Source: a virus | Lineage: Duplodnaviria; Heunggongvirae; Uroviricota; Caudoviricetes | Reading direction: 5' to 3' (one strand) | IMG/VR virus record: IMGVR_UViG_2657245091_000008 | DNA length: 64,000 bases | In this document: positions 1-64,000 of the stretch, piece after piece | Position numbering within the stretch: the stretch's first letter is position 1 | How the letters are laid out: each line of letters begins with the position of its first letter | Program-made: the position numbers and the translations under genes | The notes under the pieces: model-generated | Seen by the model: the letters and a program-made list of their open reading frames with translations, nothing else | The model's database searches: none | What the model was told of the DNA's origin: nothing

Positions 1-431
1 GTCTGCGTAATGCTTACGTCATTAAGGCTGAACGCGTGGAGAAAGATGCCGAAGGCAATATCACCACCATCTTCTGTACTTATGACGCCGACACCTTAAG
101 CAAAGATCCGGCAGATGGTCGTAAAGTGAAAGGCGTTATTCACTGGGTGAGCGCGGCACATGCGCTGCCGGTTGAAATCCGCCTGTACGATCGTCTGTTC
201 AGCGTGCCGAACCCAGGTGCTGCGGATGATTTCCTGTCGGTGATTAACCCGGAATCGCTGGTGATCAAACAGGGTTTTGCTGAACCGTCGCTGAAAGACG
301 CGGTAGCGGGTAAAGCATTCCAGTTTGAGCGTGAAGGTTATTTCTGCCTCGACAGCCGCCATTCCACGGCGGAAAAACCGGTATTTAACCGCACCGTTGG
401 GCTGCGTGATACCTGGGCGAAGTTAGGTTAA
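1..431 (+). CDS. glnS: glutaminyl-tRNA synthetase, C-terminal fragment (5' end lies outside the window)
   Basis: Open frame from the window edge to TAA at 429-431; translation ...[29 protein letters not shown] is recognisable as the enterobacterial GlnS C-terminus. Confidence 0.9.
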
Positions 432-456
432 TAGGTATTTCGCCACATAAAAAAGT

Positions 457-481
457 AAACGCCGCTACTGCGGCGTTTTTT
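457..481 (+). terminator. rho-independent terminator of glnS
   Basis: GC hairpin aaacgccgc-tact-gcggcgttt followed by a T run, immediately after the glnS stop. Confidence 0.7.
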
Positions 482-1385
482 ACTTCATTATTGCAATTAT
501 ATCGTTAGCAACTACACGTGTTGACGCCTTGCAGGACACCGACCGTCTGGCTGCCATATGATGTACTTTAAACCCGTTTCCTTCATATAGTTCACGGATG
601 TTTGGCGCACCACTATTTGTTATCACTACCTTAGCGCCGCGCTGGTGGGCTTCCACCAATAGAGATACCAGCCGTTTCTGTTCGTCGAAACGGAAGCTAT
701 TTCCTGAATAACTGGTAAACCCTTCTGTATCCGGCAGCGGTTCATACGGCGGATCGCAAAAAATCACATCGCCTTCACCAGCCGCCTCGATGACGCCAGC
801 AAAGTCACCTGATACAAAGTACGTGTTTTTGAGTACGTCATCAGCCAAAAATGCCTCCATCTCTGCATGTGGGAAGTAGGGCGCTTTGTATTTGCCATAC
901 CCCACGTTGAACTCGCCATTTTGGTTGTACCGCGTTACGCCATTAAAACAGTGCCGATTAAGGTACAAAAAGGCGGCAGCATGATGTAGCTGGTCATACT
1001 TTCCTCTGTTAAATGCCTCACGCACTTCGAGGTAAGCGTCAGCGTTGTTGTAATTTTGGAAAAAACTATATGACAGCGTGACGAGCGAATGTCCTTCTCG
1101 CTGCAATGTCTGATAGAAGTTAATCAGGTCACCGTTAATATCATTAAGCAGGTTGTGGCGAAATCCTGCATTTGTAAATACGGAACCGCCACCAACGAAT
1201 GGTTCTATTAACCGCTTGCCGTGTGGTAGATGCTCAAGCACTGTAGGCAACTCTGAGAATTTACCGCCTACCCATTTGAAGATCGGGCGCTCATATTCAT
1301 CCTGAGTCCGAATGGTGCGCATATAGCTAATTTCAGCCATCGTATCCTGTTTTTCTATGGCTATGCTTGCTATAGATTTACTCAT
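480..1385 (-). CDS. DNA adenine (N6) methyltransferase, Dam family
   Basis: PIFKWVGGK motif near the N-terminus and DPPY catalytic motif; start chosen at ATG 1383-1385 (AGGGGG Shine-Dalgarno, ATGAGTAA overlap with the upstream stop). ORF track extends to 1442. Confidence 0.8.
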   Translation of the reverse strand: MSKSIASIAIEKQDTMAEISYMRTIRTQDEYERPIFKWVGGKFSELPTVLEHLPHGKRLIEPFVGGGSVFTNAGFRHNLLNDINGDLINFYQTLQREGHSLVTLSYSFFQNYNNADAYLEVREAFNRGKYDQLHHAAAFLYLNRHCFNGVTRYNQNGEFNVGYGKYKAPYFPHAEMEAFLADDVLKNTYFVSGDFAGVIEAAGEGDVIFCDPPYEPLPDTEGFTSYSGNSFRFDEQKRLVSLLVEAHQRGAKVVITNSGAPNIRELYEGNGFKVHHMAARRSVSCKASTRVVANDIIAIMK

Positions 1386-2028
1386 AGAGCACCCCCTTAT
1401 TCGCTTCGAAAACTGCCTTTGCGAATCCATGCGGAGTAGCACTTCGAAAATTAGCCCTTTCAGGTCCAGGTGGCGCGGTATGGATTCTGTTATCTGGCTT
1501 GCCTAATGATTCGTCCATTAGGGCATCAGGCATGACAAAGCCTTGCCCGCTCCAGAGGCATGTTTTTTTGGTGTAATTGTCTTCCTTGCAATATGCAGTG
1601 AAGTGGTAAGGATGGAAGATGTGATCAGGTTTACGCCAGAATGTCGATATTTGGCTGACCGGGTTTTCAATCATGTACGGGCAACCAATCATCTTTGCAA
1701 TATCGTAACACTGCCAGACGACCTGCATCGCTTTGAACTGGAAAAACGGATCTTTGTCAGCCTTATGCGCAAACCAGCGCGCACCGGAAACAGCAAGGTC
1801 CGTGCACGGCGGAAAACCAGCTAAAAACACAATACGTTGTAAATTATTTCGGAGAAAAGCATAAACTTCATCACTATCGATAATCGCACTGATACGTGTC
1901 AGAACTGCGCCTGATTGCATCAGCTCATCTCTGGTCTCTGCGTGTTGTGGATCGACGATAACAGCATCTATACCATGCTCCAGCCAGGGGGCGACCATTT
2001 TCCCCGTGAAATCACAAAGACTCACCAT
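1378..2028 (-). CDS. small DNA methyltransferase-like protein with C5-cytosine MTase-like motifs
   Basis: Ordered motifs LCDFTGKM (motif I-like), GFPPC (PC catalytic motif) and ENPV (ENV-like); start taken at internal ATG 2026-2028 just after the rdgC-like stop; too short for a full C5 MTase, so the function is tentative. Confidence 0.4.
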   Translation of the reverse strand: MVSLCDFTGKMVAPWLEHGIDAVIVDPQHAETRDELMQSGAVLTRISAIIDSDEVYAFLRNNLQRIVFLAGFPPCTDLAVSGARWFAHKADKDPFFQFKAMQVVWQCYDIAKMIGCPYMIENPVSQISTFWRKPDHIFHPYHFTAYCKEDNYTKKTCLWSGQGFVMPDALMDESLGKPDNRIHTAPPGPERANFRSATPHGFAKAVFEANKGVLYE

Positions 2029-2041
2029 CAGAGGTCTATTG

Positions 2042-2947
2042 TTAACGTTCTGCTTCACCACCAACGGCCTCCACCAGCGAAGTGAACATCGCGGATAATT
2101 CAGCAGTAAACAGGATAAAGTCAGCGTCAAATCGTTGCGCAACATCCTCTCGATCAATATCGTCGTTCTGGTCGTACAATTCGTCGCTGAACGACAAAGC
2201 CTTGATACTCATATCGTCATTCAGTCTGAAAAATGCACGGTCTTGCCAGTTAACCGCAACTGTGGTTGCAACCTTACCAGCTTCTATATGACTCATGATC
2301 TCGTCGGATAGCAGGTCCACTTTTTTGCAGCGGACCGCGCCGCCATCATCAAGCAATGCTTTTAAGGTCGCTTCCTCACCGGCACGGAAACCGTTCGGGA
2401 AGCCATTTTTAATCCAGCCAGTGATGGTCAGTTCTAATGGGTCTTTCGGAGAGAAGGGGACAACGGGCAAGCTGCCAAGCGATTTCCGTAACAAAGCCAG
2501 CTGATCCTCTGCTTTTTTAGCACTGCTGGCCTCGACAAAAACCAGATGATTGCTTCGGTCTATCAGGATTTTAGCGACTGATTTTCTCGTGAAAGCACGA
2601 GGAAGCAGAGAGTGAAGCACTTCATCCTTCAGCGAATCTTTTTCAGTCTTCTTCAGCTTTCTGTCTTGCTCTTCTTCAAGTGTCAGGATTTTTTTCTGTA
2701 ACTCTTCTTTGAGCACTTGAGAGGGTAGGATTTTTTCCTCTCGTTTATGCTGTATCAGAAGAAAACCTTGGTATTCATGGGTGAGGTTGTCGCCAAGAAC
2801 GGGGGTCCAACCAGCTTTAGCCATATCCTGAGAACCGCATGGGGTAAACACAAACTTGCTAAGGGCTGCATTTACTTCTGCAGTATCCCAGCTAACTTCG
2901 CGTGAAAGACGATAGATGAAGATATTTTTGAAAGCGACTGATCTCAT
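2042..2947 (-). CDS. rdgC: recombination-associated protein RdgC homolog
   Basis: 301-aa ORF; N-terminal [12 protein letters not shown]...[14 protein letters not shown] is characteristic of RdgC. Confidence 0.85.
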
Positions 2948-2953
2948 GTCTCA

Positions 2954-2997
2954 CCATTTGTGTTAGAAAATACATATTAATTATCTAACACAAATGG
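2954..2997. promoter_or_regulatory. palindromic pair of operator-like half sites (CCATTTGTGTTAGA ... TCTAACACAAATGG)
   Basis: 14-bp perfect inverted repeat with 16-bp AT-rich spacer immediately upstream of the rdgC-like start; contains the recurrent TGTTAGAAA core. Confidence 0.5.
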
Positions 2998-3006
2998 GTG
3001 CATTTT

Positions 3007-3660
3007 CTATCCTTTCTTGAAATCGAAGTTGCTAGCAGTGGCCTGAAAGGTTCCTCCTGCCTTGAAAGCTATGTCTCCGTTAGCGGTGACAGCAATATTT
3101 TCCCCTTTAACATTGATGTTGTTGGCTGATTTGACGTTAACACTCCCTCCTGCATTCACGATTACATCAGCCGGACCAATGATATATATCTGCCCGGACT
3201 CATTCATGCCAATCCTTGAGCCTGCTGCCGTATTGGCAATTTCATAGCCGCCACCAGCAGTTCGTACTTCAAGAATATTGTTGCGGTGAATAACGAAGTC
3301 TTTCGTTGCTGAGATTTGGGGGCGGGGAGGTGCTCCATCTACTTCCGGCGGCGTCCAGCCGTTGCCTTTGCCAGATGCTTCTGGTGCAACGTTTGGAATT
3401 CCTCCCGGTGCATCCTGAGCGGCACCAACTATCATTGGGCGTCTGGTGTCTATTCGACCGTTAACATCTAAATAAGGAAACTCTACCCAGACCAGGTCAC
3501 CTTTGACTGTGGGTACAAAAGCGTTCCCGATGGGTAACTGGTATTCCGCCCAGGGTAGATCGTCATCAGGAACGCCATTCCAGTCAGGTAAAACACGGAC
3601 TTGAGCACGCATAAGCCCTGCCGGGTGCACAGTTCCAACAATTTGCGCTCTACGCTTCAT
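3007..3660 (-). CDS. hypothetical protein, Gly-rich C-terminal repeats (last gene of a 4-gene operon)
   Basis: 217-aa ORF; start overlaps the stop of the upstream gene; C-terminal G/N/V-rich repeat (NVKSANNINVKGENIAVTANGDIAFKAGG). Confidence 0.5.
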   Translation of the reverse strand: MKRRAQIVGTVHPAGLMRAQVRVLPDWNGVPDDDLPWAEYQLPIGNAFVPTVKGDLVWVEFPYLDVNGRIDTRRPMIVGAAQDAPGGIPNVAPEASGKGNGWTPPEVDGAPPRPQISATKDFVIHRNNILEVRTAGGGYEIANTAAGSRIGMNESGQIYIIGPADVIVNAGGSVNVKSANNINVKGENIAVTANGDIAFKAGGTFQATASNFDFKKG

Positions 3661-4637
3661 TTGTTCGGCACTCCCAATATCATTCGTGTTGTGTAGCCTA
3701 CGCGGTCCTCAAAGTGCGCAACATTTTTTACTATCAGCTTACGGGGCATTGATTCATCAATGCGGTTTTCCTGGTCATAGCGGTATACGATAATCTCTAT
3801 TACCATCCCCGGTTTTATATCAGGATTGCCTGCGACTTCTATATCCATTTTGGGGACGAGAGACAGCTGCATATTGCGAAGAGTTTCCATATCAGAGTCG
3901 GATATATAACGCACTGGGAGTGAGCTATCGCCATATTCGACGTAGCCATCGGTCATGGAATACCCAACAAAACGATATTGATTCTTTGCTGTTGTCGCAT
4001 GTTCCTGTTGGAGTAGGCGCATTTTGGACAAAGTGTATTCTGCTTTAGGGTTATTCCCCTCGTAGGTAAATGATGGCGTTTGCTTCATCAGATCAGCCAG
4101 GGTGTAAAAGTTAAATTCCCCCCGGCATACCCAACATAATGCACCTTTGTCTCGCGCTATCTCCGAAAGCATTTTTGACGGTTTGTCACCGGCATTCAGA
4201 TGATATGTAACTGCGCGTTTTAGCACGCTGCTGGTAATTTTAAGCTTGCCGGAATATGCCTTGAATATAGCGTCTGGTGTTTTGTTGGTATGTAAATTTG
4301 TGCGCGGGGAGGGGATCTTAAACCTGCGCACGTCTTCACTGACAGCAATAACGGTAACAACATCACCAGCCAGCATTGCAGACGTAACAAAGAAATCTGT
4401 TTTAAAAGTGCCTGCATTACCGTTTGGATCGCCCATTTCAGCCACCAGCGATGCACCGTATTTGGCTTTCCAGTCATCAATTACGGTGCCGGTAGCGTCA
4501 TGAATTTCCAGTTTTAGCAAAGGGGCTTTGAGGCTGGTTTTTTCTACATATACTGCGGTAAAAATCCAGTCTCGTGGCACTTTGTTATCGTTAATGAGCA
4601 CTGACTGTAGAAAATATTGTTGTAACTCCTGGGCCAC
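3657..4637 (-). CDS. hypothetical protein (operon gene 3 of 4)
   Basis: 326-aa ORF, translationally coupled to its neighbours. Confidence 0.55.
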   Translation of the reverse strand: MAQELQQYFLQSVLINDNKVPRDWIFTAVYVEKTSLKAPLLKLEIHDATGTVIDDWKAKYGASLVAEMGDPNGNAGTFKTDFFVTSAMLAGDVVTVIAVSEDVRRFKIPSPRTNLHTNKTPDAIFKAYSGKLKITSSVLKRAVTYHLNAGDKPSKMLSEIARDKGALCWVCRGEFNFYTLADLMKQTPSFTYEGNNPKAEYTLSKMRLLQQEHATTAKNQYRFVGYSMTDGYVEYGDSSLPVRYISDSDMETLRNMQLSLVPKMDIEVAGNPDIKPGMVIEIIVYRYDQENRIDESMPRKLIVKNVAHFEDRVGYTTRMILGVPNK

Positions 4638-4640
4638 TTA

Positions 4641-5408
4641 TCACCCCATAGATATCGAGGTTTCGGTAATAATACGTTTTGCGTCCAACTCCCATGCTGT
4701 GATCACGTCTGCAATCACACTTATCGGCGCTTGTGTGGCATAAATACGCTCTTCTCCAATTGGTGCTGAAACATCCGTAAAGCCGACTTCTTTGGCATCC
4801 TGTATCGAGCAAATCAACGGGACCGGGACACGAACAAGGTGAGTGGTGGCTTCAAATTGTGTACCTGTCATCAGGCGAAGCCGTGCGCCCAGTGAATTAC
4901 ACATCAGACTCATGGTCGCTTTATCAGTTGCCATTAACGTAACGTCATACGTCAGAATGGCCTGGGTGTATTCCAGTTCTGCTAAAGGCATTCCGGTATC
5001 CGGTTCGCAAAAACTGGCTACTTTTTTGCGGTCAATCTGCTGATCATCGTTGATATAATTGATATCCATAGTGCGTGAGATATTGACCAGGGGGAGAGCA
5101 TCCCGGTTAATGTTCTGGTTTTCAGGTTTTCTCCCTTGCCCGGCATTTGCGCGACGAACTGCTTTAAGAAACTCGATCGCATTGTCGAAACGGGCCACAT
5201 AGACACGCTCTGCTGGTGGACGATTCAGGAATGACGCAAAGCGTTTTTCTTCCGGCGCGGGGGCCACCAGTAAGATATCAGAAAAAATGTTGCTGATTAG
5301 CGTCGCAAACGCGTTATCCACGCTTTCAAAGCCCGTGGTCTGGAATTTTCCTGTGCGTGAGGTTTGCCATTCACCTGTTCGCGCCAGGAGGGTTTTATTT
5401 GAAGTCAT
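4641..5408 (-). CDS. hypothetical protein (operon gene 2 of 4)
   Basis: 255-aa ORF; 4-bp overlap with the upstream gene. Confidence 0.55.
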   Translation of the reverse strand: MTSNKTLLARTGEWQTSRTGKFQTTGFESVDNAFATLISNIFSDILLVAPAPEEKRFASFLNRPPAERVYVARFDNAIEFLKAVRRANAGQGRKPENQNINRDALPLVNISRTMDINYINDDQQIDRKKVASFCEPDTGMPLAELEYTQAILTYDVTLMATDKATMSLMCNSLGARLRLMTGTQFEATTHLVRVPVPLICSIQDAKEVGFTDVSAPIGEERIYATQAPISVIADVITAWELDAKRIITETSISMG

Positions 5409-6208
5409 TCGATCACTCCGTTTTGAGTCGTATCAAAATTCCTGGCAGGTATGCAGTAGTAAAGCGAACCAACATGCTGTGTGCCGTAGCTAAAAATACG
5501 GTGCACGTACCACCAGCGGCGGGCTACGCCGTTTACCATCTCTTCATTCCATTCAAGAATTGATCCGACGGGGACGTTATTTGCTGCAATACGCAGAATC
5601 AGAACATCATCGGTTAAGCCATCCTGCTCACCGTCTGCGTCAATTGCATGGAAAGAGTCACGCCCGTCCGGGTTATCCAGCACATAAACGATTTCAGGTT
5701 CCTGGTAAGTCAGTTCGCGCTGGTTGTTATCCAGTTCAGTGAATGACTCTTCTCCTGTTTCGTCGCTGACTACCCCATATGTGCCAACATCTGGTCGATA
5801 TAAGAGAGCCTGAAACGCGTCTGGGCTGGATTCAATAATCAGCATCCAGTCTGCGCGGATTTGGTCGTTAAAGGCTTTATGCCCGTTATAGCGTGCTTTT
5901 AACTGTGGAGTCGGTTCTCTGCCAGCCAGGGAAGATGGAAGTATGGCTATATCTGATTCGCCAGCATCCGGAGTAAGGCCACCGTTGCTATCAGCAAAAT
6001 TATCATGGCTATCAGCTTTGGCGGCGGGTTGCTCTTCCAGAATGCTGAATGAATCCGAACCTGTATTGCCATGTTCCGGCGCGCCTCCTGCATTCGCTTC
6101 AATCGGCGCTGGCGTTTCTCTCTGCGTGCTGTCATGTTCTGACTCCTTACTTGCCAGGTTTGCATCGTCAGCAAACCATTCGTCAAAACGGCCCATAAGC
6201 ATCCTCAA
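5405..6208 (-). CDS. hypothetical acidic protein (operon gene 1 of 4)
   Basis: 267-aa ORF with an Asp/Glu-rich low-complexity N-terminal half. Confidence 0.5.
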   Translation of the reverse strand: MRMLMGRFDEWFADDANLASKESEHDSTQRETPAPIEANAGGAPEHGNTGSDSFSILEEQPAAKADSHDNFADSNGGLTPDAGESDIAILPSSLAGREPTPQLKARYNGHKAFNDQIRADWMLIIESSPDAFQALLYRPDVGTYGVVSDETGEESFTELDNNQRELTYQEPEIVYVLDNPDGRDSFHAIDADGEQDGLTDDVLILRIAANNVPVGSILEWNEEMVNGVARRWWYVHRIFSYGTQHVGSLYYCIPARNFDTTQNGVIE

Positions 6209-6290
6209 AGGTCGATCTGTCAGGTATCGAAAGGAAGATTTTCGGGAGATTGTGATTTTGGATGAAGGAGGGGGAATTCATAAAATGCAC

Positions 6291-6319
6291 TTGCGCACAG
6301 TGCAACGGTGCGCTATAGT
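6291..6319 (+). promoter_or_regulatory. sigma70-like promoter with embedded palindrome upstream of higB
   Basis: TTGCGC -35, 17-bp spacer, TATAGT -10; the spacer carries inverted repeat GCGCAC...GTGCGC, a plausible autoregulatory operator. Confidence 0.5.
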
Positions 6320-6358
6320 TATGGCATTCGGTAATCATCACGGAGGATCAAATGACTA

Positions 6359-6661
6359 ATGACCAAAAAAATTAACATAAAGGATTTCAGGGATGCGTGG
6401 CTTGATGATTTTTTTGAATTTTCAACACCACATAGAAAGATACCTCCTGATATTCATATGACATTGTCACGGAAGTTGGACATTATCAATGCCGCAACTA
6501 CCTGTAAGGATTTAAGATCACCACCAGGTAATCGGTATGAGGAACTGTCAGGGAAGCTAAATGGCTATTCATCAGTAAGGGTGAATAAGCAATATAGGTT
6601 AATTTTTAAGTGGGTTAACGGAAAGGCCGAGGACTTGTATCTCGACCCTCACAAATACTAA
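6359..6661 (+). CDS. higB: type II toxin HigB (RelE/ParE superfamily)
   Basis: 100-aa ORF; small basic protein immediately upstream of an HTH antitoxin gene; RelE-like C-terminal region. Confidence 0.75.
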   Translation: MTKKINIKDFRDAWLDDFFEFSTPHRKIPPDIHMTLSRKLDIINAATTCKDLRSPPGNRYEELSGKLNGYSSVRVNKQYRLIFKWVNGKAEDLYLDPHKY

Positions 6662-6731
6662 AACAGATACCCGGTTACGGACCGGGTTCTGACCAGAGTC
6701 CACTTAATACGCACGCTAGTAAGGGCAAAAA

Positions 6732-7070
6732 ATGAAACAGGCAACCAGAAAACCGACGACCGTAGGTGATATCCTGCTGTACGAATACCTGGAGCCGTTA
6801 GAGCTGAAGATCAACGAGTTGGCAGAAATACTTCATGTTCATCGTAACACCGTAAGTGCTCTTGTTAATAATAATCGTAAGCTAACGATGGATATGGCAT
6901 ATCGCCTGGCAAAAGCATTCGATACTTCTGTAGATTTTTGGATTAATCTTCAGACCGCAGTAGACCTGTGGGAAGTCGAAAATGATATGCGCGTTCAGGA
7001 AGAGTTAAGTCGTATCAATACTGCTGAAAAATTTATTTCTCAGCGGAACCTGAATAAAAAAGCAGCCTGA
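6732..7070 (+). CDS. higA: antitoxin HigA (XRE-family HTH)
   Basis: 112-aa ORF with an N-terminal HTH (ELAEILHVHRNTVSALVNN). Confidence 0.75.
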   Translation: MKQATRKPTTVGDILLYEYLEPLELKINELAEILHVHRNTVSALVNNNRKLTMDMAYRLAKAFDTSVDFWINLQTAVDLWEVENDMRVQEELSRINTAEKFISQRNLNKKAA

Positions 7071-7126
7071 TATAGTAAAACACATACAAAAAGCCCACTT
7101 AGCAAGTGGGCTTTCCTTTGTAATTA

Positions 7127-7486
7127 ATGAACATTAAACCTATCCGTACAGAACAAGATTATGAGGCCGCACTGCGTGCGGTCGAACCGATGTTCGATAA
7201 CGAACCGGAAATGAATACTCCGGAAGGTGATTTCTTTGAGGTTATGAGTCTTCTCATTGAGGAGTACGAGAAAAAACATTACCCAATTGAGCCACCATCA
7301 CCTATTGAGGCCATTAAATTCCGTATGGAACAGCAAGGGCTGACCGTGAAGGATCTGGAACCGGCGATTGGTAAGTCAAATCGTGTTTACGAAGTGCTAA
7401 ATGGGACACGAAATTTGACGTTACCTATGATTCGCCGTTTACATTCCCAGTTTGGCATTCCTCTTGAAAGCTTGGTTGGTATTTGA
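7127..7486 (+). CDS. second HTH protein, HigA-like with C-terminal HTH
   Basis: 119-aa ORF; C-terminal HTH (GLTVKDLEPAIGKSNRVYEVLNGTR); no cognate toxin gene directly upstream. Confidence 0.5.
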   Translation: MNIKPIRTEQDYEAALRAVEPMFDNEPEMNTPEGDFFEVMSLLIEEYEKKHYPIEPPSPIEAIKFRMEQQGLTVKDLEPAIGKSNRVYEVLNGTRNLTLPMIRRLHSQFGIPLESLVGI

Positions 7487-7548
7487 GTTTGGCGGTCTGG
7501 ATGACCGCTATTTTCATAAAATAGATATTAGAAATCACGGTAGTTTAT

Positions 7549-8277
7549 ATGAATACAGATTCATCAACAGAAAAATTGACTGAAAATGATCTAATCAAAG
7601 TATCTTTTGGAGATGCCATAAAAGACAAGCTATTTAATAAAGTGTTTGCATATATATTAATTTCTTTTCTAATTATTAATTGGAAAGATATACTAATATT
7701 GATGAAGTCAAAGGATGATATCCTATATACTTTATCTGTAACATTTGTTGGAGGTAAGATTCCTCTAGTTTATGAAGGCGTTTTGTCTCCTTGGCTTTAT
7801 CATTTTTGCTTGCCATTTATTTTTGGAATTATTGCATCAATTGCAGCTCCGATTGTCACTCTTTGCGTATCAAAGCTAACAAGTAAAATATATACAGAGA
7901 TAAGGTATTTGGATGCCGACATGGATCAAAATAAAAGAAAGGCGTTGCAAATAAAAGAGACTGAAATAATAAAAAGCATTAATGATACACAATTCAACAA
8001 AAGAATTATGGATGAAAATAAAAATGAACTTGAGAGATTGCTTAGGCAGCAAAAAGAGATTATGGCGGCAATAAAGTTATTATATGATGATGTTGGAGTT
8101 ATCATTGAGCTTTTTAAAAGTAGAGGGGTTGGTATTGACTCCCCAGAAAAGTTATATGATTTTGTAATGGCAATAAAGAAGACTTCGCTTTATAATGGCG
8201 ATCATGATTTTAATAAATTGGTTGCTGATATTTCAAATTTATTTGATAAAACGGAAATTGATTTTTCAAAAAGATGA
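7549..8277 (+). CDS. hypothetical membrane protein encoded in a strongly AT-rich islet
   Basis: 242-aa ORF; two hydrophobic segments then a charged coiled-coil-like tail; base composition clearly lower in GC than the flanks. Confidence 0.5.
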   Translation: MNTDSSTEKLTENDLIKVSFGDAIKDKLFNKVFAYILISFLIINWKDILILMKSKDDILYTLSVTFVGGKIPLVYEGVLSPWLYHFCLPFIFGIIASIAAPIVTLCVSKLTSKIYTEIRYLDADMDQNKRKALQIKETEIIKSINDTQFNKRIMDENKNELERLLRQQKEIMAAIKLLYDDVGVIIELFKSRGVGIDSPEKLYDFVMAIKKTSLYNGDHDFNKLVADISNLFDKTEIDFSKR

Positions 8278-8310
8278 AAGCCTAGCCTAGGCAGCTAGGC
8301 TATGTGTGGT

Positions 8311-9504
8311 TTATGCTTTTTTTACATACTCCATGAACATTTTTTCAGCTTGTGCTGGTGGTGTTCCAGCCATGACAAGCGCATCAATGAACGCCTGCTT
8401 CTTCAGTGCGAACTGATCGGCAAGGCGTTGCTGAAGCTCCTTGTTTTTCTGTTTCTCACGTTGCAAGGCCGCTTCTTTTGCTGCCGCCCGTTTTTTCTGT
8501 GCATCTGACAACTTTCTGGCCTTGGTCAATTGGTCACGTAGTTTGTCGATCTTGCCGTTGTCCTTTGCCAGTTTTGTACTTAAAGCTGCCTGGCGCTTCT
8601 GATAGAGCCTCCATTCGCGTTTGGCGGCTTCAACGTTCGTTTTACTGCTACGATTGCGATTAAACTCCTTCTCGTCTTCTTTTGAGAAGTGTTTGGTTGT
8701 ACGGCGGCGATCGTCACCAAATGCAATTTGCGTTGCAGCCTTTTGTAGCGCACGAGCAATACTCATTTGCCAACTGGCGGACTGTAACCGCGTCATTGAG
8801 TGGATCACGTGTTTACAGGCGACGCCTTGCAGCTTCGGGTTGCGAACTTTTGGATAGGCGTATTCTTTTGGCGGTGCCAGGGCAAAGTTACCCGCAGTGG
8901 CGATGTAACGATACCAGTATTGATGACGACCACAGTCACAATCGAAAGACACTCGCCCGGCGCACAGTGATTTAGTGATTTTGAGAGCTGATTTATCGTC
9001 TTCTGCGATGTCATCAACCATCTGATCCCATTCTTCAAAGCGTATCCGGACGATATGGTGCTGGTGGACGGATATATCCGATGCTTCTACGCGGATATTA
9101 ATCACATTGTGGCGAAGAGATACGGGTGTAGCTCTTTTGATACCAGATCCGTCATCCACGGCGTTATTTGCACGCTTAATATCGATTGCCTGGCTGGATG
9201 CCACCAGCTGGGCGTATGTGATGCCAGCCGTCTTGCTGTCATATTTTTCGCGCGTTTTACTCCGTAGCTTTTCGAAACCTTTCAGGTCGTCTCGCGTGAA
9301 GAACGTGCCGCCTTTTTTCTTCCCTAACTTGAGAATATCTTCGGCGGATTTGTTCCTCAGTCTACCTGGCGTCAGCGTCCGGTGAGCTTGTCGGCGCTTA
9401 CGGGTTTGTTCTTTCCTGATAAGGTCGAATAAACGCGTGAAGTCCTTAGAGGACAGGCCGTCAGTGATATAGCGCCCGTCCTGGTTTTTCAGGAAATCAG
9501 GCAT
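8311..9504 (-). CDS. SWIM-type zinc-finger protein with basic coiled-coil C-terminus
   Basis: 397-aa ORF; CxC...CxH arrangement (FDCDCGRH...QGVACKHV) and a Lys/Arg/Gln-rich tail. Confidence 0.5.
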   Translation of the reverse strand: MPDFLKNQDGRYITDGLSSKDFTRLFDLIRKEQTRKRRQAHRTLTPGRLRNKSAEDILKLGKKKGGTFFTRDDLKGFEKLRSKTREKYDSKTAGITYAQLVASSQAIDIKRANNAVDDGSGIKRATPVSLRHNVINIRVEASDISVHQHHIVRIRFEEWDQMVDDIAEDDKSALKITKSLCAGRVSFDCDCGRHQYWYRYIATAGNFALAPPKEYAYPKVRNPKLQGVACKHVIHSMTRLQSASWQMSIARALQKAATQIAFGDDRRRTTKHFSKEDEKEFNRNRSSKTNVEAAKREWRLYQKRQAALSTKLAKDNGKIDKLRDQLTKARKLSDAQKKRAAAKEAALQREKQKNKELQQRLADQFALKKQAFIDALVMAGTPPAQAEKMFMEYVKKA

Positions 9505-9826
9505 TTTCTATCTCCGGTTCCGCGCTCGCGTAATCACGGATCTTGTTCCTCAGCCATGCCACATCAGGAAGAGTTAACGTGGTCCCGGCGGGCATTTCTT
9601 CCATTTCTGACTCATGGCCCACCAGCACCCGGAATACCCAGCGCAAATCTGCATTGCCATACGCCCTGTAGGCTGCAAGGTCTGAACGATATACTTCATC
9701 AATCTTTATCGTGTACTGGAAATTATCAGAGTGATACTCCGATACCCGCTTAATCATTTCCTGGTGAAACAGCGCACGAAAAATATCGTCTTCAATGTAC
9801 CTATCGTCGAGTCTGCTATAGCCCAT
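9497..9826 (-). CDS. hypothetical protein
   Basis: 109-aa ORF whose stop overlaps the start of the SWIM protein gene. Confidence 0.45.
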   Translation of the reverse strand: MGYSRLDDRYIEDDIFRALFHQEMIKRVSEYHSDNFQYTIKIDEVYRSDLAAYRAYGNADLRWVFRVLVGHESEMEEMPAGTTLTLPDVAWLRNKIRDYASAEPEIENA

Positions 9827-10154
9827 AACAAAGCCTCTCAGTCATAACCTGGGGGAAACTGTATGCAGGGTGTGAAATGCGAGAAACAGACAGGCCACCA
9901 GTTCAGGGGGATGTGGTTCATAAATCCCCTCACTGGTGACAAGTGACTTTCATTAATCTTTATGCGGGGGCCAGCTTCCTTTGCTGGCATTAGATTAAAA
10001 ATTAAACGGAGTGAATGACATGGATGTTATCTTCGAATTATTAATGCTAATTGATCTGTTTATGAACGCTTCATTGACCACTCAAATACTCGCGTCAATA
10101 TTTTTGTTACTCTTCTACCTGGTATTGAGGGAGTTAACAAAGCTACTAATGTGA

Positions 10155-10808
10155 TCAAAGTATCACGGTATCTTCATCAACTTCTTTCCCAGCCAGTGAC
10201 TTTGGCTGGGAGGTGCCTGCTTTAACTTTTTCATGCCCAATAATGGAAAGGAACGAAGCGAGTATGCCTGTTTTTTGCTCTTTCTCGACTGTACCGGTCA
10301 TCTGCTCTACGTAATCCGCACTGGCAACGTTGTGGTATACGGTCGCGTAGCAACACAGTATCATCAGAATATGCTCCGGCCTGATATCCTGCCAGTTCAC
10401 CCTGTAGACTTCTTCTCCGTTACCGTTGTATTCGGTATCAACGATAGAGTCGGGGATTTCGAAAGCACCTTTGTTATTTTGCGGCAGGGATAATAGCTTC
10501 TGGAGTTTTAACTCTCTGTATCTTTCCATCCCGACGATGATTGCTGCTCTGCCATCGGCATGACGGGTCTTGAGAGTCACCTGGCTTGCTCCGGTGCCAG
10601 CGGAGATCGTTGGCGTAATTTCGTCTACCAGTACCTTAAATTTGCTTTTCCGCAGGGCTGCTATAGCTGGAGGAATTTTTTGCTTTTGCTCCAATGCTGA
10701 CGCGGGAAGGGGTTTTACTTCGTTAATAATGAGAGCGCCGTCTTTCAGTATTGCAGTGAGCATTTGAGGCTTGCTGGTGGTCAGGCTGAATATTGCGATC
10801 TTTTCCAT
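10155..10808 (-). CDS. hypothetical protein
   Basis: Start set at ATG 10806-10808 preceded by GGAGGAAGG; a GC hairpin plus T run lies just upstream on the minus strand. Confidence 0.5.
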   Translation of the reverse strand: MEKIAIFSLTTSKPQMLTAILKDGALIINEVKPLPASALEQKQKIPPAIAALRKSKFKVLVDEITPTISAGTGASQVTLKTRHADGRAAIIVGMERYRELKLQKLLSLPQNNKGAFEIPDSIVDTEYNGNGEEVYRVNWQDIRPEHILMILCCYATVYHNVASADYVEQMTGTVEKEQKTGILASFLSIIGHEKVKAGTSQPKSLAGKEVDEDTVIL

Positions 10809-11153
10809 TGTCCTTCCTCCACGGATGACGGATACAAAAAAAGGCCGCACATGGCGGCCTGCTTTGGCGTTATGACTCCCTACCGCGCTTCGGCTGAAAG
10901 TTAATCGTCAAAAGAACCTTCAACGGGAGCCGTTAGCGCGATGGATTATGTGCAGTTTGTGATTTCAAAAATAGTGTCAACCACTTTTTTTGGATTTTAT
11001 TTTTTGACAGAAATTTGGCCTAAATCATGTTGATTTGGCTGATTATTTTTATAACATAAAAGTCATTTTGATTGCATGAAGGACGGTGCAGTGAAGTTAA
11101 GGGTTTTAGGGACCGCGCTCGCGGCTAAGATGGTAAAGTATGGAGTTAATGAA

Positions 11154-11996
11154 ATGTTTTTTATAAAAAATGGAAAAAGATGTTCCTCAACAATACTTGC
11201 TACTGTTGTTGCTCTCTCTGTTCCCACATTTGCCTTTGCTTATGATTTTAGCAAAATTGACTGCAATGCCCCTAAAACCAGACAGATGTTAATCGATGAT
11301 TATAATGAACTGCTGAAGGACGATCAGGAAGCAATCTCTGTAATTGATGCTTATAATCAGATCAATGAGATAAGAGAAAAAAATAAGCTCCAATGCCTGG
11401 GAACGTATGAATTCTCAGATGGAAGTGCGCTTAGGGTTAGATATAAGTTATATTTAAATAGCCTCGGCACACCCATATATGAATTTGCTCCAGTTGAGGA
11501 ATTAACGCAAGATGACGTAAGTGCATCTATTCATAATTCCCCTGCAACTCCTGCAACTACAGCGAGCATGGCTGGACATGATAAAAAAAATAATGGTGAA
11601 ACGTATGCCTGTAAGGTGGCTGTAACTTACAAGGGGGAGCGTTCTAACTATATGGGGGATTCCGGAACATGGGATCGTGTGATTACTGACTATGGCACTT
11701 ATTTTTCATGGGATTTGCCACGCGGGAACCGAGGTAACAGCACAGGTCAGGATGCTTTTAGTGGCATGGACGAATCAAAGCCTGTATTAGAAAATCAGCT
11801 AGTGAGAAAGGAAATTGAAAAAGATGGTAGCGTGGTTGATGAGTTTAGGACAGAAGTGAGTTATGGAGACAAACAACCGGTACATAAGTTTGTATATGCC
11901 CGTAGAATAAAACCTACAGGAACGAGAGAATATTATGTCACTGATTTGACGGACAAGCGGGCATTTATGTTTCTGAATTGCCAGCGAGATTCGTAA
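11154..11996 (+). CDS. hypothetical secreted protein
   Basis: Signal-peptide-like N-terminus MFFIKNGKRCSSTILATVVALSVPTFAFA; start chosen at the ATG with GGAG 9 nt upstream. Confidence 0.5.
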   Translation: MFFIKNGKRCSSTILATVVALSVPTFAFAYDFSKIDCNAPKTRQMLIDDYNELLKDDQEAISVIDAYNQINEIREKNKLQCLGTYEFSDGSALRVRYKLYLNSLGTPIYEFAPVEELTQDDVSASIHNSPATPATTASMAGHDKKNNGETYACKVAVTYKGERSNYMGDSGTWDRVITDYGTYFSWDLPRGNRGNSTGQDAFSGMDESKPVLENQLVRKEIEKDGSVVDEFRTEVSYGDKQPVHKFVYARRIKPTGTREYYVTDLTDKRAFMFLNCQRDS

Positions 11997-12002
11997 TTGA
12001 TA

Positions 12003-12032
12003 AAGCAGGCTTAACGACTAAGCCTGCTTTTT
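12003..12032 (+). terminator. rho-independent terminator
   Basis: Hairpin aagcaggctt-aacgact-aagcctgctt followed by TTTTT, between convergent genes. Confidence 0.65.
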
Positions 12033-12037
12033 GGATT

Positions 12038-12388
12038 TTACTCGGTAATAGTTTTGCAGTTGTTTTGGTTTAAGGCCAATCCAAGTTTGCTGGCGGCTAA
12101 CTCATTTTCTGTGTGAGAACCAGCAAATACAAATCCTTGTTTTATCTTATTTACGGTGAAATATTTATTGTATATAAATGCCCAGACAAGTGAAGCTACC
12201 CAAGGACCAATTCCTGCAGTGAGAAATGCCAAGATTAGCATCACAACGAACACCCCGATGAAAGTTATAAAGTCTTTCCTGAACAAAGCCGGGAAGGCAC
12301 CAAAAAAGAACGTAGTCCAGGAGAATCCATAAAAGCCTGAGATGGACTCGCCTGTCCGAGGGTTTTCTAAGTTAATTTTAGTAGCCAA
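12038..12388 (-). CDS. small integral membrane protein
   Basis: 116-aa ORF with two long hydrophobic helices. Confidence 0.5.
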   Translation of the reverse strand: MATKINLENPRTGESISGFYGFSWTTFFFGAFPALFRKDFITFIGVFVVMLILAFLTAGIGPWVASLVWAFIYNKYFTVNKIKQGFVFAGSHTENELAASKLGLALNQNNCKTITE

Positions 12389-12556
12389 AGTTATTCATCC
12401 TTTAACGTAAAAAAACAAATAATTATAAAGCTGTGTGAGTGCGCTATTTTACTAATCTACACTATGTTATGCAATTTATTGGTATCAGGCCCCGGCTAGG
12501 CCGGGGCAAAAGCTATTAACTAACGATCCAGTCCATAGCAATAACATCCTCTGGAG

Positions 12557-13456
12557 CTAAATCAATAGCATGGATTTTCCCGTCCCGGATGGTGCGCCAG
12601 TGCTTTCGTGATCCACCTTCGGGCCATACCATACACCTTCAGGCCAGGAAGAACGACGACACACTGTTGCGTATCCAGTCCTGATCTTCTCTCTGGCGGT
12701 ATGTAGTGACAGATTATCCTTTGGGCTTTCAGGCACAGGATGGTGGATTGCCTGAAACATCCCCATCTTTGGATGATACCAGCGTTTATTGCGTGGTTCT
12801 GCCTCCGACATCACCTGCTTAAAGGCTTTCCGGAAGGGGGCCAGGGCCACAATGGAGCGTCGCGCAAGCAAACCATCTGGAGTTAAAAACTCATGCGTAT
12901 CGGTGGGAATCCGGTAAGCGTTGACCAGGTTTCGGCATTTGGCTTCAGTCAGGCCGCATTTCGCCGCCAGCTGGCGGTAGCCAATGTAGCCTTCCGGCAT
13001 ATTGCCTTTCTTTATTTGCTCGACGGTTTCAGCGACTTTGGACACTTGTGCCGATACTTCGGCTACCTGGGCATTAACAGCGTTGATCCGGCGTTCATGC
13101 TCAAGATGCATTTGCGCCATTTCAGCCAGGATTTCGGCTTTTGATTTTAACGGTTCCCTGGCATTCTCCAGTTCGCGCCAGCGGTCCACCAGCCGGGCGG
13201 TGAATTCCGGAGAGAGCTGTGCGACGACAATGATACTATCGCGCTTGCCTTGTTCGCCTTCGAAGACGTAAGCCTCGACACTACGGCGTAGTCCTAAGTT
13301 GTTGATTTTTTCGAAAACCTCAATTTGAGGAAACCGGACAACGCCACCTTTGGCTAATGTCTCAATAGTGCGTTTCACATTATCATGACGCTTACCCACC
13401 AGTTCCGCGATCTCAATACTGGTCATTGTCGCTTTGCGAGAGATGGGCAGATTCAT
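12557..13456 (-). CDS. antirepressor-like protein (Rha/Ant family), copy 1, with C-terminal extension
   Basis: Clear paralogue of the protein at 53637-54344 over about 230 aa; here the stop is absent and the frame continues about 70 aa through sequence homologous to the small ORF 53440-53640. Confidence 0.65.
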   Translation of the reverse strand: MNLPISRKATMTSIEIAELVGKRHDNVKRTIETLAKGGVVRFPQIEVFEKINNLGLRRSVEAYVFEGEQGKRDSIIVVAQLSPEFTARLVDRWRELENAREPLKSKAEILAEMAQMHLEHERRINAVNAQVAEVSAQVSKVAETVEQIKKGNMPEGYIGYRQLAAKCGLTEAKCRNLVNAYRIPTDTHEFLTPDGLLARRSIVALAPFRKAFKQVMSEAEPRNKRWYHPKMGMFQAIHHPVPESPKDNLSLHTAREKIRTGYATVCRRSSWPEGVWYGPKVDHESTGAPSGTGKSMLLI

Positions 13457-13671
13457 CAGTGCACCTCCACGCAGTTCATCGGCAGATTCCAGTAATTGAG
13501 GATCTCCATCGCATCAAGAGTGAAGCGAGCAGCAAAAATGCAGGGTTCTTCGGGAAGGTATGAGCGCGCTTCTGCTTCGGTTGTAGCCATGACGCAGATA
13601 TACAGGTGTTTTTGGCAGGAATAGAAACGCCAGATAAATTCAGAATGAGTTGGGGTAGGGATAGTAGCCAT
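13456..13671 (-). CDS. Icd-like small protein, copy 1
   Basis: 71-aa ORF overlapping the ant start; paralogue of 54344-54568 (shared EFIWRF, TEAEARS); position matches P1 icd upstream of ant. Confidence 0.5.
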   Translation of the reverse strand: MATIPTPTHSEFIWRFYSCQKHLYICVMATTEAEARSYLPEEPCIFAARFTLDAMEILNYWNLPMNCVEVH

Positions 13672-13980
13672 ATTGGCAGCCTCCTTTTGCTAAGTTAAGG
13701 AGCTACCGCGTGAGGTTCCAATCTCAATGGCGGTAGCACTGACTGGGTTGGAACTACCGGCGCAAAAGGGAACCGGCCTGCCTTTCGGCAGCCCAGCCAG
13801 CACTACCATTGATCTCTGAGCTAAACGCTACGTATGGCTGTGCGATGGCATGACACAAAAAAAGACGCTTTCGGCGTCTGTGTCGCCTTTTGCATTATCC
13901 GGGGTTCCAATCCCGGCACCCGTTTTTCTAAGGTGCCGTAGAAATATACCCCACGATAATGCCAGGGCGCAACAGTCAGT
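13672..13980 (-). ncRNA. structured untranslated leader, candidate c4-like antisense RNA region (copy 1)
   Basis: No credible ORF; GGTTCCAATC occurs twice (13706-13715, 13903-13912) with a partial complement at 13736-13745; hairpin plus T run on the minus strand around 13856-13880. Confidence 0.3.
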
Positions 13981-14482
13981 ATTTTATGCTTTGGCGGATT
14001 TCTTCCGGGCTTGCTTGCAGGCGTAGGCCATTGCTTTAGCTTTCACTTCATCCAGCTTCCCGGTAATCACTTCTTTTCCGAGAGTGACAAACCAGTCATA
14101 GCAACCGCCAGTAATGTTCTTGATTTGAAAGTTGAGGTAGCGAACAGTCATTTTGACACCCCCAGCGCGAATAAAGAATGCAGATTATCGCGTGAGTGGT
14201 GGACGACGAGTGATGGGAAAAGACTGTAGTTGTTCATAGTGTAGTGACTCCTTGCTTTCGGAGCCGCCATCGACTGTTCCACGGTCTGGTGGCGGCGCAA
14301 TAAAGGCTGGAACACCGTGAGTCAACGGGGGCTTTTCAGCCACCTATATTGCACCGCCATAGGTATGGCGGCGGCAATAATACGAAAAACTAAATAGTTT
14401 GTCTCAAAAAGTTGACCGGTGTGCCAATCGGTAGTGAATGTACATCGGAGAAATTTTCAATTCAACTTAAAATGTTAGAAAA

Positions 14483-15061
14483 CTAATTTATCAATTCAAT
14501 TGCCATCTGATACAACGCCATTTCATCGGCATTGTGCCGTATGAAATCTGCTTTTCCGCCTATTTTTCCATCAGCATGAACAGGGACCAGCCAGGGATAT
14601 TGTTCTCGGACCTCGGCTGGCGCTGCGTACTGGTGGTGCCATTTACACAAAGGGAGGACATATTTATGCGCGTTCTCTGCCGTTCTCCCGAAGATATGGT
14701 GCAGGGATACCACTGGGCTATGTTGCCCGTGAATATGGCAGGCAATGCAGGGGAGAGTACCGATAGCGGTCTGTATCCGGCGTTCATCGGCTGTGAGTGA
14801 TCTGCCCTTCAGGCCGCGTGACGTGCGTGTTTTTTTGGGCGGAGCGGATACAGCTTTATCTTTTCTCCGCTGTTCATATTGCTTTGCTTTTTCAATTTTC
14901 TTTTGCCGATATTCAGGCGATGCGGCTTTTTCTCTCGCTCGCTGCTGCTGGCGTTGAGCTTGTTGAAGGCGCTTTGCCCTTTGTTCCTCTCGCCAGGCCG
15001 GGTCAGCCAATTTTTGCATGGCCTTTTGTCTCTGTTTCTCCCAATAACTCTGTTTCTGCAT
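14483..15061 (-). CDS. ref: Ref-like recombination enhancement HNH nuclease
   Basis: 192-aa ORF; highly basic Gln/Arg/Lys-rich N-terminal half and Cys/His-rich C-terminal core (PCIACHIHGQH...LPLCKWHH). Confidence 0.55.
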   Translation of the reverse strand: MQKQSYWEKQRQKAMQKLADPAWREEQRAKRLQQAQRQQQRAREKAASPEYRQKKIEKAKQYEQRRKDKAVSAPPKKTRTSRGLKGRSLTADERRIQTAIGTLPCIACHIHGQHSPVVSLHHIFGRTAENAHKYVLPLCKWHHQYAAPAEVREQYPWLVPVHADGKIGGKADFIRHNADEMALYQMAIELIN

Positions 15062-15107
15062 GATGGCTGCCTCTTACTTTTCAGCGATTTTTCTATGATT
15101 GATCAAA

Positions 15108-15140
15108 ATGGTTAGATATTCAAAATTGATTTTCTAACAC
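15108..15140. promoter_or_regulatory. operator-like inverted pair upstream of ref
   Basis: GGTTAGATATTC ... GATTTTCTAACAC about 50 bp upstream of the ref start. Confidence 0.5.
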
Positions 15141-15333
15141 AAAACATTAATATCATTCCTGATAACTGTTTGGAGGACATGATGCTTATAGCTTTAAGTG
15201 CGATCCACCAGCCATCTGTGAATGAGATTGGCCTGTTCTATGTGTTGTTTTTCGGGGCGTTGGCGCTACTTGAGCTTGGTATTGAGCTTTTCGCAGTGCT
15301 TATGTTTTGCGTCACGATTTTGGGGAAATTTTG

Positions 15334-15945
15334 ATGGTGAAACGTGTTTTGAAAATTTACATCGCGGGGCCGATGACTGGTTATCCAGATTACAACCGTG
15401 CGGCGTTTAATGCGAAAGCGAGCGAGCTGATGGCTGAAGGGCATATCGTTCTGAATCCAGCGGTGTTACCTGGTGGCCTTTGCCAGAGTGAATACATGGA
15501 TATTTGCCTGGCAATGGTGCGTTCTGCTGATGCGATCTATTTGCTCAATCGATGGGAAGAATCGGTTGGTGCTCGTGCAGAGCACGCGCTGGCTGAAAAG
15601 CTGGGGCTGACTGTAATTTATGAGTCACCAACCAACATTGAATGCCAGGTTGCTCCGCATATTTACCGGGAACTGGTCAATGCACTGCGTGATATCGCTG
15701 CTGTATATCACGGCACAGAACAGCTTCGTGAGCGTTTAGCCCATACCATTTCCTATTACCTTTCTTTATCTCATGAGCACAAGCTCCGCCAGAAGGTAAT
15801 GATCAAATTTATCATGAGGTTATCGAAATCCCTGGCAAACGCCGATCCAAAGAATCCATTACCGAAAGAGGCAATGAATTACCTGAAGTCCTGCAACGTT
15901 GTTTCTGAAGATGGCGTTCTTTTGGTTAGAAGGAGTTCTGCGTGA
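15334..15945 (+). CDS. DUF4406-like protein (nucleoside 2-deoxyribosyltransferase-like fold)
   Basis: N-terminal IYIAGPMTG motif; start at the ATG with an upstream purine-rich stretch. Confidence 0.5.
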   Translation: MVKRVLKIYIAGPMTGYPDYNRAAFNAKASELMAEGHIVLNPAVLPGGLCQSEYMDICLAMVRSADAIYLLNRWEESVGARAEHALAEKLGLTVIYESPTNIECQVAPHIYRELVNALRDIAAVYHGTEQLRERLAHTISYYLSLSHEHKLRQKVMIKFIMRLSKSLANADPKNPLPKEAMNYLKSCNVVSEDGVLLVRRSSA

Positions 15946-16259
15946 GCTGGCGGGGATGGGGAAGGGCAGAAATCATGATACTCCGCCAGTGCGCCGGAAC
16001 TATGACGGTCGAGAGTATTGGGAAGCTGATCGGTCGTACCGGTGATGCCGTCAGGACTAAAGCGCGGGAGTTGGGGATCAGCATGATTCTGAAAGGAGAC
16101 TTTCATCCGTCAGCCAAATACCGGCAGAGCGATATAGAACTGGCACGGCAGCTTCATCAGTGTGGTGTTCCCCGCCGTGAGATCGCGGAAAAACTCGAAA
16201 TGCCCCTGGGCATGATTAATCAGTACGTTTATTTCGAAAGGAGAGTGTATGAAGTCTGA
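15942..16259 (+). CDS. hypothetical protein
   Basis: 105-aa ORF in a chain of overlapping start/stop early genes. Confidence 0.45.
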   Translation: MSWRGWGRAEIMILRQCAGTMTVESIGKLIGRTGDAVRTKARELGISMILKGDFHPSAKYRQSDIELARQLHQCGVPRREIAEKLEMPLGMINQYVYFERRVYEV

Positions 16260-16644
16260 AGGTTTAACGCCCGCACAACTGGCAGAGCGTAACGCTGAGT
16301 ATGTAACGGAAATTTCCCGGCTTGAGAAAGCGTGTGCTGCGCTGGCGGCGGAGAATGCGGCGCTGAATAAATTTATCGCACAGAGTTGCTACGTGTTTGA
16401 TGGCGAGCAGGATGAAGTATCTGATGCGTATATCTGCGCAACAGATGGAGGGATGCCGCAAACCCCAGCCACCGACGCTTTTCTGGCTGATGTACGGGCG
16501 GTGGCGTTTAACGAGCTTCGCGCGGCGTTTGTCAGGCACGCAAAAGTTGCAGGACTGGATGATGCCGATACCGTAACGCTTAAGGAAGTGACAGAAGCAT
16601 TGTTGCATTGTGCGGAACAGATTCGCAAAGGAGCTGACAAGTGA
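16249..16644 (+). CDS. Ea22-like protein
   Basis: Coiled-coil ALAAENAALN followed by TPATDAFLADVRA, shared with the 17060-17845 paralogue. Confidence 0.55.
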   Translation: MKSEGLTPAQLAERNAEYVTEISRLEKACAALAAENAALNKFIAQSCYVFDGEQDEVSDAYICATDGGMPQTPATDAFLADVRAVAFNELRAAFVRHAKVAGLDDADTVTLKEVTEALLHCAEQIRKGADK

Positions 16645-17051
16645 AGAAGATGATTTTTGTGGCGGCATTGCTGACCATTACCCAACAGGCGCAGGCTTCA
16701 GCAGTTATTGTGGCATCTACCGCCGCGACCACGGCTGCTGTAGCTGCTGCGAACTCTGCGAATATCGCAAACCAACAGTCACAGCGTGCTGCCAATGCAT
16801 CAGCCAGTGTTCACCCAATCGCCATTAAGGCCAGCAAGAAAAATATAGGTTTCATAACATGCGGCAAACGTTCTGACGAGGCTGTAGGTTCGCTTGGATG
16901 TACGGTATATGGGGATAGTGAGAGTAGAGAAATTCCATGGAAAACGTGGCCCGGATACGTTCTCGGCTCGAAGCTTCCTGCCAGCTATGAAGTAAACGCC
17001 GTATCGTTTGATCACTATAACGGTGTGGCAACTGTCTATTTTGCATATTGA
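16641..17051 (+). CDS. hypothetical secreted protein
   Basis: Signal-peptide-like N-terminus MKKMIFVAALLTITQQAQA. Confidence 0.45.
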   Translation: MKKMIFVAALLTITQQAQASAVIVASTAATTAAVAAANSANIANQQSQRAANASASVHPIAIKASKKNIGFITCGKRSDEAVGSLGCTVYGDSESREIPWKTWPGYVLGSKLPASYEVNAVSFDHYNGVATVYFAY

Positions 17052-17059
17052 GGCTCCGC

Positions 17060-17845
17060 ATGAAATTCTCCAAATTTTCTGAGTTGGTGAATCGTATTTT
17101 GTCCAATAACCACAGCCATCGTCGCGATATGGATGTAACGATCGTTGTTCATTCGCCTGGCAGCATTGGTTCAACACCCTCAGTTGAGGTTCAGTCAATT
17201 CACGCTGGTTTTGATTGGGATTCCGGGAAAGTGCTGATTTTCCCAGCACAGCCACTGACTACGCTAACACCAGAACAGATTACTGATATTACTGATAGTG
17301 TGCGCAAAGGTCAGTCCTGGCACGCATATCAGGAATACAAGAAGCATAAAGAGCGGTTGGAAAAATTATCGATTGAACTTGATACCGCAAAACAGCGCAT
17401 TGCAGAGCTGGAGGGTAATCGCGCGGCGCTGGCTGCGGAGAATGCGAAACTGAAGGCGATATGTGAGGATCGCCGCACGTTCATTATGAATGGCGTGCAG
17501 CTTGGTTTTATCAAGGTGCCGACAGTGGAAATAGATCCAGCTCTTGAAACAATTCGTATCGCCCTATCACCACAAAAAACCACTCCTGCGACCGACACTT
17601 TCCTGGATGAAGTGAAGACTGAAGCACGCAAGGAGGGCGCTTACTTTGTGGCGAACAGGATGCTGGCTGCATGGGAAGCTGGTTTTATTGATGATACTGC
17701 GAAGAACGCCGCGGATATTGCCCGGATGATTCTTACCTCTACTGAGTTTATGGCTAATGCGCGGGAAGGCGATTTTGACCGCTCATTCTCTGATGGCGTT
17801 CTCGAAGATATCGCCGAACAGCTTCGAAAAGGAGGCAAACAGTGA
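17060..17845 (+). CDS. Ea22-like protein (longer paralogue)
   Basis: Same ALAAENAKL coiled coil and TPATDTFLDEVK motif; start at the ATG with upstream GAGG. Confidence 0.55.
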   Translation: MKFSKFSELVNRILSNNHSHRRDMDVTIVVHSPGSIGSTPSVEVQSIHAGFDWDSGKVLIFPAQPLTTLTPEQITDITDSVRKGQSWHAYQEYKKHKERLEKLSIELDTAKQRIAELEGNRAALAAENAKLKAICEDRRTFIMNGVQLGFIKVPTVEIDPALETIRIALSPQKTTPATDTFLDEVKTEARKEGAYFVANRMLAAWEAGFIDDTAKNAADIARMILTSTEFMANAREGDFDRSFSDGVLEDIAEQLRKGGKQ

Positions 17846-18090
17846 GTAATTCCGCACGACTACAGCTTGGTTTTTCACCGCTATCAAAAACCATCGTGTT
17901 GGCAAAAATGCGTGACTTAGGGGATGGAACAAAACGTCGTGTCGGCAATGATCGCGGTCGTGATGTAACCAACGAGGCCGCACAACTCGTTTGGCATCTA
18001 GTCATGGCTGAAGGCGGTGAAATTAATTGGGAGCTGGATGATGGTTCTCGCATGGTATTGAAGGCAGAAAAGCAGGAGCCACCACAGTGA
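17842..18090 (+). CDS. hypothetical protein
   Basis: 82-aa ORF with overlapping stop/start coupling. Confidence 0.4.
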   Translation: MSNSARLQLGFSPLSKTIVLAKMRDLGDGTKRRVGNDRGRDVTNEAAQLVWHLVMAEGGEINWELDDGSRMVLKAEKQEPPQ

Positions 18091-18362
18091 ATATCGACAC
18101 CACGATAACAATCGATACGGCCCTAAATACCGGTCTGGCACTTTTCGGTTGGCTTTACATCATGTCCCGTACCTGGCGATGGCTGGGTTCCATTTTCCTA
18201 AAAGAGTGGAAAAAACGGCGCAAACAGGAACTACGCCAGAAGGCATTAGAAGCGTTCTATGACGCATTTGAGCTTAGCCGCATTGAACCAGGCACAACAG
18301 CCAGAATAGCGACAAAAGGCGACCTGATGATAGTGATGTTCAGACAGGAGAAAACCAAATGA
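18087..18362 (+). CDS. hypothetical small membrane protein
   Basis: 91-aa ORF, one hydrophobic helix. Confidence 0.4.
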   Translation: MNIDTTITIDTALNTGLALFGWLYIMSRTWRWLGSIFLKEWKKRRKQELRQKALEAFYDAFELSRIEPGTTARIATKGDLMIVMFRQEKTK

Positions 18363-18583
18363 CAGAACAGACGATGACAAATCGCGAACTTGTTGATGCC
18401 GCGATTGAACTTGCTGGCGATTTTTATTCCATGATGGGTTACGAGCATCGACCTGGTTTTAAGTATTGGGAGTCACCGCATCCGCAAGAACAACAGGTGT
18501 TTGAAATGGCCTGCCGTGCTTTTGAGGTTATTCGCGGTTCTGATGTGATGGAGGCCGTTGCCGACTTGGAGGATGAAGAGTGA
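18359..18583 (+). CDS. hypothetical protein
   Basis: 74-aa ORF, coupled. Confidence 0.4.
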   Translation: MTEQTMTNRELVDAAIELAGDFYSMMGYEHRPGFKYWESPHPQEQQVFEMACRAFEVIRGSDVMEAVADLEDEE

Positions 18584-18891
18584 GCATCATTAAAGAAATG
18601 CCGGTAGAACGTGATGAATATGGCTGCTGGACACATCCGGAGTATGAGAAGTTTTGCGCAGGTCGTGAATATATTTCCACTGAGGAATTTGACGCCTGGA
18701 TGAAGGAAAATAATCTTCAGTGGACTATTCGCAGTATGGATGAAGATGATTTTGATCTGGACGCAGCTGGACCCGATATTGCCGCCTGGGAACCGGAGCG
18801 ACCAGAGGGTGAAGGCTGGTTTGTTGGCTCTATCCATGACACTGAAGATGGTCCAGTTTGTATCTGGCTGCGGGAGAAGGTTGCCGCATGA
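18580..18891 (+). CDS. hypothetical protein
   Basis: 103-aa acidic ORF, coupled. Confidence 0.4.
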
Positions 18892-19580
18892 TCCAGGCTA
18901 TGCATGAAGTGAATTTATATAGCCGTATTGATGGTTCTGGCTACAGAAACATATGGGTTGTTGGTGATCTGCATGGTTGCTACACCAGACTGATGTCCGA
19001 ACTCCATCGTGTGGATTTTGACCCGGCGCAGGATTTACTGATATCGGTTGGCGACCTTATCGATCGCGGCACCGAAAATGTTGAATGCCTGGAGCTATTG
19101 CAGATGCCCTGGTTTCGGTCAGTTATGGGAAACCACGAGCGATTAATGATCGATGCGTTAAGTCCTGATGGCAACGTGAATAACTGGCTAATGAATGGCG
19201 GACAATGGTTCTTCATGCTGGACGCTGATCAGGAAATATTAGCCAGGGCGCTGGTGGAGTTGGTAAGACGTCTGCCCTATATCATTGAGTTGAACACCGG
19301 GCATGAAACTATCGTTATAGCCCATGCCGACTATCCAGGTGGAGAGTACCAGTTCGGTAAGGATGTGTCGCTTTTTGATGTTGTCTGGTCGCGCAGTCGC
19401 GTCGGTGATTCGATAGATGGCATTGGTGGAGAAATCACAGGCGCAGATCGCTTTATCTTTGGGCACACACCGGTACGAAGACCAAAAGCATACTGGAATC
19501 AGCACTACATAGACACGGGTGCGGTTTTTTGCGGAAATCTGACGCTAATGCAGGTGAAGGGAGGGCAGCTTAAAGTCTGA
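18888..19580 (+). CDS. Ser/Thr protein phosphatase (calcineurin-like, NinI/PrpA-like)
   Basis: Metallophosphatase motifs GDLHGC, GDLIDRG, GNHE; start ATG overlaps the upstream stop. Confidence 0.75.
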
Positions 19581-19607
19581 TCAAATCATTTACGCACTCA
19601 AAATTAC

Positions 19608-19636
19608 GTTAGAACATTGATTTTAGTTTTCTAACA
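19608..19636. promoter_or_regulatory. operator-like inverted pair
   Basis: GTTAGAACATTG ... TTTTCTAACAT about 45 bp upstream of the 19679 start. Confidence 0.5.
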
Positions 19637-19678
19637 TATTATTTTACCGCTCGGAACAAAACAGAGTCGGTATGCATT

Positions 19679-20674
19679 ATGAGTGCAATAATCACCCCAT
19701 ATGTCGTAAATGAAACTGGTGTGGCTGTCTTTCCTGTAGATAAGCCCACCAGCAATTACATCGGCGCAGGACGTCGTTTTCTTATATCCCCATTGCCGCG
19801 TGAACAGGCTGAAAACACCCCTGATGGTGTCGTTGACCTGAATTATTCACTGGTTACCAACCAGTCACTGGCACCCTTTTTTCAAAGTGAGCGCGTATTT
19901 AACGCGTTAGGTGGTGAGGATTCTCTCGTTCACTGGGTTAGCACCAACATTCACGATTGCCAGGCGCATGATAAGCGCGATTGCAGCCACCAGCTAACCA
20001 CCCATTTCTATAACGGTTCTGCCGTTCGCCTGTGCTGGAAGCATGATGCGGAATACATGATGAAGGGATACGGCAAGCTGGAAGACCAACTGTCACTGAA
20101 TCGCGCCAACTGGATTATGAACTGGGCTGCCAGCGAGTTAAAACTTCCGCCAGATCGCGATCTGAGCATGGTTGAACTCACCTTTTGGGCCATTCGCCGG
20201 AATCTTAAAGACGAACTGCCTGATGAAGCTGGTCGCATTGCATTTTGTCAGCCAAAAACTGAAATCCCTACCGGCACTCTGAAAGAGTCGGATATTACCT
20301 GGGAGCATAGTACCCGCGAGCTGGTGGATATTTCCGCAGAGCAGATCGTCAATCTGTCCGTCGATGAAGATTCTGGCCTCCTATATATGCGCCGTCCAAA
20401 AACCTTACTCGGAAAAAGCCCGGCTTATCTCCGGTTTGTGGTGTCTCGCCCGTGTGTAGGCTGCGGCGGTAAGGTTAATCACCCATTCATGTACCGCGCC
20501 CGCTCGTTAAACGAACACGACCGCTGGGCTGTTCCTCTTTGCGATGACTGCGCCAGAAGCGCAGAAAACGATGTCCGGGCATGGGAAAAAGCACATGGCA
20601 TACGCCTTTACGTAGCCGCTAACCAGCTTTTCGACTTCGCCATCGAGCGCGGAGTAATCACGTTTAATAACTAA
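19679..20674 (+). CDS. hypothetical protein with C-terminal Cys4 zinc ribbon
   Basis: 331-aa ORF; CVGCGG...CDDC near the C-terminus. Confidence 0.5.
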   Translation: MSAIITPYVVNETGVAVFPVDKPTSNYIGAGRRFLISPLPREQAENTPDGVVDLNYSLVTNQSLAPFFQSERVFNALGGEDSLVHWVSTNIHDCQAHDKRDCSHQLTTHFYNGSAVRLCWKHDAEYMMKGYGKLEDQLSLNRANWIMNWAASELKLPPDRDLSMVELTFWAIRRNLKDELPDEAGRIAFCQPKTEIPTGTLKESDITWEHSTRELVDISAEQIVNLSVDEDSGLLYMRRPKTLLGKSPAYLRFVVSRPCVGCGGKVNHPFMYRARSLNEHDRWAVPLCDDCARSAENDVRAWEKAHGIRLYVAANQLFDFAIERGVITFNN

Positions 20675-20710
20675 TGAGATGGTTCGGATAATTCTTGGCG
20701 GGAATAACGA

Positions 20711-21589
20711 GTGACTATGCATCAAGTCGTCAGTTTTTCAGGTGGACGAACATCGGCCTATCTCGTCCATCTGATGGAGGCACAGCGAAAAGCTGGCGCT
20801 AGCGTCCATTTTATTTTTATGGATACCGGCTGTGAACATCCTCTGACGTATCGCTTTATTCGTGAGGTTGTGAAGTTCTGGAACGTACCGCTAACGGTGT
20901 TGCAGGTCGATATAAATCCAGAACTTGGGCAGCCAAATGGTTATACGGAATGGGAGCCAAAGGATATTCAGACGCGAATGCCGGTGCTTAAACCGTTTAT
21001 GGACATGGTTAAAAAGTACGGTACGCCATACATCGGCGGCGCGTTCTGTACTGACAGGCTAAAACTCACCCCTTTCACGAAATATTGCGATGACCATTTC
21101 GGACGAGGGAATTACATCACATGGCTGGGTATTCGTGCAGACGAACCCCGTAGGCTGAAACCGAAACCGGGCGTCCGGTATCTTGCCGAGCTGTCAGATT
21201 TTGATAAGTCGGATGTTATCCGGTGGTGGCGTAAACAACCTTTTGATTTGCAAATCCCGGAGCACCTCGGGAACTGTGTTTTCTGCATCAAAAAGTCAAC
21301 GCAAAAGCTGGGGCTTGCATGTAAAGACGAACCAGGTCTGATGCGAGTTTTTAATGAGCTGGTTACAGGCAAACACGTCAGGGATGATCATCGCAGAACA
21401 GGTAAAGACATTATGTACCGTGGTCACCTGACGCTTGACGGAATTGCCAGAATGTCTGCCAACAGCGACTACAGAAATTTGTATCAGGCGATGGTACAGG
21501 CCAGGCGATTCGATACCGGCTCGTGTTCAGAGTCATGTGAAATCTGGGGTGATCAATTGGAATTGAAATTCGAAGAGGTAGTGGCATGA
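20711..21589 (+). CDS. phosphoadenosine phosphosulfate reductase family protein
   Basis: N-terminal SFSGGRTS PP-loop-like motif typical of the PAPS reductase / ATP pyrophosphatase fold. Confidence 0.6.
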   Translation: MTMHQVVSFSGGRTSAYLVHLMEAQRKAGASVHFIFMDTGCEHPLTYRFIREVVKFWNVPLTVLQVDINPELGQPNGYTEWEPKDIQTRMPVLKPFMDMVKKYGTPYIGGAFCTDRLKLTPFTKYCDDHFGRGNYITWLGIRADEPRRLKPKPGVRYLAELSDFDKSDVIRWWRKQPFDLQIPEHLGNCVFCIKKSTQKLGLACKDEPGLMRVFNELVTGKHVRDDHRRTGKDIMYRGHLTLDGIARMSANSDYRNLYQAMVQARRFDTGSCSESCEIWGDQLELKFEEVVA

Positions 21590-21789
21590 CAATCGTAAAA
21601 ACCCATACCGGTACCGTGATCACCAAAGATGGCCCGCAGGTAAAAAAACTGCACCAAACAGAGCGGATGTGGGTCGTTGGCAAAAACGAGTTTTACCACA
21701 AAGAAACTGGACGCCGCCATTTTGCAGAAAATACGCGCCGCCGACTGCTGTTAGACACCATCAAGCCTATCGAGGTGAAGCATGTTTAA
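21586..21789 (+). CDS. hypothetical protein
   Basis: 67-aa ORF, coupled. Confidence 0.35.
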   Translation: MTIVKTHTGTVITKDGPQVKKLHQTERMWVVGKNEFYHKETGRRHFAENTRRRLLLDTIKPIEVKHV

Positions 21790-22021
21790 ACAGAACGAAA
21801 AAGCTATCGCTCAAATTGCTGATTATATCCCGCGTGCGTGCCGGGGTATGCAGTTGCAGGAAGCCAAAGCGCGCCTGGAGAAAAAAATTGCGCTCTATAT
21901 TGATGACGGCTGTGATGCCGCCGTTCTTAACGAGGCGTTCGCACCAGCTCTTAACAGTCATACTCGGGAGTCTTTTTTTTCGTGCATCGCAGCGCAACTC
22001 CACCAAGGAGGCATCCAGTGA
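21782..22021 (+). CDS. hypothetical protein
   Basis: 79-aa ORF, coupled. Confidence 0.4.
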   Translation: MFKQNEKAIAQIADYIPRACRGMQLQEAKARLEKKIALYIDDGCDAAVLNEAFAPALNSHTRESFFSCIAAQLHQGGIQ

Positions 22022-22662
22022 GTAACCGTTTTTACATGATGTGCTTGCGTGAAACTGTGGGTAATAACGCCTCATTCCATTGCCATAACGGCAATGGTTA
22101 CAGTTCTGATATCGATCGCGCTCATATTTACACGCTGGAAGAAGCCCAAAAAGCCTGGAATTGTGGGCGAGATATCGATCAGCCTGTTTGTGCCGATAGT
22201 GTGGATGCAATGGCTGTGTGGCACGTTGATTGCCAGTACATCCCTACAGAAAGCCTGATTGAGTCAGATTGCACTGCGTATGTGGCCTACAAAAAAGGTA
22301 GCTGGAACGGCAACGATGTTTACTGGCTTCAACACGGTGGATTGCCAACAGATGACTTCAGTAAAGCGACCATCTTTAGCGTCGCCAACAAAAACGAACC
22401 AGGAATAGTTTGGTTGCCATTTTCCATTGCTGATGCAGCAAAGCGCCGGACGTTCAATATCAATAACTTTAACCGCAGAACAATGGTTCAGGGCGCAGGT
22501 TTGGTCATGCCTGACTGGTTGAAAGAGCAGAACAGAAGAAAGAAGTCGCGAAGCGGGAAGGTGCGTTGGAATTGTCCGCATTGCGGAAAAATAACCTGGC
22601 AGTACAGCCCATATGATTTTGAAGGCTGTAGTGATTACAACTGTGAAGGATGGCGAGAATGA
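22018..22662 (+). CDS. hypothetical Cys-rich protein
   Basis: GTG start overlapping the upstream stop, AAGGAGG 6 nt upstream; C-terminal CPHCG...C cluster. Confidence 0.45.
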   Translation: MSNRFYMMCLRETVGNNASFHCHNGNGYSSDIDRAHIYTLEEAQKAWNCGRDIDQPVCADSVDAMAVWHVDCQYIPTESLIESDCTAYVAYKKGSWNGNDVYWLQHGGLPTDDFSKATIFSVANKNEPGIVWLPFSIADAAKRRTFNINNFNRRTMVQGAGLVMPDWLKEQNRRKKSRSGKVRWNCPHCGKITWQYSPYDFEGCSDYNCEGWRE

Positions 22663-23237
22663 CAATTGACTATCAAGAACTGCGCGAGGCAGCGGAACAG
22701 GCAACTCAAGACGAATGGGTAGCATATATTTTGCCGGGTCATAACGGCATTTATCCTGCGCGCACGTCTGAGGGTAGGCATTGCGGATACTTTATTGACT
22801 GTCCTGGCATTGATGGACAAAGGAATGCTGGTGCTAATGCCCGTTATATTGCGGCTATCCCACCAAAAGTTGCGCTGGCACTCCTGGGCGAAATTAAGCG
22901 CCTGGAAGACACAAATATTGATGCCATGTGCCGAATTGCAGAACTGGAAGCACGGGAAATAAAACCAGCCAAAGGCGAAGTTCTTGTCGTTGTATCTGGT
23001 TTTACTGGTTGCGGAAAAAGCGCCATTGCCGGGGAAATAGAAATTGCGATGAAGGCTATTGGTGTACCGGTTCAGTGGACTAATGGCGATGCAGAAAAGC
23101 GCATGACTGGTGCTGACTGGCTGACAGCAATTGAGATGTACAAACCAACTGTGCGCATCGTGGAAGTTAATGTGCCACGCGTCGCTGGCATTCGCATCAA
23201 AGGAGACGCAGGAGAGCAAAACGATGAAAAACCGTAA
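22650..23237 (+). CDS. hypothetical protein with Walker-A-like motif
   Basis: 195-aa ORF; SGFTGCGKS resembles a P-loop. Confidence 0.45.
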   Translation: MARMTIDYQELREAAEQATQDEWVAYILPGHNGIYPARTSEGRHCGYFIDCPGIDGQRNAGANARYIAAIPPKVALALLGEIKRLEDTNIDAMCRIAELEAREIKPAKGEVLVVVSGFTGCGKSAIAGEIEIAMKAIGVPVQWTNGDAEKRMTGADWLTAIEMYKPTVRIVEVNVPRVAGIRIKGDAGEQNDEKP

Positions 23238-23412
23238 AGCAAAGATTCTGTTAGTTCGTAGAAACGCTCCTGGCGTCTGGCAGTGGGTGAGACTCAGCAA
23301 CCGACGGATGGGGTTGATGAAATATTACGGGATGATGGATTGTGGTTTTTGCAAAAAGCCCAGCGCGGCGCAAAACCGCTGGAAAAACCACTTGCGCACT
23401 AAAGGAGAGTGA
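23224..23412 (+). CDS. hypothetical small Cys-containing protein
   Basis: Start at the internal ATG overlapping the upstream stop. Confidence 0.35.
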   Translation: MKNRKAKILLVRRNAPGVWQWVRLSNRRMGLMKYYGMMDCGFCKKPSAAQNRWKNHLRTKGE

Positions 23413-23413
23413 T

Positions 23414-23929
23414 ATGGCGTTAACACACCGCGAACTCTGTCAGATTGCGTATAAGTTCCTTAAGCGCAACGGGTTCAAGGTTTGTTTTCATGACCGCTTT
23501 ATAGCTGTAACCAGTACCGGAGAACAGCCAGATGCTATGGGATTCAGAAATTCAGCATCATGCCTGATAGAGGCGAAGTGTTCTCGTGCTGACTTGTTGG
23601 CAGATAGAAAAAAGCGTTTTCGTAAAAATCCATCTCTTGGAATGGGCGACTGGCGATTCTTTATTAGTGAGCCGGGAATTATTTCAGTTGAGGATTTACC
23701 ACCTGGCTGGGGATTACTTCACGTTGTTAACGGAAGAGTACGGAAAGTACATGGGTGGCCCAAGGGTAATTGCTGTTGGGGTAATCCTGACGATAAGCCA
23801 TTTACTGGAAATAAGCAGGTTGAATGCGATTACATGTTATCTGCATTAAGGCGCATGGAGTTGAGAGGGCACCTTAATGAAATATATGACGGTGTAATTG
23901 TTAATAAGAAAGAAGGAAACGCGGCATGA
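23414..23929 (+). CDS. PD-(D/E)xK nuclease-like protein (MmcB-like)
   Basis: D...EAK arrangement (DAMGF...LIEAKCSRAD); start at MALTHREL. Confidence 0.4.
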   Translation: MALTHRELCQIAYKFLKRNGFKVCFHDRFIAVTSTGEQPDAMGFRNSASCLIEAKCSRADLLADRKKRFRKNPSLGMGDWRFFISEPGIISVEDLPPGWGLLHVVNGRVRKVHGWPKGNCCWGNPDDKPFTGNKQVECDYMLSALRRMELRGHLNEIYDGVIVNKKEGNAA

Positions 23930-24789
23930 TCACTATTACCAAAGAGCGACTGCTGACAATCAAGCAGTGGCGCGAAACATACGGACCTGATAGCAACGTT
24001 GTACTGCCAGCAGAAGAAGCGGAAGAACTGGCGCGTATCGTGCTGGCATCGCTGGAAGCAGAGCCTGTTCTGTATCAGTCCTGCACTCGCCCCACCTGGA
24101 ATAGCGGTGTTCCGTGGACGGAATGGAAAGAACGTAGTCGTGAGTGCTACGAAGACGATTTGCGTTTTACAGACACGCCTGACCATGCCGGTTGGATATA
24201 CAAATGTCGAAAACTATATACCACTCCGCCAGCGCCGATAGCGTTAGAGGCCATTGAAAACGCAATTGAATACATTCGTAGTATCGCTTTTCACATCGAT
24301 GAAGACGATTACCACGGCAAACATATTGCGTATTTCATGCGACAAGCATTGGCCTGGCTGGAAGGGCATTCATGCAGCGACGACAGACTGGGTAAAGCCG
24401 ACAATCAACCAGTACGCGGCAACCAGGCTGCCGAATCCAATCGCGGTAATGAGTGGACCGGCAATCCTGATATTGATAACGCCATCATCATGCTCGACCG
24501 CATAGATACGCTGGAAAATTGCGATGATGACCGTATTGAGGCTGTTAAGGCTGTTTTGCGTAGACTGGCAGGCAACTCTCCGGTAACTCCGGATGGTTGG
24601 ATAAGCTGTAGTGAGCGAATGCCGGATAAGTTAATTCCGGTAATGGTCATGTATGAAGACGGTGAGATGTGGTCTGCAATGTGGAATGGTAATCGCTGGG
24701 ATGATGGCACCGAATATCCGGATCCGCACTCAGTTACGCACTGGCGTGAAATGCCAGCAGCACCGAAGCAGGAGGTTAACCGTGGCTAA
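23926..24789 (+). CDS. DUF551-domain protein
   Basis: C-terminal ...HSVTHWREMPAAPK resembles the DUF551 signature. Confidence 0.55.
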   Translation: MITITKERLLTIKQWRETYGPDSNVVLPAEEAEELARIVLASLEAEPVLYQSCTRPTWNSGVPWTEWKERSRECYEDDLRFTDTPDHAGWIYKCRKLYTTPPAPIALEAIENAIEYIRSIAFHIDEDDYHGKHIAYFMRQALAWLEGHSCSDDRLGKADNQPVRGNQAAESNRGNEWTGNPDIDNAIIMLDRIDTLENCDDDRIEAVKAVLRRLAGNSPVTPDGWISCSERMPDKLIPVMVMYEDGEMWSAMWNGNRWDDGTEYPDPHSVTHWREMPAAPKQEVNRG

Positions 24790-25081
24790 CCTGCAACTTG
24801 CCGTTAAAGGTGAATACTTCGATGCCATGATTCGCGGAGAGAAAACGGAAGAGTATCGCCTGTGTAATGACTACTGGAATAAGCGAATTATGTTCCGGGA
24901 GTATGACCGCCTGATTATCACAAAGGGATATCCGAAGCGCGACGACTTCAGTCGCAGAATTGACGTCCCGTATAACGGATATGAAATAAAAACAATCACA
25001 CATCCCCACTTCGGCGATAAACCGGTAAAGGTGTTCGCGATAAAGGTAAAATTAACACGGAGTAATTATGTGGCGCGGTAA
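24782..25081 (+). CDS. ASCH-domain protein
   Basis: GTG start with GGAGG upstream; AVKGEYFDAMIRGEKTEEYR matches the ASCH GxKxxExR motif. Confidence 0.5.
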   Translation: MANLQLAVKGEYFDAMIRGEKTEEYRLCNDYWNKRIMFREYDRLIITKGYPKRDDFSRRIDVPYNGYEIKTITHPHFGDKPVKVFAIKVKLTRSNYVAR

Positions 25082-25361
25082 TAATCATGGCGGAAGCCAG
25101 ATGATACTTACCGAATATACGTTCGACCACAAAACCAATAAATCACGTTCAGTATATTTGCTTCGGCACAATAGCCGCGTAAGAAATACCGTGCTGGAGC
25201 AAAATCTGACCGTCGAAATGGATAATTTGGGAAACTTCAAGCCAACAATATCGCTTGATGATTTTCCGTGTGGTTTAAGCGAAAGAGAAGCAATGCTGAA
25301 ATTAGCAGAATGGTTACAAAGATTGAGCATTGCTATTGAAGATAACTGGATTCAACCATAA
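25068..25361 (+). CDS. hypothetical protein
   Basis: 97-aa ORF, coupled. Confidence 0.4.
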   Translation: MWRGNNHGGSQMILTEYTFDHKTNKSRSVYLLRHNSRVRNTVLEQNLTVEMDNLGNFKPTISLDDFPCGLSEREAMLKLAEWLQRLSIAIEDNWIQP

Positions 25362-25385
25362 TGAAAAACAGAAAGAAAGATTGCT

Positions 25386-25595
25386 ATGACAACATTTAGT
25401 AAATTCGCAGTAATTATGATTTTATTAATCCCCCTCACTGTTACAGCAGGGGAACAGCAACATTGCACAAAAGAGAATGAACACCCTTTCATCGTTATTC
25501 AATGCGATGACGGAACGGTGACTGTGGTTAATGTAAGAAATGACCGTGTAGCTGTTTGCCGTAAAGGCGAACCATGCAAGGAAATAAAACTATGA
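25386..25595 (+). CDS. hypothetical small secreted protein
   Basis: 69-aa ORF with signal-peptide-like N-terminus and 4 Cys. Confidence 0.4.
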   Translation: MTTFSKFAVIMILLIPLTVTAGEQQHCTKENEHPFIVIQCDDGTVTVVNVRNDRVAVCRKGEPCKEIKL

Positions 25596-26341
25596 CAAGA
25601 ATCACTAAAGAGCGTATTTCAGATATTATTTCCCGTATCGAAATGTATGGTCACGGTGCTGGATACACAGCAGATGAAGTATTGGAGCTTGCCAAAATAG
25701 CTTTAGCGCCTTGCAAGGATGGTAAAGCTATGACACTGATTGACTTGTTAGTGAAGGAATTATCTAAGGGGCGTGGATGGCCTGATGGAAAAGATTTTTG
25801 CCATCTATCCATTACGATGCCAGGTAGTAGTCGCGCTACGGTTCTTTTTGGTACGCGCCATAAAAATTACCAATCATCAAAGAATTATTCCATTGATGGC
25901 ATTATTTGCGATATCAGTGACCTTGATCGCAGTGCGTTTACATCGGTTGTCACTCGTGAACAGTATGAAGCAGCTCGCATAGCGTCTCAGAAAGTTAAGT
26001 CTGAAAGTAAGGCTTACAAGTTAGATTTTGAGCAATGGCTGGAACAGCAACGCGGGAAAATCGATGTGGACTGCGGTTGTGTGTCTGCGGAAACATTCAT
26101 GCACTGGTTGCGGGTAGCTTATGAGGCTGGCAACCATCCGGATTTTCCGGATAGTTCCCAACAATCGCCCAAGAAAAGCGTAAAAACCACTCTGGAAAGA
26201 GGCTATCTTGAGGCCGCATTAAAGATTAAGCCGGGCCATACGCTAGGCGTCATTGATGCCATGTTGGTTCATGAAATGGCTAAGGCTTTATTGCCACTGG
26301 TAGCAGATCAACATGAGGCGAGTCATGCCAACGAAAGCTGA
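25592..26341 (+). CDS. hypothetical protein
   Basis: Start at the ATG overlapping the upstream stop; about 249 aa. Confidence 0.45.
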   Translation: MTRITKERISDIISRIEMYGHGAGYTADEVLELAKIALAPCKDGKAMTLIDLLVKELSKGRGWPDGKDFCHLSITMPGSSRATVLFGTRHKNYQSSKNYSIDGIICDISDLDRSAFTSVVTREQYEAARIASQKVKSESKAYKLDFEQWLEQQRGKIDVDCGCVSAETFMHWLRVAYEAGNHPDFPDSSQQSPKKSVKTTLERGYLEAALKIKPGHTLGVIDAMLVHEMAKALLPLVADQHEASHANES

Positions 26342-26609
26342 ACTACAGACGCGTGTAGAGGAACTTGAAAAAGAGAACGCTGGCCTCAAAAAAATGCTGG
26401 CCCGGGCAGAAAGGGAGTTGTCCGGCAAACTTCTGCCAGAAGAACTGCCACCAGCAGATATACCCGAGCGAGTGTCCCGGTGGATGAAATCTTTTTGTTT
26501 GCCGTGGGAGACTTTTTGGTGCTACGACCATCGCAGATGGTGTGATGAGCTTGATAGCAGTTTCCCCTATTTTGCGGAAGGGAACTCTTGCCCTGAATGT
26601 AGGAGTTAA
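26313..26609 (+). CDS. small coiled-coil / zinc-ribbon protein (tandem paralogue A)
   Basis: 98 aa; C-terminal W..F.C.DH..W.DELDSSFPYF...CPEC shared with the next gene. Confidence 0.45.
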   Translation: MRRVMPTKAELQTRVEELEKENAGLKKMLARAERELSGKLLPEELPPADIPERVSRWMKSFCLPWETFWCYDHRRWCDELDSSFPYFAEGNSCPECRS

Positions 26610-26914
26610 TGATGACCGGCGAGCTTTATTTTAAAATGGCACGGGAGCGGCGTGTGCATCTGGATCGGATATTTCATCTCCAGAAGAGAGTAGAAGAACT
26701 GGAACGTCGTCTGAACTGTTATCCTGTTGATATGGTGTCTGCAATACCGCCGATTCCAATAGAAATGCAGATCCGCCTATGGATGGAAGAATATGGAATG
26801 CCGTGGGAGATATTTTTCTGCTTCGACCATAAACAGTGGGTAGATGAGCTGGATAATAGTTTCCCATATTTCACAGAGAACACATGCCCAGTATGCAGGA
26901 AGAACGGAATATGA
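26609..26914 (+). CDS. small coiled-coil / zinc-ribbon protein (tandem paralogue B)
   Basis: 101 aa; same C-terminal motif (WEIFFCFDHKQWVDELDNSFPYF...CPVC). Confidence 0.45.
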   Translation: MMTGELYFKMARERRVHLDRIFHLQKRVEELERRLNCYPVDMVSAIPPIPIEMQIRLWMEEYGMPWEIFFCFDHKQWVDELDNSFPYFTENTCPVCRKNGI

Positions 26915-27435
26915 CAAAATTTGGAAAGCTGGAAGCTCATTTGCTAACTCGTAACTACCGCCATGATATACACCCATATAGACAGTGGATCGATGAAAGC
27001 GAAGGAGTAGTTACATTCCCTCTATACAGGTTTGATGGGATGTTGGCTGGGTATCAGACATATAGACCAGGTGCTCCTAAGCAGCATAGCAATCCGAAGA
27101 TGGCCCGGTATTTCACGCGATCACACGGCAGACAGTTACTTTGGGGAACCTATCTTCCTTTAAAAGATGGCCCAATATGGATAACTGAGTCTATTTTTAA
27201 GAGCGCAGCTGTACACAACGCGGGCGGCAATTCGTGGGCGCTGTTAGGTTCAACTTTCTCCGCAGGATTACGCCGTCAACTTGCGATGCTGCCGTATGAC
27301 TTTCGTGTAATAGGTGACAATGATGCGGCTGGTGAATCACTTGTGAAGTCTTTCGGAAAAGGTTTTGTGGCCCCGGATCTTGACGAGCTACAACCACATG
27401 AAGTGTCTCATTTGATTTTTAGCCATAGCCAATAA
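26911..27435 (+). CDS. Toprim-domain protein
   Basis: Conserved ITES...VIGDNDAAG (Toprim Glu and DxD) arrangement; start overlaps the upstream stop. Confidence 0.45.
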   Translation: MTKFGKLEAHLLTRNYRHDIHPYRQWIDESEGVVTFPLYRFDGMLAGYQTYRPGAPKQHSNPKMARYFTRSHGRQLLWGTYLPLKDGPIWITESIFKSAAVHNAGGNSWALLGSTFSAGLRRQLAMLPYDFRVIGDNDAAGESLVKSFGKGFVAPDLDELQPHEVSHLIFSHSQ

Positions 27436-27643
27436 GCATCTCTCCCCTTTGAGGTCACAATTAGTGGCCTTAAACAATGTGTTTTCTACCTCGATTTAGC
27501 CTTTATTATCGTTTTGCATTTCTCTAATCCGGGCAACGAGGTTACGCTGATCCGTTGGTGATGAATAGTAGCAAAGCGCACAAAATCATCAGCGGTGGTT
27601 GATGTACGTAACGCGTTTGCACCAAAGGTGTCTCTTTAATGTA

Positions 27644-27663
27644 TACTGTATAAATGAACAGTA
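27644..27663 (+). promoter_or_regulatory. LexA (SOS) box
   Basis: TACTGTATAAATGAACAGTA fits CTGT-N8-ACAG exactly, 20 bp upstream of humD. Confidence 0.75.
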
Positions 27664-27682
27664 TCATTGAGGTGAAAACGCT

Positions 27683-28072
27683 ATGGGCTTCCCTTCTCCT
27701 GCGGCGGATTATGTTGAAAGCCGAATTTCTCTTGATCAGCAACTAATCAGGCATCCATCAGCAACCTACTTCATGCGGGCGGCAGACAGCCATCACCGTG
27801 AGGGAATATTGCAGGGTGCTTTGCTGGTGGTTGATTCTTCGCTTACTCCAGTTGATGGTTCGCTGCTTGTGTGCGCTATGGAGGGTGAATATCGCATAAA
27901 GAGATACCGAAAGTATCCGCGCCAGCACCTGGAGGATTTAAGCACCGGGAAGAAAGAGGCGTTACCAGTAGATGACGATGGTTACACGGGTAGTAATGCT
28001 GTTTTTGGTGTGATCACTCATGTCATCAATGATGCCCGAAGTGGGGAGTTTGATGATTGTCCGGTCATTTAA
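27683..28072 (+). CDS. humD: UmuD'-like protein (HumD)
   Basis: Begins MGFPSPAADYVE, i.e. at the position of the UmuD cleavage product; SOS box upstream; followed by phd-doc as in P1. Confidence 0.8.
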   Translation: MGFPSPAADYVESRISLDQQLIRHPSATYFMRAADSHHREGILQGALLVVDSSLTPVDGSLLVCAMEGEYRIKRYRKYPRQHLEDLSTGKKEALPVDDDGYTGSNAVFGVITHVINDARSGEFDDCPVI

Positions 28073-28144
28073 GCTGCAAAGTGCTGGTGCTTTATGCCTG
28101 TGAAGTTTATGATTGTGTACACATAACGAGTACACGAGGTGTTT

Positions 28145-28366
28145 ATGCAGTCCATTAACTTCCGTACCGCGCGCGGCAACCTTTCTGAATTGCTCAACAA
28201 TGTTGAAGCCGGGGAAGAGGTTGAAATCACCCGCAGAGGCCGTGAACCAGCAGTAATTGTCAGCAAGGCTACTTTCGAAGCCTACAAAAAGGCGGCGCTG
28301 GATGCTGAATTTGCATCCCTGTTTGACACCCTGGACTCCACCAACAAGGAACTGGTTAACCGATAA
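28145..28366 (+). CDS. phd: antitoxin Phd
   Basis: 73-aa product [39 protein letters not shown]...; GAGGTG Shine-Dalgarno; overlaps the doc start. Confidence 0.9.
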
Positions 28367-28746
28367 TGAGGCATATATCACCGGAAGAACTTATTGCGCT
28401 TCATGATGCGAATATAAGCCGCTACGGCGGCCTGCCGGGAATGTCAGATCCGGGTAGGGCAGAGGCCATTATCGGGAGAGTTCAGGCCAGAGTTGCCTAC
28501 GAAGAGATCACCGACCTTTTCGAAGTCTCCGCAACCTACCTGGTGGCTACTGCGAGAGGGCATATATTCAATGATGCCAATAAGCGTACCGCGCTAAACA
28601 GTGCGCTGCTATTTCTACGCCGTAACGGTATACAGGTATATGATTCTCCCGTGCTGGTGGAACTTGCGGTGGGGGCTGCAACTGGTGAAATCCCCGTATC
28701 TTCAGTAGCGGAAAAACTACGTGAACTATATGGTTCCAATATTTGA
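28366..28746 (+). CDS. doc: toxin Doc (Fic family)
   Basis: 126-aa product [22 protein letters not shown]..., recognisable as P1 Doc. Confidence 0.9.
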
Positions 28747-28781
28747 AAAGAAGCCCGCTCAACCAGGCGGGCTTCCTACTA

Positions 28782-29888
28782 TCACTCAATGATTTTTTCT
28801 GCTGTCAGCCAGCTAATTTCTTGCCTGTCTTTCGGCGGTTTTAGCATGTGGGCGTATTCAGCAACATTCTCCCACGGAATTGTTTTTGCCCACTCAACGA
28901 TAGCATTGTGATCTGCAGTGAAGAGTGGAATGGTGTGCGATTTCAACCACTCCAATGTTGTAACGCCATGTTTTTTGGCGTGGTGCTGTGCATGATGCCG
29001 GGCTATCACTCGTAATGGCATTATCCATTCACTACCATCAGGCATCGAAAAGCGCATTGTCTTCGGCATATCTGATTCAAGAACAGCCTCCCTAATACCA
29101 GGAAACTCACCAAGAACCATACGACGGTAGTAATCGCTGTTTTTACCACCATATATTTCTGCAATGTTATCAAGATAACCTTGAGAAATAATGGGGGTAT
29201 CTTCTGCGTTCAGCTTGATGGCTGTATAAATACCACATGGATTTTCTTCTGATTTAGCACGACCATGATGGGAATCGTAAAAGTGTCCATGCTCCTCCTC
29301 TGAAGGAGCGGACATTAAAAGTATACGTGAATCGTCACTTACTAACGATGCTCTTAACATGCTGAATAGCCGATCGCCAGCAAGAGCCGCCTCCGTAACA
29401 ATGATTAAAAGATGTTCAGCATAATATCCACCGAAACCTTCCTCATAATTTCGGTGATATGGCTTAATTTCGCAGCCCCAATATTCCCGGTAACGATGAT
29501 TGATGCCGTTTCCATCGACTTTAAAATATTCTCCCAGCAATGGGATTCTGTTACTGACTCTATCCCAATACGTACTTATGTATTGGATAACTTGCCTGCG
29601 ACAATTATAGAACTTTGGGGAAACAATAACCGTTTTAGACTCAGGCATCAGGATTGTATAAAGAATACTAATTATAGCGATAACCGTCTTTTGGCCTATC
29701 CCTTCAGGAGTGGTGACGCTGACTGCTGAACCTTTTTGTTGAATCGCCTCAACAATTAGCTTTTGCTGGTGGGTTAACTTAACACCCATCAACTCTTCTG
29801 CTGCTAATGCCCAGTCATGGCTATATTTGCTTACCAGCTCTCTCCACTCTGGTAATTCGGTGATGTTTTTAGGCGTCAGCATCAGCAT
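28782..29888 (-). CDS. terminase-large-subunit (PacB)-like ATPase paralogue
   Basis: Region GFGGYYAEHLLIIVTEAALAGDR...LLMSAPSEEEHGHFYDSHHGRAKSEENPCGIYTAIKLNAEDTP aligns by eye with the PacB core at 35223-36731; Walker-B-like DEAS is replaced by TEAA. Confidence 0.5.
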   Translation of the reverse strand: MLMLTPKNITELPEWRELVSKYSHDWALAAEELMGVKLTHQQKLIVEAIQQKGSAVSVTTPEGIGQKTVIAIISILYTILMPESKTVIVSPKFYNCRRQVIQYISTYWDRVSNRIPLLGEYFKVDGNGINHRYREYWGCEIKPYHRNYEEGFGGYYAEHLLIIVTEAALAGDRLFSMLRASLVSDDSRILLMSAPSEEEHGHFYDSHHGRAKSEENPCGIYTAIKLNAEDTPIISQGYLDNIAEIYGGKNSDYYRRMVLGEFPGIREAVLESDMPKTMRFSMPDGSEWIMPLRVIARHHAQHHAKKHGVTTLEWLKSHTIPLFTADHNAIVEWAKTIPWENVAEYAHMLKPPKDRQEISWLTAEKIIE

Positions 29889-30675
29889 CCTCCGCTACCT
29901 CTGCCTCCACATCTGCCGCGACTTCATCGGACTGTTCTTCTTTGGCCTGTTCTGCAATCGCCGCACGGCATTTGGCCCTTGCTGTGGCGATTGCTTCAGC
30001 ACGCACATCATCAGGAATCGTTGACGTGATATACATATCCAGTTCTTCGGCGCGGAACACTGTTTGGTCCAGATATTCGCGTAGCATCCAGGTAAATTCG
30101 AAATCACACGCGATAATCTCTGCGCTACCTTCTGCACCATTTGGGAAATGAATAAATGCCTGTTTAGCCAAACCGATAACACGACATGCGGTTGCCAAAA
30201 CAGCGACAACCAGATTTACATTTTCACACGCTACGGGCTGATTAACGCCGGAGATTACTCCATTTAACTGTCGGTTATATGGAAGGTAGTTTGAGATGCG
30301 TTCTACGCGCCATGTGCCAGTCAGGCTGCCATTTTTAAAGATAATTGGTGTAACGGATAGCCCAAGCTCGCGTATAAGTCGTTGCGCTATAGCAGGATCA
30401 TTAAACAGGTCTAATGCTACACATTCGAAAGACTGCGCAAGGGCAAACAGTTCTTCCAGAGAGTAGTCTTTGCCCCTGGCGGTGATGTAACGACGAACGC
30501 CGCTGTCTGCATCACTCCATATAGCTACGCCATGCTCTTCATTCAGTTCTTCATTAAAGCCGAGATACGTCATGATAGTGCGTTCAATCGTGTCAAACGG
30601 CAGTGACATGTCGGCGTTAACAGCCACCAGCAGGCCATTACGCAAGCGGTATTGAATTGTTTTGGTGCTTTCCAT
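29869..30675 (-). CDS. hypothetical protein with acidic C-terminal tail
   Basis: 268-aa ORF in the dre operon. Confidence 0.45.
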   Translation of the reverse strand: MESTKTIQYRLRNGLLVAVNADMSLPFDTIERTIMTYLGFNEELNEEHGVAIWSDADSGVRRYITARGKDYSLEELFALAQSFECVALDLFNDPAIAQRLIRELGLSVTPIIFKNGSLTGTWRVERISNYLPYNRQLNGVISGVNQPVACENVNLVVAVLATACRVIGLAKQAFIHFPNGAEGSAEIIACDFEFTWMLREYLDQTVFRAEELDMYITSTIPDDVRAEAIATARAKCRAAIAEQAKEEQSDEVAADVEAEVAEDADADA

Positions 30676-30681
30676 GTCAAA

Positions 30682-31338
30682 TTACTCCACTACAAACCAG
30701 TCACATGCCAGTAAATCAGCAACAGACGGCAACCAAACGTTGTCTATATTTTGCGCATCCTTCAATACAAAATGGTCGCCATAAGGAACCTGAATGTCGT
30801 GGAAATTGACGCACCCAGCTAGAACTAACCAGCAGCATTGCTTTTCGCCTTTCCACCCGCGTCGAGATACCTTTCTTCCTTCTTTCAACCACGTCAGCGC
30901 GACAGAAAAGTCGGCTGCTTCAAGGTCGATTTCTTCTTGTTGGGTAGTGATACCACCAGCAGAAATAGTTACGTCCCTGGCTGTAATGAATGTCACCCCA
31001 TTGTGACCTTCAATCCTGAGCGATACCCCATTTTCGAAGATGTCGTTAGTTCGACTAAAGCCATCTTTAAATTTCTTTTCTGATAAACAGGACAGATGAC
31101 CTTCTTCATCAACGACAAGATAGCCGCCAACTTGTGGTAGGTGTTTTTGCAAAAACATTGCATCAACATAGATTCTTACTCCTTTGGGTTCTGTGACCTC
31201 GATTTCACCACAATTAGGCATCACAGGAGTAATACCACCGATGTATTTGATATTCTTGATTTTCGATGCACTAACGTTTTTGTGAGCTTTGTATTTGGGA
31301 AGGAACTTAAAAAGCTCTTTCGTTGCCATGTTATTCAT
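30682..31338 (-). CDS. protein with C-terminal DUF2829 (Tad2-like) domain
   Basis: C-terminal FSVALTWLKEGRKVSRRGWKGEK matches the DUF2829 pattern A..LK.G.KV.R.GW.G. Confidence 0.45.
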   Translation of the reverse strand: MNNMATKELFKFLPKYKAHKNVSASKIKNIKYIGGITPVMPNCGEIEVTEPKGVRIYVDAMFLQKHLPQVGGYLVVDEEGHLSCLSEKKFKDGFSRTNDIFENGVSLRIEGHNGVTFITARDVTISAGGITTQQEEIDLEAADFSVALTWLKEGRKVSRRGWKGEKQCCWLVLAGCVNFHDIQVPYGDHFVLKDAQNIDNVWLPSVADLLACDWFVVE

Positions 31339-31352
31339 AGTCTTTTCTCTGC

Positions 31353-31847
31353 TTATAACTTTTCGTACTGAAGCGGTGAACGCTTAATTTCAAAGTGGCC
31401 TTCCGATGTGCTACCAAAGCCACCAGCACCACGTTCCGTTTCGTTGAGTTCCTCAACCTCGACTAGTGAGACTTGTTCAACACGCTCAAAAATGCCTTGC
31501 ATGACAGCCATTCCAGGCTTGAGACAAACGCCTTCCCCGCCGGGATCAGTAATCAGTTTTGCCATGATTTCACCGCGATAATCGGAGTCGATAATTCCTA
31601 CGCAGTTAGCCAGGCGAGTATGTTTTTTGCAGCCCAATCCGGATCGCGGATAGAGTTTCAGACACCAGCCGGGCGGGATCTCCATAGCCAGTCCGGTATA
31701 CACCCACCAGCTTGAGGAAATTGCACCATTGCTATCGACGCATGGTTTTATTTCAACAGCCTCAAAATCCATCGCCGCCGATCCGGAGGTGGCATAAGCT
31801 GGAAGTTTTGCTGCCGGATGTAGGCGTTTCACTTTTACGTAAATCAT
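31353..31847 (-). CDS. dut: dUTPase
   Basis: dUTPase motifs GIIDSDYRGE (motif III) and RGAGGFGSTSEG (motif V). Confidence 0.7.
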   Translation of the reverse strand: MIYVKVKRLHPAAKLPAYATSGSAAMDFEAVEIKPCVDSNGAISSSWWVYTGLAMEIPPGWCLKLYPRSGLGCKKHTRLANCVGIIDSDYRGEIMAKLITDPGGEGVCLKPGMAVMQGIFERVEQVSLVEVEELNETERGAGGFGSTSEGHFEIKRSPLQYEKL

Positions 31848-32320
31848 TGTTTTTTAGCTCTCTGCGTGAAGGTGTAAACCCGACGTTTGATATGTGGAAC
31901 GGTAGGAACAGGAAGACAGGAACTTTCAATAACTCCTTGCTCCTCCAGCGATCGCACCGCCCGCAAGAACTGCGACGTGTCGCCGCCAAACTGGCGGGCA
32001 TAGGTGCTGCCGTTATGAAGTATTTGAGCTATTACCCGAGCTTTTGTCTGGCTGACACGATATGCGAATAGCCGCACGGCCTCTTCTGGCGCAATCGCTA
32101 ACTGATAGCCTTTCCCGGCACGGTGTCGAATGAATCCATGCGCCAGTAGGTTTTTGAGTTCGTTACGAGTGCGAACAGATCCGTAATCCAGGAAGTGTGG
32201 ATTGATAACGACTGGCTTAAACCATTCCGTAGGTGCTTTAGCTAATAGAGCTAACAGCTTCCCGGATAATTCTGGATAGGAAGACGGGTAACAATTCAGA
32301 GATGGGTAATAAGTTTTCAC
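31844..32320 (-). CDS. hypothetical protein
   Basis: 158-aa ORF, coupled. Confidence 0.45.
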   Translation of the reverse strand: MKTYYPSLNCYPSSYPELSGKLLALLAKAPTEWFKPVVINPHFLDYGSVRTRNELKNLLAHGFIRHRAGKGYQLAIAPEEAVRLFAYRVSQTKARVIAQILHNGSTYARQFGGDTSQFLRAVRSLEEQGVIESSCLPVPTVPHIKRRVYTFTQRAKKQ

Positions 32321-32661
32321 CGACGCCCCCTTGCAGGATATCGACCTGCATTAGTATCCGGTGCAATAAAGCCGGTAGTGGGGCGAGTGAAAGCGAGATT
32401 AATCTTCTCGACCATAGTGCGATAATTTTCCTGATAGTGGGCCAGGAGTTTTTCGGCGGCAATGATGGTTACTTTCCGGACGTAGCTTTCTGCTTCCTCC
32501 AGATTTCGCCAGTTTTTTTCGAGGGTAAACACAGGGACGGCCTCAAGCCCGGTCATGATGCCGAACACAACGACAGCATGACTGTTCTTAACACCAGCGG
32601 CGAAGGTTACGGTGTAACCATCCACCTTGAAGCGTCTTGATTCCGTGATTTGACTCTGCAA
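32317..32661 (-). CDS. hypothetical protein
   Basis: 114-aa ORF; operator-like site directly upstream. Confidence 0.45.
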   Translation of the reverse strand: MQSQITESRRFKVDGYTVTFAAGVKNSHAVVVFGIMTGLEAVPVFTLEKNWRNLEEAESYVRKVTIIAAEKLLAHYQENYRTMVEKINLAFTRPTTGFIAPDTNAGRYPARGRR

Positions 32662-32706
32662 AGCACCCTCCTAAATAGGCGAGGGTACTTTACAGCAAAG
32701 GCGTTA

Positions 32707-32726
32707 ATCTAAAAAGATGTGTTAGA
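32707..32726. promoter_or_regulatory. operator-like site
   Basis: GTGTTAGAAATTTAAT between the recombinase stop and the next gene start. Confidence 0.45.
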
Positions 32727-32734
32727 AATTTAAT

Positions 32735-33763
32735 TTACGAATCCATCAGGCGGCTATTAGCCCCCACAGACACGCCGCCACGGCGAAGATACCGCATAAG
32801 TGTTTCCGGTTTCTTCCAGGTTCCTTCCTGCATGATCTCCACCATAGACACCTGCTTTTCAGCCATATCAATAGCGGCCCCGACGCGTGCACTATGCCCG
32901 GTCCACGTCCGGTATCTTCCTTTGTTTGGCGTAGCATCTCTTTTATTCAGCAACACCCAGGCGTCGCTGAATATTTTCTCCATTGCAGGTGCAGTAAGGG
33001 GTGTTGTCGTGATCCTGGCCTTATTGCTACGGTGTATCGGCGGGAACAGCACTGCGTCAGGATGTTCGCGAAGCCCGGAAACATCCAGCCAGTCATTCAG
33101 CACAGCGGTAGTGCGACGGGAAAGCACCTTATCAAGCCCGGCGGCGGTCGTTATTGTCTTCGTGTGTGAAATATGTAGCGTGACAGTGTCACCTGTTTGA
33201 TCCAGATCTCCTACACGAATACGCGAGATTTCCGACATACGCATCAGCGTATTGTATGCAACAAAGAGAAAAGCCCGGTTGCGCAGGTCCACCAGCCGTT
33301 CTGACCTGGACAACAGGACGTCGAGCAGTTTCAGATCGTCCCACCGAAGCGGTATAGCCTGGCCTGTTCGTTCGCCTTTTTCAGTTGCCGCTTCGCGCCG
33401 GATGCGCCGCATAGCCAGAGAAACACTTTTATCATCCGAAAGTGGCGGAAGACCACAATGCGAAAGCAGCATGTTCAGCATGGCGTAGTGCTTATCAATG
33501 GTGGTCGAAGCCAGATCGGCATCATGCAGCTGAAGAAAATACTCGCGGGCCATTTCTGGTGAGATCGGAAACCAGGCAAGCTGGCGAGCGTGACACCAGC
33601 GCGCCCAGGAATGAAACACCAACCGGAGGTCGCGCAGAGTATTCGGCGCATAAGCCCCCTGGTCATTCATGAACCGCATAAAGTTTTCTGCGGCTTCCTG
33701 GTACTCTTTGCCAATGTTGCGCAGAAAACCACCGGAACTGCCAGAGATAATTAATTCACTCAT
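32735..33763 (-). CDS. dre: Cre-family tyrosine recombinase (Dre-like)
   Basis: 342 aa; blocks aligning with Cre by eye (AFLFVAYNTLMRMSEISRIRVGDL; TWTGHSARVGAAIDMA with catalytic-region His/Arg, C-terminal Tyr region); a rox-type site about 150 bp upstream. Confidence 0.8.
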   Translation of the reverse strand: MSELIISGSSGGFLRNIGKEYQEAAENFMRFMNDQGAYAPNTLRDLRLVFHSWARWCHARQLAWFPISPEMAREYFLQLHDADLASTTIDKHYAMLNMLLSHCGLPPLSDDKSVSLAMRRIRREAATEKGERTGQAIPLRWDDLKLLDVLLSRSERLVDLRNRAFLFVAYNTLMRMSEISRIRVGDLDQTGDTVTLHISHTKTITTAAGLDKVLSRRTTAVLNDWLDVSGLREHPDAVLFPPIHRSNKARITTTPLTAPAMEKIFSDAWVLLNKRDATPNKGRYRTWTGHSARVGAAIDMAEKQVSMVEIMQEGTWKKPETLMRYLRRGGVSVGANSRLMDS

Positions 33764-33915
33764 GAAACTATTTGACCTCTATATACAGATGACGCTACGC
33801 GAAAAATATAAAAATGACAGGGTAGCTATAAGTTAATTTTCAAAATACAAGCCTTTGATTCGAGGCACGTATTTTCAGTGATGTCAACACTGTTCATCTA
33901 CACATGATTATAGCC

Positions 33916-33947
33916 TAACTTTAAATAATGCCAATTATTTAAAGTTA
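33916..33947. other. rox-like recombination target site (14-bp inverted repeats, 4-bp spacer)
   Basis: TAACTTTAAATAAT-GCCA-ATTATTTAAAGTTA, a perfect inverted repeat; arms begin TAACTT like loxP arms; matches the published rox site as I recall it. Confidence 0.75.
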
Positions 33948-34044
33948 CAGAATGGCGATTTTTTTTAATCCATCATAGATTGATTTTGACCAGTAACACG
34001 TTGCCTTCATGGTCTTTAATTTGCGAAGTGTGGTTTATACAGTT

Positions 34045-34145
34045 GGTTTTCTAAAATTGATGACAAAAAATCACAGTTCGATCCTTTACTCACTCTGTTA
34101 TTCGACATAAATTTGTCATAGTAATTTTATGTTAGAAAACTAAAT
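34045..34145. promoter_or_regulatory. two operator-like sites in the promoter of the candidate repressor gene
   Basis: GGTTTTCTAAAATTGA (34045-34060) and ATGTTAGAAAACTAAAT (34129-34145), the second only 12 bp before the start codon. Confidence 0.5.
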
Positions 34146-34157
34146 CGAGTAGGAATA

Positions 34158-35195
34158 ATGAGTAAGAAGTCGATCGAGAAAGAGTACAAACGGTTCCTGC
34201 AAACCGCTGAACGGTGGAAAGAGCTGGTGGTCGCAAACTCTGTTTTCCATGATACCAGTTATGCTGGCGAGGAATTCCGCCATGTTGCATTAACGCATGA
34301 CCAAAACATATTAGAAGAAGCTGAAAAATGTCTTGCTGAATGGAAAGCCTTCGTTGACATGTGCCGCGATGCCGACGGCAAAGCGTCGAACATTGTTGAG
34401 TCTGTATATTCTCCGATCCCATTCATCATTGAGGACACCAATCAAAGCACGCATGTTGTTGTGCAAAGCGCTACAACAACACGTACATTTACACGTGAAC
34501 AATTGCTCAAAAAATACGACAAAATCATAAAGAAAAGCCTGAAAAATAGGGTTTTTTCTCAAATTGTAGGTGCTCTTGAAGAAGAACAGCGCTTCTTTGA
34601 AGCTGAGCCTGAAGGCGAGATCTACCGGGCGCGTAAAGAGGCATATACAGATGTTGTGCTGACAACAAACATCGAAGGCAGCAATGCCCTTTCTCGCTTT
34701 AGAGTTGGCGCACATGGCGCATTGGTTTTCGCAAGACTACCGAAGACAACGATCCCCGTTGTCAATAATGTTGGTGAACGCCGGAGCATTACAATTTATT
34801 CAGGCGTCGAATCGGTACCTTGCAGCCTTCTCGGCGATTTTAACTTATATCGTGTTCGTGACCTGGAAAAACACCAGCCAAGCTACGTTGCGAAGTCGTA
34901 CATCTTAAGGAACATCGATATTCGCAATGAAAGCCTTAAGCAGAAATCCGCTAAGATGCTGGAGGATGCCGATCCGGCTATTCGCCATATCATTGAGCGT
35001 AAGATACGTACATCACGTGAAGCAATGGCAAGGCTGGATAAAATGGATCTGGAATTGTTAGACGTAATGATGGCCTCTGGAGACGACCTGACCGGCATTA
35101 AACTGAATGAAGCTCGTAAAAAATACGGCAAAGCAATCGAAGAACGTTACGGATACACATTCCCCCAAACGCAGTACGCCGCGAAGCTCTGGTAA
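34158..35195 (+). CDS. candidate master (C1-analogous) repressor
   Basis: 345-aa ORF at the c1 position (convergent with pacB, beside the rox site) with two operator-like motifs just upstream; no similarity to P1 C1 that I can recognise by eye. Confidence 0.35.
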   Translation: MSKKSIEKEYKRFLQTAERWKELVVANSVFHDTSYAGEEFRHVALTHDQNILEEAEKCLAEWKAFVDMCRDADGKASNIVESVYSPIPFIIEDTNQSTHVVVQSATTTRTFTREQLLKKYDKIIKKSLKNRVFSQIVGALEEEQRFFEAEPEGEIYRARKEAYTDVVLTTNIEGSNALSRFRVGAHGALVFARLPKTTIPVVNNVGERRSITIYSGVESVPCSLLGDFNLYRVRDLEKHQPSYVAKSYILRNIDIRNESLKQKSAKMLEDADPAIRHIIERKIRTSREAMARLDKMDLELLDVMMASGDDLTGIKLNEARKKYGKAIEERYGYTFPQTQYAAKLW

Positions 35196-35203
35196 TCACA
35201 ACC

Positions 35204-35224
35204 GGCCCCGCATCGCGGGGCTTT
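35204..35224. terminator. bidirectional terminator hairpin between convergent genes
   Basis: CCCCGC-atc-GCGGGG hairpin flanked by T-rich sequence. Confidence 0.5.
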
Positions 35225-36731
35225 ATATATCCAGATCTGGCATTTCGATATCCGCCAGAACCTGATCTCGGAAAGTTGCCATTTCGGCACCAATATCTTC
35301 ATTAGCAGGCACATAGTCCACCAGCATAGTGAAGCAGTAGGTATCCCATCGGTCAGGCGATTTGATGTTTAGCTTTTGCCGCATGTGCTCTTTGCGCATC
35401 ATCGCCATTTTCCCTTCCTCATTCAGTAAAAAGGGGATTTTTGACGCTTGCTCTGCCGTTTTAGGGTCACTGTCTATCCGCATACGCCCTGACTTTATGG
35501 CATCACGCGCCATAATATTTGCGTAGGCACGCTGATTAACAAATCGCTCCCTGTCTTTGTTCGCAAACATGGGTTTTCCCCACCGAATACGTACCGGGTT
35601 CGCACCACGACGCACCAACTGCGCACACGTATCAGAACCAAAACCATCGGCATCAACCGCGATTGTTATATTCGGGTATTTTTCCGGCGTACATTCGTTA
35701 TATATAAAGTCAGCAAAGGCCAATGGGTCCATAGTGCCAGGCATCTCCATTACCTTAAAGTTAACAACGCGCCGCTTATCCCTGTGACCAGATACCTTGC
35801 AGATGTTGAGGACCGACTTATCTCGCCCATTACCAACGTCAGCCGTTGCCACCCATCCCCAGTTTTTCTCCAACAACACCTTGCGGCGAGCAGCGCGATC
35901 GCATTCATCACGACCAAGCAAATAGCCGTTAATTTCTCGTGGGAACTGACCAAGCACCTTGACCATATACTCAATAGAATCGCGCCCACCATATTCCAGA
36001 AGCTTCTGCTTGATGAATTGTGGTGTGACGAACGGTGATTCTTCCGAGTTAAGAACAATTGCTGTCCAGATCCCTTTCGGGTTGTCTGGGGTTTTTGCTT
36101 GAGAATGGTGCGAATCGTAGAAATAACCACTTGGCCTTGTTGGCTGGGATAGCATCAACATCCGGTTATCTTCTTCAGTAAGAGCACCGGTCATTACGCC
36201 GATCGCCTTATCAGATATACCAGATGCTTCATCCAGAATTAGAAGCAAATGTGCCGCGTGTTCCCCCGCCAGCGCTTCTTCGTTGCCGAGTCGATAACCT
36301 TTGCAGAGAACTTCCCAAATCCCCTTACGGGAGCGCTCATAAAACATGGTGTCAGAGAGGACAAAATAGGTCTGCAACCACCCATGACGCTTAACTGCAT
36401 TCGCCCAATACTGTTTAACGTATTTGAATACGCCTGTTTTTACCTGGCCTATCTTGTTAGCAACAATGATGACACGGGCATCGGGGAACAGGATCATAAA
36501 AATCAACAGCAACATCGCGGTAAGGGACGACTTCCCCGTTCCGTGTCCGGACGTGACGGTCGTCCTACTCCCCGTTTCCTGCACTGACTGAATGATCTGC
36601 TGCTGCTGGTGGGAGGGGAACATCCCAAAAATATCGACAACAGCCTGGGTAAAGTTGTAGCGGTATTTGATTACCATATCGCGCCAGCGTGGATCGCTGG
36701 TGACGCATTTAATCTTGCGCCCGCCAGCCAT
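35223..36731 (-). CDS. pacB: terminase large subunit PacB
   Basis: 502 aa; Walker A TSGHGTGKSS, Walker B LLLILDEASG, C-terminal nuclease-like region; directly after pacA. Confidence 0.8.
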   Translation of the reverse strand: MAGGRKIKCVTSDPRWRDMVIKYRYNFTQAVVDIFGMFPSHQQQQIIQSVQETGSRTTVTSGHGTGKSSLTAMLLLIFMILFPDARVIIVANKIGQVKTGVFKYVKQYWANAVKRHGWLQTYFVLSDTMFYERSRKGIWEVLCKGYRLGNEEALAGEHAAHLLLILDEASGISDKAIGVMTGALTEEDNRMLMLSQPTRPSGYFYDSHHSQAKTPDNPKGIWTAIVLNSEESPFVTPQFIKQKLLEYGGRDSIEYMVKVLGQFPREINGYLLGRDECDRAARRKVLLEKNWGWVATADVGNGRDKSVLNICKVSGHRDKRRVVNFKVMEMPGTMDPLAFADFIYNECTPEKYPNITIAVDADGFGSDTCAQLVRRGANPVRIRWGKPMFANKDRERFVNQRAYANIMARDAIKSGRMRIDSDPKTAEQASKIPFLLNEEGKMAMMRKEHMRQKLNIKSPDRWDTYCFTMLVDYVPANEDIGAEMATFRDQVLADIEMPDLDI

Positions 36732-38095
36732 TAATCATCCTCCGGCGGTTCTATCGCGATATCATCATCTCCGGCGTCATACCCTGCATCAGATGCATCA
36801 TAATCACCGTAAATTTCAGCCGTTGCCGAAGGGTCAATATCCAGCTCTTCGTCGTTGGCCTCGAATTCTCCAGCTTTACGCTCGCCATTGCGGTCGTAAT
36901 CTCCGCACCCCAATTCTTCAACAATGGTTGCCACATCCGCCCGGCGCTCTGCCAGCCATTGCGGATGGTTAGCCTGAAGCGTTGCAAACTCCCTTGCCTC
37001 TTTGTCCAGCTGTTCATCATCAACATCATTGACGTCAGAAACAGGTGGTTCGAGAAGAGTGATAGCTTTCGCCGCGCGCGCCGCGAGGATAGCCGGGACG
37101 CTGACCCCCTGGCGCTCGATGTATTCAGCAACACCGATATCATCCAGTTCCTCGCGCTCACGCATACGTATAGCGGCGGCGATAACTCTGGCAGCGCGTG
37201 CGTCAGCGCCAATGCGATATTCAATCTCTTTGCCACGCTGTTCGGCCTGTAGGCGTGCTAATTCGAGTTTTTCTCTGGCCTCAGCCTCTTTGAATGCTTG
37301 CTGGCGAGCGCTCTGACGAAGCTTTTCATCCCCCTGTCGCAGCTTTTGTTCGGACTGATATATAGCTGCCAACCTACTGATAAAATCATTCATGTAGTAG
37401 GCCGCGTCACTGATTAGACCGAGAAGGCGCTGCCCAGGGTGCATTCCTTCTGGCTCTTTATCGCCCAAGGCGTCTATTTCCGCCTGTAGACGTTCGGCCT
37501 CCTGATCAACAATGCTTTGATACTGAAGTGCGCGCTCTTGCGCCATTTGAATTGCTAACCGCAGGTGTTCTTCTGCGCCGTTCTTCATCATATCGCGAGC
37601 CACATTCGTAGTGGGCAATGTGGCACGCTGCACAGCACCGCCAGGGATCATTGCTGAAGATCCCTCAATTTTTGGGGCGCTTTTATCTTCTTCGGGGATC
37701 ATTTTCGCCATTTTTTCGCGCAATGATCTCCTGACAGATTCTTTTATCTCATTGTTATTATTGGTATTACTTTCATGATCCGAAGTTTTCTTTCTTGGCA
37801 TACTTCGGAAAGAACCTGCACCCTGCGAATTGTCAATTTCTGTAAATTTTGTTTTTTCTGCACCCTCTTCCAGCTTTTTTGTTGCTCTTCCCGCCCGTTT
37901 TTTTTCAGGTGATTTGGTGCTTTTTTTTGTTGTCTTTACCTGCGACCGCACCTCATTTTTTTTCATATTGAGATGCTTTCTGGCTGTATTGAAGCTAAGA
38001 CCATGCTCCTCACAGTATTCCTTTACAGTGATCCCTTTTTCTTCACGCAACGCTATAAAGCGGGCGCGGTGCTCCTCCCAATTAACCAGACTCAT
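36731..38095 (-). CDS. pacA: terminase small subunit PacA
   Basis: 454 aa; N-terminal HTH-like region (MSLVNWEEHRARFIALREEKGITVKEYCEEHGLS), acidic C-terminus; 1-bp overlap with pacB. Confidence 0.7.
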   Translation of the reverse strand: MSLVNWEEHRARFIALREEKGITVKEYCEEHGLSFNTARKHLNMKKNEVRSQVKTTKKSTKSPEKKRAGRATKKLEEGAEKTKFTEIDNSQGAGSFRSMPRKKTSDHESNTNNNNEIKESVRRSLREKMAKMIPEEDKSAPKIEGSSAMIPGGAVQRATLPTTNVARDMMKNGAEEHLRLAIQMAQERALQYQSIVDQEAERLQAEIDALGDKEPEGMHPGQRLLGLISDAAYYMNDFISRLAAIYQSEQKLRQGDEKLRQSARQQAFKEAEAREKLELARLQAEQRGKEIEYRIGADARAARVIAAAIRMREREELDDIGVAEYIERQGVSVPAILAARAAKAITLLEPPVSDVNDVDDEQLDKEAREFATLQANHPQWLAERRADVATIVEELGCGDYDRNGERKAGEFEANDEELDIDPSATAEIYGDYDASDAGYDAGDDDIAIEPPEDD

Positions 38096-38484
38096 AAAGC
38101 AACACCACGCTTTTTAACGGCGGCATTCCACAGCTTATTCGCCATGTCCACCAGCTCTCGTTGCTCTTTTCGCGCCTGTTCGACTGATTTCCTGCTACAG
38201 TTTTTAACCAGTAAGCTACCGTATTCAGGCGTGCGCCCGCGCACCTTGAACTGATATCCGTTCAGACCATGTAGCCAGTATTTTCGTGGATACACACGAT
38301 CATCCAGCTCACAGATTGCCCTGCTTGAACGAACAAAATGACGAATGATGTTAGTTACACTTACTCGTGAAACATGGAGATGAGGGTATTTTTCTTTGGC
38401 GAGAGTGGTAATTTCAGTGACTGTCAGATAGCAGTCAGCCCTGATCATGATATCCGCAATTTCTGCGCTGCTGATTTGTTCCAT
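38092..38484 (-). CDS. lpa: late promoter activator Lpa
   Basis: 130-aa ORF immediately upstream of pacA with an operator-like site in its promoter, as for P1 lpa. Confidence 0.55.
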   Translation of the reverse strand: MEQISSAEIADIMIRADCYLTVTEITTLAKEKYPHLHVSRVSVTNIIRHFVRSSRAICELDDRVYPRKYWLHGLNGYQFKVRGRTPEYGSLLVKNCSRKSVEQARKEQRELVDMANKLWNAAVKKRGVAL

Positions 38485-38560
38485 TAATCCCCCGGGCAGG
38501 AAATGACCGAGGGGATGATAATGAGAATGTTAAAACTGTATAGACTGGTAAAAAGATGAT

Positions 38561-38577
38561 TGTATTAGAAAATTAAT
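38561..38577. promoter_or_regulatory. operator-like site upstream of lpa
   Basis: TGTATTAGAAAATTAAT about 80 bp upstream of the lpa start. Confidence 0.45.
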
Positions 38578-38592
38578 ATTAAACACCTAATG

Positions 38593-38985
38593 CTACCAGC
38601 GAGACAAACGAACAACATGTTTCACTTTTGCGATCCACTTTCCGCGATAACTATTGATTACGGCCTGTGCCAGCTTCAAATTGGCTTCAAAATCAGCCTT
38701 ACTACCATCAGACTCCACCAGCATTCCTCCATCTATTTCTGGTAAACATAGATAATCCTGCTCAACCTGCAGCGGCATTGATGGCTCTCTGAATGGCGTT
38801 ACTTGCTCTGCTTTCCAGCGAAATCTAACCCTCATCCCCCTGGTGGTCATTACTAGATAGCCTGTTATAGTGCTTTTATGGCCCACATCAGTACGCGTGG
38901 CATTGCATGACACGATCTTACAGTTAGCGATAGACCACTCCATATTGGTGGCCTGTTGAGTGCTTAATTTGGTAGTCCCGTACAT
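38593..38985 (-). CDS. hypothetical protein
   Basis: 130-aa ORF. Confidence 0.45.
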   Translation of the reverse strand: MYGTTKLSTQQATNMEWSIANCKIVSCNATRTDVGHKSTITGYLVMTTRGMRVRFRWKAEQVTPFREPSMPLQVEQDYLCLPEIDGGMLVESDGSKADFEANLKLAQAVINSYRGKWIAKVKHVVRLSRW

Positions 38986-39560
38986 CAGAAAGCCTCCCAG
39001 TCAGTCGCGATAATATCCACACCAGTTGCAAACCAGTCTGTCTGCGCCTGTAAATCCCCATTCATCATTACCAGGCGAGGCATCACCATCACATCGCACC
39101 CTTCCACAATATCGAATGCCTCTTCCGGCAAGAATTCGAAGAGCTTTTCTTTGCTGCCAATGCTGCCACGGAACATCGATATATAGCTCCCTTTAGGCCA
39201 TGATGTCCGCCGGGCATCAAGCCCTTTCATCATCCAGTAAAAAGCCGAGGAAAAAGGGATATTCTTTTTGCCAATGATTACATTATTCGCTTCTGTGTAC
39301 TTCAGGAACTTAACTAACCTTACCATTGACTCGGATAACGCAACGTATGGCTCATGATTGATTGCTGACACGCTTACACCGTGCAATCCAACGCTTACCA
39401 CTGTCATATCGCCGCTCTGTGCGGTTTCGATATTGACGCCTTTGCGAACTAATGAGGCGTAAAGTTCCTCTCGCTTTTGGGTCCAGCGTTCCCGCTTCCC
39501 TATGAAGTCACTCAAAATGAGATCTTCTTCTGCATATGCGTTATCGTTCGCCATTAACAT
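38985..39560 (-). CDS. hypothetical protein with DUF2829-like segment
   Basis: 191 aa; FSSAFYWMMKGLDARRTSWPKGSYI resembles the DUF2829 core. Confidence 0.4.
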   Translation of the reverse strand: MLMANDNAYAEEDLILSDFIGKRERWTQKREELYASLVRKGVNIETAQSGDMTVVSVGLHGVSVSAINHEPYVALSESMVRLVKFLKYTEANNVIIGKKNIPFSSAFYWMMKGLDARRTSWPKGSYISMFRGSIGSKEKLFEFLPEEAFDIVEGCDVMVMPRLVMMNGDLQAQTDWFATGVDIIATDWEAF

Positions 39561-40014
39561 AACGTCTCCTTTTTTACGCGCGCGACTATCCCCCGGAAGT
39601 ACCGGTAGTGATGTCGTAACTTCGTATTAATTAAGGGGTACAGCCTGAGCGGCTATATGATGAATTGAAAGGAGTTGTGGCGGTGGTGCCTCCACCTGCC
39701 AGGTTAGCCACTCCTGGCGACGTCACTTATCAGAACGTAGTGAATGAAAATGGCTTCGTCACGAGCGCATAGCCGCAATTACCACAACGGAAACGGCGCT
39801 CGCATTAATTAAACGCCTTTTCCTGTTGTGCGCCGTACTCTTCCGGCTGTCACACCGAATCGCCAGGATGGTGAGTCCCTGAGTCCGCTATCCCTCCAGC
39901 GGTGACTTGCACATTCCGGCTACCTGATGTGCCCATGCAGTGTTAGTAAGGTACCTAACAGCTACACCAGACCGCTAACGACGCATGTGCCATACGTCGT
40001 GTTACAACCAAATA

Positions 40015-40090
40015 TGGTGGCCCCTACCGGATTTGAACCGGTGACCGTGCGATTATGAGTCGCCTGCTCTAACCACTGAGCTAAAGGGCC
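40015..40090 (-). tRNA. tRNA-Ile (anticodon CAU, ileX-like) or tRNA-Met
   Basis: Minus-strand GGCCCTTTAGCTCAGTGGTTAGAGCAGGCGACTCATAATCGC...GGTTCAAATCC...GGGGCCACCA; cloverleaf with CAU anticodon and encoded CCA; very close to E. coli ileX as I recall it. Confidence 0.8.
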
Positions 40091-40227
40091 AGATTACTGT
40101 TAATTCCGCTTACGCTTTTTGCCAGAACCGCGTAAGGCTTTTGCCGCTTGCTCGACCCCATATGCAACCACCAGCAAAAATAAAAATGTCCAACCAGGGT
40201 TCTTATCGGCAAACGCCCAAAAATTCA

Positions 40228-40551
40228 TCACTTACAGCCACCTTGCATTTCCTCGGATAATTCATTGATTTTAGTGCTCAATAAGTAATCAAAGTAAAGA
40301 TAAAACACAAAAGTAACGATAGTGCTTAAAGTGTCTGAAATTGCGTATTTCAGCTCAGGAAGCATGACAAAGCAGACAAATAGCGGAAGAAATAACTGCA
40401 CTATGCACAGGCTCTCCTTCCACAACCATCTATATCTGAAGTCTGACAACAAAAACTCCATTGCTTGAAACTTTATTAGATTGCGGTGCCTGGTGCCTCC
40501 AGGTGACGTTAACCAGTTAACAATTAACGCCGGGATGTTTGACTTAACCAC
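40228..40551 (-). CDS. possible small membrane protein between tRNA genes
   Basis: 107-aa AT-rich ORF with hydrophobic stretches; no clear ribosome-binding site. Confidence 0.25.
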   Translation of the reverse strand: MVKSNIPALIVNWLTSPGGTRHRNLIKFQAMEFLLSDFRYRWLWKESLCIVQLFLPLFVCFVMLPELKYAISDTLSTIVTFVFYLYFDYLLSTKINELSEEMQGGCK

Positions 40552-40711
40552 TAAGGAGGATTGTTTTAACTGTTCCGCGTGCGCTTAGCCGCATTCACCG
40601 CAATGGTAAGAGCACTTGGCTGGCTGGGCGGCGATGACGCCTGTACGCATTTGGTGATCCGGTTCTGCTTCCGGCATTCGCTTAATTAGCCAAATACTCT
40701 TAACGTTGCGC

Positions 40712-40798
40712 TGGCGGAGAGTAATGGAATCGAACCATCATCGCTTGCGCAATGGGACGGTTTTCAAGACCGCTTGAGCACCATGCTCCCTACTCTCC
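40712..40798 (-). tRNA. class II tRNA, anticodon UGA (tRNA-Ser-like)
   Basis: 87 nt; acceptor GGAGAGT/ACTCTCC, anticodon loop CUUGAAA, variable arm with GCAA tetraloop, T loop TTCGATT, discriminator G, encoded CCA. Confidence 0.65.
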
Positions 40799-41170
40799 CG
40801 TTATTGTGGCGACCGGTGCTGATCTCCGGCTTGCGGTTATTTCAGACTCTCACGGGCGTTTAATTGCCCCGCCGAACAGCTCTTTTCCGCAATAGCTGCA
40901 ATGTCTTTCGCGCATCAGCCTGCGCATTCACCACAATGTTGAGAACACTGGTTGTCACGCTGCAACGCAACATTTATTCGTAGATTGGGATATGACCCCG
41001 TTACGCCAGTGTTCTCAACGTTGTAGTGCCGGTTACGGTTCCGGCCAGGCCTCTTCCTCAACGGGGTGTTCTCCATACGGACTACCGTTTATTGGTCGTT
41101 CCTGCGGTTTATGTTGTGAAGCCAGATGCTTATCTTCTGGTTGCTTCAAAGAGCTGCACTTCCTCACAAC

Positions 41171-41244
41171 GGTAAGGGTACTTCGTAGGGATTCGAACCC
41201 TCTGCCAAGCTCGGCGATCTCCGACGTCGCAAAATACCCTTACC
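41171..41244 (-). other. tRNA-like fragment / degenerate tRNA
   Basis: Contains a T-arm-like GGGTTCGAATCCC and a 10-bp terminal inverted repeat (GGTAAGGGTA...TACCCTTACC) but no foldable anticodon or D arm. Confidence 0.3.
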
Positions 41245-41252
41245 TGTTGTGC

Positions 41253-41328
41253 TGGTGCCGATTAACGGACTCGAACCGCTGACCATTCGCTTACAAAGCG
41301 ACTGCTCTACCAACTGAGCTAAATCGGC
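41253..41328 (-). tRNA. tRNA-Thr (anticodon UGU)
   Basis: GCCGATTTAGCTCAGTTGGTAGAGCAGTCGCTTTGTAAGCGAATGGTCAGCGGTTCGAGTCCGTTAATCGGCACCA on the minus strand. Confidence 0.85.
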
Positions 41329-41332
41329 AATT

Positions 41333-41419
41333 TGGTGGGGAGTGATGGAGTCGAACCACCCGAGTCGCAATGACAGTAGATTTACAGTCTACCCCGCTAC
41401 CCCTACGGACTAACTCCCC
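41333..41419 (-). tRNA. tRNA-Tyr (anticodon GUA)
   Basis: 87-nt class II tRNA; anticodon arm GTAGACTGTAAATCTAC, T loop GGTTCGACTCC, discriminator A, CCA. Confidence 0.8.
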
Positions 41420-41424
41420 TAAAG

Positions 41425-41501
41425 TGGCGATGGTGGGTGGATTCGAACCACCGACCGACAGCTTAGAAGGCTGCTGCTCTATCCTACTGAGCTACACCAT
41501 C
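41425..41501 (-). tRNA. tRNA-Arg (anticodon UCU, rare AGA/AGG decoder)
   Basis: GATGGTGTAGCTCAGTAGGATAGAGCAGCAGCCTTCTAAGCTGTCGGTCGGTGGTTCGAATCCACCCACCATCGCCA. Confidence 0.8.
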
Positions 41502-42735
41502 ACTTGCCGGGTACGTCTCCGGCGAGGGCTTCCACCTCCGTATGCTTTTCGGCGCACCGCGCCCTGGCTGCAATTCGGTAACAGGGGATGCATAACCCTG
41601 GCTTCCAGCGTGATTAGCGCCTTCAGCATGACGGGATATACCCGTTACAAGAAATTCCCCCAGGATGCCATTAAGCAATGGCTGTTACGCGGGAGGGACG
41701 TAACAGGTAAGGGCGCTGACCAGAAAGACCTGACCCTTCTCATTCATCTGGTTAATCACACCAGCGCCCTTGCCTGTTATGCCTCCCCGTTCCCTAATAC
41801 ACAGACGGGGACACTCTGCGGTCGATTTTTTGACGGGGGACGACTCATACCCCGTGGCGTCTGGCTTCTTAGGCCGCTACCATCATCAGATCATCGTTTG
41901 CATTTACTTTAATGGTCGGTTTCTAAACCGCCGCAAAGTCGCTAACCATGACGAAAACCCTAAAAAAGCCCACCCGAAGATGGGCAAATACGCTACATCT
42001 CACACAAGAAAGAAGCCGACTGCCTGAGCTGGATTCACTTTCAAATGCCCGCAGAAAGGGATCACAAGTCGGCTTCTTTCTTGATGCGGCACTCTCTCCG
42101 CCCGTCACCGCTCTGTCTCGGTTGTCGCGTTTGCCACGCCAGCCGTAACGAGGTTTAAAGTCTTTGCACGTTTCCATCACTCGACTGCCGTCTGTGGCTG
42201 TTCGTTGCAGCGGGGGTGCCTCCCCCTGGGGATATCCCCGGCCTTACCCCATTCTTTCAAGACACAATGCAAGGCCACATCCGCATAGGTGCATTACCGC
42301 AACATTAAGGAGACTCAGGGCAAAAGGTAACCGCCACAAAAATCCCTATGCCTCCTTAATGTTGAAGATGTGCATTGATGATTAGATGCAGCATGTACTG
42401 TTACTCTCTGCCGGACCATCATCAATGAACACCTTAAAAAGACCTTCCGTGGCTCAACATGTATTGTCGTTTACTCCGCAAAGTGCTCTCTCTGAAACCA
42501 CTTTCCGCACTAAACCTGTTGAACTTTGGTCAGCTCGGTGCCAAAGCGTGCTTTTGCTTTACTATACTTTTCTAACACTTTAATTTGTTAACAGCCGGTG
42601 GGCAAACAATAACCAATAAGTGACTATCAAGCCCAGCAAGCGAAACGTGGGTGCCGCCCACCAGCAAGGAAAATTCTATGTTAAGTTATCATCACAATCA
42701 ATACATTCGAATTGTGATTTTAGATTTCTAACACA

Positions 42736-43959
42736 TTACTTCCCGTAAAGATCTTCTACGCCCCCATTCTTCTTATCCCATTCGTTCGCCCATACCCGGC
42801 AAGCGTCAATGATTTCCTGACGACGATCTCCTTGCATGAACGGGATGCTTTCATGGAAACAGCTTGGAATGCAGGCCACACTGAATACGGTATCAAACTC
42901 CGTCTGCTTGATTGCCTCCAGCGTCTCTGGACGCATTTTTAATTCATCGATTGGCGCATCCTTAGAGTCCATAATCCGGCGATATAAGCGCGGAAAATCC
43001 GTCTCCAGGTACGCCATAATTTTATCTGCGAGACATTCGTCTATGTCGGTATTCCAGTCCTTTTCGAAGCCCGGCAGGCGATAGTAAAGCGGCGTTCCCC
43101 ATACCGATGGGATCACATCCATCGTTAACAGGCGATTGGTTCTGATTTGTTGATGGTAATTAGCCGTCAGCAGTGCTTCGCCACGCTGCCCAGTTTCCGC
43201 AACCAGGCCGTGCGGATACTCATGGATGTAGGCAATGGCATCCCTTCCATCATACATAAGTGGAAATGTCTCTGGTCTTTGTCCCATGCCACAAGCACGG
43301 TTCAGATCGTGACCAAGCTGTGAGCACTCTCGCTTTAATGTTTCGATAATGCTCTGCGCTGTAGCCAACTTTTTACGCAGTGTGACGCCTTCGCCTTGAT
43401 AATCAATGCATTGCTGATTGAGCTTGGTTAAACGCTCTTTTAGTTCCCGGCGCTCTCTTTTCAGCGTGCGGTTATCCTTCTCCGCAACATCCAGCCGCTT
43501 TGTCAGGCTGGGCGGATAGTCTTTTTTGTAACGGTTCAAATCGGCTTCGGCAGATTTACGCAGTGTATTTGCCTGTTCAAGACGCGCTTCCAGATTGCCG
43601 ATCTCATTACGCATATTCGCGGCAAATTGATTAACTGCATCACCCAGGCTTTCAACTGTCGCTGATACGCCTGTGACTTGTGAAAAACGGATCAAGCCAT
43701 CATTAACGGCTTGTTGGTATTCCTCAAACTGATCCACCAGCTTATTGTAATCAACTGCCCCATCATCAAGCAGCTTGTTGATTTCCGCCACCAGGTTATC
43801 TGTAGTGGCAATGACACTCTCGTGCAGTCGCTTTGACAGGTCATCACCCGGATTCCGTTTCTGTATAAGAGCGATTTGTGTGCGCAGCGTTTCAATTGCT
43901 GTCGAGATAATTTCCAGATTAGAAGTATCAGTGTGTTGACTCATTGCTGTTCCCGTCAC
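42736..43959 (-). CDS. hypothetical coiled-coil protein
   Basis: 407-aa ORF; operator-like sites both upstream (43962-43988) and at its 3' end (42719-42738). Confidence 0.5.
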   Translation of the reverse strand: MTGTAMSQHTDTSNLEIISTAIETLRTQIALIQKRNPGDDLSKRLHESVIATTDNLVAEINKLLDDGAVDYNKLVDQFEEYQQAVNDGLIRFSQVTGVSATVESLGDAVNQFAANMRNEIGNLEARLEQANTLRKSAEADLNRYKKDYPPSLTKRLDVAEKDNRTLKRERRELKERLTKLNQQCIDYQGEGVTLRKKLATAQSIIETLKRECSQLGHDLNRACGMGQRPETFPLMYDGRDAIAYIHEYPHGLVAETGQRGEALLTANYHQQIRTNRLLTMDVIPSVWGTPLYYRLPGFEKDWNTDIDECLADKIMAYLETDFPRLYRRIMDSKDAPIDELKMRPETLEAIKQTEFDTVFSVACIPSCFHESIPFMQGDRRQEIIDACRVWANEWDKKNGGVEDLYGK

Positions 43960-44057
43960 CTTGTTAAATTAGTTTTCTAACATATTTTATTAGTTTGATG
44001 GCGGTATCGGAAGATGCAATAAACAAAAAACCCGCTAATTGGCGGGTTTTTATGCAA

Positions 44058-44372
44058 TTACTGTGTTGCAGCCTGATAAATAAGATACGCGATAAATACA
44101 GGTACGATGGCCCATTGCAGCAATGAAAGTAGCCTCATTACTGTTATTGGGGTAACTCCATCCACGTATTGTTTCTCTGACATTTTCCCGAACCAACTAA
44201 CCGACAACAGTGCCGAGTTTTCCCCCAATTCCAGCTCTCTGAGAGCTTCACGGATTAACGGCGCTGTCACAGCCTTAACCGGTGTGCTCAACGTGATACT
44301 CCGCGTCCTCCCCGCATCGTCAGCGAACGCCAGACTCACATAATATTTTTTGCTCAATGTACAAACTCCCAA
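44058..44372 (-). CDS. hypothetical small membrane protein
   Basis: 104-aa ORF with a C-terminal hydrophobic helix. Confidence 0.4.
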   Translation of the reverse strand: MGVCTLSKKYYVSLAFADDAGRTRSITLSTPVKAVTAPLIREALRELELGENSALLSVSWFGKMSEKQYVDGVTPITVMRLLSLLQWAIVPVFIAYLIYQAATQ

Positions 44373-44554
44373 TCATCAGCGCTTGCACTTTCCGGGGTTA
44401 TGTGAACCTTATCGCCAGTAACAATATTGCGAGCTTCAAAACTTCCATTGATACGTTTCGAGATCTCAATACATAGAGCCTGCTGCCATGAGCGACGACG
44501 AGCGATAGCATTAGTTCCTGCAGGGATAAGTTCTGCCACGTTAAGTAAACGCAA
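44354..44554 (-). CDS. hypothetical protein
   Basis: 66-aa ORF overlapping the next gene. Confidence 0.3.
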   Translation of the reverse strand: MRLLNVAELIPAGTNAIARRRSWQQALCIEISKRINGSFEARNIVTGDKVHITPESASADDWEFVH

Positions 44555-44568
44555 AACGATTTCTCCGT

Positions 44569-45063
44569 TTAATCAAGACAAACATACTCCGTGATAGCTT
44601 TTATGGCTTCAGCGGCACTGCGCGCCTCAAAGCAGTAGTAACCGGCTTCAGTGAGGCGAGTCATCCAGACGAGTTGTTCGGGAGTCAGGCGATTTCTCCC
44701 ATGTTTCATCTCAATGCGCATTCCGTGGTATCCCCCACAAGCAAGGTCTATAGAAAGATCGGGATATCCCTTCTTTTGGCCCTCTGCCACCATTTTTATT
44801 GCCGTCCTTATGCCTCGCAGGCCACCGTTTGGAGTGGCGTGAGTATGCTCATACACATAACGCATATTGCGATACAACCAGTCCAGGACGCGAACCTGCT
44901 CGTAATGCTCATGGTTCCTTTTGATTAGATCTGGGTTTTTCTCCAGTTCTCTAAGAGCTGCGGCATGTGGGGATGTTTCAGAATATTCACTGCGACGCCT
45001 TCTCTTTCGCGCTATTTTTCTAACACACCCATTGATAGTAAATGTGCGAAATAATAACAACAA
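44569..45063 (-). CDS. VRR-NUC domain nuclease (start uncertain)
   Basis: ...HATPNGGLRG...GQKKGYPDLSIDL...MRIEMKHGRNRLTPEQLVW matches the VRR-NUC pattern; the ORF begins at TTG and runs through an operator-like site, so the true start is probably further downstream. Confidence 0.55.
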   Translation of the reverse strand: MLLLFRTFTINGCVRKIARKRRRRSEYSETSPHAAALRELEKNPDLIKRNHEHYEQVRVLDWLYRNMRYVYEHTHATPNGGLRGIRTAIKMVAEGQKKGYPDLSIDLACGGYHGMRIEMKHGRNRLTPEQLVWMTRLTEAGYYCFEARSAAEAIKAITEYVCLD

Positions 45064-45199
45064 CGTTAGATTTGTAAAACAAGAGAGATACTACTCAAGG
45101 ATGGTCTATATGCAACAGGTCGGATTTGCTTTTAGAGTAAAGAGTGACCTTAATCAACAAGGAGGGTAAATCGCATGGCATTTACCCAACCTGTTATTT

Positions 45200-45460
45200 T
45201 TAAAGGGTTATTTTATCCTGTTCGGATAATTCTTTGATTGTCTTGTCGATTGCGATCAACCAACCTTCATAGGTTAAATCATCAACAAGTTCTACCAACT
45301 TATCATCGGTGTGAGGAAAGTATATCCAGCTCCAGTTCGCAGGGTTTTCTGCTTTTCGCAGCGTAAAAACCTTCTTGTATCGGTGGAACTCAAGGATATA
45401 CCCCTTCGATATGGAATATTCCTTTAGGTCTTCGACCGTAAACCTACGATTCTTTCGCAT
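45200..45460 (-). CDS. hypothetical protein
   Basis: 86-aa ORF downstream of darB. Confidence 0.4.
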   Translation of the reverse strand: MRKNRRFTVEDLKEYSISKGYILEFHRYKKVFTLRKAENPANWSWIYFPHTDDKLVELVDDLTYEGWLIAIDKTIKELSEQDKITL

Positions 45461-45462
45461 GG

Positions 45463-45897
45463 CTACCCCATGATTCGATATTTCTCTATAGACTCGTCGT
45501 AACTTGTGTACACGTATGGCTCTGTATCATCGGCATAAGGTGCGACTTCCAGAGCATGAACAGGATTGTATACCGCGTCATTTTCCAGGCGATCGCTCGA
45601 ATACAGATGCCCAGCCAAAACCGTAAGCGCCGGGCGACTCATTTTGTAGATCTCTGCCACATCACTATCTACAACTTGTCCAAATGATATGTCGCCGCGC
45701 TCCAGCAATAACGTTTTAAGCGCAGGCCACCACGGCCCATAAAGGTGATAAAGCTGTGGATCTCGTTTCAGCCTTTCCACCATGCCATTCAGATATGCAT
45801 CCAGAAACGCCTCTTCACTCCTGCCATTGAGCGCCTGCGGCAAAATGTCCTCAAGGTAGGATTCCGTCGGTTTTACAGTGTCAATTAATGTCGTCAT
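45463..45897 (-). CDS. hypothetical protein
   Basis: 144-aa ORF downstream of darB. Confidence 0.45.
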   Translation of the reverse strand: MTTLIDTVKPTESYLEDILPQALNGRSEEAFLDAYLNGMVERLKRDPQLYHLYGPWWPALKTLLLERGDISFGQVVDSDVAEIYKMSRPALTVLAGHLYSSDRLENDAVYNPVHALEVAPYADDTEPYVYTSYDESIEKYRIMG

Positions 45898-45933
45898 TCA
45901 AATTCGGCCCCGGTTGGGGCCGCTCCTTATCTG

Positions 45934-48900
45934 TTAGGCCGCATCGGCGATTATTTTACGCAGTTCATCTACCGAGTAACGCGTAGATACCATCCATGCA
46001 GGACGGTCAAAGTTCACATCAGCAACCGGGTTTGCTTCAAAATTCCAGAAACGCCCGCCAATCTTCTTAATCGCGTCTTTGGCGTTCCGTATTGTCGAGG
46101 AACCTGGTTGGTCGGCAATGAGATAAACCGCGCCAACGTCCTCGCTGACGCTCCACCAGCGCCCGCGAACACGCGCCTTAGCGCGAATCGGCTTATCATT
46201 AACCACAATGATATAGTCATCATTCGCCGCTTCATCAGCTCTGGCTTCAGCCACTGCCGCCTGCTCTTCTCTTTTGCTTTCAGCCTGCTCAAGCCTTTCC
46301 GCGATCTCTGATTCAGTGGCCCCGCCGTTTTTCAGCGATACATAGTCCTGCCACGTTGCCGATTTGAGCGCATCCGGCAACTCATTCACATAGTCGCCGT
46401 CTTTCAACTCACGGGCGCGACGGGTAGCCATTTCTACCAGGCGATTAACAGAAACAGCATCAGCAAAATCGTCCTTACTAATGTATTTTTCATCAAATGC
46501 ATTGATGACAGCCCCCACCTTAATCCACTGTGCTGCCGGTGATTCCAGGGGGTTATCAGCCTGAACAATGGCTAGTTTTGCTCCATCTACCCCATTATTC
46601 GCCAGCTGTTCCAATGCCGCCCATCCATCTGCATCACTGAGTGATTTATATTGCTCAAACAATGCATCGCGCCAGGCCACCAGCGCAGAACGTGTTTTTT
46701 CGATCTTCGTCTTAATTTTCGCTATCTTGACCTGATTAAACATCCGTTCAATATCATCGATATTGCTAAAGGCTTTCATCCTGCCCTGGAATAAACGGTA
46801 TGCCAGCACGGTCCTCCAGAATGATTCCAGACCTTCTCCGGACGGTTTGCGGAACAAGCTAAGAATATCTTCAGAAGTGACTTTATTAAGCGAACGACCT
46901 GACAGACCACGCCCAGCCATCCAGTTTTCGAACTCCTGGGCAACATCATCCATCGTTGCCTGTGCGCCCCATGCCTGCATTCCCTGGATGTAATCATACC
47001 CATACAATGCCTGGAGGAATCCCTCGCCGTCCACGATATTCAGCGGGTTATCACTGGCTTGTATTTTTGCCACTTCACGCTTCAGCGCCTCGTCGTTGCC
47101 ATCAGGATATATCCATCGCTCAGGTGCTATATCCGATGCTCGCCCGATTTTTTGGCCTATCACGCCATCATAGGTCGATGACAGTGCGATCTGACCATCA
47201 TCTGTGCGATAAGCCCAGTATTTAATAGCTGACCCACCGCCCCATGCATTACCAGGTTTACCAGCAATAACATTCATTACCCCATTACGAATAGCATCAT
47301 AGAACTGATCGCGAGTAAGTATTGTTGATAGCTGGTGGCACTGAACACCACGCGCAGCCGTTGCGCGCGATTCAGCAACCCCCTCTTCAAAAGTTACCGC
47401 TTCAATCACAGAGTCAAACGGCAATGTAACGATTGACCCCGGTGATCGAGCGTAACGACTTGCTCTATCCAGCCAGGCGATACGGCAGATGTATTGTGCT
47501 TTTTCACCGTCAATTTTTTCCACCCGGACAATCGCTGTTGTTTCGCGATCATCAATGACTGCACGGTAATAACTACCTTTATGCAACAGGATATTCTTGT
47601 CAGTGCGCATATATTCCTGTGGGTTCTGAATAACATCGATACTGATATCCAGCACACCAGACTTAATAGCGCGCTCCACATCACCACGAGAGCGTTTCAT
47701 TATGGTATCCGCGTCTTTTGCCCTGGTGATCGCAAACCGCAGCACCCGCGCACGTTTTCTGTAGCTACTCAACTGCTCAAGCGCGTATTTTTGCCCATTC
47801 CTGTTCGTACCCGCTTTTATCAGGTCGTCAAGATTGCGCTGGTAATACTCTATCTGTTCCATCGCGCTTTTCAGTTCTGTCTCCATCATGCCGATATCTT
47901 TTCCGGCGGCGTTTGCCGCTTTCAGGTAGATATCGAGAGCATTGTTGGCCTCGCGCTGTGCTTTCAGTTTCAGACGTTCTTCACGCTCTTGCGCCTGGCG
48001 AGCCATGATTGCGCGGCGTTCTTCCGGGTTTGCCGCCAGCATAATGGCGCGTTCATCAGCATCATCCGCATCACCATTGGCGATCTCTGACATGTCGGAG
48101 GTCATCACCATCTTGATCCAGTCTTTCTTACGTTTCAGCGTATCCAGACGGAAGTCGTCGAATGTGCCTTTGCCACAATAGTAGTGAACATTGACCTTTT
48201 CTTGCGGTGAACCTACGCGCGCACCGCGCCCATTTCGTTGGTCGATACTGGCTGGCGTCCAGGGCAGTGTCAGGTGGTGGATATCGGTTGTCCCGATGTG
48301 CAGGTTAATACCTACTTCAGCCTTCTTGTTACAGATTATGATGCGCGTGCGACCTTCGTTATAGTCGGCGGCAATACCTTCCATGCCCTCAAGGCCAGCA
48401 TCATTTTTAGCGGAGAGATAATCCTCATATTGGGCAAGTTTGCTGTAGTAGGTTTCCCATGCCCCTTCTTTGTATTCACCGTTTTTGTTTGGAGTAGGTT
48501 CGGTCGGCTTATTCACCTTCTTCAGCTTGATGCCGCCAGCCTGGCTAACTGTCGTTGCATTGATAATGCCAATCTCCTGCTCCGGCATTTGCAGTGCACT
48601 GGCGATAATACGGCGCAGCTTCTGGTGCTGGGCTTTTTCATCAATAAAGACGATCTGCTTACCGTTCTTCAGACCTTCACGAAGATTTTCGATCAGCGCG
48701 GCATACTTCGGCGGGATGGGGTGCGATACCTGCTGCATATCAATACCGGCAGCCGCAATGGCCTTAAGTATTTCAGCTTCCAGTTCAATGCTGGCACGTA
48801 TTTCAACATGCGTCGGATGTTCACTAAAAGCGGTCTTCACTACCTTGCTGGTACGCGTACTGACCAGCCCGCCAGCGCCGTCTTCCTCGGCCTCATCAAC

Positions 48901-51900
48901 ATCATCTGCCACTTTACCGCCAGCTACTTTTGGCAAGGCATCAGCAATAGCTTTTACCTGGTCTGCAAGCTCAACGGGGAACTGGAATGTAATCGCACTG
49001 GCATACAGATCCGGGTCTATAGCAACCTTGTCCATGTCACGGATGATGGAGAAGATGAAATCATCCGGTTTGTCGTTAGTGATATGCCCGTTTTCATCGA
49101 CTGTCAGCTCATCATTGCGACTTAACTCCTGAGCACGCTTACGAAGCTCTTCATAAGCAGTCTCCTGCTCCCCTGTCATCGGGATCTGCAAGGTGTTCTC
49201 AATGATGTCGGGAATTTTAACCGTTGCTCCGACATCTGCAGCAGTCTTCAGAGTGGTCCAACGATGGAAAATACCACGCAGGCCGTCAAGGTTCTGGAAG
49301 CCCACCAGCCCCTGCTTCTCTTCCACTTCCCCGGAAATTTTCTGGACCTGAACTGTGGCTGTTTTGCCAAACACACGAACGAAATCATCAGGCGTAATGA
49401 TGCCCATGCGCATCCACTCTTCCTGCGGAATGACAGTAGACAGCATGTTGAAGGCATCAATCGGACTGTTCACCAGCGGAGTTGCCGTCAGCATGACTAC
49501 ACCACGCCCGTTGTTGCGTTTCATCATGTACGCAGCTTTTACAGCCATGTCGCGGGCCATCTTGGATACTGCCGGGTTAGGCAAATATGCCAGTTGTCCC
49601 GCTTCACGCCCGGCATTAAAGGAGTTGCGGTAGTTATGCCCCTCGTCGGCAATCACGCTATCGAAGTTCATATCCTCAAAGTACGGGATATTCTGCTTCT
49701 TCGTTGTACCGGTATTCGCGGCCTGATCCTTAATCTTGTTCTTCTTCTGCGCATCACGGTGTTTACCGGACGCCAGGTCAAGACGCCCCATTTCCACAGC
49801 ATTAAAGACAGCTTGCTGTGAGTTCTCCTCGATGGTTTTTTCTCGTAGCGGGATAGACGCGAATTGTTCTTTTGTCATGATGACCGTTCGCCAATTTGAC
49901 GACGGGATCATGTTCATGCGCTGAACGATAACGGCGCTGGCGGACTCTTTCACAACATTTCTGGTAAGAGGCTGCCCGTTACTGTCGAGGCGTGGTTCGC
50001 CATTTTCATCAAGCACCGGCGCGGTCAGAATATTTCCGCTGTCATCACGAACTTCATCCAAACCGATAAACATCATATTGGCGAAGGCATCAGCACTGTA
50101 GAAACTCTGTGCCTCGTGATACCAGTTCTGATAAACCGCCTTCGGAACAACAATACACGTGCGTTTAGTGCGACCTGTTTCGAAGTTATACGCCTCAAGC
50201 GCAAGCGCGGTCGTGGTTTTACCCAGCCCGGTACCAAATCCCATGATGCCGCGCCCATCTTCTGACAAGCGCCGAACTTCTTCATTCTGATAAGTCAGAG
50301 GAATGCGCTTTCCACTAATCCCTTCCAGGCCAAGCGGTGCGTCAGAATGCGTGAACGGAATGAAACCATTGAATGCGTCGTTATACTCGCGGGCTATCTG
50401 ATCAGCCTGCGGGTGAGTGCGTAACCAGTCGTTAAAGCTAACTTCCAGTTGAGCAATTTTATCCAGGTACTCGTTAGCGTTCTGCCCACGCGGTTTAACA
50501 CCGTTCAGGTAGTTTTCTAACTGGTTCAGGAAGCCGTCTTTATTGTTGGCCTTCTTGAACTCATTCCCGTTTTTGCCGTTTACGGTTCGTAGCTGATAGC
50601 CGGTAAATACACCGTCCTTACCTTCGTAATCGTCCGGAGATACCAGAATGCCATCGACGACCTTCAGATCAGGTTCAGTGTACTTAAACTCGTCATAGCC
50701 CTGCTCTGCCAGGAACTCTTTTATCAAGCGGCGATCCAGCCAGCGGGCATTCAGATTAACGGTGACTTTATTTAGTGGCGTGAAAATACGTTTCTCTTCG
50801 ATTTTCGCCAACTGACGCTCAAAGTTGGCTTTCTGCTCACCTGTTGACGCATCACGCCAGCTCATCAGCAAAGCTGTTTTGGTTGCAATATCGCCGCTGG
50901 TGGCGCGGTCCATCGGCAGCAGGCAGCCATACCCATCAATAGCGATATCATCAAATTTCGCCAGGTATTCAAGGGCCGCGTCGTCGTCCTCTGGCAGTTC
51001 ACCAGCAAACGCCTCACGAAAGTCTCCCAGCGTTATAGGATTAAGGGCTACATCACTGAAAAGATGTGCTATCACTTGTTCAGGACGTGTAAAGTCAATA
51101 CCGGCAGCACCATCCGTTACATCAAGTCGCCCTGCCAGAAGGTCAGAAGTGGAACCATCCTGTTTCACATTGCCAGTGAACGTCATCCAGTTTTTAGCGC
51201 CAGCTTCAGCAAGCCCATTCAGCTTAATGGCGTGCGGTGGCCCATACTTCGCAACTTCTGCTGCCGCCAGGCGGGATGCATCTGCCAGTTTGTCATCAAC
51301 GTTCACACCCAGGTTACGCAAATCAAGTGCCTTGTTGATCAACTGACCTATCAGCGCACCGCGCATAACGCGCTCCCTGTCTTTTTCTCGCTGCTTGCCA
51401 GCAAAGCGAATCATTGCTGCCACTTCATCACTGACAACCGATGGATAGTCGGACGCGATCGCCGATATCTGGTCCCATGACAAAGCCAGAATCCCGTTTG
51501 TTGACTGGAACGCGATCTGCAGATCGCCAAACGTCGAAACACCATATCGACTTACATCAAGCGCGGAGGATTTGGTTGTCGTGTCCTTAACCCATTTCAG
51601 ACCATCAAACTCATGCCAGATACCGCCTACAAGGCGTTTATCGCCCACTTTCGCGCCCTGCCATGCCTGAGTAGTTACGCCGAGCAAATCCCAATTGATG
51701 CGACTATCAAAGCGACGAGATAGCGCGGTTTTCATCGACTCATTGGATACACGACCGTCTTTTTTCACCACCAGGGTATTGCGGAAGCTGGTACGTTCCA
51801 TGTCGCCGTAAACAAATCGCTTCCCTTCGGTTGTAAACCATTTTCCTTTGAGGAAGGTATCCCAAAGGACGTTTGCCGATTTGAGTGTTGAATCATCCGT

Positions 51901-52770
51901 GTCGGGGATCATCTCCAGGAAGGTTTCCGGGTGTTTACGCAATACCCATACGTCCACCACGGTATCTGTACCGGATTCGCTGAACGTACCAGAAGGCATA
52001 CGATGTGCGCCCAAAAATTCCGCTTTACGGCTGACTTTATCGCGCAATTTTTTATATTTCGCACCATCGGTCATGCCATTCGGCACCACCAATACGATAA
52101 GCCCACCAGGCTTAACCTTGTCGATCGTGCGCAGCACAAAGTAATTGCCAACGTTCTTCTCGTTTGCATATGCCGGATCAAGCCCGGCGACACCGGAACG
52201 CCCTTCACCAAACGGTACGTTACCAACAGCGTGATCATACATTGCGTCTTTCGCCGCCAGCGCCTCAAACGCCCCGATATTCACATCGTCTTCCGGGTGC
52301 AAAAGCTGGTTTATTCGACCGGAAATCGGAGACAGTTCGGCGCTGGTCATTATCATGCCCTGCCGTTTTGTCTCCTGGAAAATACCTGTGCCCGCTGATG
52401 GTTCCAGTACGTGCCCGCCATCAATACCGTAGTCAGCAAACAGATCCCATATACCTTCAGCCATAAACTGTGGCGTGTAGTATTCGTATTGGCTGCCCTC
52501 ACCATCTGTCAGGCCGCCTTCACCGGTATACCCGGCAAGAATCTGACGTTGTTCGTCAGTTAATTTCGCCCCATCGAAGCCGGGCGGAAGGGAATTAAGA
52601 AGATTTACTGCGGCATTATTTGCTGCCCGGCGTGTTTTCTGAATACTGACGCCATCGGCTTTCCTGACGCCAAAGGTCGCAACAGCACGTAATTTATGCA
52701 ACCGACTAACAATTTCAATCAGTTCGCCTAAGCTGGAGGCTTCACTGATTGAATGAAGTAGTTTGTCCAA
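45934..52770 (-). CDS. darB: DarB-like antirestriction protein (N6-adenine methyltransferase plus SF2 helicase)
   Basis: 2278-aa single ORF; methyltransferase motif GNVPFGEG near the N-terminus, helicase DEGH box mid-protein; size and architecture match P1 DarB; TTG start with GAGGGGGA Shine-Dalgarno. Confidence 0.75.
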   Translation of the reverse strand: MDKLLHSISEASSLGELIEIVSRLHKLRAVATFGVRKADGVSIQKTRRAANNAAVNLLNSLPPGFDGAKLTDEQRQILAGYTGEGGLTDGEGSQYEYYTPQFMAEGIWDLFADYGIDGGHVLEPSAGTGIFQETKRQGMIMTSAELSPISGRINQLLHPEDDVNIGAFEALAAKDAMYDHAVGNVPFGEGRSGVAGLDPAYANEKNVGNYFVLRTIDKVKPGGLIVLVVPNGMTDGAKYKKLRDKVSRKAEFLGAHRMPSGTFSESGTDTVVDVWVLRKHPETFLEMIPDTDDSTLKSANVLWDTFLKGKWFTTEGKRFVYGDMERTSFRNTLVVKKDGRVSNESMKTALSRRFDSRINWDLLGVTTQAWQGAKVGDKRLVGGIWHEFDGLKWVKDTTTKSSALDVSRYGVSTFGDLQIAFQSTNGILALSWDQISAIASDYPSVVSDEVAAMIRFAGKQREKDRERVMRGALIGQLINKALDLRNLGVNVDDKLADASRLAAAEVAKYGPPHAIKLNGLAEAGAKNWMTFTGNVKQDGSTSDLLAGRLDVTDGAAGIDFTRPEQVIAHLFSDVALNPITLGDFREAFAGELPEDDDAALEYLAKFDDIAIDGYGCLLPMDRATSGDIATKTALLMSWRDASTGEQKANFERQLAKIEEKRIFTPLNKVTVNLNARWLDRRLIKEFLAEQGYDEFKYTEPDLKVVDGILVSPDDYEGKDGVFTGYQLRTVNGKNGNEFKKANNKDGFLNQLENYLNGVKPRGQNANEYLDKIAQLEVSFNDWLRTHPQADQIAREYNDAFNGFIPFTHSDAPLGLEGISGKRIPLTYQNEEVRRLSEDGRGIMGFGTGLGKTTTALALEAYNFETGRTKRTCIVVPKAVYQNWYHEAQSFYSADAFANMMFIGLDEVRDDSGNILTAPVLDENGEPRLDSNGQPLTRNVVKESASAVIVQRMNMIPSSNWRTVIMTKEQFASIPLREKTIEENSQQAVFNAVEMGRLDLASGKHRDAQKKNKIKDQAANTGTTKKQNIPYFEDMNFDSVIADEGHNYRNSFNAGREAGQLAYLPNPAVSKMARDMAVKAAYMMKRNNGRGVVMLTATPLVNSPIDAFNMLSTVIPQEEWMRMGIITPDDFVRVFGKTATVQVQKISGEVEEKQGLVGFQNLDGLRGIFHRWTTLKTAADVGATVKIPDIIENTLQIPMTGEQETAYEELRKRAQELSRNDELTVDENGHITNDKPDDFIFSIIRDMDKVAIDPDLYASAITFQFPVELADQVKAIADALPKVAGGKVADDVDEAEEDGAGGLVSTRTSKVVKTAFSEHPTHVEIRASIELEAEILKAIAAAGIDMQQVSHPIPPKYAALIENLREGLKNGKQIVFIDEKAQHQKLRRIIASALQMPEQEIGIINATTVSQAGGIKLKKVNKPTEPTPNKNGEYKEGAWETYYSKLAQYEDYLSAKNDAGLEGMEGIAADYNEGRTRIIICNKKAEVGINLHIGTTDIHHLTLPWTPASIDQRNGRGARVGSPQEKVNVHYYCGKGTFDDFRLDTLKRKKDWIKMVMTSDMSEIANGDADDADERAIMLAANPEERRAIMARQAQEREERLKLKAQREANNALDIYLKAANAAGKDIGMMETELKSAMEQIEYYQRNLDDLIKAGTNRNGQKYALEQLSSYRKRARVLRFAITRAKDADTIMKRSRGDVERAIKSGVLDISIDVIQNPQEYMRTDKNILLHKGSYYRAVIDDRETTAIVRVEKIDGEKAQYICRIAWLDRASRYARSPGSIVTLPFDSVIEAVTFEEGVAESRATAARGVQCHQLSTILTRDQFYDAIRNGVMNVIAGKPGNAWGGGSAIKYWAYRTDDGQIALSSTYDGVIGQKIGRASDIAPERWIYPDGNDEALKREVAKIQASDNPLNIVDGEGFLQALYGYDYIQGMQAWGAQATMDDVAQEFENWMAGRGLSGRSLNKVTSEDILSLFRKPSGEGLESFWRTVLAYRLFQGRMKAFSNIDDIERMFNQVKIAKIKTKIEKTRSALVAWRDALFEQYKSLSDADGWAALEQLANNGVDGAKLAIVQADNPLESPAAQWIKVGAVINAFDEKYISKDDFADAVSVNRLVEMATRRARELKDGDYVNELPDALKSATWQDYVSLKNGGATESEIAERLEQAESKREEQAAVAEARADEAANDDYIIVVNDKPIRAKARVRGRWWSVSEDVGAVYLIADQPGSSTIRNAKDAIKKIGGRFWNFEANPVADVNFDRPAWMVSTRYSVDELRKIIADAA

Positions 52771-52921
52771 AGGATTTCCCCCTCTAAACCGTAAAAAATT
52801 CCGCTATGCGGTACGGTTGAGAGGGTATGGAGAATGTTATTTTCAGGGGGACGATACTACCGTCAAAATCACATACTCCCCATAGTTTGCCTACTTATTA
52901 ACCCATGACCGGGAGAAAAAT

Positions 52922-53407
52922 ATGGCAAACATTGAACCTCGCTGGCTAATTGAAGCCCGTAAGCACATTGGCCTGACTGAAATAAAAGGCGCTAAACACA
53001 ACCCTGAAATCGTTCAGTTCTGGCGCGACATCAAGCGCGGCGGAATTAAAGACGATGAAACGCCGTGGTGCGCAGCATTTGTCGGTGCAATGCTGGAACG
53101 TGTAGGCATCCGCTCAACAAGATTTGAGTCGGCAAAATCCTATCTGGATTGGGGCGAGAAATTAGATACACCGGCATACGGATGTATCGTTGTATTTACC
53201 CGCGTAGGCGGTGGACACGTAGGCTTCGTTGTCGGACGCCGCGCCAATGGCGATCTGCTTGTCTTGGGTGGGAACCAGGGGGATGCGGTTAATATTCGCG
53301 CATTCCCAACATCAAGAGTGTCTGGCTATCGCTGGCCTGCTGGCGAACCACGCAATACCGCTCTGTTACCAGTCGGAGACGCAGCAACCTCAACTAATGA
53401 GGCATGA
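52922..53407 (+). CDS. putative cell-wall hydrolase (NlpC/P60-CHAP-like, TIGR02594-like)
   Basis: 161 aa; conserved Cys in TPWCAAFVG and His in GGGHVGFVVG. Confidence 0.5.
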   Translation: MANIEPRWLIEARKHIGLTEIKGAKHNPEIVQFWRDIKRGGIKDDETPWCAAFVGAMLERVGIRSTRFESAKSYLDWGEKLDTPAYGCIVVFTRVGGGHVGFVVGRRANGDLLVLGGNQGDAVNIRAFPTSRVSGYRWPAGEPRNTALLPVGDAATSTNEA

Positions 53408-53431
53408 AAAAAGCCCCGGCCAGGCCGGGGC
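53406..53431 (-). terminator. GC hairpin plus U run (minus-strand terminator); also present as a repeat at 12489-12507
   Basis: GCCCCGGCCAGGCCGGGGC preceded on the plus strand by AAAAAA. Confidence 0.5.
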
Positions 53432-53439
53432 ATCACGCT

Positions 53440-53640
53440 TCAAGTCACGATCCAATCATTACCGACTATATCAGCCGTCGATAAATCAACTTCCCGGATC
53501 TGGAGTCCATTAATACAAAACCATCCGGTAGTAGAGTAATTATCAGGCCAGGCCCATACACCAACACTCCATGCTTTACGGCGGCACACTTCAGCCTGTC
53601 CTTCCCTGATTTTTTTTACCGCCTGCATGATGTCCATCAC
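53440..53640 (-). CDS. hypothetical small protein downstream of ant copy 2
   Basis: 66-aa ORF; its homologue in copy 1 is fused in frame to the ant gene. Confidence 0.35.
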   Translation of the reverse strand: MMDIMQAVKKIREGQAEVCRRKAWSVGVWAWPDNYSTTGWFCINGLQIREVDLSTADIVGNDWIVT

Positions 53641-54344
53641 TCACCTCCCCAACCGATCACCTGGAATTGCCCCATTTTGGGGTGATACCAGCGTTTTCCT
53701 CGGTGTTCAGCCTCCGACATCATCCGGTTAAAAGCATTCATGAAGGGATATAAGGCCACGATGGAACGACGCGACAATACCCCCTCTGGAGTTAAAAACT
53801 CATGCGTATCGGTGGGAATCCGGTAAGCGTTGACAAGGTTGCGGCATTTGGCTTCAGTCAGGCCACATTTCGCCGCCAGCTGGCGGTAGCCAATGTAGCC
53901 TTCCGGAATATTGCCTTTCTTTATTTGCTCGACGGTTTCAGCGACCTGGCTAACCTTTGACTCAACAGCATGAATCCGCTTTTGCTGCTGAACTGCATTC
54001 GCAGCCATTGCAGCGATCATCTCTATTTCGGTCAACGGCTGGCGTACTTGTTCTTCCAGTTCGCGCCAGCGGTCCACCAGCCGGGCGGTGAATTCGGGAG
54101 AGAGCTGCGCGACGACAATGATGCTGTCTCGTTTGCCTTGCTCGCCTTCGAAGACGTAAGCCTCAACGCCACGACGCAATCCTAAGTTATTGATTTTTTC
54201 GAAAACAGCCATTGGCGGTTTTCGGATAATGCTTCGAGCAACCATACGCTCAATACTACGTTTAACGTCAGAGTGTTGGCTTCCCACCAGCTCCGCAATC
54301 TCAATGCTGGTCATTGATAGTTTTTCGAGAATGCAGATACCCAT
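53637..54344 (-). CDS. antirepressor-like protein (Rha/Ant family), copy 2
   Basis: 235 aa; paralogue of 12557-13456; coupled to the upstream Icd-like ORF. Confidence 0.65.
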   Translation of the reverse strand: MGICILEKLSMTSIEIAELVGSQHSDVKRSIERMVARSIIRKPPMAVFEKINNLGLRRGVEAYVFEGEQGKRDSIIVVAQLSPEFTARLVDRWRELEEQVRQPLTEIEMIAAMAANAVQQQKRIHAVESKVSQVAETVEQIKKGNIPEGYIGYRQLAAKCGLTEAKCRNLVNAYRIPTDTHEFLTPEGVLSRRSIVALYPFMNAFNRMMSEAEHRGKRWYHPKMGQFQVIGWGGE

Positions 54345-54568
54345 CAGTGAGCCTCCGCAATGCCGGGATTGGTAATATTGCGATACCAGGGATTAGTGTT
54401 TGGTTGTGGGGAAGTAGAGAAACGACCAGTAAGAACACCATGCTGATCAGGGATCAGAGAACGGGCTTCTTTTTCGGTTGCGGCAATTGCGAAGTGATCG
54501 CAGCGTTTTTGCAGGGAGTGGAAACGCCAGATGAATTCTGGACGTGAACAAGGATTGGCATTAACCAT
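54344..54568 (-). CDS. Icd-like small protein, copy 2
   Basis: 74 aa; paralogue of 13456-13671. Confidence 0.5.
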   Translation of the reverse strand: MVNANPCSRPEFIWRFHSLQKRCDHFAIAATEKEARSLIPDQHGVLTGRFSTSPQPNTNPWYRNITNPGIAEAH

Positions 54569-54890
54569 AGTTACGGCCTCACTAACAGGTTTAACAACCT
54601 GCCACCCGCTGTCAAACAGGTGGCAGGACGTGACAGGGTTGACAGACTGGCGTTAGTGAAACCAGCAGGCCGAAGCCTCCCCATCACGCCCCACCATAAT
54701 TCGGGCGTAACGCGGTTTACGGACACAAAAATACCGCAATATCGGAAATCTGCGGTTGTCCGCACTAACATTCAGGCTGTCAAACCCGGTCGCAGAATTT
54801 GCTACGACGGCATGAATATAAGCCTGAAAACATGGAAGATCAACTAAAAATTTCAGCAATGGATGACTTCAGTCGATGATGCAGATCATA
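54569..54890 (-). ncRNA. structured untranslated leader, candidate c4-like antisense RNA region (copy 2)
   Basis: CTGTCAAAC occurs twice (54609-54617, 54777-54785) with its complement GTTGACAG at 54638-54645; 9-bp stem hairpin CCTGCCACC...GGTGGCAGG. Confidence 0.3.
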
Positions 54891-54894
54891 CATT

Positions 54895-54931
54895 CCGTTT
54901 TAGAAACAGCAAATTAATTTTCTAACATAAA
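54895..54931. promoter_or_regulatory. operator-like inverted pair upstream of immI-like module 2
   Basis: GTTTTAGAAACAGC ... ATTTTCTAACATAAAT. Confidence 0.5.
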
Positions 54932-54981
54932 TCATCGGCCGAGCATTTTCCGATCATTGGGATGTTTTGTAGACACACAGG

Positions 54982-55944
54982 TCATCCCCTAAATCCCGCA
55001 GGGATTGACCAATCCTCACGGTCAAATTCAGACCGATAGCCACGCTGTTTCATCAGGTCAAAGGCTTCACCAATGGTTGCACACCCCTGGGAGCCAGAAT
55101 AATCCATTGAGAAATCTAGGGCACTGGATTGTTTAGGCTTATTCACTGCGGTAGCGGCACTACGTATCCATGCAAATTTTTTTGCCAGCTTTTCAGCGGT
55201 ACGATACAGAGCCTGCCGTTTTGCGTGCCCCTCGTCTGAACGACGCTTTGCAGCTCTCGCTTTTGCCGCCGCCAGGCAGTGGTTGGTATGTTCTTCCCTG
55301 ATTACTGGTTTTTTATCCAGTACCACGTTATCCGTTTGAGAACTATCTGCTGGTGAAGCCTTTGGCTGAACCGCGCATGATCTTTCTCTTCTTTTGGCTA
55401 TAGAGTGACTCTTATTTTCTATTGGCTGTTCATTTTGAACATGGGGGGACTTGTTCAATTTGAACAGGGGGTTCCCAGTTTCAAAAAAATAACGAACCTT
55501 TGAAATCAACTGCTTAACCAGTTTTGTGGCGTTGGCAAATTTGATGCCCTGCTTACCCCCTATCTCCATTGCTACATGAATGAAGTGGAGAAATTGTGTC
55601 GTAAACCGATATACGTTACACACCTGGGCATTGTTATTCGCTACCTGATGTTGCTTAACAAGCATTCCGCACTTCGTCGCTTCAGCAAATGCCCGGCGCA
55701 CAGTAGAAATACTGCGTCCTGTAATCTCGGACATATCAGCATATGAGCGACGGATCATGTATTCATCGGTAGACCCTGCCAGGTTAGCGAACTCGGCAAT
55801 AATGGCGCTATGTGAAGGGGAAAGAAGACCGCTATGACGAGCAAAAAAACTCAACTGATGACCTTTGATTTTTTTGTGGTATTCAGTGTTGTTTTTATAC
55901 TCAGAAGTGTTGAAAGTTACTGAAACTGAATTTAAAATACTCAC
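54982..55944 (-). CDS. putative replication / DNA-binding protein with HTH (RepL-like?)
   Basis: 320 aa; HTH-like segment YADMSEITGRSISTVRRAFAEATKCGMLV and a basic C-terminal half; operator-like site in its promoter. Confidence 0.35.
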   Translation of the reverse strand: MSILNSVSVTFNTSEYKNNTEYHKKIKGHQLSFFARHSGLLSPSHSAIIAEFANLAGSTDEYMIRRSYADMSEITGRSISTVRRAFAEATKCGMLVKQHQVANNNAQVCNVYRFTTQFLHFIHVAMEIGGKQGIKFANATKLVKQLISKVRYFFETGNPLFKLNKSPHVQNEQPIENKSHSIAKRRERSCAVQPKASPADSSQTDNVVLDKKPVIREEHTNHCLAAAKARAAKRRSDEGHAKRQALYRTAEKLAKKFAWIRSAATAVNKPKQSSALDFSMDYSGSQGCATIGEAFDLMKQRGYRSEFDREDWSIPAGFRG

Positions 55945-56112
55945 CAGATAGTTCCGTGAAAAAATCTATCTACCGTATAAATCTATGGCAGTGGATTTAT
56001 ACACCCAAAAAGCCGCTTCTCAGCGGCTTTTGCTTTTTTGGCAGTCGCTACCGGAGCAGTGACCGCGATCCTACTCGATCCCATCCACCAGGATCAACAG
56101 TGTATATAAATA

Positions 56113-56132
56113 CACTATGTTAGAAATTTAAC
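56113..56132. promoter_or_regulatory. operator-like site
   Basis: ATGTTAGAAATTTAAC upstream of the 55944 start. Confidence 0.45.
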
Positions 56133-56144
56133 TTAACAAGGCGA

Positions 56145-57143
56145 TTACCCCCTTCTAGAAACGAAGAGTAACGGGGTGGTGTTTTTGTTCTCTTTCGGTG
56201 ATAACTCTGGTTCTTTCTTGCCTGATACCGGTAAGCCATAAGTAGCATTTGCCCCAAGAGATTCAAGCATCGCAGCCACTATGCGGGCATCATCTTCAGA
56301 CTGCATACGGCAGAGCGCCCGGCGCTGTTCTGCGCTGATAAAAACAGGCATTTCCTGGATAGCGTCACGCAAAATCCGGCGGCATTGCTTTGCATTTTCC
56401 CCCTGGCTTTCCATCATCGCTGTTTGAGCGCGCAGCTTATCTCGAAGCTGTATGTTTTCCACTTCAAGGAGCATCAATTCTGATTCCAGGGCTTCACGAT
56501 GTGCAGATTCGAGCATGGCTTGCTGATTTTTCATTGCTGAAAAGTGGTGAACCAGATCCGTAGCAGCGTTATCAGTAAAACCTTGTTCGATAAGTGCTGC
56601 ATGAATAGCCGCATCGCGCTCTTCTGCTGATTCAAGCATCAGGCTTTTCTTGTCGAGGCTGATATAGTTAGGCACAGTTACGTAATCAAAGCCGTGGAAA
56701 GACTTTACCAGGGATACCGATGAATCTGGACCAGATGTAGCCCACGACCAACCACCAGCACCAGAATTAATCATGCCCTGAACAATACGCCCGGTGTCTG
56801 TATCCAGTATTTCCTGCGTATGCGTAACAATGCCGTTGTCGTCAATCGAAATGTCGATAGTCCTGTTTGACGGCACGTTCTCCAATACAACAGGCTTCCC
56901 ATCTACCATCACAACAGAGACTTCCGGCAAGTTCAGGCTTTTCGTTTTGTTATAGTGCATCGCCCGGCGACCATGACCGTAATAACCATACATCTCACCC
57001 AGCGCGATACGCTCTTTTGTTTCTGGCGAGTTGAATGTGTCTCGTACCGACTGAATGACGTAATTTCGGTTGTTCTGCGGTGTGTGTTTGCGGATTTTCT
57101 CTACCAGGGAGAAGCGATCCGTAACAGTATTCAGTGATTGCAT
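56145..57143 (-). CDS. hypothetical protein
   Basis: 332-aa ORF, 13 bp downstream of the 560-aa gene. Confidence 0.45.
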   Translation of the reverse strand: MQSLNTVTDRFSLVEKIRKHTPQNNRNYVIQSVRDTFNSPETKERIALGEMYGYYGHGRRAMHYNKTKSLNLPEVSVVMVDGKPVVLENVPSNRTIDISIDDNGIVTHTQEILDTDTGRIVQGMINSGAGGWSWATSGPDSSVSLVKSFHGFDYVTVPNYISLDKKSLMLESAEERDAAIHAALIEQGFTDNAATDLVHHFSAMKNQQAMLESAHREALESELMLLEVENIQLRDKLRAQTAMMESQGENAKQCRRILRDAIQEMPVFISAEQRRALCRMQSEDDARIVAAMLESLGANATYGLPVSGKKEPELSPKENKNTTPLLFVSRRG

Positions 57144-57156
57144 TATTTCCCTCCGG

Positions 57157-58839
57157 TTAATTGCTCATCACAAATTTTGCAAAGTTTATTAACTGTTCTG
57201 GCGTCCAGTTTTCCGGATCGTCACCGGACGACAACGGCGCGGATTCGTACATACCATGCTCGTTGTTTTGCTCTGATTCATTCGCCTTAAACTCTTTGAT
57301 CATGGTGTTGAGAGTGTCATCGTCGATGTGCAACTGCTCGATGAACAGATAACGCATAAACGCGTCACTACCAGCCAGTTTCGGGTTGTTCTGGATCTGG
57401 TCCATAATTTGGGAGATGACAGCAACAAAGTTGGCGCGTGCATCCAGTTCCCGGTTTTCCTCTTCCTGGATAGCAGTGTTCATTGAGTTGAATTGCACGT
57501 CATAAGGACGGTTTTTTTCGGTGTAAACCTTCCCGTATTTATAAGCGAGGTGAATATCATGAAGCCGATAAATAGTTCGCTGGGCGGCCTGTCTGATCCA
57601 GTTCGCACGTAATGCGGCCTGGATAGCTGTTTGCTGCCAACCGCCTTCCCCAAGTCCACCACTCATCTGATCAGCCCAGCCAAGCATTGTTGCGTCAATG
57701 CCTAGGCTTGCAGCAAGCTGCCGGAGGTGAAACATAACGTCTTCGATACCACTGATATCTGCGGGTATGGATTGCGTATCAATGGTGATGCCATTCTTCC
57801 CATCCCCCATAACAGGTATCAGGTGGTTTAGCACCGTCGGAATAGCGTTGGCATTAATCGACCTTTGCGCCACCAGGTCACTATGACGCTTCAATGCCTG
57901 ACTGACGCCACGCGTATAGTTCGCCGCATTAACCGGGTCCAGTGTATTCGTCGTAAGAGCAATCAGGCGGTCAATTTTGGCTGCATTATTTCGCGTTGAT
58001 TTCAGCGCGGCGAGCGCAGCACATAAATTCAGGTAAGGTTCATAGCTGTATTCAAGGAATGAAGTTCCGTAATTCTGCGTCTCCATTAACGGCTTATCAG
58101 CCTGCTCACTTAACAGTGAGTACCCTTTTGTGCCGTAGCTAACCGGAATAACTTTATGCTGCGGCGTCCAATAGGGATTTTTCATGGAAACCAGATTCCA
58201 CGGTTCGGTTATTACTCTGCGCAAACTATGCGTATCCAGGATGTAATCACCACTGAAACCTACCAGCTGGCTACCACGATAAAACTCCTGGACGAAGTGT
58301 GGCAGAGTGTAATAACTGGACTCAATGCCTGTTATCCCCCTGCCCTGTTCAGCATAAGGGCGGACATAAGACACCCCAAAGATCGCCATAATCATGGCCC
58401 ATGAAGGAAGTCCGTCATTAATCATCGCCCCCAAATCAGCGGTTAACTCTTCACATCTACTTACTGCCTCGGCATCGGAACCATCCTTTGGCGAAAGGAT
58501 GAATGCTTGTCCGGTTTTTTTTGAAGGCGCAAGCGCATGTGCAATGTGAATGTTTAAAGCCGTCGAGATAGTCGGGCTTTTAGCCATCGTTTCCAGGATG
58601 TTGTACTTTTGCAGGCGCTCGCCGGGCAGTTCAGCGGATAAAGAAATTGAATCTGCTGCACTCGTCATGCCATCGCTGTTGCTCCCCAGTATACCTGGAC
58701 GTAAAGCAGACAGGCCGGAACGAGCAACGACACTATGCCCGCTCGTAAAAACGACCGGATCGGCGGGCGTAACATCACCACCGTTGAAGGCTTTCTTCAA
58801 TGCTGACAGAAAGCCTTTATTTTTGTCTTTCGTTGCCAT
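57157..58839 (-). CDS. hypothetical protein, possible virion structural protein
   Basis: 560-aa ORF in the late-looking operon; no diagnostic motif recognised. Confidence 0.45.
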   Translation of the reverse strand: MATKDKNKGFLSALKKAFNGGDVTPADPVVFTSGHSVVARSGLSALRPGILGSNSDGMTSAADSISLSAELPGERLQKYNILETMAKSPTISTALNIHIAHALAPSKKTGQAFILSPKDGSDAEAVSRCEELTADLGAMINDGLPSWAMIMAIFGVSYVRPYAEQGRGITGIESSYYTLPHFVQEFYRGSQLVGFSGDYILDTHSLRRVITEPWNLVSMKNPYWTPQHKVIPVSYGTKGYSLLSEQADKPLMETQNYGTSFLEYSYEPYLNLCAALAALKSTRNNAAKIDRLIALTTNTLDPVNAANYTRGVSQALKRHSDLVAQRSINANAIPTVLNHLIPVMGDGKNGITIDTQSIPADISGIEDVMFHLRQLAASLGIDATMLGWADQMSGGLGEGGWQQTAIQAALRANWIRQAAQRTIYRLHDIHLAYKYGKVYTEKNRPYDVQFNSMNTAIQEEENRELDARANFVAVISQIMDQIQNNPKLAGSDAFMRYLFIEQLHIDDDTLNTMIKEFKANESEQNNEHGMYESAPLSSGDDPENWTPEQLINFAKFVMSN

Positions 58840-58903
58840 GAATCACCGCAAATTGTTTCCAGTTTTGCGGCAGCATAATCAGTATGTGATTTCAGCGGTT
58901 GGT

Positions 58904-60301
58904 TTAGTTTTCCGTACGGCAATTATTTAAATCTGTAGAATTTTCAAACATAGCAAAGTTCAGACCTTTCCCTTCGCCAAATTCACCCTCAATTTCATCA
59001 GATACAGCAGACAAAATACGACGCAGATCAACATCGCCACCGCCGAACATATCGCCTAATGCCTGTTGTTTATGAGTCAGCTCGTCGTTGATTTTTTGCG
59101 CCATTTTTTTGAATGCTGCCCCCATACGCTTCGCACTGCGATTATTTGCTACGATGAATAACGCCAATGCCTCAGCTTCCGGTGTACTGTCGCCGAATAA
59201 CCCCCTTTGGGCGATCACTTCTTCAACGGCCTGACCGTTGTCTTTGGCTTCACGTACAAGATTAATTGCTTCCTGGAGTGCTGCTATCGCCTGTGTATCC
59301 AGGCTATTAACCTGCTCTATACCGTCCACTAATCCTGTTACTGCGTCATGGTGAGCGTCGCCAGACAGCGACTGCATTTGCGCAAAATCGCTGGCTGCCG
59401 TATTTAATGCGGTCAGGATATTACGCATTTCCGGATCTGGCTCTTCCGACACCAGCCGAACAAGCCTTTCATCCTTGTACGCTTTGGCAAAAATTGCATT
59501 CTGAATGCGATCGATAAGCTGTTTCGTGGGACGCCCATCGGCAGTAAGCAAGCCTGCCGTCGCTGTATCGCCAATTTCACGCAAAAACGCACGAATAAAC
59601 GCATCATTGGATCGCGCCAGCAGATTTCCATCATCTGAAGGATTAAATAGCGCCATGACGCTCTCAGTGAGAAATTGCGCATCCGCATACGCTTTTTCAC
59701 TTGCTGCCATCTCTTGCAGATCGCTAATGTTTGAATCGCGGGCAAATTGAGCGCGGTCTACATCTGTGAGTCTTTCTCGCACCAGTACGGGCATAGACAT
59801 TTGCGAAATTTCGTCAGGATTCAGACCAAACTCTTTCGCATGGTCGATCAGGTACTGGCGATACTCATCCGCCTGTCCCTGCTCATAGGCACGCCAGATA
59901 CCCATACTCCTTCCGTTGCCGGATTCAACAACGTTGTCCGGACCGACTATCGGCGCTCCGTGGCTGCTCATACCGGAATCCGTTAATTGTGCCGGGCGTA
60001 AATTAGAGGCAATACGGTTAACCTGGAGTTTGCTGGATAGCCGGGTACGATCTCGTGGTTGGAGTTCTTCCGGGAAGGCCGGGTTAATCGTACCGTCAAG
60101 GTTGTTCGAAATGATCAGACTGCTGGCATCAACGACCTTAAAAGCCGTCTTTACCTCTGCACCTTTGCTGGTGACTACGTAGCTACTTCGCCCCAGACGT
60201 GTTTCTTCCCTTTCTAATGAAGAAACCAGAGCAATGACGCTGTTAATATCTGCGGCCTCGGAAAGCGCAGAAGTAACTGATTTGTTCAAAATACACTCCA
60301 A
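58904..60301 (-). CDS. hypothetical protein (DdrB position in a Dar-like operon)
   Basis: 465-aa ORF. Confidence 0.4.
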   Translation of the reverse strand: MECILNKSVTSALSEAADINSVIALVSSLEREETRLGRSSYVVTSKGAEVKTAFKVVDASSLIISNNLDGTINPAFPEELQPRDRTRLSSKLQVNRIASNLRPAQLTDSGMSSHGAPIVGPDNVVESGNGRSMGIWRAYEQGQADEYRQYLIDHAKEFGLNPDEISQMSMPVLVRERLTDVDRAQFARDSNISDLQEMAASEKAYADAQFLTESVMALFNPSDDGNLLARSNDAFIRAFLREIGDTATAGLLTADGRPTKQLIDRIQNAIFAKAYKDERLVRLVSEEPDPEMRNILTALNTAASDFAQMQSLSGDAHHDAVTGLVDGIEQVNSLDTQAIAALQEAINLVREAKDNGQAVEEVIAQRGLFGDSTPEAEALALFIVANNRSAKRMGAAFKKMAQKINDELTHKQQALGDMFGGGDVDLRRILSAVSDEIEGEFGEGKGLNFAMFENSTDLNNCRTEN

Positions 60302-60383
60302 CTATAGAGAAAGCTGTGAGTGTAAAAAGTGTGTGATTTATGTGAGAACAGATAAGTGAAAGGGGCATTTCAGCCCCTTTTGA

Positions 60384-60752
60384 TTACCCGGCATAACCGT
60401 TAGCTTTCACCCAGCTTATGGTCTGCTCTTTAGCCTGCTCCAACGTAAGGAACTCGCCAACATAGTTTGAGATCCCACGCAGCGCATCAATAAATTCCAT
60501 TTGTGTGGACTTTGTGAAGACACCGCCCAAGAAGTCAGTCACTATCTTAGGGACTTCATCTACAACAGGATCAGTCTGTTGTTGCGGTTCCGCTACCGGT
60601 TGCGCGGCAGTCCCCAGGCCCAATTTCAGCATCACATCAACAATCTGCTTACCAATGGTGACGCGTTGCAATACTGGCGCAGTTTTCTGCGCCTGCATTA
60701 GATCTGATAGCTCTTTACCTAATTTCAGGCGGTCTAAAACAGATATGGTCAT
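60384..60752 (-). CDS. hypothetical protein (DdrA position)
   Basis: 122-aa ORF, 1-bp overlap with the upstream gene. Confidence 0.4.
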   Translation of the reverse strand: MTISVLDRLKLGKELSDLMQAQKTAPVLQRVTIGKQIVDVMLKLGLGTAAQPVAEPQQQTDPVVDEVPKIVTDFLGGVFTKSTQMEFIDALRGISNYVGEFLTLEQAKEQTISWVKANGYAG

Positions 60753-62671
60753 TAAGCACCTCCCTGCTGAATTTCAGCCAGAATGTTGATCAGGTAGTCA
60801 ACTGCTGCACCCACAGTGGCTTCGTTCTCGTCGTATCGACCTGCACTGATTAGAGCGTTTGCTGCTTCCTGCACATGATCAAGTTCAGCACTGATGACCG
60901 TCAGATCGCGGGATGTAAACTGCTCCGGCACGGATTTCAGGTACTCCAGCGCTTTATCTGCCTCCTGATCAGCTTCACTTGCTGATTCACCCGTTTCTTC
61001 TGGCTCCTGTTCTGGTGCTGGTTGTGGTTGTGATTCTGGCTCAACCATATGCTCTGTTTTTACTTCGCTTGAATGATTTTGAAGGGCGTTATACACGTCC
61101 ATAATGAAAAGGTTCTCCCCATCACTAAGTGGATACGCCACGTTTGGAAACGCTTTGCGGAAAAGAATTTTCACTTGCGCCTTGAATGTTTTCAGGTCAC
61201 TGCCAAACAGGTCCACATAGCCATCAATATGTTTCGACATGCTGGACGCAACCAATTGGCCTGCAAAATCTTTCAGCTCATCTTCATCAGGAAGATAGAG
61301 CAACTCGTACTGGCTGACTTCTTCATCTGTCAGTTTACGGTCATACGTAATGATACCGTGACGAGCATATTCGTAATACTGATCAGCCTGGTCAGGACGA
61401 TCAAGCACGGCTTTATTTCCATCCGGAACAGCACCAACACCAGCCGGGCGAGATTGAAGTGCATAGTGGTATTTACCTACATCTTGGCTCTCTGGTTGTA
61501 ATACTGGGTTCGTTTCGGGGTCTGTCTGTGGTGGTTCGGAGTCTTCCAACTGGCCTGGTAACACATCAACTTTATATTTATCTGCGTTATGCTCTCGGTA
61601 GGCTTTAAGTAATTTGGTTGCAGCATCTGCCAAACTGCCTCCTTTGACAGCACTGGCATCAATACTGAATTTACCTTCAGGTGCTACTATCGTAACGAAA
61701 TTGTCACTGCCGGACGTGACATAATTAACTTCAGCGCCATTATCCAGCACTGTTTTTCCGTCAATGGCAAGATTATGTTTTACATGTCGCAGCTGGTCAC
61801 TAAACGCTCGTTCTTTCGTTTTTTCACCTTTAGCAGACAACAATTTATCGCGTTTTGCTTGTAATTCCTCGTTGATGGCTTTCTGGGCATCAAGTTTTTT
61901 TTGCATCTCCGTAAGAGCAGCACGCTTTTCAGTCAGCCCACGTTGCGCAACTTCCACCTGATCAATCATTATTGACCGTTCTTCTGCCAGTTTATCTGCT
62001 TCATTGAGATAACTCTCAATATCTGCCTTCATTTTGTCCTGGCGCTCTTTTGCTTTCTTAAATTTTTCGCTGTTACGCTCAATCAAATTAGATAGCGCCT
62101 GGCATACCTGGCTTAAAGAAACATCTCTCCCACCAATCGGGGCGACAACGTGAGTTACGTTACGTTTATTAAGTAAAAACTGAAATGCAACAAGCTCGTC
62201 GTTACTCTTTATTTTTGCCCCGTCAGCTGTTGGAGAGTGGAAAATTATGCTTGTACTCTGCCCGTCAGTAAGCGGTATCTGCGCGGTCAAAACAGGGATA
62301 TTAGCTACCCGACGTACACGACCGATAATCGCACCACCAATACAATTACGTCCATTTTCATCGGTCCCAGCTTCATCAGTCCCTGCCATAATATTCGTAC
62401 CATTCAGGCCACGATTCAGCGCACGGACGAAAGCTCGCATTGTTTGAGCTAACCGAATTCTGGTTGTAGTTATGGACTCAAACATAGCTTCGTCAGACAC
62501 AACCAGAATTTCATTGCCCATATAGGCAAGCTCAATATCTTCTAAGGTCGCCGCCTCAAAAATCAGGTCATCTTCGCTTAATTCTTCTGAAGACCAGCGA
62601 CTTGGCATATAGCCGGGGATCGTATCAGCAAAAGTAGACTGAATATTAATTCGTAAAGGATTGTTAATCAT
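60752..62671 (-). CDS. DarA-like internal head / antirestriction protein (tentative)
   Basis: Start placed at the ATG with GGAGG 6 nt upstream, giving about 639 aa; coiled-coil middle and acidic C-terminus; operon context with a DarB homologue elsewhere. Confidence 0.35.
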   Translation of the reverse strand: MINNPLRINIQSTFADTIPGYMPSRWSSEELSEDDLIFEAATLEDIELAYMGNEILVVSDEAMFESITTTRIRLAQTMRAFVRALNRGLNGTNIMAGTDEAGTDENGRNCIGGAIIGRVRRVANIPVLTAQIPLTDGQSTSIIFHSPTADGAKIKSNDELVAFQFLLNKRNVTHVVAPIGGRDVSLSQVCQALSNLIERNSEKFKKAKERQDKMKADIESYLNEADKLAEERSIMIDQVEVAQRGLTEKRAALTEMQKKLDAQKAINEELQAKRDKLLSAKGEKTKERAFSDQLRHVKHNLAIDGKTVLDNGAEVNYVTSGSDNFVTIVAPEGKFSIDASAVKGGSLADAATKLLKAYREHNADKYKVDVLPGQLEDSEPPQTDPETNPVLQPESQDVGKYHYALQSRPAGVGAVPDGNKAVLDRPDQADQYYEYARHGIITYDRKLTDEEVSQYELLYLPDEDELKDFAGQLVASSMSKHIDGYVDLFGSDLKTFKAQVKILFRKAFPNVAYPLSDGENLFIMDVYNALQNHSSEVKTEHMVEPESQPQPAPEQEPEETGESASEADQEADKALEYLKSVPEQFTSRDLTVISAELDHVQEAANALISAGRYDENEATVGAAVDYLINILAEIQQGGA

Positions 62672-63284
62672 GCTCATCCTCCAGGCGCGCGATTTCTTCT
62701 TTAAGAGCACGTGTCTTAGCTACTTCCTGAGACAAGGCAGCTTTAACATTACCCGTATCTTGCATTACTTTGTCTGACTTGCTCTGGAGTTTAGACAGTT
62801 TGTCGTTAGCATTAGCGATATCTTCACGGAGTGCATCACGTGATTCTTTCGCTTCAGCTAATTTCTGAGCGTTAGATTTAACTCCCTGCCGCTTCTTATT
62901 TCCGTCATCAATATTTTTTGCTGCACGAGCAAGTTTTCGAGCTAATGACTTCTGGAAAGAAGTTGCTCCACGATTAAATAAAGCCGCAAGAGATTGCCCC
63001 AAAGCCGACATTGTTTTTACTGGCTTGAACGGTACTGTTTTACCATTCAGTTTGATCCCAGATATATCACCGGTATCGTTAACCTGAACTTCCATTGTCT
63101 GTTCATCAATACCAATAAGGGTAAACGTGCGCGTCATGATCCCATCTTTCTTCCTGCCATTACTTGCAGGGATCACCCTCGCTATCTTGTAACCACCTTT
63201 GCTGATTTCTTTGACGAGTTTTGCCAGCCCCTTTTCGTTTAACTCATCATAATTAAGAAGAACATAATTATTCTTATTTGACAT
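62664..63284 (-). CDS. hypothetical protein (Hdf position, tentative)
   Basis: About 206 aa from the ATG preceded by GAAGGAGA. Confidence 0.35.
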   Translation of the reverse strand: MSNKNNYVLLNYDELNEKGLAKLVKEISKGGYKIARVIPASNGRKKDGIMTRTFTLIGIDEQTMEVQVNDTGDISGIKLNGKTVPFKPVKTMSALGQSLAALFNRGATSFQKSLARKLARAAKNIDDGNKKRQGVKSNAQKLAEAKESRDALREDIANANDKLSKLQSKSDKVMQDTGNVKAALSQEVAKTRALKEEIARLEDEHD

Positions 63285-63720
63285 CCCAGTCTCCTTCACG
63301 CTTTTCGATCGTAAACTGGCGCTCTATGCAGTCATTGATAGGGAAAATGCGATAAAGCGGATTCAGTCGACAGTTACCGTTAGTCAATGTGACTTTCAGA
63401 TCCCACTTCGTTGGCTCAAGATATTTCGTATCGATGAGCAAATACTCTTCTCTCTCACCGCGTTTTGAGGCGTCAACTGGTCGCGTTTTCCCTGAAATAA
63501 CCACAGATGGATTTTTCAGGTCTTGCAACCAATATTCGATTTGAGCATTGCTGACCCAGCTTCGCTTAACACGTAGCGAAACAGGAAATGCTATAGCGGA
63601 TTCTTTCACTACAGCGTCACCAATACTCAAAATCTCAACACTCTTGCGACGAAAAATGAAACGGTCAATGATGGCAACAAATGCCATGATAAAAATGAAA
63701 TAATTTCCAAAGTTACCCAT
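63274..63720 (-). CDS. membrane protein (LydB-like position, tentative)
   Basis: 148 aa with an N-terminal transmembrane helix. Confidence 0.35.
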   Translation of the reverse strand: MGNFGNYFIFIMAFVAIIDRFIFRRKSVEILSIGDAVVKESAIAFPVSLRVKRSWVSNAQIEYWLQDLKNPSVVISGKTRPVDASKRGEREEYLLIDTKYLEPTKWDLKVTLTNGNCRLNPLYRIFPINDCIERQFTIEKREGDWDVK

Positions 63721-63920
63721 TATTTCTCTCCACCTTTTCCCCCATTCGCTATTACGCTTAAGAGATTCAAGACGTTACTAGCTCTGGACTTCAAGCCCTG
63801 TAAAATTTCACTACCGTTGTTACTGGCAATCAGAACAACGCAGAAAATGATACCTTCAGGCCATTCTTGGCTAACCGCCACCCCATACCCCGCAAGCCCG
63901 GCTGTTACCGCAGTAAACAA
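63720..63920 (-). CDS. small membrane protein (holin-like position, tentative)
   Basis: 66-aa hydrophobic ORF at the window edge. Confidence 0.3.
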   Translation of the reverse strand: MFTAVTAGLAGYGVAVSQEWPEGIIFCVVLIASNNGSEILQGLKSRASNVLNLLSVIANGGKGGEK

Positions 63921-64000
63921 TTCACTCGCAAGATTGAGCAGGGACGCAGAAATGCGCCCGTCTCTAACTCCGAGAAGGAATACGCCGGTTCCACTTAGTA

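Follow-up and report, generated by a model that had tools for sequence, protein, structure and literature searches.

AGGCA-loop hairpins of a D6/P1-like phage-plasmid are the terminal helices of an STnc100/PasD-type RNA domain

Three hairpins with a common pentaloop, found in a tRNA-bearing operon of a D6/P1-like phage-plasmid, belong to paralogous repeats of one RNA domain. On the minus strand, every AGGCA hairpin forms helix P5 of a compact RNA domain built as a five-helix junction, and it is this domain that makes up the conserved body of STnc100/PasD, a family of prophage small RNAs. We consider it likely that the hairpins are P5 of the STnc100/PasD five-helix domain, that their loop is kept constant by docking and that the domains form stable, terminator-less modules.

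Results

Genomic setting

The stretch analysed (64 kb, hereafter the window) is a D6/P1-like phage-plasmid, sharing 96.8% identity with phage D6 and 99.8% with a plasmid of E. coli O45:H2. The hairpins sit in the counterpart of the P1 ban/tRNA operon and are transcribed from the minus strand, which carries every tRNA and gene of this stretch in a layout parallel to that of the P1/P7 ban operon. Five tRNA genes on the minus strand (40015..41501) are interleaved with the domains described below, namely tRNA-Arg (41425-41501), tRNA-Tyr (41333-41419), tRNA-Thr (41253-41328), tRNA-Ser (40712-40798) and tRNA-Ile2/Met-CAT (40015-40090). The tRNA content differs among relatives. Between 38.9 and 43.2 kb there is only one promoter-like site, a sigma-70-like TTGATT-17-TAGAAT on the minus strand (42673..42701), which is overlapped by an inverted repeat and is kept in D6-like loci. 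Since the P1/P7 annotation places Pban and Op(ban) upstream of the tRNAs, this site is, by analogy of position, the putative counterpart of the C1-controlled Pban of P1.

Hairpins with a constant loop and changing stems

A preliminary description had reported four hairpins with 5-bp stems, three with the loop TGCCT and a related one with TGCCG. All four are present in the sequence. Two had been placed correctly (40489-40503 and 42647-42661), whereas the other two lie one nucleotide lower than had been given, at 39682-39696 and 42212-42226. A pattern search over the 64 kb returned the three hairpins with the TGCCT loop as the only perfect N5-TGCCT-N5' hairpins, all written on one strand and within 2.5 kb. 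TGCCT/AGGCA sites as such (123 in the window) are not above expectation. In first-order Markov simulations three TGCCT hairpins occurred in 1/300; some pentaloop recurred at least three times in 52/300 (17%), so that a post-hoc count within the window is not decisive.

It is the comparative data that decide the matter. The hairpins are kept, in unchanged order, in 27 D6-like loci, where the middle one shows a compensatory T:A to G:C change, and a 25-nt repeat, D9, is common to the flanks of two of the sites. In pattern scans of viral contigs the stems were complementary in 244 of 258 matches compared to an expected 1/64. We also gathered 63 sequences with a 5'-end pattern that ignores P5, and hence independently of the hairpin; about 57 of them have the loop AGGCA, on a stem that is CCUGG, CCGGG, GGUGG or GGGGG. 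In a 596-Gb collection of genome contigs the stems were paired in 28 of 121 matches, the rest being chance matches. Paired matches with a listed organism belong to Enterobacterales, apart from a Pedobacter and a Streptomyces record, which may reflect chance or contamination.

A five-helix-junction domain

The proposal that these hairpins represent a selected structure holds at the level of RNA, with a stem that covaries beneath a nearly fixed loop. The functional strand is, however, the opposite of the one described: the RNA reads NNNGG-AGGCA-CCNNN and the loop is AGGCA rather than UGCCU. Nor do the hairpins form a free-standing family, each being one helix of a five-helix domain of about 100-135 nt that is already in Rfam. 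The order of elements is a closing stem P1, AAU, a P2 hairpin (loop UNNGC), a variable arm P3, a P4 hairpin, A, and P5, the terminal helix, which abuts the 3' strand of P1. A perfect closing stem of 7 bp, its strands 100-138 nt apart, was found in 147 of 193 unique hairpin-bearing sequences, and minimum free energy (MFE) folds of such sequences agree on P1-P5. Long upstream hairpins compete with P1 in the MFE folds of copies A and C, and the domain may therefore not always form.

R1, our own covariance model of the domain core, has exactly four matches in the 64 kb, including the unseeded copy C. Outside the window it matches P1, P7, RCS47, Ro157 and many lambdoid prophages, and the relatives show strong stem covariation. 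In an alignment fitted to the model, most of whose sequences were gathered with a P5-anchored pattern, 90.7% of cells are paired compared to 71% in shuffles, and double-change cells number 468 compared to 171. The observed values were reached in 0/500 shuffles, and slid controls gave at most 0.12, compared to 0.457. As for the strand, downstream genes are co-oriented with the domain in 208 of 220 contexts (95%), and G.U pairs outnumber A.C pairs by 126 to 62 on the transcribed strand. Upstream neighbours of the domain are often divergent.

Copies of the domain in the window

All copies are on the minus strand. Copy A (39674..39788) is a five-helix junction closed by P1 GUUGUGGU/GCCACAAC, with the P2 loop UAUGC at 39767-39771 and P5 GGUGG-AGGCA-CCACC at 39682-39696. 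It lies 114 nt upstream of the start of the Tad2 gene, is kept in D6-like loci and has P1-P5 present in its MFE fold; it scores 95.2 bits (E 3e-21) with R1, whose seed included near-identical sequences. Copy B (40480..40604; 88.1 bits) has P1 AUUGCGGUG/CACCGCAAU, the P2 loop UAAGC at 40583-40587 and P5 CCUGG-AGGCA-CCAGG at 40489-40503. It stops 17 nt short of the start codon of a TciB-like ORF (ATG at 40462) and borders a variable cargo segment on its 5' side, the sequences of relatives diverging directly past its CACCGCAA. Copy D (42204..42303; 66.9 bits, MFE folds obtained) has P1 GUUGCGG/CUGCAAC with one G.U pair, where relatives have GUUGCAG, the P2 loop UAUGC at 42283-42287 and P5 GGGGG-AGGCA-CCCCC at 42212-42226. 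An intrinsic terminator, GCCCAUCUUCGGGUGGGC followed by U6 (41968..41985, minus strand), is found about 220 nt further on, downstream of copy D.

The real fourth copy had been overlooked. Copy C (40803..40937) belongs to a widespread subtype with a 9-nt P5 loop and scores 36.4 bits (E 4e-7) with R1, from whose seed it is absent. Its P2 is GCGCA-GGCUGA-UGCGC (40910-40925), its P5 is GCCGG-AGAUCAGCA-CCGGU (40812-40830), and it ends 4 nt ahead of tRNA-Ser. In contrast, the TGCCG hairpin, which had been listed as a relative, is not a member of the AGGCA-domain family: GUGGG-CGGCA-CCCAC (42647..42661, minus strand) has no R1 match and no surrounding domain, and its loop differs in relatives, being CGGUA at this position in D6 and most of them, with CAGUA or other loops and other stems elsewhere. 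The promoter-like site is 12 nt upstream of this hairpin, which is thus the promoter-proximal 5' hairpin of the operon transcript. In a terminator scan none of the three AGGCA hairpins qualified, while 42647-42661 was listed, weakly, with the tail GUUUCGCUUG.

Several other identities were considered for the hairpins and rejected. A Shine-Dalgarno role for the hairpin GGAGG fails, as there is no start codon at a workable distance, and a CsrA-type GGA-loop hairpin fails because the GG is part of the stem and the loop reads AGGCA. The -22 box of P1 late promoters was dismissed because the P7 LPdam2 sequence is unrelated. Integron attC cores have the form RYYYAAC/GTTRRRY, which CACAAC/GTTGTG do not fit. 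As to known ribozymes, riboswitches and tRNA, Rfam at E<=10 gives STnc100 alone.

Relation to STnc100 and PasD

The consensus of Rfam RF02076 (STnc100) contains CCGGGAGGCACCCGG and includes UCACCGGGAGGCACCCGGCACCA. Its model aligns to copy B over model positions 31-147 with 39.4 bits (E 2e-6 to 2e-7), which is below the gathering score of 47 bits, and copies A, C and D were not listed for STnc100 in the Rfam scan even at E<=10. R1, for its part, coincides with 7/7 Rfam STnc100 matches in lambdoid loci. The STnc100 core architecture is found in the domain, that is, the closing stem, AAU, P2, variable arms, UCA and P5 abutting the closing stem; in STnc100/PasD this five-helix core has the P5 consensus CCGGG-AGGCA-CCCGG between UCA and CACCA. 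Like the window copies, STnc100/PasD RNAs are phage-borne and occur in Enterobacterales.

The difference lies on the 3' side. STnc100 continues (model positions 148-206) into a 3' single-stranded region and a Rho-independent terminator; of the window copies, D alone is followed by a terminator, and that at about 220 nt. Copies A-C are without single-stranded spacer, terminator or promoter of their own and are embedded in a P1/D6-type tRNA/cargo operon; what follows is the Tad2 leader after A, an ORF at 17 nt after B and tRNA-Ser at 4 nt after C. The Rfam STnc100 model captures neither the GGUAAU/GGUGG subtype (A, D) nor the 9-nt-loop subtype (C), and there was no gathering-level STnc100 match for L155, L035, L044, L050 or L209. 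Many members of the family are encoded as stand-alone sRNA genes that carry a terminator of their own, and some of these form tandem arrays. PasD1 and PasD2 are sRNAs of lambdoid prophages (Salmonella, EPEC/EHEC) related to STnc100. According to published work, PasD RNAs depend on Hfq and were confirmed as sRNAs on Northern blots, and STnc100 is a prophage-encoded sRNA (PMC8550237; bioRxiv 10.64898/2026.05.13.724894; PMC12370729). On Northern blots the PasD sRNAs had the sizes predicted from RNA-seq (PMC8550237).

A possible contact between the P2 and P5 loops

The fixed P5 loop is best explained, with moderate support, by a loop-loop contact with P2. Docking of the P5 loop on the P2 loop would join the first and last hairpins in an elbow, and we infer that this is why the loop stays fixed while the stem drifts. 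The contact would consist of GC:GC, sometimes plus U:A, in the AGGCA type and of five base pairs, GCUGA:UCAGC, in the 9-nt-loop type. In copy C the P2 loop GCUGA is complementary to UCAGC in the P5 loop, and across 50 distinct sequences of this subtype 97.2% of the contact cells are paired. L576 and L586 have GCUAA:UUAGC in place of GCUGA:UCAGC, a compensatory change that represents one lineage with two similar sequences; the remaining changes are wobble-compatible. In the AGGCA type the proposed contact has 2-3 bp only, and the near-invariance of the two loops leaves it without covariation. P1-like relatives tolerate the loops AAGCA, AGGUA and AGGAA, the last of which would break the P2-P5 contact.

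Discussion

These results hint that the domain is a module which folds by itself and resists nucleases. Joined to a single-stranded spacer plus a terminator, it would give the Hfq-dependent sRNAs of lambdoid prophages. Copies A-C, lacking terminators, lie between tRNAs and cargo genes in what would be a single transcript under C1-type control, and would probably be released, or left, as stable structured RNAs once RNase P and other tRNA-processing enzymes have cut the precursor. An alternative that we think unlikely is that the STnc100/PasD core, rather than being a mere scaffold for sRNAs, is an autonomous, functional five-way junction of tRNA topology, copies of which P1/D6-type phage-plasmids deploy with tRNAs and tad2 in a counter-defence/expression-control locus. 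The junction, with its P2-P5 elbow, might then bind a conserved host or phage factor, such as RNA polymerase, a defence protein, an RNase or an enzyme that handles tRNA, and the several terminator-less copies would stand beside the anti-Thoeris gene tad2.

The likeness to tRNA could also mean that the domains are punctuation for processing, tRNA-like or double-stranded signals at which RNase P, RNase III or RNase E would cleave the polycistronic precursor to part tRNAs from mRNAs, with the released RNA functionless. The domain has the topology of a class II tRNA, with a closing stem, four arms, a stacked last arm of 5 bp and a contact between first and last loops, and it is interleaved with tRNA genes in one transcript. 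In these features it also resembles T4 species 1 and 2, which are stable non-tRNA RNAs of a phage tRNA cluster. Copy C ends just ahead of tRNA-Ser, long hairpins of 16-23 bp begin directly past tRNA 3' ends, and the C4 RNA of P1/P7 is matured by RNase P. However, ARAGORN and the Rfam tRNA model detected the five true tRNAs only and no tRNA similarity at the domains, whose P1+P5 stack is 13-14 bp rather than 12 and which have no anticodon or CCA, with pentaloops instead of D- and T-loops. Moreover, the domain is also kept in monocistronic sRNA genes, where there is nothing to separate, and we think it unlikely that it serves only to mark cleavage sites. Conservation at the level of DNA, as recombination linkers or single-stranded hairpin sites at module boundaries that shuffle tRNA and cargo cassettes, is very improbable. 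Copy B does lie exactly where relatives split into four different cargo sets, the upstream flank of L030 is a hybrid and tRNA content varies between relatives, but homologous exchange may be no more than a side effect of having a conserved repeat there. Across the five helices, compensatory changes keep pairing and not sequence, the excess of G.U over A.C is on the transcribed strand, orientation tracks the downstream genes, and no recombinase is consistently adjacent.

Cis-acting antitermination, which we regard as distinctly unlikely, could take two forms: hairpins of the boxB kind recognised by an N-type protein, or RNAs of the put kind whose action on RNA polymerase would allow readthrough of terminators such as that at 41968-41985 and expression of the distal tRNAs, cargo and Tad2. 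The boxB elements of the lambda/P22 nut sites have a 5-bp stem and a pentaloop, and those of lambda, P22 and phi21 share with our hairpins a length of 15 nt, a conserved loop, a variable stem and a place in phage operon leaders. Copy D is upstream of a strong terminator within the operon, in SfIV a PL-like promoter precedes the domain, which belongs to the early-left operon, and the co-oriented downstream genes and often divergent upstream neighbours would suit such a signal. However, boxB pentaloops (GAAAA, GAAGA, GACAA) fold like a GNRA tetraloop with boxA a few nucleotides upstream, while AGGCA is not GNRA-like, the flanks that were read show no boxA (CGCUCUUA) beside any copy, and the hairpin is buried inside a five-helix junction; no N-like partner was identified for the window hairpins. 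The domain resembles HK022 put in being a structured phage RNA within a transcript, in some phages (SfIV) downstream of early promoters. The put RNA is about 70 nt long with two stem-loops (PMC9378689). An HK022-type put identity was rejected, as R1 finds no match in the whole genome of HK022, the put reference phage, even at E<=10 in this model search. Unlike put, many family members terminate directly after the domain: stand-alone copies with terminators, together with the PasD sizes on Northern blots, indicate termination right past it, which a processive antiterminator would prevent. There is next to no probability that the hairpins are short GC-rich palindromes sharing a loop by accident. 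Pentaloops recur as often in 17% of simulated windows, but the hairpins are clustered on one strand with flanks in common and embedded in a covarying 100-135-nt domain, and this explanation is already refuted by the complementary stems of the pattern matches elsewhere, the model hits and the covariation.

STnc100/PasD sRNAs are abundant in prophages of pathogenic E. coli and Salmonella, one copy adjoining stx2, and attention has so far been on their 3' seed regions. What is conserved in them is a compact junction of five helices, probably with a loop-loop elbow. The family extends beyond the Rfam model, taking in P1, P7, D6 and two further subtypes, and the domain can exist without seed or terminator, interleaved with tRNAs. 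Taken together, these points suggest that selection acts on the fold as such. The upl/plp ORFs of the P1 reference genome are located opposite one such RNA and are probably a mis-annotation.

Three hairpins recur in fixed order among D6-like loci

Judged by sequence identity, the window is a P1/D6-type phage-plasmid. Over the 4.5 kb tested, identity is 99.8% with a plasmid of E. coli O45:H2 and 96.8% with phage D6, and P7, RCS47 and P1 match in part. The hairpin region, bounded on one side by a gene resembling pmgS and on the other by the Tad2 (anti-Thoeris) gene, carries five tRNA genes, minus strand throughout, and is the counterpart of the P1/P7 ban operon, where a C1-controlled promoter is followed by tRNAs, tciABC and one more tRNA. 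Since the sigma-70-like promoter with its overlapping inverted repeat (42673-42701), the intrinsic terminator (41968-41985) and the tRNA genes all lie on the minus strand, the relevant RNA is that of the minus strand, and the hairpins read NNNGG-AGGCA-CCNNN. An inverted repeat, AAUCACAAU...AUUGAUUGUGAU (42688-42716, minus), overlaps the -35 region of the operon promoter and is probably a D6-type repressor operator, the putative counterpart of P1 Op72/Oban.

All four hairpins of the preliminary description were found: hairpin 2 (CCTGG-TGCCT-CCAGG, 40489-40503) and hairpin 4 (GTGGG-TGCCG-CCCAC, 42647-42661) exactly as placed there, and hairpin 1 (GGTGG-TGCCT-CCACC, 39682-39696) and hairpin 3 (GGGGG-TGCCT-CCCCC, 42212-42226) one base lower. 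The 64 kb held no further perfect 5-bp hairpin with a TGCCT loop, and the TGCCT/AGGCA pentamer was not enriched (123 sites versus 139 ± 12 in shuffles). At least three TGCCT/AGGCA hairpins arose in one of 300 first-order Markov simulations of the window, but some pentaloop recurred at least three times in 52 of 300. The hairpin count by itself, judged post hoc, is weak evidence. Hairpins 1-3 lie on one strand within 2.5 kb, and two of the sites share a 25-nt flank, GTTGNNGCGGNGGTGCCTCCNCCTG; this strengthens the case, and comparative evidence decides it. Among 27 D6-like loci in IMG/VR the three AGGCA hairpins keep the same order, the middle one being CCUGG/CCAGG or CCGGG/CCCGG, a compensatory change. 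In viral contigs, matches to the extended pattern CA-NNNGG-AGGCA-CCNNN-N(1-2)-CYRCAA had complementary stems in 244 of 258 cases, compared with 1/64 by chance, and were spread over many sequence contexts, chiefly lambdoid contigs of about 40 kb. Together with covariation in five helices (see below), this bears out the proposal that these hairpins, whose stems vary under a nearly fixed loop, are a selected structure. We conclude that the AGGCA hairpin is real and under selection.

The hairpin is one helix of an STnc100-type domain

The Rfam model for the sRNA STnc100 (RF02076) aligned to 40482-40602 (minus) with 39.4 bits, below its gathering score of 47 (E 2e-6 to 2e-7, E-value mode). Hairpin 2 aligns with the CCGGG-AGGCA-CCCGG of that model, immediately 5' of the 3' strand of the closing stem. 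Full-length STnc100 matches were present in lambdoid loci, such as L226, flanking holin, lysozyme and Rz genes. Of 193 unique sequences with the hairpin, 147 also showed a perfect closing stem of 7 bp, its strands 100-138 nt apart, and MFE folds of 56 diverse representatives gave one common architecture: a closing stem of 8-9 bp (helix P1), an AAU junction, a hairpin that has a UNNGC loop and a single bulge (P2), a variable arm (P3), a hairpin followed by a single A (P4), and the 5-bp hairpin with loop AGGCA (P5), which abuts the 3' strand of helix P1. The AGGCA hairpin thus forms a single helix within an already known family of structured RNAs; what is new here is the terminator-less, multi-copy arrangement of that family within a phage-plasmid tRNA operon.

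R1, a covariance model of the domain core (125 positions, 29 pairs), matched the window exactly four times, on the minus strand only. Matches to copies A (39674-39788, 95 bits), B (40480-40604, 88 bits) and D (42204-42303, 67 bits) follow by construction, near-identical sequences being in the seed. Copy C (40803-40937) was absent from the seed and scored 36.4 bits (E 4e-7); its P5 has a 9-nt loop (GCCGG-AGAUCAGCA-CCGGU, 40812-40830), and tRNA-Ser begins 4 nt past its end. In the covariance search of relatives that had been suggested, R1 also matched phage P1 (upstream of tciA; loop AAGCA), P7, RCS47 and Ro157, and among the lambdoid loci tested it coincided with all seven Rfam STnc100 matches. 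Several strong R1 matches (L155, L035, L044, L050, L209) go unreported by Rfam at its gathering score, so the family extends beyond what the Rfam model captures. In the phage P1 reference (AF234172), at 4283-4384 and 4000-4123, one domain, with a 9-nt loop, is antisense to the upl/plp ORFs annotated around it, and the predicted P1upl/P2upl promoters sit over another, with an AAGCA loop; the P1 annotations here may be spurious, placed on top of structured ban-operon RNA.

Hairpin 4, described as related to the TGCCT family, does not belong to it. R1 found no domain around it. D6 and most relatives carry CGGUA as the loop and one has CAGUA; in others stem and loop both differ. Lying 12 nt downstream of the promoter -10 element, hairpin 4 is a conserved 5'-proximal transcript hairpin outside the AGGCA family.

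Covariation supports all five helices; gene orientation and G.U pairs favour the minus strand

The covariation test used 83 distinct sequences in an alignment fitted to R1 itself, most of them collected through a P5-anchored pattern, which tempers the result: 90.7% of cells were paired versus 71.0% in shuffles, and both sides had changed in 468 cells versus 171. None of 500 shuffles reached the observed pairing values, slid controls gave at most 0.12 versus 0.457 observed, and compensatory changes were present in all five helices. When 63 unique sequences were gathered independently, by a 5' P1/P2 pattern ignoring P5, about 57 carried the AGGCA loop on CCUGG or CCGGG stems; AAGCA, AGGAA and AGGCG were rare variants. 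Downstream genes were co-oriented with the element in 208 of 220 contexts, upstream neighbours in only 123 of 211, and G.U pairs outnumbered A.C pairs (126 versus 62) on the minus-strand reading. Gene co-orientation and the G.U excess indicate that this strand is the RNA sense, so that the functional loop is AGGCA.

The two outer hairpin loops may touch. The 9-nt-loop subtype, of which a scan fixing only the P1 and P2 stems yielded about 60 distinct members, has 5 nt of complementarity between its P2 loop, GGCUGA, and its P5 loop (GCUGA:UCAGC). This helix is paired in 97.2% of cells (gapless alignment of both ends); L576 and L586 carry its one compensatory change, GCUAA:UUAGC, and the remaining changes are G.U-compatible. 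By homology, the contact in the AGGCA type, where both loops barely vary, would join GC to GC, the invariant dinucleotide of P2 loop UNNGC to that of AGGCA, with an extra U:A pair possible in about half of the sequences. We propose this contact as a new structural feature, in a five-helix junction whose first and last hairpin loops would touch, with P5 stacked on P1. Class II tRNAs share the topology of the proposed fold; no tRNA homology of the domains was detectable by ARAGORN or the Rfam tRNA model.

Possible roles of the domain

PasD RNAs, the related sRNAs of lambdoid prophages, are reported to be Hfq-dependent and Northern-confirmed, and STnc100 to be a prophage-encoded sRNA; their targets come from interactome data only, and stx2 has one family copy 75 nt downstream of it (PMC8550237; 10.64898/2026.05.13.724894; PMC12370729). 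In lambdoid prophages a short single-stranded region and then an intrinsic terminator come after the domain, which forms a stand-alone gene or at times occurs in tandem arrays (period about 255 nt in L167). Arrays of three to four such STnc100-like genes (domain, spacer, terminator) occur in L167 (4379-5460), L160, L163 and L210. A conserved box, GCUGUGUGUAGUC, between domain and terminator hairpin in SfIV (L366, 3759-3830) and many lambdoid copies may be the seed of that sRNA subtype. Of the window copies, D alone is followed by a terminator, at a distance of about 220 nt; A-C lack one and are placed among tRNAs and cargo genes.

Our best reading is that the domain would be a self-folding, stable module, kept or freed as the polycistronic precursor is processed. 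Antitermination of the boxB or put type, which the geometry and some positions would fit, is contradicted by a loop that is not GNRA, by the absence of boxA, by the lack of an R1 match in HK022 and by family members that terminate directly after the domain. The elements may in addition punctuate processing or serve as recombination linkers at the DNA level; either role would leave unexplained the strand-specific pairing and why monocistronic sRNA genes keep this fold.

Neighbouring structures in the operon

The minus strand also carries long hairpins with 16-23-bp stems and a common stem base, GCACAACAGG...CCGUUGUG (39774-39831, 40590-40703, 40929-41028, 41166-41252 and 41692-41788), several beginning directly after a tRNA 3' end. 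In MFE folds of copies A and C, the 5' strand of helix P1 coincides in part with the 3' arm of the long hairpin, so that only one of the two pairings can form. The long hairpins are candidate RNase III sites or structural switches. In that at 41166-41252 a 17-bp stem encloses a perfect tRNA T-arm, GGGUUCGAAUCCC (about 41187-41203); ARAGORN calls no tRNA here, and it may be a tRNA remnant or tRNA-like insert. A truncated 'mini' domain at about 41110-41167 (minus) lacks P2-P4: its closing stem, GUUGUGAGGAAG/CUUCACAAC, encloses just one hairpin, CCAGA-AGAUAAGCA-UCUGG. Downstream of copy D, a perfect 17-bp hairpin (CAAGAAAGAAGCCGACU..., 42005-42083, minus) precedes the strong terminator at 41968-41985, and together with copy D these look like an sRNA-like unit of about 335 nt at the operon head. 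More inverted repeats lie at 42300-42438.

The segment whose 5' edge is copy B varies among relatives, being absent or consisting of tciB'-tciC, tciA-B-C, or a membrane protein and an SPFH lipoprotein. Directly downstream of copy A, 38985-39560 (minus) encodes a Tad2-family Thoeris anti-defence protein (RefSeq annotation), so the tRNA/RNA-domain operon continues into an anti-defence gene. Elsewhere in the window, two separate C4 antisense RNA loci (13726-13936 and 54616-54821, minus), one with isrK and one with a c4-a1b1 target motif, suggest two immunity-I-type regions in one element.

Follow-up and report, generated by a model that had tools for sequence, protein, structure and literature searches.

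Predicted long hairpins beside the tRNA genes of a P1/D6-like phage as candidate RNase III processing stalks of a hairpin family in temperate enterobacterial phages

The three repeat copies that flank the tRNA genes of IMG/VR record IMGVR_UViG_2657245091_000008, a P1/D6-like phage, are the 3' arms of long hairpins in minus-strand RNA (copy 3 in hairpin A, copy 2 in hairpin B, and copy 1 in hairpin C). By arm sequence and predicted fold, the hairpins of this window (the whole 64,000-nt stretch analyzed) are members of a large hairpin family carried by temperate Enterobacterales phages, and we think it probable that they are RNase III processing stalks separating tRNAs, STnc100-like small-RNA modules, and loop "cargo." According to this explanation, the hairpins, with stems of about 20 bp, form in the leader of the P1-type "ban" operon transcript, on the minus strand, and host RNase III would cut both arms mid-stem. 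The upstream tRNA (Thr or Ser) would be freed with a short 3' trailer that exonucleases could trim, the hairpin top with its loop would be released as a small RNA with paired ends, and the downstream module (an STnc100/PasD-like RNA, a tRNA, or an mRNA) would gain a new 5'-monophosphate end. The hairpins, the family and its distribution, the tRNA junctions, and the mosaic of modules are shown by the present analysis, and the RNase III dependence of the 190-nt DicF 5' end comes from the literature on a homologue in the Qin prophage; cleavage of the window's own hairpins, with its consequences, is inferred.

Hairpins, tRNAs, and modules of the leader

The first-pass annotation had described three related copies of about 25 bp and an inverted partner for the second, and all four of the strings that it quoted are present where it placed them. 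Copies 1 and 2 form a 27-nt direct repeat of 85% identity (40590-40616 and 40923-40949), copy 3 is of the same family, though more diverged, and the inverted pair of copy 2 has 23-nt arms that are 91% complementary and 54 nt apart (40929-40951 and 41006-41028). The inverted partner is not unique to copy 2, however; copies 1 and 3 have partners at 40689-40710 and 41230-41251, respectively, and all three copies are therefore 3' arms. The extent of the repeat unit also has to be redrawn: the GGTGAATGC part of copies 1 and 2 lies outside the stem and is the start of the next RNA module.

All features described below are on the minus strand. Hairpin A (41165-41251) pairs a 5' arm at 41251-41230 with copy 3 as the 3' arm at 41186-41165; it has a predicted minimum free energy (MFE) of -40.3 kcal/mol with 21 arm pairs and lies in a region (40910-41250) that is 99% identical to P1. 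In hairpin B (40929-41028; MFE, -50.6 kcal/mol), the 5' arm at 41028-41006 is the inverted partner reported earlier and the 3' arm at 40951-40929 is the stem part of copy 2, whereas hairpin C (40599-40710) is predicted to pair 40710-40689 with the stem part of copy 1 at 40620-40599. The fold z-scores of these three hairpins are -3.5, -5.5, and -5.0, the middle value (more exactly, -5.45) being that of B. Three copies proved to be an incomplete count of the family, as the same leader holds three more members. Hairpin D (41699-41781), upstream of the tRNA-Arg/Tyr/Thr run, has 20-nt arms with 18 matches and an arm energy of -31.3 kcal/mol; hairpin E (42298-42366; arm energy, -32.2 kcal/mol) is near the leader start, upstream of the "dicF-like" region of P1; and hairpin F (39778-39830), downstream of the anticodon-CAT tRNA, is a weaker, short-loop element with arms CACAACAGGAAAAGGCG...CGCCGTTTCCGTTGTG and an arm energy of -25.3 kcal/mol. 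Arm energies are thus -28 to -32 kcal/mol for A to E and about -25 kcal/mol for F. Our permissive hairpin scan returned many false positives at -20 to -24 kcal/mol, and we used hairpins at about -25 kcal/mol or below with family-like arms.

All six hairpins are co-oriented, on the tRNA strand, within one 2.6-kb noncoding, tRNA-bearing leader whose longest open reading frame (ORF) is at most 107 amino acids. Only four inverted repeats with at least 14 matched bases and a 20- to 160-nt spacer occur in the whole window, all of them in 40929-42435, and the two-arm pattern has one match against 0.00 expected in shuffled sequence; the hairpins of the window are therefore not due to chance. With 18 to 21 arm pairs per element, the stems are as long as an RNase III substrate requires (about two helical turns).

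ARAGORN and the Rfam tRNA model called only the five known tRNAs, leaving A, B, and C uncalled even at E values of up to 10. These are tRNA-Arg (UCU), tRNA-Tyr (GUA), and tRNA-Thr (UGU) at 41253-41501 (ARAGORN and Rfam), tRNA-Ser (UGA anticodon) at 40712-40798 (ARAGORN), and the anticodon-CAT tRNA at 40015-40090, which occupies the position of trnI (tRNA-Ile2) in the P1 annotation. The 5' arms of A and C begin 1 nt past the CCA of tRNA-Thr and tRNA-Ser, respectively. Between A and B lies a 139-nt module (41026-41164) that ends with a small hairpin, CCGGAACCGUAACCGG, followed by CAC and the 5' arm of B. Hairpin B is followed by a 133-nt module (40799-40931) that starts with GGUGAAUGCG, the tail of copy 2, and ends with CACCGG..GCCACAAU, a sequence able to base-pair with the outermost part of the 3' arm of B; the region of this module (40804-40950) is about 95 to 99% identical to lambdoid and Stx phages. 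The module after hairpin C (40482-40602) starts with UGCGGUGAAUGCG, the tail of copy 1, and is STnc100-like: an STnc100-like fold has at its 5' end the GGUGAAUGC tail that copies 1 and 2 share, and it scores 39.4 bits (E = 2e-7) against Rfam RF02076, below the gathering score of 47. This match begins at the outer end of C's 3' arm and runs downstream, overlapping the stem by only about 4 nt. RNAs of the STnc100/PasD kind mark the late regions of lambdoid phages (bioRxiv 10.64898/2026.05.13.724894). PHROGs searches with the small ORFs between hairpin C and the anticodon-CAT tRNA were uninformative.

The hairpin family in other phages

The canonical form of the family consists of GCACAACAGGTAAGAGCATTG, a variable loop of roughly 25 to 170 nt, and CAGTGCTCTTTCCGTTGTG; arms are CACAAC(A)GGUAAGAGCAUUG and CAGUGCUCUUUCCGUUGUG, or compensated variants of these. 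The lower stem is imperfect, with a bulge after CAAC, found at the same stem position in canonical, A, Qin, and Rac members, and often a mismatch three pairs further in, at the same position in canonical and Qin members. We found the family in lambda (44786-44862, directly after tR'), P1, D6, Stx phages, and many IMG/VR contigs. Nineteen genomes contain an exact 21-mer from the 3' arm, and 17 of these are from Enterobacterales genera. In the loci that we fetched, which were mostly IMG/VR contigs, the partner arm is present at 89 of 131 exact GCACAACAGGTAAG matches, giving 55 distinct hairpin sequences with mostly unrelated loops. The arms of the window's members align with the 63 distinct family arm pairs, and their arms and loops conform to the family pattern.

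Complementarity is kept where the arms diverge, as in GGUAAGGGUA/UACCCUUACC of A versus GUUGAGAACA/UGUUCUCAAC of B. Across the 63 distinct arm pairs, double-sided changes were seen at 14 of 19 pairs, and none of 500 shuffles reached the observed covariation score; an ungapped MAFFT alignment of the arms was 79% paired, which is an underestimate because bulged and unbulged members are out of register in it. When orientation was fixed independently, by the tail motif or the tRNA strand, the sense strand folded better in 46 of 61 unique hairpins (G-U pairs, 81 versus 45). This strand bias is moderate, and for hairpins B and D the antisense strand folds better than the sense strand. The tRNA strand carries 21 of the 26 unique hairpins that lie within 1 kb of a tRNA, and in every setting that we examined (leaders of P1-like phages, the late leader of lambda, and operons of the Qin and Rac prophages) the hairpins have one orientation relative to transcription. 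The Rac locus is at 1418480-1418565 in K-12.

At first pass, absence of the motif from orthologous tRNA regions, together with a lack of transcript ends mapping to it, had been named as a refutation; the motif is present in the orthologous tRNA regions of P1, D6, and other P1-like contigs, and the observation is not refuted. The positions of D, A, and B follow in the same order there, and the interior of the hairpin after tRNA-Thr varies by locus. Hairpin D, about 200 nt ahead of the first tRNA, is conserved in P1-like loci, the 139-nt spacing before B is invariant in them, and hairpins E and F are also found in D6. Wherever a P1-like locus has a hairpin after tRNA-Thr or tRNA-Ser, the 5' arm starts 1 nt past the CCA while the interiors differ; a tRNA-Arg shares its first 3 nt with the 3' arm in three loci.

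Proposed RNase III processing and possible module exchange

The E. coli K-12 Qin prophage has a family-like hairpin at 1649173-1649256, between ydfC and dicF. Its arms share 14 of 20 and 15 of 19 positions with the canonical arms (by hand alignment), as well as the bulge and mismatch positions; its orientation follows transcription, it sits in a noncoding part of a phage operon with a small RNA immediately downstream, and P1-type leaders likewise have a family hairpin upstream of the annotated "dicF-like" region. It appears to be a family member. Previous descriptions treat it as an isolated processing site and not as part of a family; no tRNA is adjacent to it, and the GGUGAAUGC tail is absent. 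In 1990, Faubladier and colleagues reportedly described processing by RNase III ahead of DicF within the Qin dicB operon. Formation of the 190-nt DicF RNA requires RNase III, and primer extension has located its 5' end (PMC10448788). A 190-nt RNA ending at the annotated 3' end of dicF (1649434) would begin at 1649245, in the middle of the 3' arm; by this arithmetic from the stated RNA length, the RNase III-dependent 5' end of the RNA falls inside the 3' arm of the Qin hairpin.

RNase III in vivo prefers G-C or C-G pairs between its two cuts (PMC6212723). The predicted pairs between the inferred cuts are C-G and G-C in Qin and A-U and G-C in the canonical member. The main texts of the two RNase III transcriptome studies consulted, PMC6212723 among them, do not name these prophage sites, and literature searches for the P1 ban operon and for lambdoid tRNAs in connection with RNase III found nothing. 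Daniels et al. (1988, Virology 167:568) report RNase III sites in the late transcript of lambda, and these may correspond to the canonical hairpin at 44786-44862 in the late leader. Viewed as one family, the hairpins connect the RNase III-dependent 5' end of the 190-nt DicF RNA with the STnc100/PasD small RNAs and with RNase III processing as reported for the late leader of lambda.

Among the three roles first suggested for the repeats, the evidence most favors that of signals for processing the tRNA transcript, as shown by the ~20-bp stems on the tRNA strand, by the 5' arms abutting the CCA of tRNA-Thr and tRNA-Ser, and by the family-like Qin hairpin with its RNase III-dependent DicF end. RNase III does not explain why arm sequence is nearly invariant across distant phages; the enzyme has little sequence specificity, and some further constraint on the arms is probable, such as recombination, a second binding factor, or the arm serving as the 5' terminus of the RNA that follows.

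Near-identical arms around mostly unrelated loops would also be expected if the arms acted mainly at the DNA level, as conserved inverted joints for the recombinational exchange of small noncoding modules, similar to cassette boundaries, with the RNA hairpin incidental. The mosaic structure of these loci fits such exchange. After tRNA-Thr, P1-like phages have at least three different loop sequences within the detected hairpins, units of a hairpin plus a ~130-nt module are wholly present or absent among these phages, and similarity to lambdoid and Stx phages starts or stops inside the arms. A lambda-type segment found between tR' and gene S (in lambda, HK630, and others) shares 98.5% identity with the loop of hairpin C (40687-40623); in lambda this segment follows the 3' arm, but in hairpin C it is inside the loop. 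From these alignments, the arms coincide with module-exchange breakpoints, and the only moderate strand asymmetry is in keeping with a DNA element. Nevertheless, we consider it unlikely that this is the main role of the arms: inspection by eye of the sequence directly flanking A and B showed no target-site duplication, the P1-like, lambda, Qin, and Rac settings share one orientation relative to transcription, diverged members stay complementary through compensatory changes that a recombination joint does not need, the bulge and the mismatch hold fixed stem positions in the aligned members, and the Qin member is cut as RNA. A role in DNA-level exchange may well exist alongside the RNA function, not in place of it.

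Integron attC sites and MITE terminal inverted repeats were considered, since conserved inverted ends (CACAAC...GUUGUG versus RYYYAAC...GTTRRRY in attC) surround a variable center, stem bases are unpaired, and the units are cassette-like. We rejected them: the cores GCACAAC and GTTGTGG are each at least one position off the attC consensus, the units between hairpins are 130- to 140-nt noncoding modules or tRNAs with no ORFs, target-site duplications are not evident, and orientation follows transcription.

Loop contents and remaining readings

Several loops contain tRNA-like parts. Loop A has a T-arm-like hairpin, AGGGTTCGAATCCCT (41201-41187), identical at 16 of 16 positions to the T-arm of phage tRNA-Asn, and loop B has a motif, ACGGGGUCAUAUCCCAAUC (41001-40983), that recurs in other family loops and resembles the anticodon stem-loop of initiator tRNA. 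In Stx-type members this recurrent motif reads CGGGCUCAUAACCC and in loop B of the window GGGGUCAUAUCCC, each borne on an outer stem that covaries; some variants are identical to the initiator-tRNA anticodon stem-loop at 14 of 14 positions. Canonical T-arm-like hairpins were found in 6 of 63 loops. When the loops were compared with 54 tRNAs, matches were in T-arm coordinates, except for one in the metY anticodon arm, and most loops were unmatched.

Such long and often structured loops might mean that the stems are scaffolds, either presenting and protecting functional loop RNAs (mimics of tRNA parts or small-RNA seeds) or shielding upstream RNA from 3' exonucleases, with RNase III not essential. 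The 6 T-arm-like loops and the covarying initiator-tRNA-like motif are consistent with this, and the C4 antisense RNA of P1/P7 (RF01695), two copies of which lie in the window, is already known to display functional loops on a long stem; its terminal stem of about 17 bp surrounds small functional hairpins, and it is processed from a longer phage transcript, much as is proposed for the hairpins here. In C4 RNA, RNase P carries out the processing and the 3' end resembles CCA, a feature that the family elements lack, and the sequences are unrelated. We regard the scaffold explanation as quite doubtful, as a stable stem 1 nt past the CCA would block 3' maturation of the tRNA unless it was cut, many loops have nothing in common, and the Qin homologue is an RNase III-dependent site.

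A bolder version of the RNase III model is that the hairpins are expression cassettes from which RNase III excises the stem top and loop as a small stable RNA, with many of the cargos mimicking tRNA parts. This is a long shot, and if it were true, tRNA-mimic cargos next to genuine phage tRNAs could be decoys or inhibitors of host or plasmid nucleases or factors that recognize tRNA, e.g., VapC-type toxins, which cleave the anticodon loop of initiator tRNA. Fast loop turnover with fixed arms would then be explained, and the cargos would point to a new class of RNA-based counter-defense. Other assignments for these parts were tried. A Y RNA (YrlA), tmRNA-like, or C4-like tRNA mimic in hairpin A had no Rfam support, and the order of elements is unlike that of YrlA; a boxB of H-19B-type N proteins in the initiator-tRNA-like motif was unconfirmed, the downstream ORF at the Stx locus starting with MASERSTD, which is not arginine-rich.

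It had also been suggested that the repeats are relics of tRNA gene turnover. The loops bear this out in part (the perfect tRNA-Asn-type T-arm in A and the initiator-tRNA-like stem-loop in B), and the elements do lie among tRNA genes, but the repeated arms have no tRNA counterpart. As an account of the hairpins as a whole, i.e., as decaying products of tRNA gain and loss with no present function, we find it very improbable: A, B, and C were not called by either tRNA search, most loops match none of the 54 tRNAs, and the arms and structure are conserved in hundreds of contigs and 19 genomes, a pattern that neutral decay fits poorly.

The first 8 nt of the rrn boxA, UGCUCUUUAACAA, are matched by the canonical 3' arm (UGCUCUUUCC) and the elements lie in leaders of long antiterminated transcripts, yet it is scarcely credible that they are promoters, terminators (attenuators), or boxA/nut-type antitermination elements, since no promoter-like hexamers or stem plus U-tract occur at any arm and the boxA-like string is absent from the window's members (A, GUACCCUUACC; B, GUGUUCUCAAC; D, GCGCCCUUACC) and, where present, is buried in duplex and would be split by the inferred cut. 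A nut site has a single-stranded boxA (CGCUCUUA or UGCUCUUUAACAA) and then a boxB hairpin, and we rejected this assignment because the string is confined to the canonical subfamily and is base-paired. The earlier proposal of promoter elements is not supported: no sigma-70 promoter (-35/-10 hexamers with 16- to 18-nt spacing) coincides with any arm, and 39700-42800 has a sole sigma-70-like match (42701-42673), which shares the strand of the six hairpins, precedes them all, and corresponds approximately in position to P1 Pban. No intrinsic terminator (a G+C-rich stem and then a U-tract) coincides with any of the six hairpins either; the strongest terminator-like site of the region, with a long T-run, is at 41985-41968.

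The RNase III stalks proposed here have precedents in the T7 early-region RNase III sites and the stalks of rRNA operons, where a polycistronic transcript is divided by long, imperfect stems whose cleavage frees its units; the rRNA stalks also enclose cargo RNA between two arms and are accompanied by tRNAs. Neither has sequence similarity to the present family, which differs in its strongly conserved arms, its interchangeable short cargos, and its spread in unrelated temperate phages. The DicF, lambda late-leader, and STnc100/PasD observations jointly suggest that temperate enterobacterial phages build tRNA/small-RNA operons from interchangeable units bounded by a common processing stalk. This would offer a testable route for the maturation of phage tRNAs embedded in mRNA leaders, and the arms provide a sequence handle for finding new phage small RNAs.

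No Rfam family covers the hairpins at gathering or permissive thresholds, the long stems giving only weak microRNA-like matches, and literature searches with the arm sequences as text found nothing relevant. Lambda, P1, and the Shiga toxin phages are among the best-studied genomes, and a conserved structured-RNA family in them is absent from Rfam and from the phage annotations that we examined. In P1, the family lies under two annotated ORFs, upl and plp, both of which are probably spurious.

Hairpins in the tRNA leader

The window belongs to a P1/P7/D6-like phage or phage-plasmid: region 40100-42000 is 96% identical to Escherichia phage D6 and 92% to P1, and C4 antisense RNA and isrK, both typical of P1, are present. 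All five of its tRNA genes are on the minus strand, namely tRNA-Arg (41501-41425), tRNA-Tyr (41419-41333), tRNA-Thr (41328-41253), tRNA-Ser (40798-40712), and a tRNA with anticodon CAT (40090-40015). The P1 counterpart of this region is the ban operon leader, which is transcribed from the C1-controlled promoter Pban and holds a "dicF-like region," trnA, trnT, and trnI; here, the single sigma-70-like match within 39700-42800 (42701-42673, minus) lies upstream of all hairpins and tRNAs discussed.

The first-pass annotation had described three related repeats beside the tRNA genes (copies 1, 2, and 3, at 40591-40619, 40924-40951, and 41165-41185) and an inverted partner for the second. Each quoted string was found in its place; copies 1 and 2 form a direct repeat of 27 nt with 85% identity, and copy 2 and its partner form arms of 23 nt that are 91% complementary, with 54 nt between. 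A partner is not peculiar to copy 2: copies 1 and 3 have one too. The unit is a hairpin, and what had been called the repeat is its 3' arm; copies 1 and 2 additionally include the first bases of the next module, GGTGAATGC. Read on the minus strand, the 5' and 3' arms are CACAACAGGTAAGGGTATTTTG and CGAAGTACCCTTACCGTTGTG in hairpin A (41251-41165), TACAACGTTGAGAACACTGG and CCAGTGTTCTCAACATTGTG in hairpin B (41028-40929), and CGCAACGTTAAGAGTATTTGG and CCAAGTGCTCTTACCATTGCG in hairpin C (40710-40599), with fold z-scores against shuffled sequence of -5.0, -5.5, and -3.5, respectively. A scan for CAAC...GTTG-type hairpins added D (41781-41699), E (42366-42298), and the weaker F (39830-39778), all on the minus strand of the same leader. 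Long inverted repeats (at least 14 matched bases, spacer of 20-160 nt) number only four in the entire 64-kb window, every one inside 40929-42435. Together, the z-scores, the extra members, and this clustering confirm that the repeats are not due to chance.

Family distribution and modular organization

Parts of this noncoding region are similar to many unrelated phages. Loop C (40623-40687) shares 98.5% identity with lambda-type phages, and in HK630 and lambda the C-loop-like segment sits between tR' and gene S; directly upstream of it, lambda 44786-44862 (GCACAACAGGTAAGAGCATTG, a 37-nt loop, and CCAGTGCTCTTTCCGTTGTG) is a hairpin of the same type as A to C. When IMG/VR was scanned with two exact 14-mers, one from the 5' arm and one from the 3' arm plus tail, each was found in at least 120 contigs. 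In the fetched loci, a complementary arm lay downstream of the 5'-arm 14-mer in 89 of 131 occurrences, and these 89 yielded 55 distinct hairpin sequences, whose arms hardly vary and whose loops are for the most part unrelated. Among species-representative genomes, 19 contain an exact 21-mer of the 3' arm; 17 of these belong to Enterobacterales genera, among them Klebsiella, Citrobacter, Enterobacter, Kluyvera, Rahnella, Pantoea, and Erwinia. Rfam has no family for the hairpin, and the arm sequences, searched as text, were not found in the searchable literature. The finding holds, and it reaches well past 40591-41185: this is one locus of a structured-RNA family that is widespread in temperate enterobacterial phages yet unannotated.

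Behind tRNA-Thr and tRNA-Ser, the 5' arm of a following hairpin always begins 1 nt past the CCA, both here and in all P1-like loci with such a hairpin, and the hairpin interior varies from locus to locus. In three lambdoid contigs, a 3' arm and a tRNA-Arg share 3 nt, the last of the arm and the first of the tRNA. The 13 P1-like leaders that we mapped are mosaics of tRNAs and units, each a hairpin plus a module of ~130-140 nt, and whole units are present, absent, or swapped among them. The module after C gives a subthreshold STnc100 match (39.4 bits; threshold, 47) aligned from precisely the UGCGGUGAAUGCG tail of copy 1 onward. Both STnc100 and PasD belong to the Hfq-associated small RNAs found in lambdoid late regions (bioRxiv 10.64898/2026.05.13.724894). 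Module ends have the form CACC..CAAY, which allows pairing with the outer end of the 3' arm before the module, as in lambda (GUUGUGCUG...CAGCACAAC), so that every module is bracketed by the same complementary motif.

In the P1 locus L001, three family hairpins (2525-2603, 2786-2879, and 3019-3105) lie antisense to the open reading frames upl (2567-2758) and plp (2759-3136), which also overlap trnT and are probably not real genes; L001 2525-3136 corresponds to window ~40900-41282, with the upl portion replaced here by the tRNA-Ser unit. Between cI and the gene leftward of it, the Stx2a_1447 phage locus carries (at ~1360-1760) two hairpins of the family type plus an STnc100-like module. A boxA-like CGCTCTTTTTA stands before the second of these hairpins, whose arms are of the variant CAAAAC...GTTTTG; this hairpin may be related to the dyad symmetries that have been described in H-19B nut sites.

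Proposed RNase III processing and alternative readings

Double-sided changes occur at 14 of 19 stem pairs among 63 distinct arm pairs, whose covariation score was reached by no shuffle; since the alignment is ungapped and leaves bulged and unbulged members out of register, these figures are conservative. Diverged members thus stay paired through two-sided changes, indicating that the structure is selected. Where the tail motif or the strand of neighboring tRNAs gave an independent orientation, the sense strand was the better-folding one in 46 of 61 unique hairpins (mean arm energy, -28.4 versus -25.2 kcal/mol antisense; G-U pairs, 81 versus 45); in the window, B and D have the better fold on the antisense strand. 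This moderate bias favors an RNA role on the transcribed strand. An imperfect lower stem is common to several members: an unpaired base directly follows CAAC in the canonical form (present in lambda), A, and the Qin and Rac hairpins of E. coli K-12, and a mismatch lies three pairs beyond this bulge in the canonical form and Qin, whereas B and C instead have a C-A mismatch at the last C of CAAC. In all of these, the upper stem is more regular than the lower.

Both K-12 hairpins are family-like and lie in cryptic prophages, and the Qin one offers a link to RNase III. The Qin hairpin (1649173-1649256; arms CATAACGCGAAAGCGCATGG and CCGTGCGCTTCCGGTTGTG) lies between ydfC and dicF; by hand alignment, its arms are identical to the canonical ones at 14/20 and 15/19 positions, with bulge and mismatch at the same places. 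In two studies (PMC10448788 and, as cited, Faubladier 1990), RNase III was shown to make the 5' end of a 190-nt DicF species, which is gone in an rnc mutant. A 190-nt RNA ending at the annotated dicF 3' end (1649434) would begin at 1649245, the middle of the Qin 3' arm, an arithmetic estimate from RNA length. Between the inferred staggered cuts, the two pairs would be C-G and G-C, an in vivo preference of RNase III (PMC6212723); the canonical member has A-U and G-C. The Rac hairpin (1418565-1418480, minus; 7481-7566 of the Rac prophage locus), upstream of kilR, covers position 1418502, the approximate 5' end of the small RNA KilS, at the start of the 3' arm; KilS may be a processing product and not a primary transcript. 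For lambda, RNase III sites on the late transcript were reported in a 1988 paper.

The family is best explained as RNase III processing stalks with interchangeable cargo, and we infer that the window's hairpins are likely such stalks, which the host enzyme would cut in the phage's long leader transcript. Cutting in mid-stem would detach the upstream tRNA with a short trailer, a step that seems necessary because a stable helix 1 nt past the CCA would block exonucleolytic 3' maturation. The same cut would free a small RNA, the stem top plus loop, whose ends are paired, and would give the downstream module a new 5' end; lower-stem defects would ease separation of the cut halves. RNase III sites occur in transcripts of phages such as T7 and lambda, so this kind of element is already known; for the family-level conservation, exact tRNA junctions, modular units, and tRNA-like cargos, we found no prior description in Rfam or the searchable literature.

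That the arm sequence hardly varies is not accounted for by RNase III alone, and a second constraint is likely. Similarity between phages breaks at the arms, which are therefore probably recombination joints for module exchange as well; that this is their main function we consider unlikely. Taken as sole explanations, the tRNA relics and promoter elements proposed in the first-pass annotation fail specific tests, as do a terminator, a boxA/nut site, and an attC-like site.

Loop cargo and other features of the window

Canonical T-arm-like hairpins occur in 6 of 63 family loops. The one in loop A, AGGGTTCGAATCCCT (41201-41187, minus), is a perfect T-arm inside a non-tRNA hairpin, identical at 16/16 positions to the T-arm of a phage tRNA-Asn on an IMG/VR contig. 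A second loop motif, ACGGGNNCAUANCCCAAUC, was found in 37 distinct contexts, including the window's B (41001-40983, minus), a P1 hairpin, the Stx2a_1447 phage locus, and many IMG/VR loci; 36 are in a hairpin loop near the 5' arm, and the remaining one is shortly downstream of a tRNA. The hairpins carrying it are mostly family-type, those of Stx phages having the CAAAAC...GUUUUG arm variant. Its outer stem covaries (CGUA/UACG, CUGUA/UACAG, GCGUG/CACGC, GGCGGCA/UGCCGCC, and CUGAUG/CAUCAG), and its Stx-phage variants match the anticodon stem-loop of E. coli initiator tRNA metY at 14/14 contiguous positions (CGGGCUCAUAACCC). The T-arm-like and metY-like loops suggest that the cassettes deliver mimics of tRNA parts, possibly as decoys for tRNA-targeting factors, a speculative reading that we regard as quite doubtful.

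In place of P1's tciA-tciB-tciC, the window has an unrelated ~450 bp (40100-40551) with only small, apparently hydrophobic open reading frames (77-107 aa); the two searched gave no informative PHROG match. At tRNA-Ser (UGA anticodon; 40712-40798), the Rfam tRNA-Sec model beat the general tRNA model in overlap, scoring 43.5 bits (threshold, 47); the D6 annotators noted that tRNAscan-SE left the amino acid of their tRNA at this place uncalled. The two C4 genes (13726-13936 and 54616-54821) are adjoined, one by isrK and the other by a c4-a1b1 target element, so the window holds two immunity-type regions. A perfect 17-bp inverted repeat (CAAGAAAGAAGCCGACT/AGTCGGCTTCTTTCTTG; within 42005-42083, minus) stands just upstream of a strong intrinsic terminator (41968-41985, minus); the pair occupies approximately the position of the dicF-like region annotated in P1, and the Rfam DicF model has no match there. 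Another inverted repeat of 18 nt (42365-42435; 16/18 matched, spacer of 35 nt) immediately precedes hairpin E in the same leader.

Follow-up and report, generated by a model that had tools for sequence, protein, structure and literature searches.

What does a phage-plasmid carry in 1.2 kb to which no gene has been assigned? The window, by which we mean the whole 64,000-nucleotide stretch of viral DNA analysed here, belongs to a D6-like phage-plasmid of the P1 family (nearest records phage D6, 97%, and P1, 89% over 41425–41988). An initial annotation had singled out positions 41502–42735 as a region between a tRNA-Arg gene and a 407-aa gene that holds long inverted repeats, an AT palindrome and two operator-like sites, and had proposed that it encodes one or more non-coding RNAs or serves as a replication or partition cis-site. 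The explanation that we regard as best, and as probable when taken as a whole, is that of an operon leader with a tmRNA-like module that acts on the trans-translation machinery.

Genomic context of the gene-free interval

The proposed limits of the interval are borne out by the coordinates of its neighbours, tRNA-Arg(UCU) (41425–41501, minus strand) and a pmgS-like gene of 407 aa (42736–43959, minus strand). This tRNA, the first of its operon, determines on which strand the leader is read and where the leader ends on its 3' side; all five tRNAs of the window lie on the minus strand, and in the P1 annotation Pban, the operator Op72 and trnA follow one another in an identical order, with the strand also matching. 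Further along, an ORF at 38985–39560 is identical to a RefSeq protein named Tad2 anti-Thoeris, an STnc100-like element recognized by Rfam is present in the same operon, and what the D6 annotation lists downstream is lpa, tci genes and hypothetical genes rather than ban. The interval is the minus-strand non-coding leader of a tRNA and anti-defence operon and the counterpart of the P1 ban-operon leader, which it resembles in position, strand and gene order, in the 89% identity of 41425–41988 and in an operator that overlaps the end of the upstream gene. It differs from the P1 leader in that the P1 'dicF-like' hairpins are missing in the window, where the upstream 750 nt of the leader are instead specific to the D6 lineage (the downstream 490 nt being common to P1), and in that the first tRNA is Arg(UCU) in the window and Asn(GUU) in P1. 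The Rfam DicF model matched neither the window nor the P1 'dicF-like region' locus at E ≤ 1.

RefSeq annotates zero genes in the gap in three relatives at 82–100% identity, and we found no conserved gene in 41502–42735. The long stop-free stretches of the interval are not kept in P1 or in the relative L007, and a plus-strand ORF of 180 aa and a minus-strand ORF of 85 aa were rejected as genes, being unconserved in P1, L007 or Pantoea. A TnpB gene lies beside the homologous segment in the relative L006; it was rejected as part of the element and represents an IS insertion.

That the interval has no frame with a ribosome-binding site, as had been claimed, agrees with the empty RefSeq gap but not with one entry of the ORF list, a candidate 31-codon frame with a TTG start (MWRLPFALSLLNVAVMHLCGCGLALCLERMG; 42244–42339, minus strand) that begins 12 nt downstream of AAGGAGG. 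Read from 42339 to 42244 as a hydrophobic product whose Shine–Dalgarno (SD) sequence is locked in a hairpin, this frame might encode a small membrane peptide or a type I toxin, which we judge quite unlikely. AAGGAGG upstream and a TTG start in a hairpin loop would suit such a gene, the frame is kept in L004 with another hydrophobic N-terminus and an optimal 7-nt SD spacing, and L005 and L007 show two synonymous changes and one conservative change. However, the 3' two-thirds of the frame are nucleotide-invariant in ten relatives, silent sites included, which points to constraint on RNA or DNA rather than on protein; moreover, the 12-nt spacing and the TTG start are weak, the product matched no protein family, RefSeq calls no such gene in the three relatives and a search for an antisense promoter found none.

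Putative control elements and RNA structures of the leader

The two operator-like sites proved real: they form a 17-nt direct repeat, TTTCTAACAC.TTA.TT, at 42725–42741 (O1; AAGTAATGTGTTAGAAA in the minus reading) and 42569–42585 (O2; AATTAAAGTGTTAGAAA), 156 bp apart and in the same orientation, and the window holds 12 copies of their core, [AG]TGTTAGAAA, where 0.4 would be expected. O1 overlaps the stop codon of the pmgS-like gene, much as the P1 operator Op72 sits at the end of dmt, and its core is unchanged in five relatives with diverged flanks. In L007, O2 lies inside the spacer of a near-consensus TTAACA-17-TATAAT; the window has a 19-nt spacing to TATAGT. Between O1 and O2, a consensus scan returned a sigma-70-like promoter, TTGATT-17-TAGAAT (42673–42701, minus strand), a match that by the scan alone is at chance level and non-significant; both hexamers and their spacing, like the operator cores, are kept in relatives down to ~73% identity. 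The AT palindrome TCACAAT...ATTGTGA is present at about 42694–42719 as described, with only its right arm conserved in relatives, because that arm overlaps the −35 hexamer. The P1 C1 operator consensus ATTGCTCTAATAAATTT gave 0 matches at ≤3 mismatches, and a different over-represented motif, which probably belongs to a D6-type repressor, stands in the equivalent place. The two sites are best read as putative phage-repressor operators controlling the leader promoter.

The inverted repeats were found where they had been reported, most of them longer than noted (17 rather than 15 bp and 13 rather than 10 bp), and form part of a series of structures on the minus strand. A 5' leader stem (GCUGGUGGGC ... 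GCCCACCGGC, inverted repeat I16, ~50 nt enclosed; 42594–42665) has both arms unchanged, rather than covarying, in five relatives and probably pairs. Two extra long repeats were detected (42362–42382/42418–42438 and 41692–41718/41762–41788), and a long hairpin at 42367–42433, formed by the arms of repeat I3, has largely conserved arms and a variable loop. The CATTAAGGAG repeat is perfect over 13 bp (42300–42312/42352–42364) and 86% complementary over 21 nt; its hairpin (CAACAUUAAGGAG / CUCCUUAAUGUUG; 42300–42364), identified by inverted repeat and fold, buries AAGGAGG and in L004 shows a compensatory change from A-U to G-C together with a replaced loop. Next to it, a near-invariant block (42210–42300) that includes the GC hairpins GGGGAUAUCCCC and GGGGGAGGCACCCCC has 93–100% invariant columns in ten relatives, versus 20–70% in flanking 30-nt bins. 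The adjoining segment at 42093–42202 is shared with a Pantoea plasmid (81% identity over 113 nt to an intergenic region) and missing from L007; the 85-aa ORF that overlaps it is not kept in Pantoea. The 17-bp perfect repeat (42005–42021/42067–42083, 45 nt between arms), of a kind for which our own estimate is ~4e-5 expected by chance per 1.2 kb, forms a hairpin (42005–42083) with an inner hairpin in its loop; the outer stem is retained in L004 through two double, compensatory changes, and the inner stem is CUUUC/GAAAG here and CUUCU/AGAAG in L007. A 251-nt leader segment has a folding z of −4.2.

An intrinsic terminator (GCCCAUCUUCGGGUGGGC then U6, with a 7-bp stem and a UUCG loop; 41962–41985) is kept in P1 and all relatives, and Erwinia and Rosenbergiella carry unrelated terminator hairpins at the equivalent spot, ahead of the tmRNA-like module described below. 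Lying just upstream of that module, the terminator could block its transcription. The succession of the 17-bp hairpin and the terminator resembles a typical processed, terminator-ended sRNA, and the genomic niches, the lambdoid late leader on the one hand and the surroundings of TerB and tRNAs on the other, are those of the prophage sRNAs STnc100/PasD, PasA/C, AgvB and Esr41 from the Q-to-lysis-gene region and tRNA islands (bioRxiv 10.64898/2026.05.13.724894); that paper makes no mention of a tmRNA-like element, the word tmRNA occurring 0 times.

Towards the tRNA, a long hairpin (repeat I1; 41692–41788) of a recurring 'CA(C/U)AACAGG(U/C)AAGGG...' cassette type shows compensatory pairs in the consensus fold, and related arrays have stems of this kind beside different inserts. 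It is followed by a conserved branched 3' domain (41502–41691) that ends directly at the 5' end of the tRNA, is ~89% identical to P1 and in the consensus fold shows both compensatory and one-sided changes. RNAduplex paired 41927–41959, the 5' end of the module, with 41600–41634 (~29 pairs, −34 kcal/mol), and the pairing survives the changes seen in L075; in other lineages, however, background duplexes attain −24 to −32 kcal/mol and the complement of the invariant GUUAGCGAC is absent; a long-range helix joining the two segments is possible.

These comparisons support the view that the interval is probably a leader that is transcribed and consists of several structured RNA modules, one of them tmRNA-derived, with stems that covary in relatives, and the proposal of non-coding RNAs is to that extent upheld. 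Relatives show no conserved gene that would replace the repeats, several stems of which are kept by compensatory changes. The other proposal, that the inverted repeats belong to a replication origin or a partition/incompatibility site, we consider scarcely credible: a stretch that lacks genes but contains an AT-rich palindrome and long inverted repeats is consistent with it, but the interval has no iterons beyond chance two-copy matches, 0 DnaA boxes, 0 IHF sites, GATC at half the window density and a GC content of 50% against 47.5% in the window, the palindrome is unconserved, and the P1 equivalent is annotated as promoter and leader, not as an origin. The repeat arms moreover change compensatorily, as RNA stems would, which points to pairing in RNA.

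The tmRNA-like module

Directly after the terminator, at the start of the 490 nt shared with P1, lies a module of 195 nt (41772–41966, minus strand) that comprises a 5' motif (GGGUUUUCGUCAUGGUUAGCGAC), a resume context UAAAU-GCA, a tag, a helix-5-like hairpin and two pseudoknots. A covariance model trained only on non-P1 lineages recovered it at full length as the sole match in the window (104 bits, E 1.4e-22), and full-length members turned up in 55 of the 100 sequences searched. A search against Rfam, as suggested in the initial annotation, returned a match to tmRNA_permuted at 24.1 bits in the window, below the gathering score of 47 (RF04321); the best match, in a Klebsiella homologue, reached 39.6 bits (E 5e-6), and Rfam tmRNA models match the homologous spot in every lineage. 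The tag frame, GCA AAC GAU GAU CUG AUG AUG GUA GCG GCC UAA (41869–41901, minus strand), reads ANDDLMMVAA* and together with the resume context spans 41869–41906. Its stop codon lies in the loop of the hairpin GGC-CUAAGAA-GCC (41863–41875), the pairs of which covary in the family although only 71–73% are paired in the alignments. Two H-type pseudoknots stand 3' of the tag, A at 41821–41855 (S1 ACGGGG/CCCCGU; S2 GUCG/CGAC) and B at 41784–41820 (S1 CGCAGA/UCUGUG; S2 UCCCCGU/ACGGGGA).

The four pseudoknot stems are 98.5–100% paired, with double changes in 11 of 20 pairs, compared with 28–44% pairing in slid controls; with the P1 type added, 92% pairing remains and compensation is seen in 15 of 22 pairs. 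Because the members of the family are related to one another, covariation statistics based on shuffling are inflated. An equivalent of the upstream PK1 was not established, a bulged hairpin being all that was found, and a global alignment with E. coli ssrA was not significant.

The tag has ten codons in every enterobacterial family member, and its frame is intact in all full-length members. Tags were initially collected with their own first 11 nt as the anchor. A search that used pseudoknot B as its sole anchor yielded five species, all of them with the 10-codon tag intact. U occurs at position 2 of 37 of the 48 variable tag codons, at position 1 of 9 and at position 3 of 6, and as many as four synonymous nucleotide variants specify one and the same tag peptide. 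As far as such patterns of substitution can show it, selection has acted on the tag variants at the codon level. Since the last Ala codons also pair in the stop-codon hairpin, part of the codon conservation could be structural. The C-termini VAA, MAA, AAA and AVA fit reported ClpXP degron rules (10.1101/2024.01.29.576913).

The module shares with tmRNA (SsrA; RF00023, RF01850, RF04321) the UAAAU-GCA resume context, a stop codon in a hairpin loop, a tag that starts with ANDD and ends in a hydrophobic residue followed by Ala-Ala, and H-type pseudoknots directly after the tag. Its 5' motif GGGUUUUCGUCAUGGUUAGCGAC also resembles GGGGCUGAUUCUGGAUUCGAC of E. coli tmRNA. Genuine permuted tmRNA genes on viral contigs have a 16-mer in common with the module, and the family model matches them over the tag region only. 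Unlike tmRNA, the module has no acceptor stem, T-arm or CCA, and thus cannot be charged with alanine, and it sits in a phage operon leader beside ordinary tRNAs rather than as a stand-alone gene. ARAGORN at default settings found no tRNA-like domain with a 7-bp acceptor stem with G3:U70, a T-arm with a 7-nt T-loop and a 3' CCA, a manual search of the flanks gave nothing convincing, and Rfam matched no other tmRNA piece in the whole window. ARAGORN pseudo-calls at the 80% threshold were rejected as a tRNA-like domain, since they are weak and reuse the GC hairpins 42212–42239 or 41576–41610, and the terminator hairpin was rejected as a T-arm because its loop and the following strand do not fit. 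Having no tRNA-like domain, the locus is not a tmRNA gene; judged by its sequence and covariation, the module is a homologue of the mRNA-like and pseudoknot part of tmRNA without the tRNA-like domain. We found no published description of it, and the P1vir RNA-seq paper does not mention the region.

Phage-borne partial tmRNAs have precedents that may act on trans-translation as half-molecules. The tmRNA of mycobacteriophage DS6A consists of the tRNA-like domain only and reportedly inhibits the tmRNA of the host, perhaps through titration of SmpB (PMC4131195, PMC11915505). In being phage-borne and partial, the module resembles DS6A and other tmRNAs without a coding sequence, but it is the mirror image of DS6A, which has the tRNA-like half and no tag, whereas the module has the tag and pseudoknots and no tRNA-like half.

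Prophages of the P1-, SSU5- and lambda-like kinds carry related copies, the SSU5-like ones being Klebsiella phage-plasmids; in lambdoid prophages the module lies between Q and holin, after tR', and both module and terminator are also found in P1 itself. The module is present in 660 of 5426 complete E. coli genomes (~12%). In a variant lineage (L006, L046), an internal deletion takes parts of both pseudoknots.

Possible action on trans-translation

In the prophage state, the phage repressor would keep the leader promoter off; after induction, the leader would be transcribed, with the terminator attenuating or punctuating transcription, and cleavage by tRNA-processing enzymes at the adjoining tRNA and by RNases at the flanking long hairpins could free the module as a stable RNA. 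Because the tag frame shows codon-level selection, we infer, and commit ourselves to the view, that the module acts on the trans-translation machinery. How it would do so is a matter of more tentative choice. By the known mechanism, a tag template has no access to the ribosome unless it is tethered to a charged tRNA-like domain. We lean, with reservations, towards a template read by rescued ribosomes, the tRNA-like half being supplied in trans by some partner; a mimic or decoy of the mRNA-like part of tmRNA is a possibility to which we give less weight, and we hold it just as doubtful that the module does something else. It is rather unlikely, in our estimate, that P1-, SSU5- and lambda-like phages carry an orphan tag-template RNA that is decoded with either a separate tRNA-like RNA or host tmRNA–SmpB, in which event ribosome rescue would be redirected after induction, stalled chains would receive a phage-specified degradation tag, and the anti-defence operon would house a split, virus-run trans-translation system.

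A rival explanation holds that the phage encodes a split tmRNA, in which a separately encoded tRNA-like RNA pairs with or delivers the module, so that the phage runs trans-translation with its own degradation tag. Candidate partners are a cloverleaf at 40803–40934 in the window and, in SSU5-like Klebsiella elements, a gene consisting of a tRNA-like domain only, with G3:U70 and CCA. Codon-level selection on the tag speaks for such a system, a cloverleaf with covarying stems accompanies the module in the same arrays in most lineages, and in Klebsiella (L009) a canonical T-arm, GCGGGUUCGAUUCCCGC, lies ~75 nt after the module, with G3:U70 plus CCA in one register; two-piece tmRNAs, too, occur naturally (PMC11915505). 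Yet the cloverleaf carries the pair U3-A70 or G3-C70, its T-loop is of a non-canonical 9 nt, a conserved CCA is missing from it, Rfam tmRNA and tRNA models do not match it, module and partner show no conserved complementarity, and the L009 duplex energies are no better than those of shuffles, all of which leaves us inclined against a split tmRNA.

An alternative interpretation is that the module is a decaying pseudogene, a tmRNA fragment taken up by an ancestral phage and now without function. The missing tRNA-like domain, the score under the Rfam gathering threshold, the lineage L006/L046 with its internal deletion of parts of both pseudoknots (and, in L006, the TnpB insertion) and an exhaustive tmRNA survey of RefSeq viruses, which lists none for P1 and discarded pseudogenes missing one gene end (PMC4131195), are consistent with decay. 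We nevertheless consider this very improbable, because compensatory changes keep all four pseudoknot stems even though the lineages compared differ at most stem positions, no full-length member has lost the tag frame, which varies synonymously, and elements of the P1, SSU5 and lambda types, like 12% of complete E. coli genomes, have retained the module.

Action on trans-translation would have consequences that depend on which form it takes. If the tag is read, one would have to revisit the current rule that the template must be tethered, covalently or by base pairs, to the alanyl tRNA-like domain. A decoy, on the other hand, would make the module the first known case of a virus mimicking the mRNA-like half of tmRNA, a counterpart to the known inhibitors that consist of the tRNA-like domain only, and trans-translation would join the targets of phage anti-defence islands. 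A conserved and structured half-tmRNA has apparently been missed in the well-annotated P1 and in the well-catalogued tmRNA family, and it fills an annotation blank in ~12% of complete E. coli genomes. The lambdoid late leader that houses the module is the region that also carries Shiga-toxin genes and tRNAs.

Leader of the tRNA operon and its control region

The interval 41502-42735, between tRNA-Arg and the pmgS-like gene, has an ordinary part and an unusual one. The former resembles P1: a heavily structured, probably repressor-controlled leader of an operon, with a terminator. The latter is a conserved, covarying tag-plus-pseudoknot half of tmRNA without the tRNA half. The window's five tRNA genes, which begin with Arg-UCU (41425-41501) and continue with Tyr, Thr, Ser and a CAU tRNA, are all encoded on the minus strand, and the P1 equivalent has identical order and strand (Pban with the bivalent C1 operator Op72, the 'dicF-like region', then trnA; P1 annotation); the interval is thus the leader of the tRNA operon, read from 42735 to 41502. 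Escherichia phage D6 matched the interval and its flanks at 97%, covering 98% of a 1.4-kb query, and P1, P7 and ~20 other P1-like phages matched at ~89%, restricted to 41425-41988. The part common with P1 is present in 619 plasmid records; 41989-42735 occurs only in ~120 D6-like plasmids (Escherichia, Salmonella, Shigella) and in 99 of 5,426 complete E. coli genomes, on plasmids in every case. Further downstream, ORF 38985-39560 is identical to a protein named Thoeris anti-defence Tad2 in RefSeq. The first tRNA is Arg(UCU) in the window versus Asn(GUU) in P1 (L001 3501-3576) and the relative L004, with window and P1 having identical acceptor and D stems and different anticodon arms; tRNA-Tyr is missing from D6 and the relative L003.

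From its sequence, 42569-42741 is read as a repressor-controlled promoter that would be flanked by two putative operators 156 bp apart. The P1 operator consensus is absent, and a 17-nt direct repeat is present in two copies (42569-42585 and 42725-42741). Both operator-like cores, [AG]TGTTAGAAA, were invariant in an alignment of D6 and three more distant relatives, as were the hexamers TTGATT (42696-42701) and TAGAAT (42673-42678) between them; the AT palindrome reported in the initial annotation has a left arm that is not conserved in this alignment. The core occurs 12 times in the window compared with 0.4 times in shuffles, and several copies are intergenic, for example directly upstream of the pmgS-like gene and near a C4 antisense-RNA locus. 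The ten further copies, mostly intergenic (10-mer starts 2960, 14472, 15131, 19628, 32719, 34129, 43974, 45017, 54919 and 56117), probably constitute the repressor regulon of the D6-type element. C4 antisense RNA/isrK (immI-type) itself scored above the Rfam gathering score at two separate minus-strand loci (13726-13936 and 54616-54821), with a third, weaker C4 match at 14285-14364.

Structured RNA in the interval

The inverted repeats described initially are real and longer than first stated: a perfect repeat of 17 bp (42005-42021/42067-42083), one with 13 bp perfect and 21 nt at 86% (42300-42320/42344-42364), and further long repeats at 42362-42382/42418-42438 and 41692-41718/41762-41788. 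In the leader portion confined to this lineage (42005-42665), two long hairpins are predicted for minus-strand RNA 42195-42445, whose fold is far more stable than those of shuffled sequences (z = -4.2). Hairpin 42300-42364 buries AAGGAGG; in L004 the loop is replaced, and a double change from A-U to G-C leaves the pairing intact; a candidate 31-codon hydrophobic frame with a TTG start inside the hairpin loop (42339->42244) is kept in L004 with a different N-terminus. Ten relatives are 93-100% invariant across 42210-42300 and 20-70% invariant in the flanks, and because the invariance extends to silent sites, it argues for constraint on the nucleic acid itself. Two GC hairpins and the 3' portion of the 31-codon ORF fall within this 90-nt block. 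The 17-bp hairpin retains its stem in L004 via two double changes, its inner hairpin covaries in the relative L007, and 20 nt downstream lies an intrinsic terminator (41985->41962; UUCG loop, U6) that is kept in P1 and all relatives. A 110-nt piece, 42093-42202, is common to a Pantoea plasmid intergenic region and missing from L007, and the ORF overlapping it is not conserved. The P1 'dicF-like region' (L001 4032-4180), which had no match to Rfam DicF, forms two hairpins, with stem covariation among P1, L004 and L007, and has a conserved 21-nt loop, AGGUUGACCAU(G/A)CGCCUAAGU; in L004 and L007 its counterpart is inserted after the 17-bp hairpin and before the terminator, and the window lacks it.

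The initial annotation proposed either non-coding RNA or a replication or partition cis-site. The cis-site interpretation is very probably wrong, since the interval contains no DnaA or IHF sites, few GATC sites and direct repeats at chance level only. The gap carries no RefSeq gene or RNA annotation in three relatives (82-100% identity), and neither P1 nor L007 preserves the long stop-free stretches, among them a 180-aa plus-strand frame that overlaps the tRNAs. Non-coding RNA proved to be the right reading, in the form of the structured leader and a conserved, covarying tmRNA-like RNA.

A tmRNA-like module

The Rfam covariance search suggested at the outset matched tmRNA_permuted at the homologous place in every locus examined. 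The score was 24 bits in P1, L004, L007 and the window itself and rose to 39.6 bits (E 5e-6) in a Klebsiella phage-plasmid of the SSU5-like type, to which the beta_tmRNA model aligns too; the region aligned by these models is the tag. Scanning viral contigs with the 16-mer TAAATGCAAACGATGA revealed two kinds of locus: genuine permuted tmRNA genes, recognised by ARAGORN, and a separate family not called by ARAGORN, with tags ANDDLMMVAA, ANDDLMLMAA, ANDDVVLMAA, ANDEQFLAVA and others. Family-wide features are a 5' motif (GUUUUCGUC..GUUAGCGACUUUGCGG), a resume context, a 10-codon tag, a stop-codon hairpin and two H-type pseudoknots. Across 24 non-P1 members the four pseudoknot stems were 98.5-100% paired, with both-sided changes in 11 of 20 pairs, compared with only 28-44% pairing when partners were slid by 1-3 columns. 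A covariance model built from these 24 sequences alone gave a single, full-length match in the window (41772-41966, 104 bits, E 1.4e-22), recovered full-length members in 55 of 100 sequences (the window and 99 fetched loci), and matched genuine permuted tmRNAs in the tag region only. With the P1 type added to the alignment, pairing was 92% and 15 of 22 pairs were compensated. On the E. coli plasmid L006 (NZ_CP075461; 2336-3664), an IS encoding TnpB has entered 16 nt upstream of the TAAAT of the resume context, at the equivalent of window position 41922/41923, and the L006 lineage and L046 carry a deletion taking out parts of both pseudoknots.

The window tag, UAAAU GCA AAC GAU GAU CUG AUG AUG GUA GCG GCC UAA, encodes ANDDLMMVAA, as against ANDENYALAA in E. 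coli tmRNA, and has neither a Shine-Dalgarno sequence nor a start codon for ordinary initiation. A genome scan anchored solely on pseudoknot B (41784-41820) recovered members in five Enterobacterales species (Rosenbergiella twice, Pseudocitrobacter, Rouxiella, Erwinia); every one has an intact 10-codon tag, and ANDDYKLAAA and ANDDLMLQAA are new variants. A single tag peptide can be encoded by as many as four synonymous nucleotide sequences, and the tag C-termini agree with ClpXP degron preferences (10.1101/2024.01.29.576913). At the four variable tag codons of 12 peptide variants, U occupies position 2 in 37 of 48 cases, position 1 in 9 of 48 and position 3 in 6 of 48; selection on a decoded tag would give such a pattern, with the caveat that the sequences are related and the last codons are also part of the stop-codon hairpin. 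Judged from these features, the module very probably acts on the trans-translation machinery, as tmRNA does, where it would serve either as a template to be decoded or as a mimic. It does not qualify as a tmRNA gene by the defining feature: tag and pseudoknots are common to both, whereas the tRNA-like half belongs only to tmRNA.

Candidate partners and distribution

No tRNA-like domain was found in the module, its flanks or the rest of the window. A ~29-pair helix of the module 5' end with 41600-41634, compatible with the substitutions in the relative L075, would provide the ring closure that helix P2 gives tmRNA, but it does not stand out clearly from background, and other lineages lack a counterpart. 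One candidate partner is a cloverleaf RNA with covarying stems and non-canonical loops (40803-40934, minus strand, directly before tRNA-Ser; paralogue 40482-40602), which accompanies the module in most arrays. The other is a 154-nt gene with a tRNA-like domain only, on the Klebsiella plasmid CP067502 (L009, minus strand, ~2183-2337), ~75 nt downstream of an orphan tag module and uncalled by ARAGORN, with a canonical T-arm (GCGGGUUCGAUUCCCGC) and, in one register, G3:U70 and an encoded CCA. Neither candidate has special complementarity to the module. The cloverleaf comprises an acceptor-like stem (UGUGGUG/CGCCACA), a D-like arm, a variable centre and a hairpin, GCCGG-AGAUCAGCA-CCGGU; its paralogue has a sub-threshold Rfam STnc100 match (39 bits), and the same cloverleaf element, its stems covarying, also lies 3' of the module in lambdoid prophages and other phage-plasmids.

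The module occurs in 660 of 5,426 complete E. coli genomes (582 locations on plasmids and 140 on chromosomes), and in almost all matches listed nothing is annotated beneath it. We found no description of such an element in full-text literature searches. In an exhaustive survey of tmRNA that also covered RefSeq viruses, viral ssrA was reported solely from mycobacteriophages, phage G and DS6A, of which DS6A has just the tRNA-like domain (PMC4131195); a 2025 database paper lists CDS-less forms and none without the tRNA-like domain (PMC11915505); and tmRNA goes unmentioned in a 2026 preprint on the sRNAs that prophages encode in these neighbourhoods (10.64898/2026.05.13.724894).

Chromosomal copies lie in lambdoid prophages between the Q antiterminator and holin, right after a tR'-type terminator, bordered by the same long-stem cassettes and the cloverleaf. 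In the window, one such cassette (41165-41250, minus strand) has a long stem, CACAACAGGUAAGGG...CCCUUACCGUUGUG, around a hairpin with a canonical T-loop (GAGGGUUCGAAUCCCUAC). This stem type flanks different inserts in related arrays, which points to a modular RNA operon whose processing stems are shared. The ~1-kb Q-holin gap of two E. coli chromosomes (L135 and L136, 2142-3240), annotated with only one doubtful hypothetical protein, holds after the tR'-type terminator an array of cassette, tag module, cassette and then cloverleaf, the last being clear in L135; L136 has other modules and no clear cloverleaf.
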